Assembly: GCF_024298765.1 (NCBI RefSeq)
Contig: NZ_CP101210.1
Source of the DNA: Escherichia coli
GTDB taxonomy: Bacteria; Pseudomonadota; Gammaproteobacteria; Enterobacterales; Enterobacteriaceae
DNA: 64,000 nt
Direction: 5' to 3' (one strand)
In this document: in pieces, positions 1 to 64,000 of the stretch
Layout of the letters: each line of letters starts with the position of its first letter
How positions within the stretch are numbered: the stretch's first letter is position 1
The notes under the pieces: model-generated
Told to the model about the DNA's origin: nothing
What the model saw: the letters and a program-made list of their open reading frames with translations, nothing else
Databases searched by the model: none
Position numbers and translations under genes: made by a program

Positions 1-16129: not shown

Positions 16130-17574
16130 CGCTGGATACGCTTAATGTGATGCTGGCCGTCAGCGAAGAGGGATTGATCGAAGAGATGATCATCGCGCTG
16201 CTGGCCTCACCGCAGCTGGCGGTCTTCTTTGAAAAATTCCCACGACTGAAGGCGGCAATCACTGATGATGTTCCCCGCTGGCGTGAGGCGCTGCGCAGTC
16301 GGCTGAAAGATGCCCGAGTCCCGCCGGAACTCACCGAAGAGGTGATGTGCTATCAGCAAAGCCAGCTCCTCTCCACGCCGCAGTTTATTGTGCAGCTACC
16401 ACAGATCCTGGACTTACTGCATCGTCTGAATTCTCCATGGGCAGAACAAGCCCGACAGTTGGTTGATGCTAACAGTACGATCACTTCAGCGTTACACACG
16501 CTTTTTCTCCAGCGCTGGCGTTTAAGTCTGATCGTGCAAGCAACGACGCTAAATCAGCAGCTATTAGAAGAAGAACGCGAACAACTGTTGAGTGAAGTTC
16601 AGGAACGCATGACGCTGAGCGGGCAACTTGAACCGATTCTCGCAGATAACAATACCGCAGCTGGTCGTCTGTGGGATATGAGCGCCGGTCAGCTTAAACG
16701 CGGCGACTATCAGTTGATTGTGAAATACGGTGAATTTCTTAACGAACAGCCGGAACTGAAACGCCTGGCAGAACAGTTGGGGCGTTCACGGGAAGCCAAA
16801 TCAATACCGCGCAACGATGCGCAGATGGAAACCTTCCGCACCATGGTGCGCGAACCGGCGACGGTTCCTGAGCAGGTTGATGGTCTGCAACAAAGCGATG
16901 ATATTTTACGTCTCCTGCCGCCAGAACTGGCGACACTGGGGATAACGGAACTGGAGTATGAGTTTTACCGTCGGCTGGTGGAAAAACAGTTGCTCACCTA
17001 TCGCCTGCACGGTGAGTCGTGGCGTGAAAAAGTGATCGAACGCCCGGTGGTACATAAAGATTACGACGAACAGCCGCGCGGACCGTTTATTGTCTGTGTG
17101 GATACTTCCGGCTCAATGGGCGGCTTTAATGAACAGTGTGCGAAAGCGTTCTGCCTGGCCTTGATGCGCATTGCTCTCGCTGAAAACCGGCGCTGCTATA
17201 TTATGTTATTTTCCACCGAGATCGTCCGTTATGAGCTTTCAGGCCCACAAGGCATCGAACAAGCAATCCGTTTTTTAAGCCAGCAGTTTCGTGGCGGCAC
17301 CGATCTTGCCAGTTGTTTTCGCGCCATTATGGAACGCTTGCAAAGCAGGGAATGGTTTGATGCCGATGCGGTGGTGATTTCTGATTTTATCGCCCAGCGG
17401 TTGCCTGACGACGTGACGAGTAAAGTGAAAGAGCTACAGCGCGTACATCAGCATCGCTTTCATGCCGTGGCGATGTCTGCACATGGCAAACCCGGCATCA
17501 TGCGCATTTTCGATCATATCTGGCGCTTTGATACCGGGATGCGAAGCCGCCTGCTCAGACGCTGGCGGCGATAA
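16123..17574 (+). CDS. viaA: VWA-domain protein ViaA (RavA partner)
   Basis: 483 aa; C-terminal von Willebrand A domain with MIDAS motif DTSGSM; 7-nt overlap with the ravA stop suggests translational coupling. Confidence 0.92.
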
Positions 17575-17578
17575 ATTA

Positions 17579-18571
17579 TTACAGCAGAGAAGGGACGCTC
17601 TCGCGAACAGCTGCCGGCCATACACCACACTGAACCTGGCCGATATGTGGCAGTTGCAGCAGCAGCATGGTCAAACGAGACTGCCCGATACCGCCGCCGA
17701 TGGTCTGCGGCATTTCACCGCGCAGCAGCGCCTGATGCCACTCCAGCTCCAGGCGATCTTCATCACCGGTCAGCGCCAGCTGATGTTTCAACGTATCGGC
17801 ATCCACGCGGATCCCCATGGAAGAAAGCTCAAACGCATCTTCCAGTACCGGGTTCCATACCAGAATATCGCCGTTCAGACCCGCATGGCCCAGCTCTGAC
17901 GGGGTGCTCCAGTCATCATAATCCGGTGCGCGCACGTCGTGACGATGACCATCACTCAACTTGCCGCCAATCCCGACGAGGAATACCGCGCCAAGATCTT
18001 TCGCAATCGCCCGCTCACGCCCTTTGGCATCGAGATCCGGATAACGAGACAGTAACTCCTGGCTGTGTACGAAGTGGATCTGATCCGGCAGGAACGGTGC
18101 CAGGCCAAACTCTTCGCTAACCGCAGCTTCGGTTGCTTTAATTCCCGCCCAGATCGCCTCTACCGTGCTTTTCAGAGTCGAGAATTGACGCTCACCGTCG
18201 CCCATTACGCGTTCCCAGTCCCACTGGTCAACATAGACCGAGTGCAACGGAGAAAGACGGTCTTCATCGGGGCGAAGGGCTTTCATGTGCGTGTACAGCC
18301 CTTCGCCCGCGCTGAAGTCGTGTTGCCCTAATGTCTGACGTTTCCACTTCGCCAGTGAATGAACCACTTCGAACTGGGCATCAGGCAGAGCTTTCACTTT
18401 TACCTGCACCGCTTTTTCACAGCCCGACAAGTTATCCTGCGTGCCATCCCCCACACGGCTAAGAATCGGCGCCTGGACTTCGATCAGCCCCAGACGTTCT
18501 TCCAGTTGACGGGAAAAGTGAGATTTCACGAAGCTAATTTGACGTTGTTTGGCAATGTAAGCGGTTTTCAT
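17579..18571 (-). CDS. asnA: Aspartate-ammonia ligase (asparagine synthetase A)
   Basis: 330 aa; N-terminus [50 protein letters not shown]; class II aaRS-like fold. Confidence 0.95.
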
Positions 18572-18722
18572 TTTTTATACTCCTGCGTCCTGTTGCTTAT
18601 GATTAAGCAACAAAAACCGACACGCATGCAATAATCATTCAATAAAAAGCCTAACTCACTTTTGATTCATTAAAAAAGAAGGCTAAAATAGAATGAATCA
18701 TCAATCCGCATAAGAAAATCCT

Positions 18723-19181
18723 ATGGAAAATTATCTAATCGACAATCTGGACCGTGGCATCCTGGAAGCATTAATGGGCAATGCGCGCACCGCTTACGCC
18801 GAACTGGCGAAACAATTTGGCGTCAGTCCGGGGACGATTCACGTTCGAGTAGAGAAAATGAAGCAGGCGGGGATCATTACCGGGGCGCGTATTGATGTCA
18901 GCCCGAAGCAGCTCGGTTATGACGTAGGCTGCTTTATCGGCATTATATTAAAGAGCGCCAAAGACTATCCTTCCGCGCTGGCGAAACTGGAAAGCCTTGA
19001 TGAAGTCACTGAAGCCTATTACACCACCGGCCACTACAGCATCTTTATAAAAGTGATGTGCCGTTCGATCGACGCTCTCCAGCATGTACTTATCAACAAG
19101 ATCCAAACAATTGATGAAATTCAGTCCACCGAGACATTGATCGTCCTGCAAAACCCGATCATGCGTACCATCAAGCCCTGA
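18723..19181 (+). CDS. asnC: AsnC/Lrp-family regulator of asnA
   Basis: 152 aa; N-terminal HTH (RTAYAELAKQFGVSPGTIHVRVEKMKQAGII); transcribed divergently from asnA. Confidence 0.95.
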   Translation: MENYLIDNLDRGILEALMGNARTAYAELAKQFGVSPGTIHVRVEKMKQAGIITGARIDVSPKQLGYDVGCFIGIILKSAKDYPSALAKLESLDEVTEAYYTTGHYSIFIKVMCRSIDALQHVLINKIQTIDEIQSTETLIVLQNPIMRTIKP

Positions 19182-19202
19182 TCGGCTTTTTTAATCCCAT
19201 AC

Positions 19203-19211
19203 TTTTCCACA
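19203..19211 (+). promoter_or_regulatory. DnaA-box-like site in mioC promoter
   Basis: TTTTCCACA (one mismatch to TTATCCACA) lies just upstream of a TACAAT -10-like hexamer preceding mioC. Confidence 0.55.
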
Positions 19212-19270
19212 GGTAGATCCCAACGCGTTCACAGCGTACAATATGCCACTCTTAATAAAGGTGGCGGTTT

Positions 19271-19714
19271 ATGGCAGATATCACTCTTATCAGCGGCAGC
19301 ACCCTCGGCGGTGCCGAATATGTAGCAGAACACCTGGCTGAAAAGCTGGAAGAGGCGGGTTTTACCACCGAAACGCTGCACGGTCCGCTGTTGGAAGATT
19401 TATCTGCCTCTGGGATCTGGCTGGTTATCAGCTCAACCCACGGTGCCGGAGATATTCCGGACAACCTTTCTCCTTTCTATGAAGCATTGCAGGAACAGAA
19501 GCCCGATCTTTCTGCGGTCCGCTTTGGCGCAATCGGTATTGGTAGTCGTGAATATGACACCTTTTGTGGGGCTATCGATAAACTCGAGGCAGAACTCAAA
19601 AATTCCGGTGCAAAACAGACAGGCGAAACACTGAAGATCAACATTCTTGATCACGACATTCCGGAAGATCCGGCAGAAGAATGGCTGGGATCGTGGATTA
19701 ATTTACTCAAATAA
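19271..19714 (+). CDS. mioC: FMN-binding flavodoxin-like protein MioC
   Basis: 147 aa flavodoxin fold (ISGSTLGGAEYVAEHL...) immediately adjacent to oriC. Confidence 0.95.
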   Translation: MADITLISGSTLGGAEYVAEHLAEKLEEAGFTTETLHGPLLEDLSASGIWLVISSTHGAGDIPDNLSPFYEALQEQKPDLSAVRFGAIGIGSREYDTFCGAIDKLEAELKNSGAKQTGETLKINILDHDIPEDPAEEWLGSWINLLK

Positions 19715-19720
19715 GTATAC

Positions 19721-20004
19721 AGATCGTGCGATCTACTGTGGATAACTCTGTCAGGAAGCTTGGATCAACCGGTAGTTATCCAAAGAACAACCGTTGTTCA
19801 GTTTTTGAGTTGTGTATAACCCCTCATTCTGATCCCAGCTTATACGGTCCAGGATCACCGATCATTCACAGTTAATGATCCTTTCCAGGTTGTTGATCTT
19901 AAAAGCCGGATCCTTGTTATCCACAGGGCAGTGCGATCCTAATAAGAGATCACAATAGAACAGATCTCTAAATAAATAGATCTTCTTTTTAATACCCAGG
20001 ATCC
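19721..20004. other. oriC chromosomal replication origin (DnaA boxes R1-R4, three 13-mers/DUE, GATC cluster)
   Basis: Reverse-complement orientation of the canonical E. coli oriC. DnaA boxes: TGTGGATAA (about 19737-19745, R4), TTATCCAAA (about 19776-19784), TGTGTATAA (about 19811-19819, R2), TTATCCACA (about 19917-19925, R1). 13-mers as reverse complements: CTAATAAGAGATC, AATAGAACAGATC, AAATAAATAGATC (19939-19982). Multiple GATC sites; GGATCC at the mnmG-proximal boundary. Confidence 0.95.
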
Positions 20005-20092
20005 CAGGTCTTTCTCAAGCCGACAAAGTTGAGTAGAATCCACGGCCCGGGCTTCAATCCATTTTCATACCGCGTTATGCGAGGCAATCACC

Positions 20093-21982
20093 ATGTTTTA
20101 TCCGGATCCTTTTGACGTCATCATCATTGGCGGGGGTCATGCAGGCACCGAGGCCGCGATGGCCGCGGCGCGTATGGGTCAACAGACTCTGCTTTTGACA
20201 CACAATATCGACACTCTGGGGCAGATGAGCTGCAACCCGGCGATCGGCGGTATTGGGAAGGGACATCTGGTAAAAGAAGTGGATGCACTCGGCGGTCTGA
20301 TGGCGAAAGCGATCGATCAGGCGGGTATCCAGTTTAGGATACTAAACGCAAGCAAGGGACCGGCGGTTCGCGCTACCCGAGCTCAGGCGGATCGTGTGCT
20401 CTACCGTCAGGCGGTACGTACGGCGCTGGAGAACCAACCGAACCTGATGATCTTCCAGCAGGCGGTTGAAGATCTTATTGTCGAAAACGATCGCGTGGTC
20501 GGTGCTGTTACCCAAATGGGACTGAAGTTCCGTGCCAAAGCCGTCGTGCTCACCGTTGGGACGTTCCTGGACGGTAAAATTCATATCGGTCTGGATAACT
20601 ACAGCGGTGGCCGTGCTGGTGATCCGCCGTCCATTCCGCTTTCTCGCCGTTTGCGTGAACTGCCGCTGCGCGTTGGTCGTCTGAAAACCGGGACTCCGCC
20701 GCGTATTGATGCTCGAACCATAGACTTTAGCGTGCTGGCGCAACAGCATGGCGATAACCCAATGCCGGTATTCTCGTTTATGGGTAATGCGTCCCAGCAT
20801 CCACAGCAGGTGCCGTGTTATATCACTCATACCAACGAGAAAACCCATGATGTGATCCGCAGTAACCTCGATCGTAGCCCAATGTACGCAGGGGTGATCG
20901 AAGGTGTCGGCCCACGCTACTGCCCGTCGATCGAAGACAAAGTCATGCGCTTCGCCGACAGAAATCAGCATCAGATCTTCCTTGAACCGGAAGGGCTGAC
21001 CTCAAACGAAATTTATCCGAACGGTATCTCCACCAGCCTGCCGTTCGATGTGCAGATGCAAATCGTCCGCTCCATGCAGGGGATGGAAAACGCGAAGATC
21101 GTGCGTCCAGGTTATGCCATTGAGTATGACTTCTTCGATCCACGCGACCTGAAACCGACGCTGGAGAGCAAGTTTATCCAGGGGCTGTTCTTTGCTGGTC
21201 AGATTAACGGCACTACCGGTTACGAAGAAGCCGCTGCGCAAGGTTTGCTGGCTGGTCTTAACGCTGCCCGTCTGTCTGCAGACAAAGAAGGTTGGGCTCC
21301 AGCGCGTTCTCAGGCGTATCTCGGCGTACTGGTTGATGACCTGTGCACTTTAGGAACCAAAGAACCGTATCGTATGTTTACCTCGCGCGCAGAATATCGT
21401 CTGATGCTGCGCGAAGATAATGCAGATCTGCGTTTGACTGAAATCGGTCGTGAACTGGGCCTGGTGGATGACGAACGTTGGGCGCGCTTTAACGAGAAAC
21501 TTGAGAATATCGAGCGTGAGCGTCAGCGTCTGAAATCGACCTGGGTAACCCCGTCGGCGGAAGCTGCAGCCGAAGTGAATGCTCACCTGACTGCGCCGCT
21601 TTCCCGTGAAGCCAGTGGTGAAGATCTGCTACGTCGTCCTGAAATGACTTATGAAAAATTAACCACGCTGACACCGTTTGCCCCTGCGTTGACAGATGAA
21701 CAGGCTGCGGAACAGGTTGAGATTCAGGTTAAATACGAAGGTTATATCGCGCGCCAGCAAGATGAGATCGAAAAGCAGCTGCGTAACGAGAATACCCTGC
21801 TACCAGCGACGCTGGATTACCGCCAGGTATCCGGTCTTTCTAACGAAGTGATCGCCAAACTTAACGATCACAAACCGGCCTCTATTGGCCAGGCTTCGCG
21901 TATTTCTGGCGTCACGCCTGCGGCTATCTCCATTCTGCTGGTGTGGCTGAAAAAACAGGGTATGCTGCGTCGTAGCGCATAA
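20093..21982 (+). CDS. mnmG: tRNA uridine-5-carboxymethylaminomethyl modification enzyme MnmG (GidA)
   Basis: 629 aa; N-terminal FAD-binding motif [15 protein letters not shown]. Confidence 0.96.
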
Positions 21983-22045
21983 CGCATTAAAAATGCCTGG
22001 TAAGCACCCGCTTACCGGGCAACGCATCAAGAACAGGTAATCACC

Positions 22046-22669
22046 GTGCTCAACAAACTCACCTCTCTGCTGAAAGACGCAGGTATTTCGCTTACCGATC
22101 ACCAGAAAAACCAGCTTATTGCCTATGTGAATATGCTGCATAAATGGAATAAAGCGTACAACCTGACTTCGGTCCGCGATCCTAATGAGATGCTGGTACG
22201 CCATATTCTCGATAGCATTGTGGTGGCACCGTATCTGCAAGGTGAACGGTTTATCGATGTCGGCACCGGTCCAGGACTGCCTGGCATTCCACTCTCTATC
22301 GTGCGTCCTGAAGCCCATTTCACTCTGTTGGATAGCCTTGGTAAACGCGTGCGTTTCCTTCGTCAGGTGCAACATGAGCTTAAACTGGAGAATATTGAGC
22401 CAGTACAGAGCAGGGTAGAAGAGTTTCCTTCAGAGCCGCCATTTGATGGCGTAATTAGCCGCGCTTTTGCCTCTCTGAACGATATGGTGAGCTGGTGTCA
22501 CCATCTTCCTGGTGAGCAAGGCCGTTTCTACGCGCTGAAAGGCCAAATGCCGGAAGATGAAATCGCTTTGTTGCCCGAAGAATATCAGGTCGAATCAGTG
22601 GTTAAACTTCACGTTCCGGCCCTGGATGGCGAACGTCATCTGGTGGTGATTAAAGCAAATAAAATTTAA
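22046..22669 (+). CDS. rsmG: 16S rRNA m7G527 methyltransferase RsmG (GidB)
   Basis: 207 aa; SAM-binding motif [13 protein letters not shown]. Confidence 0.95.
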
Positions 22670-22754
22670 TTTTTATCAAAAAAATCATAAAAAATTGACC
22701 GGTTAGACTGTTAACAACAACCAGGTTTTCTACTGATATAACTGGTTACATTTA

Positions 22755-22801
22755 ACGCCACGTTCACTCTTTTGCATCAACAAGATAACGTGGCTTTTTT
22801 T
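22755..22801 (+). terminator. Putative intrinsic terminator after rsmG
   Basis: GCCACGTT ... AACGTGGC inverted repeat followed by a TTTTTTT tract. Confidence 0.45.
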
Positions 22802-23166
22802 GGTAAGCAGAAAATAAGTCATAAGTGAAAATATCAGTCTGCTAAAAATCGGCGCTAAGAATCATCATTGGCTGTTAAAACATTATTAAAAATGTCAATG
22901 GGTGGTTTTTGTTGTGTAAATGTCATTTATTAAAACAGTATCTGTTTTTAGACTGAAATATCATAAACTTGCAAAGGCATCATTTGCCAAGTAAATAAAT
23001 ATGCTGTGCGCGAACATGCTCAATATGTGATCTGAAGCACGCTTTATCACCAGTGTTTACGCGTTATTTACAGTTTTTCATGATCGAACATGGTTTGCAG
23101 AAAAGTCGCAATTGTATGCACTGGAAAAATATTTAAACATTTATTCACCTTTTGGCTACTTATTGT

Positions 23167-23194
23167 TTGAAATCACGGGGGCGCACCGTATAAT
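23167..23194 (+). promoter_or_regulatory. atp operon promoter (atpIp)
   Basis: TTGAAA (-35), 16 bp spacer, TATAAT (-10), about 90 bp upstream of atpI. Confidence 0.6.
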
Positions 23195-23285
23195 TTGACC
23201 GCTTTTTGATGCTTGACTCTAAGCCTTAAAGAAAGTTTTATACGACACGCGGCATACCTCGAAGGGAGCAGGAGTGAAAAACGTG

Positions 23286-24490
<1,205 letters not shown>

Positions 24491-24518
24491 TTTACCAACA
24501 CTACTACGTTTTAACTGA

Positions 24519-24793
<275 letters not shown>

Positions 24794-24837
24794 TAAAGAG
24801 CAATATCAGAACGTTAACTAAATAGAGGCATTGTGCT

Positions 24838-25308
24838 GTGAATCTTAACGCAACAATCCTCGGCCAGGCCATCGCGTTTGTCCTGTTCGTTCTGTTCTGC
24901 ATGAAGTACGTATGGCCGCCATTAATGGCAGCCATCGAAAAACGTCAAAAAGAAATTGCTGACGGCCTTGCTTCCGCAGAACGAGCACATAAGGACCTTG
25001 ACCTTGCAAAGGCCAGCGCGACCGACCAGCTGAAAAAAGCGAAAGCGGAAGCCCAGGTAATCATCGAGCAGGCTAACAAACGCCGCTCGCAGATTCTGGA
25101 CGAAGCGAAAGCTGAGGCAGAACAGGAACGTACTAAAATCGTGGCCCAGGCGCAGGCGGAAATTGAAGCCGAGCGTAAACGTGCCCGTGAAGAGCTGCGT
25201 AAGCAAGTTGCTATCCTGGCTGTTGCTGGCGCCGAGAAGATCATCGAACGTTCCGTGGATGAAGCTGCTAACAGCGACATCGTGGATAAACTTGTCGCTG
25301 AACTGTAA
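24838..25308 (+). CDS. atpF: F0F1 ATP synthase subunit b
   Basis: 156 aa; single N-terminal TM helix then a long charged coiled coil; GTG start. Confidence 0.95.
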
Positions 25309-25322
25309 GGAGGGAGGGGCTG

Positions 25323-25856
25323 ATGTCTGAATTTATTACGGTAGCTCGCCCCTACGCCAAAGCAGCTTTTGACTTTGCCGTCGAACACCAAAGTGTAGAA
25401 CGCTGGCAGGACATGCTGGCGTTTGCCGCCGAGGTAACCAAAAACGAACAAATGGCAGAGCTTCTCTCTGGCGCGCTTGCGCCAGAAACGCTCGCCGAGT
25501 CGTTTATCGCAGTTTGTGGTGAGCAACTGGACGAAAACGGTCAGAACCTGATTCGGGTTATGGCTGAAAATGGTCGTCTTAACGCGCTCCCGGATGTTCT
25601 GGAGCAGTTTATTCACCTGCGTGCCGTGAGTGAGGCTACCGCTGAGGTAGACGTCATTTCCGCTGCCGCACTGAGTGAACAACAGCTCGCGAAAATTTCT
25701 GCTGCGATGGAAAAACGTCTGTCACGCAAAGTTAAGCTGAATTGCAAAATCGATAAGTCTGTAATGGCAGGCGTTATCATCCGAGCGGGTGATATGGTCA
25801 TTGATGGCAGCGTACGCGGTCGTCTTGAGCGCCTTGCAGACGTCTTGCAGTCTTAA
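25323..25856 (+). CDS. atpH: F0F1 ATP synthase subunit delta
   Basis: 177 aa ORF in the conserved operon position between b and alpha. Confidence 0.95.
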
Positions 25857-25868
25857 GGGGACTGGAGC

Positions 25869-27410
25869 ATGCAACTGAATTCCACCGAAATCAGCGAACT
25901 GATCAAGCAGCGCATTGCTCAGTTCAATGTTGTGAGTGAAGCTCACAACGAAGGTACTATTGTTTCTGTAAGTGACGGTGTTATCCGCATTCACGGCCTG
26001 GCCGATTGTATGCAGGGTGAAATGATCTCCCTGCCGGGTAACCGTTACGCTATCGCACTGAACCTCGAGCGCGACTCTGTAGGTGCGGTTGTTATGGGTC
26101 CGTACGCTGACCTTGCCGAAGGCATGAAAGTTAAGTGTACTGGCCGTATCCTGGAAGTTCCGGTTGGCCGTGGCCTGCTGGGCCGTGTGGTTAACACTCT
26201 GGGTGCACCAATCGACGGTAAAGGTCCGCTGGATCACGACGGCTTCTCTGCTGTAGAAGCAATCGCTCCGGGCGTTATCGAACGTCAGTCCGTAGATCAG
26301 CCGGTACAGACCGGTTATAAAGCCGTTGACTCCATGATCCCAATCGGTCGTGGTCAGCGTGAATTGATCATCGGTGACCGTCAGACCGGTAAAACCGCAC
26401 TGGCTATCGATGCCATCATCAACCAGCGCGATTCCGGTATCAAATGTATCTATGTCGCTATCGGCCAAAAAGCGTCCACCATTTCTAACGTGGTACGTAA
26501 ACTGGAAGAGCACGGCGCACTGGCTAACACCATCGTTGTGGTAGCAACCGCGTCTGAATCCGCTGCACTGCAATACCTGGCACCGTACGCTGGTTGTGCA
26601 ATGGGCGAATACTTCCGTGACCGCGGTGAAGATGCGCTGATCATTTACGATGACCTGTCTAAACAGGCTGTTGCTTACCGTCAGATCTCCCTGCTGCTCC
26701 GTCGTCCGCCAGGACGTGAAGCATTCCCGGGCGACGTATTCTACCTCCACTCTCGTCTGCTGGAGCGTGCTGCGCGTGTTAACGCCGAATACGTTGAAGC
26801 CTTCACCAAAGGTGAAGTGAAAGGGAAAACCGGTTCTCTGACTGCGCTGCCGATTATCGAAACTCAGGCGGGTGACGTTTCTGCGTTCGTTCCAACCAAC
26901 GTAATCTCCATTACCGATGGTCAGATCTTCCTGGAAACCAACCTGTTCAACGCCGGTATTCGTCCTGCGGTTAACCCGGGTATTTCCGTATCCCGTGTTG
27001 GTGGTGCAGCACAGACCAAGATCATGAAAAAACTGTCCGGTGGTATCCGTACCGCTCTGGCACAGTATCGTGAACTGGCAGCGTTCTCTCAGTTTGCATC
27101 CGACCTTGACGATGCAACACGTAAGCAGCTTGACCACGGTCAGAAAGTGACCGAACTGCTGAAGCAGAAACAGTATGCGCCGATGTCTGTTGCGCAACAG
27201 TCTCTGGTTCTGTTCGCAGCAGAACGTGGTTACCTGGCGGATGTAGAACTGTCGAAAATCGGCAGCTTCGAAGCCGCTCTGCTGGCTTACGTCGACCGTG
27301 ATCACGCTCCGTTGATGCAAGAGATCAACCAGACCGGTGGCTACAACGACGAAATCGAAGGCAAGCTGAAAGGCATCCTCGATTCCTTCAAAGCAACCCA
27401 ATCCTGGTAA
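25869..27410 (+). CDS. atpA: F0F1 ATP synthase subunit alpha
   Basis: 513 aa; Walker [10 protein letters not shown]. Confidence 0.97.
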
Positions 27411-27460
27411 CGTCTGGCGGCTTGCCTTAGGGCAGGCCGCAAGGCATTGAGGAGAAGCTC

Positions 27461-29733
<2,273 letters not shown>

Positions 29734-29753
29734 CGCCTTAATCGGAGGGTGAT

Positions 29754-30173
29754 ATGGCAATGACTTACCACCTGGACGTCGTCAGCGCAGAGCAACAAAT
29801 GTTCTCTGGTCTGGTCGAGAAAATCCAGGTAACGGGTAGCGAAGGTGAACTGGGGATCTACCCTGGCCACGCACCGCTGCTCACCGCCATTAAGCCTGGT
29901 ATGATTCGCATCGTGAAACAGCACGGTCACGAAGAGTTTATCTATCTGTCTGGCGGCATTCTTGAAGTGCAGCCTGGCAACGTGACTGTTCTGGCCGACA
30001 CCGCAATTCGCGGCCAGGATCTCGACGAAGCGCGAGCCATGGAAGCGAAACGTAAGGCTGAAGAGCACATTAGCAGCTCTCACGGCGACGTAGATTACGC
30101 TCAGGCGTCTGCGGAACTGGCCAAAGCGATCGCGCAGCTGCGCGTTATCGAGTTGACCAAAAAAGCGATGTAA
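29754..30173 (+). CDS. atpC: F0F1 ATP synthase subunit epsilon
   Basis: 139 aa ORF starting [19 protein letters not shown]. Confidence 0.96.
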
Positions 30174-30192
30174 CACCGGCTTGAAAAGCACA

Positions 30193-30226
30193 AAAGCCAG
30201 TCTGGCAACAGGCTGGCTTTTTTTTA
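30193..30226 (+). terminator. atp operon intrinsic terminator
   Basis: AGCCAGTCTG/CAGGCTGGCT stem (one mismatch) followed by T8, 20 nt after the atpC stop. Confidence 0.75.
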
Positions 30227-30526
30227 CGCGTATTGACCCGTCCTGAAAAGCGTTCACATAGATTCTGATGATATAAAACACCCCTGTTTTCCCGTTTATT
30301 CATTGATCGAAATAAGAGCAAAAACATCCACCTGACGCTTAAATGAAGGTACTGCCTTAATTTTCTGCAGACAAAAGGCGTGACGATGGTCGAAAATGGC
30401 GCTTTCGTCAGCGGGGATAATCCGTTATTGAACAATTTATCCTCTGTCCATTTCACGATGAAAAAAATGTAGTTTTTTCAAGGTGAAGCGGTTTAAATTC
30501 GTTCTCAAATTACAGTCAGGACGCGT

Positions 30527-31897
30527 ATGTTGAATAATGCTATGAGCGTAGTGATCCTTGCCGCAGGCAAAGGCACGCGCATGTATTCCGATCTTCCGAA
30601 AGTGCTGCATACCCTTGCCGGGAAAGCGATGGTTCAGCATGTCATTGATGCTGCGAATGAATTAGGCGCAGCGCACGTTCACCTGGTTTACGGTCACGGC
30701 GGCGATCTGCTTAAACAGGCGCTGAAAGATGACAACCTGAACTGGGTGCTTCAGGCAGAACAGCTGGGTACAGGTCATGCGATGCAGCAGGCCGCACCTT
30801 TCTTTGCCGATGATGAAGACATTTTAATGCTCTACGGCGACGTGCCGCTGATCTCTGTCGAAACACTCCAGCGCCTGCGTGATGCTAAACCGCAGGGTGG
30901 CATTGGTCTGCTGACGGTAAAACTGGATGATCCGACCGGTTATGGACGTATCACCCGTGAAAACGGCAAAGTTACCGGCATTGTTGAGCACAAAGACGCC
31001 ACCGACGAGCAGCGTCAGATTCAGGAGATCAACACCGGCATTCTGATTGCCAACGGCGCAGATATGAAACGCTGGCTGGCGAAGCTGACCAACAATAACG
31101 CTCAGGGTGAATACTACATCACCGACATTATTGCGCTGGCGTATCAGGAAGGGCGTGAAATCGTCGCCGTTCATCCGCAACGTTTAAGCGAAGTAGAAGG
31201 CGTGAATAACCGCCTGCAACTCTCCCGACTGGAGCGCGTTTACCAGTCCGAACAGGCTGAAAAACTGCTGTTAGCAGGCGTTATGCTGCGCGATCCGGCG
31301 CGTTTTGATCTGCGCGGTACGCTTACTCACGGGCGCGATGTTGAAATTGATACTAACGTTATCATCGAGGGCAACGTGACTCTCGGTCATCGCGTGAAAA
31401 TCGGCACCGGTTGCGTGATTAAAAACAGCGTGATTGGCGATGATTGCGAAATCAGTCCGTATACCGTTGTGGAAGATGCGAATCTGGCAGCGGCCTGTAC
31501 CATTGGCCCGTTTGCCCGTCTGCGTCCTGGTGCTGAGTTGCTGGAAGGTGCACACGTCGGTAACTTCGTTGAGATGAAAAAAGCGCGTCTGGGTAAAGGC
31601 TCGAAAGCTGGTCATCTGACTTACCTGGGCGATGCGGAAATTGGCGATAACGTTAACATCGGCGCGGGAACCATTACCTGCAACTACGATGGTGCGAATA
31701 AATTTAAGACCATTATCGGTGACGATGTGTTTGTCGGTTCCGACACTCAGCTGGTGGCCCCGGTAACAGTAGGCAAAGGCGCGACCATTGCTGCGGGTAC
31801 AACTGTGACGCGTAATGTCGGCGAAAACGCCCTGGCGATCAGCCGTGTGCCGCAGACTCAAAAAGAAGGCTGGCGTCGTCCGGTAAAGAAAAAGTAA
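30527..31897 (+). CDS. glmU: Bifunctional GlcNAc-1-P uridyltransferase / GlcN-1-P acetyltransferase
   Basis: 456 aa; N-terminal nucleotidyltransferase motif LAAGKGTRM and C-terminal hexapeptide-repeat left-handed beta-helix region. Confidence 0.96.
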
Positions 31898-32058
31898 TTC
31901 TGGCTGGGAAATCCGGTCATATGGGATGAGGAGATAACATAATCTCCCGCCCACAAGCAGTAACTATAAAAATAACCCCACTCTCTACAAGGCTCGGGGC
32001 GCCCGAAAAAACGGGCATACAGGTTGACCGACAACGATATAAATCGGAATCAAAAACT

Positions 32059-64000: not shown

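What the first reader, a model, noticed from the sequence alone, without database searches (positions are those of the whole stretch)
19195..19270. mioC promoter with DnaA-box-like site directing transcription into oriC
A TTTTCCACA element (one mismatch to the DnaA box) lies next to a TACAAT -10 hexamer just upstream of mioC. mioC has no obvious terminator before oriC, so transcripts would enter the origin from the R4 side. DnaA-repressible mioC read-through is a classical feature and appears conserved here.
Basis: partly seen in the sequence, partly recalled or inferred. Interest (0 to 1): 0.15.

Follow-up and report, generated by a model that had tools for sequence, protein, structure and literature searches.

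The report
Known DnaA-repressed mioC promoter beside oriC
This is the textbook E. coli mioC promoter, whose DnaA-binding site lets the replication initiator switch off transcription that otherwise runs into the chromosome origin; it is real, very well conserved and already thoroughly described.

Summary
The window is an E. coli chromosome with asnA, asnC, mioC, oriC and mnmG (gidA) in the classical order.

- **Elements:** TTTTCCACA lies at 19203-19211. It is the published mioC "R5" DnaA box and an exact match to the relaxed consensus TTWTNCACA. TACAAT lies at 19237-19242. The box abuts the -35 (TAGATC, 19214-19219, containing a GATC), not the -10.
- **Match to K-12:** the segment is identical to K-12 MG1655 from the asnC terminator through the -10. 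The only difference is a rare T (C in K-12) two bases after the -10.
- **Conservation:** in 94 distinct Enterobacterales sequences, the box, the GATC-bearing -35, a CACAGCG block and the -10 are 93-100% identical to the window. The spacer and 5'-UTR are about 45-47%.
- **Read-through:** no terminator-like site lies between mioC and oriC, and R4 begins 23 bp after the stop codon. Published long-read data from K-12 include a capped transcript covering mioC-mnmG-rsmG.
- **Function:** DnaA binding, repression, titration and cell-cycle control of this promoter are all published. So is the lack of any replication phenotype when it is inactivated on the chromosome.

The start site and DnaA binding in this strain are inferred by identity, not measured.

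The parts
19090..19098 (+). Distal DnaA box TTATCAACA, inside the asnC 3' end. It is taken to be the published R6 box: one misfit to TTWTNCACA and 104 bp upstream of R5.
   Evidence: Found. The gap to the R5 box is 104 bp, counted from the coordinates. It matches the R6 description in Hansen et al. 2007 as I recall it, and PMC5835720 notes that sequences about 100 bp upstream contribute to titration.
19173..19194 (+). asnC intrinsic terminator: a weak 5-bp hairpin (AAGCC...GGCTT) followed by a T6 run, ending 9 bp before the R5 box.
   Evidence: Terminator scan. RNA fold gives -5.5 kcal/mol, z = -2.07.
19191..19199 (+). Candidate low-affinity DnaA box TTAATCCCA (3 misfits), same orientation as R5 and 3 bp upstream of it.
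   Evidence: Inferred from the sequence and from my recollection that Hansen 2007 describes a 43-bp, four-box array with 2-3 bp spacing. Only the CCCA part is partly conserved. The assignment of box names was not verified.
19203..19211 (+). High-affinity DnaA box TTTTCCACA, the mioC 'R5' box of Hansen and colleagues.
   Evidence: Identical in K-12. Named and characterised in PMC5835720. Mean identity to the window is 0.947 over 94 distinct Enterobacterales sequences, with only the third base alternating T/A.
19214..19222 (+). -35 region: TAGATC at 19214-19219, containing the Dam site GATC at 19216-19219. It overlaps a candidate low-affinity DnaA box, TAGATCCCA.
   Evidence: 17-bp spacer to the -10 and 3 of 6 matches to TTGACA. 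GATC is conserved in at least 95% of sequences at each base, and GGTAGATCCCA averages 0.933. The box assignment is inferred.
19225..19236 (+). Candidate low-affinity DnaA box GCGTTCACA (19225-19233), whose CACA half belongs to the nearly invariant CACAGCG block (19230-19236) abutting the -10.
   Evidence: CACAGCG averages 0.973 identity, whereas the preceding spacer 19223-19229 averages 0.471. The box assignment is inferred.
19237..19242 (+). -10 hexamer TACAAT.
   Evidence: Mean identity 0.996 over 94 sequences. Identical in K-12.
19244..19244 (+). Discriminator polymorphism: T here, C in K-12. This is the only promoter difference from K-12.
   Evidence: Alignment. The T allele is in 68 of 5426 E. 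coli genomes and the C allele in 5060 of 5426.
19248..19250 (+). Predicted transcription start, 6-8 nt after the -10. This is inferred only.
   Evidence: Promoter geometry. No 5'-end data could be retrieved.
19258..19264 (+). Shine-Dalgarno sequence AAGGTGG, 6 nt before the mioC ATG.
   Evidence: Read directly from the sequence.
19271..19714 (+). mioC CDS (147 aa, FMN-binding flavoprotein).
   Evidence: ORF list. RefSeq annotation of identical E. coli loci.
19737..19982 (.). Minimal oriC, entered by mioC transcription at R4. R4 is at 19737-19745 (-), R2 at 19811-19819 (-), R1 at 19917-19925 (+). The 13-mers M (19954-19966) and L (19970-19982) are on the gidA side.
   Evidence: DnaA-box and 13-mer searches. 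K-12 oriC annotation. Definition of the minimal oriC borders from PMC4585315.
20093..21982 (+). mnmG (gidA), co-directional with mioC. It is the downstream gene reached by transcripts that cross oriC. A promoter-like site lies at 20012-20039.
   Evidence: The b3742|b3741|b3740 transcript is listed in PMC6131387 Supplementary Data 3.

Best explanation
This is the sigma-70 mioC promoter (PmioC) of E. coli with its DnaA operator.

RNA polymerase uses a weak, GATC-containing -35 (TAGATC) and the -10 TACAAT. It probably starts near 19248-19250. It transcribes mioC and, because there is no terminator, continues into oriC from the R4 side. Some transcripts end inside oriC and some continue through mnmG-rsmG.

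DnaA, most effectively DnaA-ATP, nucleates on the high-affinity box TTTTCCACA (19203-19211). The distal box TTATCAACA (19090-19098) assists. DnaA then spreads cooperatively over adjacent same-orientation weak boxes that cover the -35 and the spacer up to the -10, which excludes RNA polymerase. The promoter is therefore shut just before initiation, when DnaA-ATP peaks, and reopens after initiation. The same array also titrates DnaA.

Shown here: the anatomy, identity to K-12, the cross-genus footprint and the absence of a terminator. Taken from the literature on K-12: DnaA binding, repression, titration, cell-cycle timing and read-through. Inferred: the exact start site, the assignment of the three weak boxes, and that this strain behaves like K-12.
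For: - **Gene order and annotation:** asnA-asnC-mioC-oriC-mnmG.
- **Match to K-12:** 100% identity from the asnC terminator through the -10, with one substitution at 19244.
- **Within E. coli:** the 52-bp core 19191-19242 is exact in 5010 of 5424 genomes that have a match.
- **Phylogenetic footprint:** loci were collected with an anchor inside oriC, so selection did not depend on the promoter. Over 94 distinct sequences, identity to the window is 0.947 for the box, 0.933 for GGTAGATCCCA, 0.973 for CACAGCG and 0.996 for the -10. The spacer is 0.471, the 5'-UTR 0.453 and the upstream flank 0.48-0.53.
- **Terminators:** none on the + strand between mioC and gidA. The stop-to-R4 segment shows no better-than-random folding. 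93 of 107 related loci also lack a terminator-like site there.
- **Literature, box and repression:** TTTTCCACA is the mioC R5 box, and box quality determines titration and repression. There are five verified boxes (PMC5835720). DnaA-ATP represses PmioC through five boxes (PMC4585315).
- **Literature, cell cycle and promoter identity:** mioC transcription is off before initiation and on after it. PmioC promoter mutants abolish transcription, as shown by RNA-seq (PMC4446571).
- **Literature, read-through:** some transcripts cross oriC completely (PMC4621074). A capped full-length transcript contains b3742|b3741|b3740 (PMC6131387).
Against: - No 5'-end mapping or DnaA-binding data exist for this strain, and I could not retrieve the mapped K-12 start coordinate.
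- The -35 is poor and the generic promoter scan misses the promoter.
- The three weak boxes have 3-5 misfits, and their coordinates rest on my recollection of Hansen et al. 2007 plus the conservation pattern. They were not checked against that paper.
- The long-read entry shows that a transcript fully covers mioC but not asnC. This fits PmioC but does not give the start base.
- The physiological importance for replication is weak. Inactivating PmioC on the chromosome does not change initiation timing or synchrony (PMC4446571, PMC4621074, PMC6606810).
Confidence: 0.93

Rival explanations
1. The conserved box array matters mainly as a DnaA reservoir or titration site flanking oriC, or as a regulator of MioC protein level for cell division. 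On this view, transcription entering oriC is an incidental by-product with no role in initiation.
For: [quoted passage not shown] Chromosomal PmioC inactivation has no effect on initiation, but it does lengthen cells, and MioC protein complements this (PMC4446571). The -10 and the operator are conserved together with the mioC coding sequence.
Against: This does not exclude the main reading. The same anatomy produces both repression and titration. Read-through is physically documented. The absence of a terminator is conserved in 93 of 107 loci. oriC plasmids and crippled origins do depend on mioC or gidA transcription.
Confidence: 0.3
2. Transcripts entering oriC originate mainly from the asnC promoter by read-through of the weak asnC terminator. 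PmioC and its box would then contribute little.
For: The asnC terminator is weak (5-bp stem, -5.5 kcal/mol) and sits immediately upstream of the box. From my own knowledge, asnC read-through has been described in the older literature (Gielow et al. 1988). I did not verify this here.
Against: PmioC promoter point mutations severely reduce mioC RNA in RNA-seq (PMC4446571). The long-read transcript lists b3742 but not b3743 (asnC) as fully covered. The -10 is 99.6% conserved across genera.
Confidence: 0.05
3. The TTTTCCACA / TACAAT pair is a chance co-occurrence with no regulatory function.
For: TTTTCCACA occurs 4 times in the 64-kb window. The generic promoter scan does not flag the site.
Against: The segment is identical to an experimentally dissected promoter. 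Its footprint is 93-100% conserved next to flanks at about 45-50%.
Confidence: 0.01
4. The conserved block around the box is primarily an operator for another regulator (MraZ), not for DnaA.
For: PMC4446571 cites Eraso et al. 2014 for a MraZ site overlapping the mioC promoter DnaA box and a roughly 12-fold drop in mioC transcription on MraZ overexpression. The - strand of 19195-19222 reads TGGGA-N6-TGTGGAA-N5-TGGGA, so it contains TGGGA-like repeats (read).
Against: DnaA-box substitutions change titration and repression in the way predicted by DnaA affinity. Across genera the box alternates only between the two best DnaA-box variants, TTATCCACA and TTTTCCACA. MraZ binding can coexist with DnaA control.
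Confidence: 0.05

Closest known systems
E. coli K-12 mioC promoter (PmioC) with DnaA boxes R5, R6, R7, R8 and A (Lother 1985; Rokeach & Zyskind 1986; Nozaki 1988; Hansen et al. 2006, 2007)
   Same: Same locus, same flanking genes and same orientation towards oriC. The sequence is identical from the asnC terminator through the -10, including TTTTCCACA, the GATC-containing -35, TACAAT and the distal TTATCAACA box 104 bp upstream.
   Different: One base differs: T instead of C at 19244, two bases after the -10. This allele is rare, found in 68 of 5426 E. coli genomes. No functional data exist for this strain.
dnaA promoter region (dnaA1p/dnaA2p), autoregulated through a cluster of DnaA boxes
   Same: A sigma-70 promoter repressed by DnaA-ATP. 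One good box is flanked by closely spaced weaker boxes. It also titrates DnaA, and it contains GATC sites (PMC5835720).
   Different: It is a different locus and gene. It has two promoters with the boxes between them. It is sequestered by SeqA after replication, whereas PmioC is reported not to be sequestered. It can only be partly repressed.
[quoted passage not shown]
   Same: An origin-flanking promoter whose activity is cell-cycle dependent. It is thought to influence oriC topology.
   Different: It reads away from oriC, has no DnaA boxes and is controlled by SeqA sequestration. Its activity is in the opposite phase: on before initiation and off after it.
datA and DARS DnaA-box clusters
   Same: Chromosomal clusters of DnaA boxes near oriC that bind several DnaA molecules and modulate DnaA availability.
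   Different: These act on the DnaA nucleotide state (hydrolysis or ADP release) and need IHF or Fis. They are not promoters that direct transcription into the origin.

Membership tests
E. coli PmioC (DnaA-repressed promoter reading into oriC) | Located in the asnC-mioC intergenic region, immediately upstream of mioC, and oriented towards oriC. | tested here: met
   ORFs and annotation. asnC ends at 19181, mioC starts at 19271, and R4 is at 19737-19745.
E. coli PmioC (DnaA-repressed promoter reading into oriC) | Sequence orthology with the experimentally characterised K-12 promoter. | tested here: met
   The pairwise alignment is identical from the asnC terminator through the -10, with a single substitution at 19244. 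The 52-bp core is exact in 5010 of 5424 E. coli genomes.
E. coli PmioC (DnaA-repressed promoter reading into oriC) | High-affinity DnaA box TTTTCCACA (R5) just upstream of the -35. | tested here: met
   At 19203-19211, an exact match to TTWTNCACA. Named R5 in PMC5835720.
E. coli PmioC (DnaA-repressed promoter reading into oriC) | Second box (R6) about 100 bp upstream, plus flanking weak boxes in the same orientation. | tested here: inconclusive
   TTATCAACA is present at 19090-19098, 104 bp upstream. Candidate weak boxes lie at 19191-19199, 19214-19222 and 19225-19233 with 3, 2 and 2 bp spacing, spanning 43 bp. Their identity with the published R7, R8 and A boxes rests on memory of Hansen 2007 and could not be checked, because that paper is not held.
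E. coli PmioC (DnaA-repressed promoter reading into oriC) | Transcription start just downstream of TACAAT. | not testable with these tools
   No RNA data exist for this strain. The K-12 TSS tables that I searched did not contain the site, or were truncated. The older mapping papers are not held.
E. coli PmioC (DnaA-repressed promoter reading into oriC) | DnaA binds the box and represses transcription. | not testable with these tools
   Published for the identical K-12 sequence (PMC5835720, PMC4585315, PMC4446571). Supported indirectly here by the cross-genus footprint over the box and the promoter.
E. coli PmioC (DnaA-repressed promoter reading into oriC) | No efficient terminator between mioC and oriC, so transcripts enter or cross the origin. 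| tested here: met
   No terminator-like site. The fold is no better than shuffles. 93 of 107 related loci likewise lack one. K-12 read-through is documented (PMC4621074; PMC6131387).

The most novel reading that the evidence does not exclude
The most novel reading not excluded concerns the near-invariance of the whole operator-promoter unit across Enterobacterales: box, GATC-bearing -35, CACAGCG and -10. It may reflect a still-unidentified selective function of DnaA- and Dam-gated transcription into oriC, for example rescue of initiation under stress. The rare T19244 discriminator allele of this lineage might then alter the promoter's stringent (ppGpp) response or its start-site choice.
Probability: 0.07. 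Interest if true: 0.35.

Novelty: already known. Interest (0 to 1): 0.07.

Why it matters
The finding confirms that the first-stage reader recognised a classical regulatory element from sequence alone: the DnaA-controlled mioC promoter that sends transcription into oriC. The element has been dissected since the 1980s, and its repression is routinely used as a marker of pre-initiation cells, so it adds no new biology. The only mildly useful by-product is the cross-genus footprint. It shows very strong purifying selection on the operator and promoter, even though the chromosomal promoter is dispensable for replication in the laboratory. That restates a known open puzzle and does not resolve it.

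Tried and rejected
- **Generic promoter scan:** it does not detect PmioC (8 of 12 hexamer matches). I treated this as a limit of the scan, not as evidence against the promoter.
- **Motif statistics:** they cannot establish a single 9-mer, so I relied on orthology and conservation instead.
- **Mapped K-12 start site:** the older papers are not held (PMC205245, PMC210201, PMC25015, PMC4288677). The mBio 2014 operon paper has no held supplements. The TSS tables of PMC3415461, PMC4782308 and PMC6131387 gave no hit for mioC or for coordinates near the expected start. A full-text search for mioC with dRNA-seq was uninformative.
- **Split matches in about 350 E. coli genomes:** the 1.5-kb query matched in two pieces, which could have meant a common rearrangement at the promoter. 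The low-coverage example I inspected (H59) ends at the last base of its record, so that assembly is simply linearised at oriC, and this probably explains most of the others. Only H59 and H60 were examined. H60 is a genuine IS91 insertion between asnC and mioC.
- **Possible terminator inside oriC:** the hairpin plus T5 at 19786-19808 is weak (-5.4 kcal/mol, z = -0.22), and it lies past R4 anyway.

Full report
**What the window is.** Positions 17.5-22 kb carry asnA (- strand, 17579-18571), asnC (18723-19181), mioC (19271-19714), a non-coding stretch with DnaA boxes, and then mnmG/gidA (20093-21982). A 1.5-kb query from this stretch matches 5424 of 5426 complete E. coli genomes at 95% identity or better. 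Several match at 100%, and all hits listed are annotated asnC and mioC. In K-12 MG1655 the same order is annotated rsmG-mnmG-oriC-mioC-asnC-asnA. So the window is an E. coli chromosome, and the finding lies in the asnC-mioC intergenic region next to oriC.

**Checking the observation.**
- TTTTCCACA is at 19203-19211 and TACAAT at 19237-19242.
- The best -35 candidate for that -10 is TAGATC (19214-19219), with a 17-bp spacer and 3 of 6 matches. It contains a GATC at 19216-19219.
- The box therefore abuts the -35, 2 bp upstream of it, and is not next to the -10.
- It has one mismatch to TTATCCACA, but it matches the relaxed consensus TTWTNCACA exactly.
- An AAGGTGG Shine-Dalgarno sequence sits 6 nt before the ATG.
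- A second box with one misfit, TTATCAACA, lies at 19090-19098 inside the end of asnC, 104 bp upstream of the first.
- The asnC terminator, a 5-bp hairpin plus T6, ends 9 bp before the box.

The motifs alone are not statistically compelling. TTTTCCACA occurs four times in the window. The relaxed consensus occurs 12 times against 5.7 expected, but that excess is not specific to this site: oriC contributes three of the 12 and this box one. The generic sigma-70 scan does not call the promoter at all. Comparison with other sequences carries the case.

**Comparison with K-12 and within E. coli.** The window and MG1655 are identical from the asnC 3' end through the -10. The only promoter difference is T19244, which is C in K-12, two bases after TACAAT. 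The 52-bp core 19191-19242 is exact in 5010 of 5424 E. coli genomes. The T19244 allele is rare: 68 of 5426 genomes carry it, against 5060 with the K-12 C.

**Comparison across genera.** To avoid selecting for a conserved promoter, I anchored a species-genome scan on a 17-mer inside oriC (CCGTATAAGCTGGGATC). I then located mioC by tblastn. This gave 97 upstream regions including the window, of which 94 distinct Enterobacterales sequences were aligned. They span Escherichia, Citrobacter, Klebsiella, Raoultella, Enterobacter, Cedecea, Siccibacter, Pantoea, Erwinia, Mixta, Rosenbergiella, Pectobacterium, Brenneria, Lonsdalea, Hafnia and Morganella.

The pattern is a textbook phylogenetic footprint. 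Mean identity to the window is:

| Segment | Mean identity |
|---|---|
| DnaA box | 0.947 |
| GGTAGATCCCA | 0.933 |
| CACAGCG block abutting the -10 | 0.973 |
| TACAAT | 0.996 |
| Spacer 19223-19229 | 0.471 |
| 5'-UTR | 0.453 |
| Upstream flank | 0.48-0.53 |

Within the box, only the third base varies much. It alternates between TTTTCCACA and the perfect TTATCCACA, which are the two best-binding box types according to the literature. The one non-Enterobacterales locus with mioC next to oriC (Ferrimonas, L070) has a different promoter and no box.

**How it most likely works.** The literature on the identical K-12 sequence supplies the mechanism.
- 'The DnaA Tale' calls TTTTCCACA the mioC (R5) box. 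Swapping it for other consensus boxes changes DnaA titration and repression of the mioC promoter in line with in-vitro affinity. The region titrates about eight DnaA monomers, sequences about 100 bp upstream contribute, and five boxes are experimentally verified (PMC5835720).
- Frimodt-Moller et al. describe R5 and R6 as high-affinity and R7, R8 and A as low-affinity. They also state that DnaA-ATP represses the promoter before initiation (PMC4585315).
- Lies et al. confirm by RNA-seq that PmioC promoter mutations abolish mioC transcription. They summarise the cycle as repression by DnaA before initiation and de-repression after it (PMC4446571).
- The pre-initiation drop of mioC mRNA is still used as a synchrony control (PMC10950094).

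From the sequence, three further 9-mers flank R5 in the same orientation, with spacings of 3, 2 and 2 bp. They are TTAATCCCA (19191-19199), TAGATCCCA (19214-19222) and GCGTTCACA (19225-19233). Together with R5 they span exactly 43 bp and cover the -35 and the spacer up to the -10. This agrees with my recollection of Hansen et al. 2007: a 43-bp array of four boxes, 2-3 bp apart, with R6 104 bp upstream. It would also explain the invariant GATCCCA and CACAG blocks. I could not check that paper, so these three assignments are inference.

The model is as follows. DnaA nucleates at R5, helped by R6. It oligomerises across the weak boxes and occludes the -35 and spacer.

**Read-through.** On the + strand there is no terminator-like site between the asnC terminator and the inside of mnmG. 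The mioC-stop/R4 segment folds no better than shuffles (z = 0.23). R4 (19737-19745) begins 23 bp after the stop codon. R2 (19811-19819), R1 (19917-19925) and the 13-mers M and L (19954-19982) follow, so transcripts do enter from the R4 side and head towards the unwinding element and gidA.

Among 107 related loci, 93 have no terminator-like site between the mioC 3' end and the oriC anchor. Several of the 14 exceptions lie inside oriC. The E. coli counterpart of that internal site (19786-19808) is weak.

Published K-12 evidence agrees. [quoted passage not shown] SMRT-Cappable-seq Supplementary Data 3 lists the RegulonDB operon b3741|b3740 as extended to b3742|b3741|b3740. By the authors' definition, at least one capped full-length read therefore covers mioC, oriC, mnmG and rsmG (PMC6131387).

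**What remains unshown.** I could not retrieve the mapped 5' end. A start near 19248-19250 is inferred from geometry alone. DnaA binding in this strain is inferred from sequence identity.

[quoted passage not shown] Effects are seen on oriC plasmids, on crippled origins, in thymineless death and in cell length. A MraZ site is also reported to overlap the box, and the - strand of 19195-19222 does carry TGGGA-like repeats.

**Verdict.** The feature is already known in detail, so interest is low. The cross-genus footprint and the rare discriminator allele are minor by-products.

Noticed in passing
window 19244: The only promoter difference from K-12 is T instead of C, two bases after the -10 in the discriminator. 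The T allele is rare (68 of 5426 complete E. coli genomes, against 5060 with C). It makes the discriminator of a promoter reported to be under stringent control less GC-rich. Any functional effect is unknown.
   Followed up: partly
L122 (NZ_AP022049.1) 1844-3500, equivalent to window ~19170: E. coli strain WP4-S17-ESBL-08 carries an IS91-family transposase plus a small ORF inserted between asnC and mioC. This separates the distal R6 box from the R5 box and promoter by about 1.7 kb and alters the asnC 3' end. It is a natural test of whether R6 proximity matters.
   Followed up: partly
L002-L121, upstream of mioC: The promoter-proximal DnaA box is the perfect TTATCCACA in Cedecea, Siccibacter, Hafnia, Morganella, Pectobacterium, Brenneria, Lonsdalea, Rosenbergiella and some Erwinia. 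It is TTTTCCACA in Escherichia, Citrobacter, Klebsiella, Raoultella, Enterobacter and most Pantoea. It is off-consensus (CTTTCCACA or TTGTCCACA) in Pluralibacter-like genomes and some Pantoea. The GATC in the -35 is almost invariant.
   Followed up: partly
window 19786-19808 (inside oriC, between R4 and R2): GAACAACCGTTGTTC followed by AGTTTTT forms a weak hairpin plus T-run in the direction of mioC transcription (-5.4 kcal/mol, no better than shuffles). Stronger versions at the same place in a few other genera were flagged as terminator-like (for example L005, L026, L052, L100). It might relate to the RNA 3' ends reported inside oriC.
   Followed up: partly
L052, L029 (also L027, L032, L034, L053, L119): Contigs labelled Chryseobacterium sp. 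18061 and 'Proteobacteria bacterium OH_SBB_50' carry a typical Enterobacteriaceae mioC-oriC locus (MioC 80-84% identical to E. coli), which suggests contamination or mislabelling. A few MAG contigs from unrelated phyla matched the 17-mer anchor but have no mioC, so they are probably chance matches.
   Followed up: no
E. coli records such as NZ_CP077596.1 (H59): About 350 complete E. coli genomes give a split match to window 18572-20092. In the example inspected (H59) this is only because the record is linearised at the mioC/oriC boundary, which is a database artefact and not a rearrangement. The other split records were not checked individually.
   Followed up: partly
window 19195-19222, - strand: The reverse strand reads TGGGATCTACCTGTGGAAAAGTATGGGA, with TGGGA-like repeats overlapping the DnaA box. 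This is consistent with the MraZ site that Lies et al. 2015 cite from Eraso et al. 2014. I did not check it against the MraZ consensus.
   Followed up: no
L001 2245-2476 (NC_000913.3 3925744-3925975), equivalent to window 19751-19982: The RefSeq oriC feature of MG1655 (232 bp) stops 6 bp short of DnaA box R4 (window 19737-19745). The annotated origin therefore excludes a box that defines the right border of the minimal oriC.
   Followed up: no

What the first reader, a model, noticed from the sequence alone, without database searches (positions are those of the whole stretch)
19721..20004. Complete oriC with all canonical elements
The interval between mioC and mnmG contains the canonical E. 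coli origin in reverse-complement orientation: four high-affinity DnaA boxes, the three AT-rich 13-mers of the DNA-unwinding element next to the mnmG side, and a dense cluster of GATC Dam sites. This shows the window spans the replication origin. The rrn and atp operons on either side are transcribed away from oriC (co-directional with the forks), while mioC transcription reads into the origin. It is well-characterised biology and is reported for completeness.
Basis: partly seen in the sequence, partly recalled or inferred. Interest (0 to 1): 0.3.

Follow-up and report, generated by a model that had tools for sequence, protein, structure and literature searches.

The report
E. coli chromosomal replication origin oriC
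This is the ordinary, textbook chromosomal replication origin (oriC) of Escherichia coli, intact and in its usual place between mioC and mnmG, so the finding is correct but already fully known.

Summary
The 378-bp mioC–mnmG intergenic region (window 19715-20092) is 377/378 identical to E. coli K-12 MG1655, reverse-complemented. It carries every canonical oriC element: AT-cluster, the L/M/R 13-mers, DnaA boxes R1, R5M, R2, R3 and R4, all low-affinity box positions, the IHF and Fis sites, and 11 GATC in the minimal 245 bp (14 in the reported interval). The cumulative G-C minimum of the 64-kb window falls at 20125, next to the unwinding element. rrn (- strand) and atp (+ strand) are transcribed away from the origin. 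mioC points into it, with no terminator-like site between.

The one difference from MG1655 (window 19792, classical position 213) is the unspecified central base of the Fis 15-mer, outside any DnaA box. It is a common tri-allelic polymorphism: the window's 61-mer is exact in 1269 of 5404 complete E. coli genomes.

One detail is imprecise. Only three boxes match TTATNCACA. By the literature R1 and R4 are high affinity, R2 moderate and R3 low, so there are not "four high-affinity" boxes.

Verdict: already known, low interest.

The parts
19271..19714 (+). mioC (FMN-binding flavodoxin-like protein), transcribed towards oriC
   Evidence: 147-aa ORF. Pfam Flavodoxin_1, E = 3e-28. Annotated mioC in the coordinate-identical record NZ_CP024138.1.
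19203..19211 (+). DnaA-box-like 9-mer TTTTCCACA between asnC and mioC, at the position of the mioC promoter DnaA box
   Evidence: One-mismatch match to TTATNCACA. A role in DnaA repression of mioC is from PMC10380432 and my own knowledge; it was not tested here.
19737..19745 (-). DnaA box R4 (TTATCCACA), the right end of the DnaA-oligomerization region
   Evidence: Exact consensus match. Mean identity 0.98 across 113 Enterobacterales species.
19749..19757 (-). Low-affinity DnaA box C1 (TTCCTGACA)
   Evidence: Identical to MG1655. Position inferred from the 2-4 bp spacing rule (PMC5742627) and from memory of Rozgaja et al. 2011.
19760..19768 (-). Low-affinity DnaA box I3 (TTGATCCAA), contains a GATC
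   Evidence: The box sequence is from memory of McGarry et al. 2004.
19771..19790 (-). Low-affinity DnaA boxes C2 (19771-19779) and C3 (19782-19790). They overlap the classical R3 box TTATCCAAA, which reads on the plus strand at 19776-19784.
   Evidence: R3 has one mismatch to the consensus. C3 is placed by the 20-bp R2-C3 spacing (PMC5742627). Sequence identical to MG1655.
19785..19799 (.). Fis-binding 15-mer GAACAAC-G-GTTGTTC (palindromic). It holds the only difference from MG1655, at its central base 19792.
   Evidence: Matches all six specified positions of GnnYAnnnnnTRnnC, the consensus given in PMC10380432, by direct reading. SNP. Tri-allelic in E. coli.
19811..19819 (-). DnaA box R2 (TTATACACA), moderate affinity
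   Evidence: Exact consensus match. Mean identity 0.93 across species.
19829..19859 (+). Low-affinity DnaA boxes I2 (19829-19837), I1 (19840-19848) and tau2 (19851-19859)
   Evidence: Identical to MG1655. Positions from the 2-bp spacing and the 9-bp I2-R2 gap (PMC5742627). Mean identity across species is 0.89 for I2 and 0.85 for I1.
19862..19870 (+). DnaA box R5M (TCATTCACA)
   Evidence: The R5M-tau2 19-mer is exact in at least 120 Enterobacterales species genomes.
19873..19881 (+). Low-affinity DnaA box tau1 (approximate placement)
   Evidence: Identical to MG1655. Placed by the spacing rule.
19886..19898 (-). IHF-binding site (GATCAACAACCTG)
   Evidence: Lies between R1 and R5M. Matches 7 of 9 specified positions of WATCAANNNNTTR (consensus from PMC5742627). 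Identical to MG1655.
19917..19925 (+). DnaA box R1 (TTATCCACA), the left end of the DnaA-oligomerization region, in opposite orientation to R4
   Evidence: Exact consensus match. Mean identity 0.98 across species.
19939..19982 (-). Duplex-unwinding element: 13-mers R (19939-19951), M (19954-19966) and L (19970-19982)
   Evidence: This is the highest-AT stretch of the intergenic region (0.72-0.75). Identical to MG1655.
19983..19994 (-). 12-bp AT-cluster flanking the L 13-mer, just outside the minimal oriC
   Evidence: The element is described in PMC10380432.
20012..20039 (+). Promoter-like site (TTCTCA-16-TAGAAT) upstream of mnmG, reading away from oriC
   Evidence: Consensus scan. The number of such sites in the region is no higher than in shuffles, so identification as the gidA/mnmG promoter is inference.
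20093..21982 (+). mnmG (gidA), transcribed away from oriC
   Evidence: 629-aa ORF. Pfam GIDA, E = 1e-176. Annotation.

Best explanation
Window 19737-19994, inside the reported 19721-20004, is the single chromosomal replication origin oriC of an Escherichia coli strain. It lies in the reverse-complement orientation relative to the MG1655 convention.

The mechanism below is taken from the literature on this exact sequence; it was not tested here.

- **DnaA assembly:** DnaA sits on the consensus boxes R1, R2 and R4. ATP-DnaA then fills two oppositely oriented arrays of low-affinity boxes: R1-tau1-R5M-tau2-I1-I2, and R4-C1-I3-C2-C3.
- **Unwinding:** IHF bends the DNA between R1 and R5M, and the AT-rich 13-mers next to mnmG unwind. 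DnaB is loaded for two forks, which leave towards rrnC (leftwards in the window) and towards atp (rightwards).
- **Re-initiation control:** the 11 GATC sites allow SeqA to sequester the hemimethylated origin after firing.
- **Flanking transcription:** transcription from mioC enters the origin and transcription of mnmG leaves it.
For: - **Identity to the reference origin:** 377/378 with the MG1655 mioC-mnmG intergenic region, and 231/232 with the feature annotated oriC in NC_000913.3.
- **Presence across E. coli:** found in 5424 of 5426 complete genomes, chromosomes only, with a median of one place per genome.
- **Elements:** all located and intact.
- **GATC density:** 14 per 284 bp, against a window mean of 1.39 and a maximum elsewhere of 7.
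- **GC skew:** cumulative G-C minimum at 20125. Skew is -0.034 on the left arm (rrn excluded) and +0.037 on the right arm. No block shuffle out of 2000 reaches the V depth.
- **Synteny:** the first 50 kb match an E. coli chromosome base for base (8 mismatches). The gene order is rrnC-yieP-mdtD-rbs-kup-ravA-viaA-asnA-asnC-mioC-oriC-mnmG-rsmG-atp-glmUS. The last 14 kb agree only partly by direct test: 50001-57000 lie in the 100%-identical match, and 57001-64000 rest on the annotation of the matching record.
- **Selection on the elements:** in 113 Enterobacterales species the boxes are far better conserved than the spacers. R1 0.98, R4 0.98, R2 0.93 and the R 13-mer 0.94, against 0.42-0.65 for spacers.
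- **Box orientation:** R1 and R5M read on one strand, R2 and R4 on the other, as the two-array model requires (PMC5742627).
Against: Nothing in the sequence argues against it.

- The one difference from MG1655 (19792) lies in the Fis site. It makes the central 5 bp more G+C-rich, which from general knowledge of Fis could lower Fis affinity. Against that, the same 61-mer occurs in 1269 complete genomes including O157:H7, and the reviews say Fis binding at oriC has little or no effect on initiation (PMC10380432).
- Function was not measured, only inferred from sequence identity.
Confidence: 0.98

Rival explanations
1. The origin is present but functionally altered: the substitution at 19792 in the Fis site changes Fis occupancy and so shifts initiation timing relative to K-12.
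For: The SNP is the central base of the Fis 15-mer. From general knowledge, Fis prefers an A/T-rich centre. The site is tri-allelic in E. coli, with haplotypes of roughly equal frequency.
Against: The central base is unspecified in the Fis consensus quoted in PMC10380432. Reviews report that specific Fis binding in oriC has no or only a slight effect on initiation (PMC10380432). The window's base is the commonest state across 113 Enterobacterales species: 71 G, 26 A, 16 C on the conventional strand. No DnaA box or 13-mer is touched.
Confidence: 0.05
2. A chance cluster of short motifs (GATC, DnaA-box-like 9-mers, AT-rich 13-mers) in an intergenic region, not a real origin.
For: Taken over the whole window, the 13-mer and DnaA-box motifs are no more frequent than in shuffled sequence.
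Against: Near-identity to the experimentally defined MG1655 oriC. GATC density ten times the window mean and twice the next best locus. The skew minimum coincides. Element-specific conservation holds across genera.
Confidence: 0.005
3. A second or displaced copy of oriC (for example on a minichromosome, a plasmid insert or a rearranged chromosome), so that the window does not span the true chromosomal origin.
For: None found.
Against: Most of the 64-kb window is colinear with the origin region of complete E. coli chromosomes. The first 50 kb match base for base with 8 mismatches, and 33000-57000 match at 100%. All 5825 matching places in 5424 genomes are chromosomal, none on plasmids, with a median of one per genome. 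The skew polarity flips here.
Confidence: 0.01

Closest known systems
Escherichia coli K-12 MG1655 oriC (NC_000913.3 3925744-3925975; classical minimal oriC of 245 bp)
   Same: Same locus, same flanking genes, same order, spacing and sequence of every element. 377/378 identical across the mioC-mnmG intergenic region.
   Different: One base differs: window 19792 is C where MG1655 has T (G versus A at classical position 213). It is the centre of the Fis 15-mer, outside all DnaA boxes. The window is written in the opposite orientation.
oriC of other Enterobacterales (Salmonella, Klebsiella, Enterobacter, Citrobacter, Yersinia, Serratia, Pantoea, Dickeya and others)
   Same: Same architecture. R1, R4, R2, the R 13-mer and most GATC sites are conserved in 113 species; 9 of the 14 GATC sites are kept in at least 94 of the 113. 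R5M and tau2 say nothing here, because they were the search pattern.
   Different: Spacers, the C1 and I3 boxes and the R1-IHF spacer diverge between genera (identity to the window 0.41-0.63). The window is the E. coli form.

Membership tests
E. coli-type (enterobacterial) chromosomal origin oriC | Location in the mioC-mnmG(gidA) intergenic region of the chromosome | tested here: met
   ORFs and Pfam. Annotation of the coordinate-identical record.
E. coli-type (enterobacterial) chromosomal origin oriC | Duplex-unwinding element: three tandem AT-rich 13-mers (GATCTnTTnTTTT) plus a flanking AT-cluster at one end | tested here: met
   L, M and R lie at 19970-19982, 19954-19966 and 19939-19951, with 1, 1 and 2 mismatches to the consensus, all on one strand. 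Identical to MG1655.
E. coli-type (enterobacterial) chromosomal origin oriC | [quoted passage not shown] | tested here: met
   R1 on the plus strand at 19917, R4 on the minus strand at 19737, R2 on the minus strand at 19811, all exact matches.
E. coli-type (enterobacterial) chromosomal origin oriC | Arrays of low-affinity DnaA boxes (tau1, R5M, tau2, I1, I2; C3, C2, I3, C1) spaced 2-4 bp apart | tested here: met
   Every base of these positions is identical to MG1655. R5M, I2 and I3 were located by sequence. The others were placed by the spacing rule of PMC5742627.
E. coli-type (enterobacterial) chromosomal origin oriC | IHF site between R1 and R5M, and Fis site between R2 and C3 | tested here: met
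   The IHF site at 19886-19898 matches 7 of 9 specified consensus positions and is identical to MG1655. The Fis 15-mer at 19785-19799 matches 6 of 6 specified positions, and its unspecified centre differs from MG1655.
E. coli-type (enterobacterial) chromosomal origin oriC | Eleven GATC (Dam/SeqA) sites in the minimal 245 bp | tested here: met
   11 in 19738-19982 and 14 in 19721-20004. The figure of 11 is stated in PMC5742627.
E. coli-type (enterobacterial) chromosomal origin oriC | GC-skew polarity switch at the locus | tested here: met
   Cumulative G-C minimum at 20125. The arms have skews of -0.034 and +0.037. No block shuffle out of 2000 reaches the V depth. Only 64 kb could be examined, not the whole chromosome.
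E. coli-type (enterobacterial) chromosomal origin oriC | DnaA-dependent autonomous replication and unwinding activity | not testable with these tools
   Inferred from near-identity to the experimentally defined origin.

The most novel reading that the evidence does not exclude
The central base of the oriC Fis site (window 19792) is kept as a balanced three-allele polymorphism in E. coli. Exact 61-mer counts are about 1269 genomes for C, about 1144 for T and at least 2533 for G. The reading would be that the alleles tune Fis occupancy, and so the growth-rate dependence of initiation, differently in different lineages.
Probability: 0.03. Interest if true: 0.35.

Novelty: already known. Interest (0 to 1): 0.05.

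Why it matters
It matters only as orientation. It fixes the window on the chromosome at the origin region of an E. coli strain that carries the lpf-O113 fimbrial island. It also fixes the direction of the two replication forks, which is useful when interpreting gene orientation, skew and any other finding in this window. It adds nothing to what is known about oriC.

Tried and rejected
- **Whole-window motif enrichment:** neither the 13-mer consensus nor the DnaA-box consensus is enriched over shuffles. Only their clustering is informative, so the counts were not used as evidence.
- **Disruptive substitution:** the single SNP is outside all DnaA boxes and 13-mers.
- **Private mutation:** the SNP is common in E. 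coli and is the majority state in Enterobacterales.
- **Rfam scan:** the gathering-threshold scan found no RNA family in the origin interval.
- **Promoter and terminator scan:** it gave no more sites than in shuffles. The mnmG promoter call and the 'no terminator after mioC' statement are therefore weak on their own and lean on the literature.

Full report
**What is at the coordinates**

Reading window 19400-20400 shows an intergenic stretch between a 147-aa ORF on the plus strand (19271-19714) and a 629-aa ORF on the plus strand (20093-21982). Pfam identifies the first as a flavodoxin-fold protein and the second as GidA/MnmG, E = 1e-176. The record NZ_CP024138.1 matches the window base for base over its first 50 kb, with 8 mismatches and none between 19271 and 22000. 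It names these genes mioC and mnmG.

**Comparison with the reference origin**

NC_000913.3 annotates oriC at 3925744-3925975, between mnmG and mioC. The reverse complement of the MG1655 mioC-mnmG intergenic region has the same length as the window's, 378 bp. It differs at one position: window 19792 is C where MG1655 has T. The annotated 232-bp feature maps to window 19751-19982.

**Element map**

In the classical numbering the BamHI GGATCC is position 1, which is window 20004.

| Element | Window coordinates | Sequence or note |
|---|---|---|
| AT-cluster | 19983-19994 | |
| 13-mer L | 19970-19982 | GATCTATTTATTT |
| 13-mer M | 19954-19966 | GATCTGTTCTATT |
| 13-mer R | 19939-19951 | GATCTCTTATTAG |
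| R1 | 19917-19925 | TTATCCACA, plus strand |
| IHF site | 19886-19898 | |
| R5M | 19862-19870 | TCATTCACA, plus strand |
| I2 | 19829-19837 | |
| R2 | 19811-19819 | TTATACACA, minus strand |
| Fis 15-mer | 19785-19799 | GAACAACGGTTGTTC |
| R3 | 19776-19784 | TTATCCAAA, plus strand |
| I3 | 19760-19768 | |
| R4 | 19737-19745 | TTATCCACA, minus strand |

The remaining low-affinity boxes were placed by the 2-4 bp spacing, the 9-bp I2-R2 gap and the 20-bp R2-C3 gap given in PMC5742627. They are tau1, tau2, I1, C1, C2 and C3, and all are identical to MG1655. R1 and R5M read on one strand and R2 and R4 on the other, as the two-array model requires (PMC5742627).

**Is it more than chance?**

- GATC occurs 14 times in the interval and 11 times in the minimal origin, the number quoted for oriC in PMC5742627.
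- The window-wide mean is 1.39 per 284 bp, and the best count outside the origin is 7.
- Motif totals over the whole window are not enriched. The 13-mer consensus gives 24 matches against 21.3 expected, and the DnaA box with up to one mismatch gives 63 against 52.1.
- The local clustering is extreme: three same-strand 13-mers in 44 bp and five box matches in 189 bp.
- AT content peaks at 0.72-0.75 over the 13-mers.

1. *Disruptive substitutions.* There are none. The single difference is the central, unspecified base of the Fis consensus GnnYAnnnnnTRnnC (consensus from PMC10380432). It lies 2 bp outside box C3.
2. *Skew switch.* The cumulative G-C curve of the window reaches its minimum at 20125. 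The left arm without rrn has skew -0.034 and the right arm +0.037. None of 2000 shuffles of 1-kb blocks gives as deep a V (coarse profile). Only 64 kb could be examined.

**Surroundings**

- Rfam finds 23S rRNA (1-2031), tRNA and 16S rRNA (2377-3918) on the minus strand.
- atpIBEFHAGDC lies at 23286-30173 on the plus strand. Both operons read away from the origin, co-directional with the forks.
- mioC points into the origin, and no terminator-like site lies between its stop codon and R4. PMC10380432 states that RNA polymerase from mioC passes through the whole of oriC.
- A promoter-like site at 20012-20039 on the plus strand precedes mnmG. That scan is not above the shuffle background.

**Related sequences**

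- The 601-bp region around the origin is present in 5424 of 5426 complete E. coli genomes, always on the chromosome, with a median of one place per genome.
- An alignment of eight E. coli strains places all variation outside R1, R2, R4, R5M, the 13-mers, the IHF site, I1, I2 and tau1/tau2.
- Variants fall at 19726, 19755 (in C1), 19769, 19784 (in R3/C3), 19792, 19793, 19926, 19929, 19997 and 19999.
- The 19-mer that spans R5M and tau2 is exact in at least 120 species genomes of Enterobacterales, out to Yersinia, Serratia, Pantoea, Dickeya and Sodalis.
- In an alignment of 113 of these species, identity to the window is 0.98 for R1, 0.98 for R4, 0.93 for R2 and 0.94 for the R 13-mer. Spacers score 0.42-0.65. 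R5M and tau2 are uninformative there because they were the search pattern.

**The one curiosity**

Window 19792 is tri-allelic in E. coli. Exact-match counts for the 61-mer haplotypes are:

| Haplotype | Genomes |
|---|---|
| C at 19792 (the window) | 1269 |
| T at 19792 (MG1655) | 1144 |
| G at 19792 plus G at 19784 | 1101 |
| G at 19792 only | 896 |
| G at 19792 plus 19793A and 19769A | 536 |

Together these account for 4946 of about 5404 genomes. Across the 113 species the conventional-strand base at this position is G in 71, A in 26 and C in 16, so the window carries the commonest state. Reviews say that specific Fis binding in oriC affects initiation slightly or not at all (PMC10380432). 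The simplest reading is therefore a neutral, unconstrained position.

**Correction to the finding**

Only three boxes match TTATNCACA. The reviews class R1 and R4 as high affinity, R2 as moderate and all others as low (PMC5742627, PMC5716108). They no longer list R3 among the twelve boxes; C3 and C2 occupy that stretch. 'Four high-affinity DnaA boxes' should read 'the four classical R boxes, of which R1 and R4 are high affinity, R2 moderate and R3 low'.

**Verdict**

The finding is real and correctly interpreted, and it is entirely known biology. Function was inferred from sequence identity, not measured.

Noticed in passing
window 19792 (also 19784, 19793, 19769): The central base of the oriC Fis 15-mer is tri-allelic across complete E. 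coli genomes. Exact 61-mer counts are 1269 for the C haplotype, 1144 for T, and 1101 + 896 + 536 for three G haplotypes. The position is also variable across 113 Enterobacterales species (G 71, A 26, C 16 on the conventional strand).
   Followed up: yes
window 19737-19750, against NC_000913.3 3925744-3925975: The 232-bp feature annotated 'oriC' in the MG1655 RefSeq record maps to window 19751-19982. It therefore leaves DnaA box R4 (19737-19745) and most of C1 outside the annotated origin. PGAP-annotated genomes carry no origin feature at all.
   Followed up: partly
window 34196-39175: A long polar fimbria operon (lpfA/B/C-O113 plus a fimbrial protein gene) is inserted between glmS and pstS, with low G+C (about 0.43-0.48). 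In strain 120899 the same lpfA is split by an IS3-family element.
   Followed up: partly
window 30286-30443 (- strand): A full-length Rfam match to the enterobacterial sRNA STnc410 (188 bits) lies in the atpC-glmU intergenic region. It is antisense to the direction of the surrounding operons.
   Followed up: no
window 19203-19211 (+ strand): A DnaA-box-like 9-mer, TTTTCCACA, lies between asnC and mioC, where the DnaA-repressed mioC promoter is expected.
   Followed up: no
window 58888-64000 (- strand); also 4399-6541, 14633-17574 and 18723-19714 (+ strand): Several genes point towards the origin, so they are head-on to the forks. On the right arm these are tnaCAB, mnmE and yidC; on the left arm yieP, mdtD, ravA-viaA, asnC and mioC. 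GC skew dips below zero at 60-63 kb, where the right-arm genes switch strand.
   Followed up: partly
loci L005-L124: The 19-mer TGTGAATGATCGGTGATCC (R5M plus tau2, with two GATC) is exactly conserved in at least 120 species genomes, from Escherichia to Yersinia, Serratia, Pantoea, Dickeya and Sodalis-like endosymbionts.
   Followed up: partly
window 2362, 3445, 3736, 3826, 3829, 3840: Six of the eight mismatches between the window and strain 14EC020 in the first 50 kb fall in the 16S rRNA gene and the spacer next to it. This suggests heterogeneity between rrn copies or gene conversion rather than ordinary divergence.
   Followed up: no
window 59706-59714 (+ strand), 4095, 13426, 52794: Four further exact TTATNCACA matches lie outside oriC, one of them a perfect TTATCCACA inside tnaB. 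About two are expected by chance in 64 kb on both strands (my own estimate, not a tool result).
   Followed up: no
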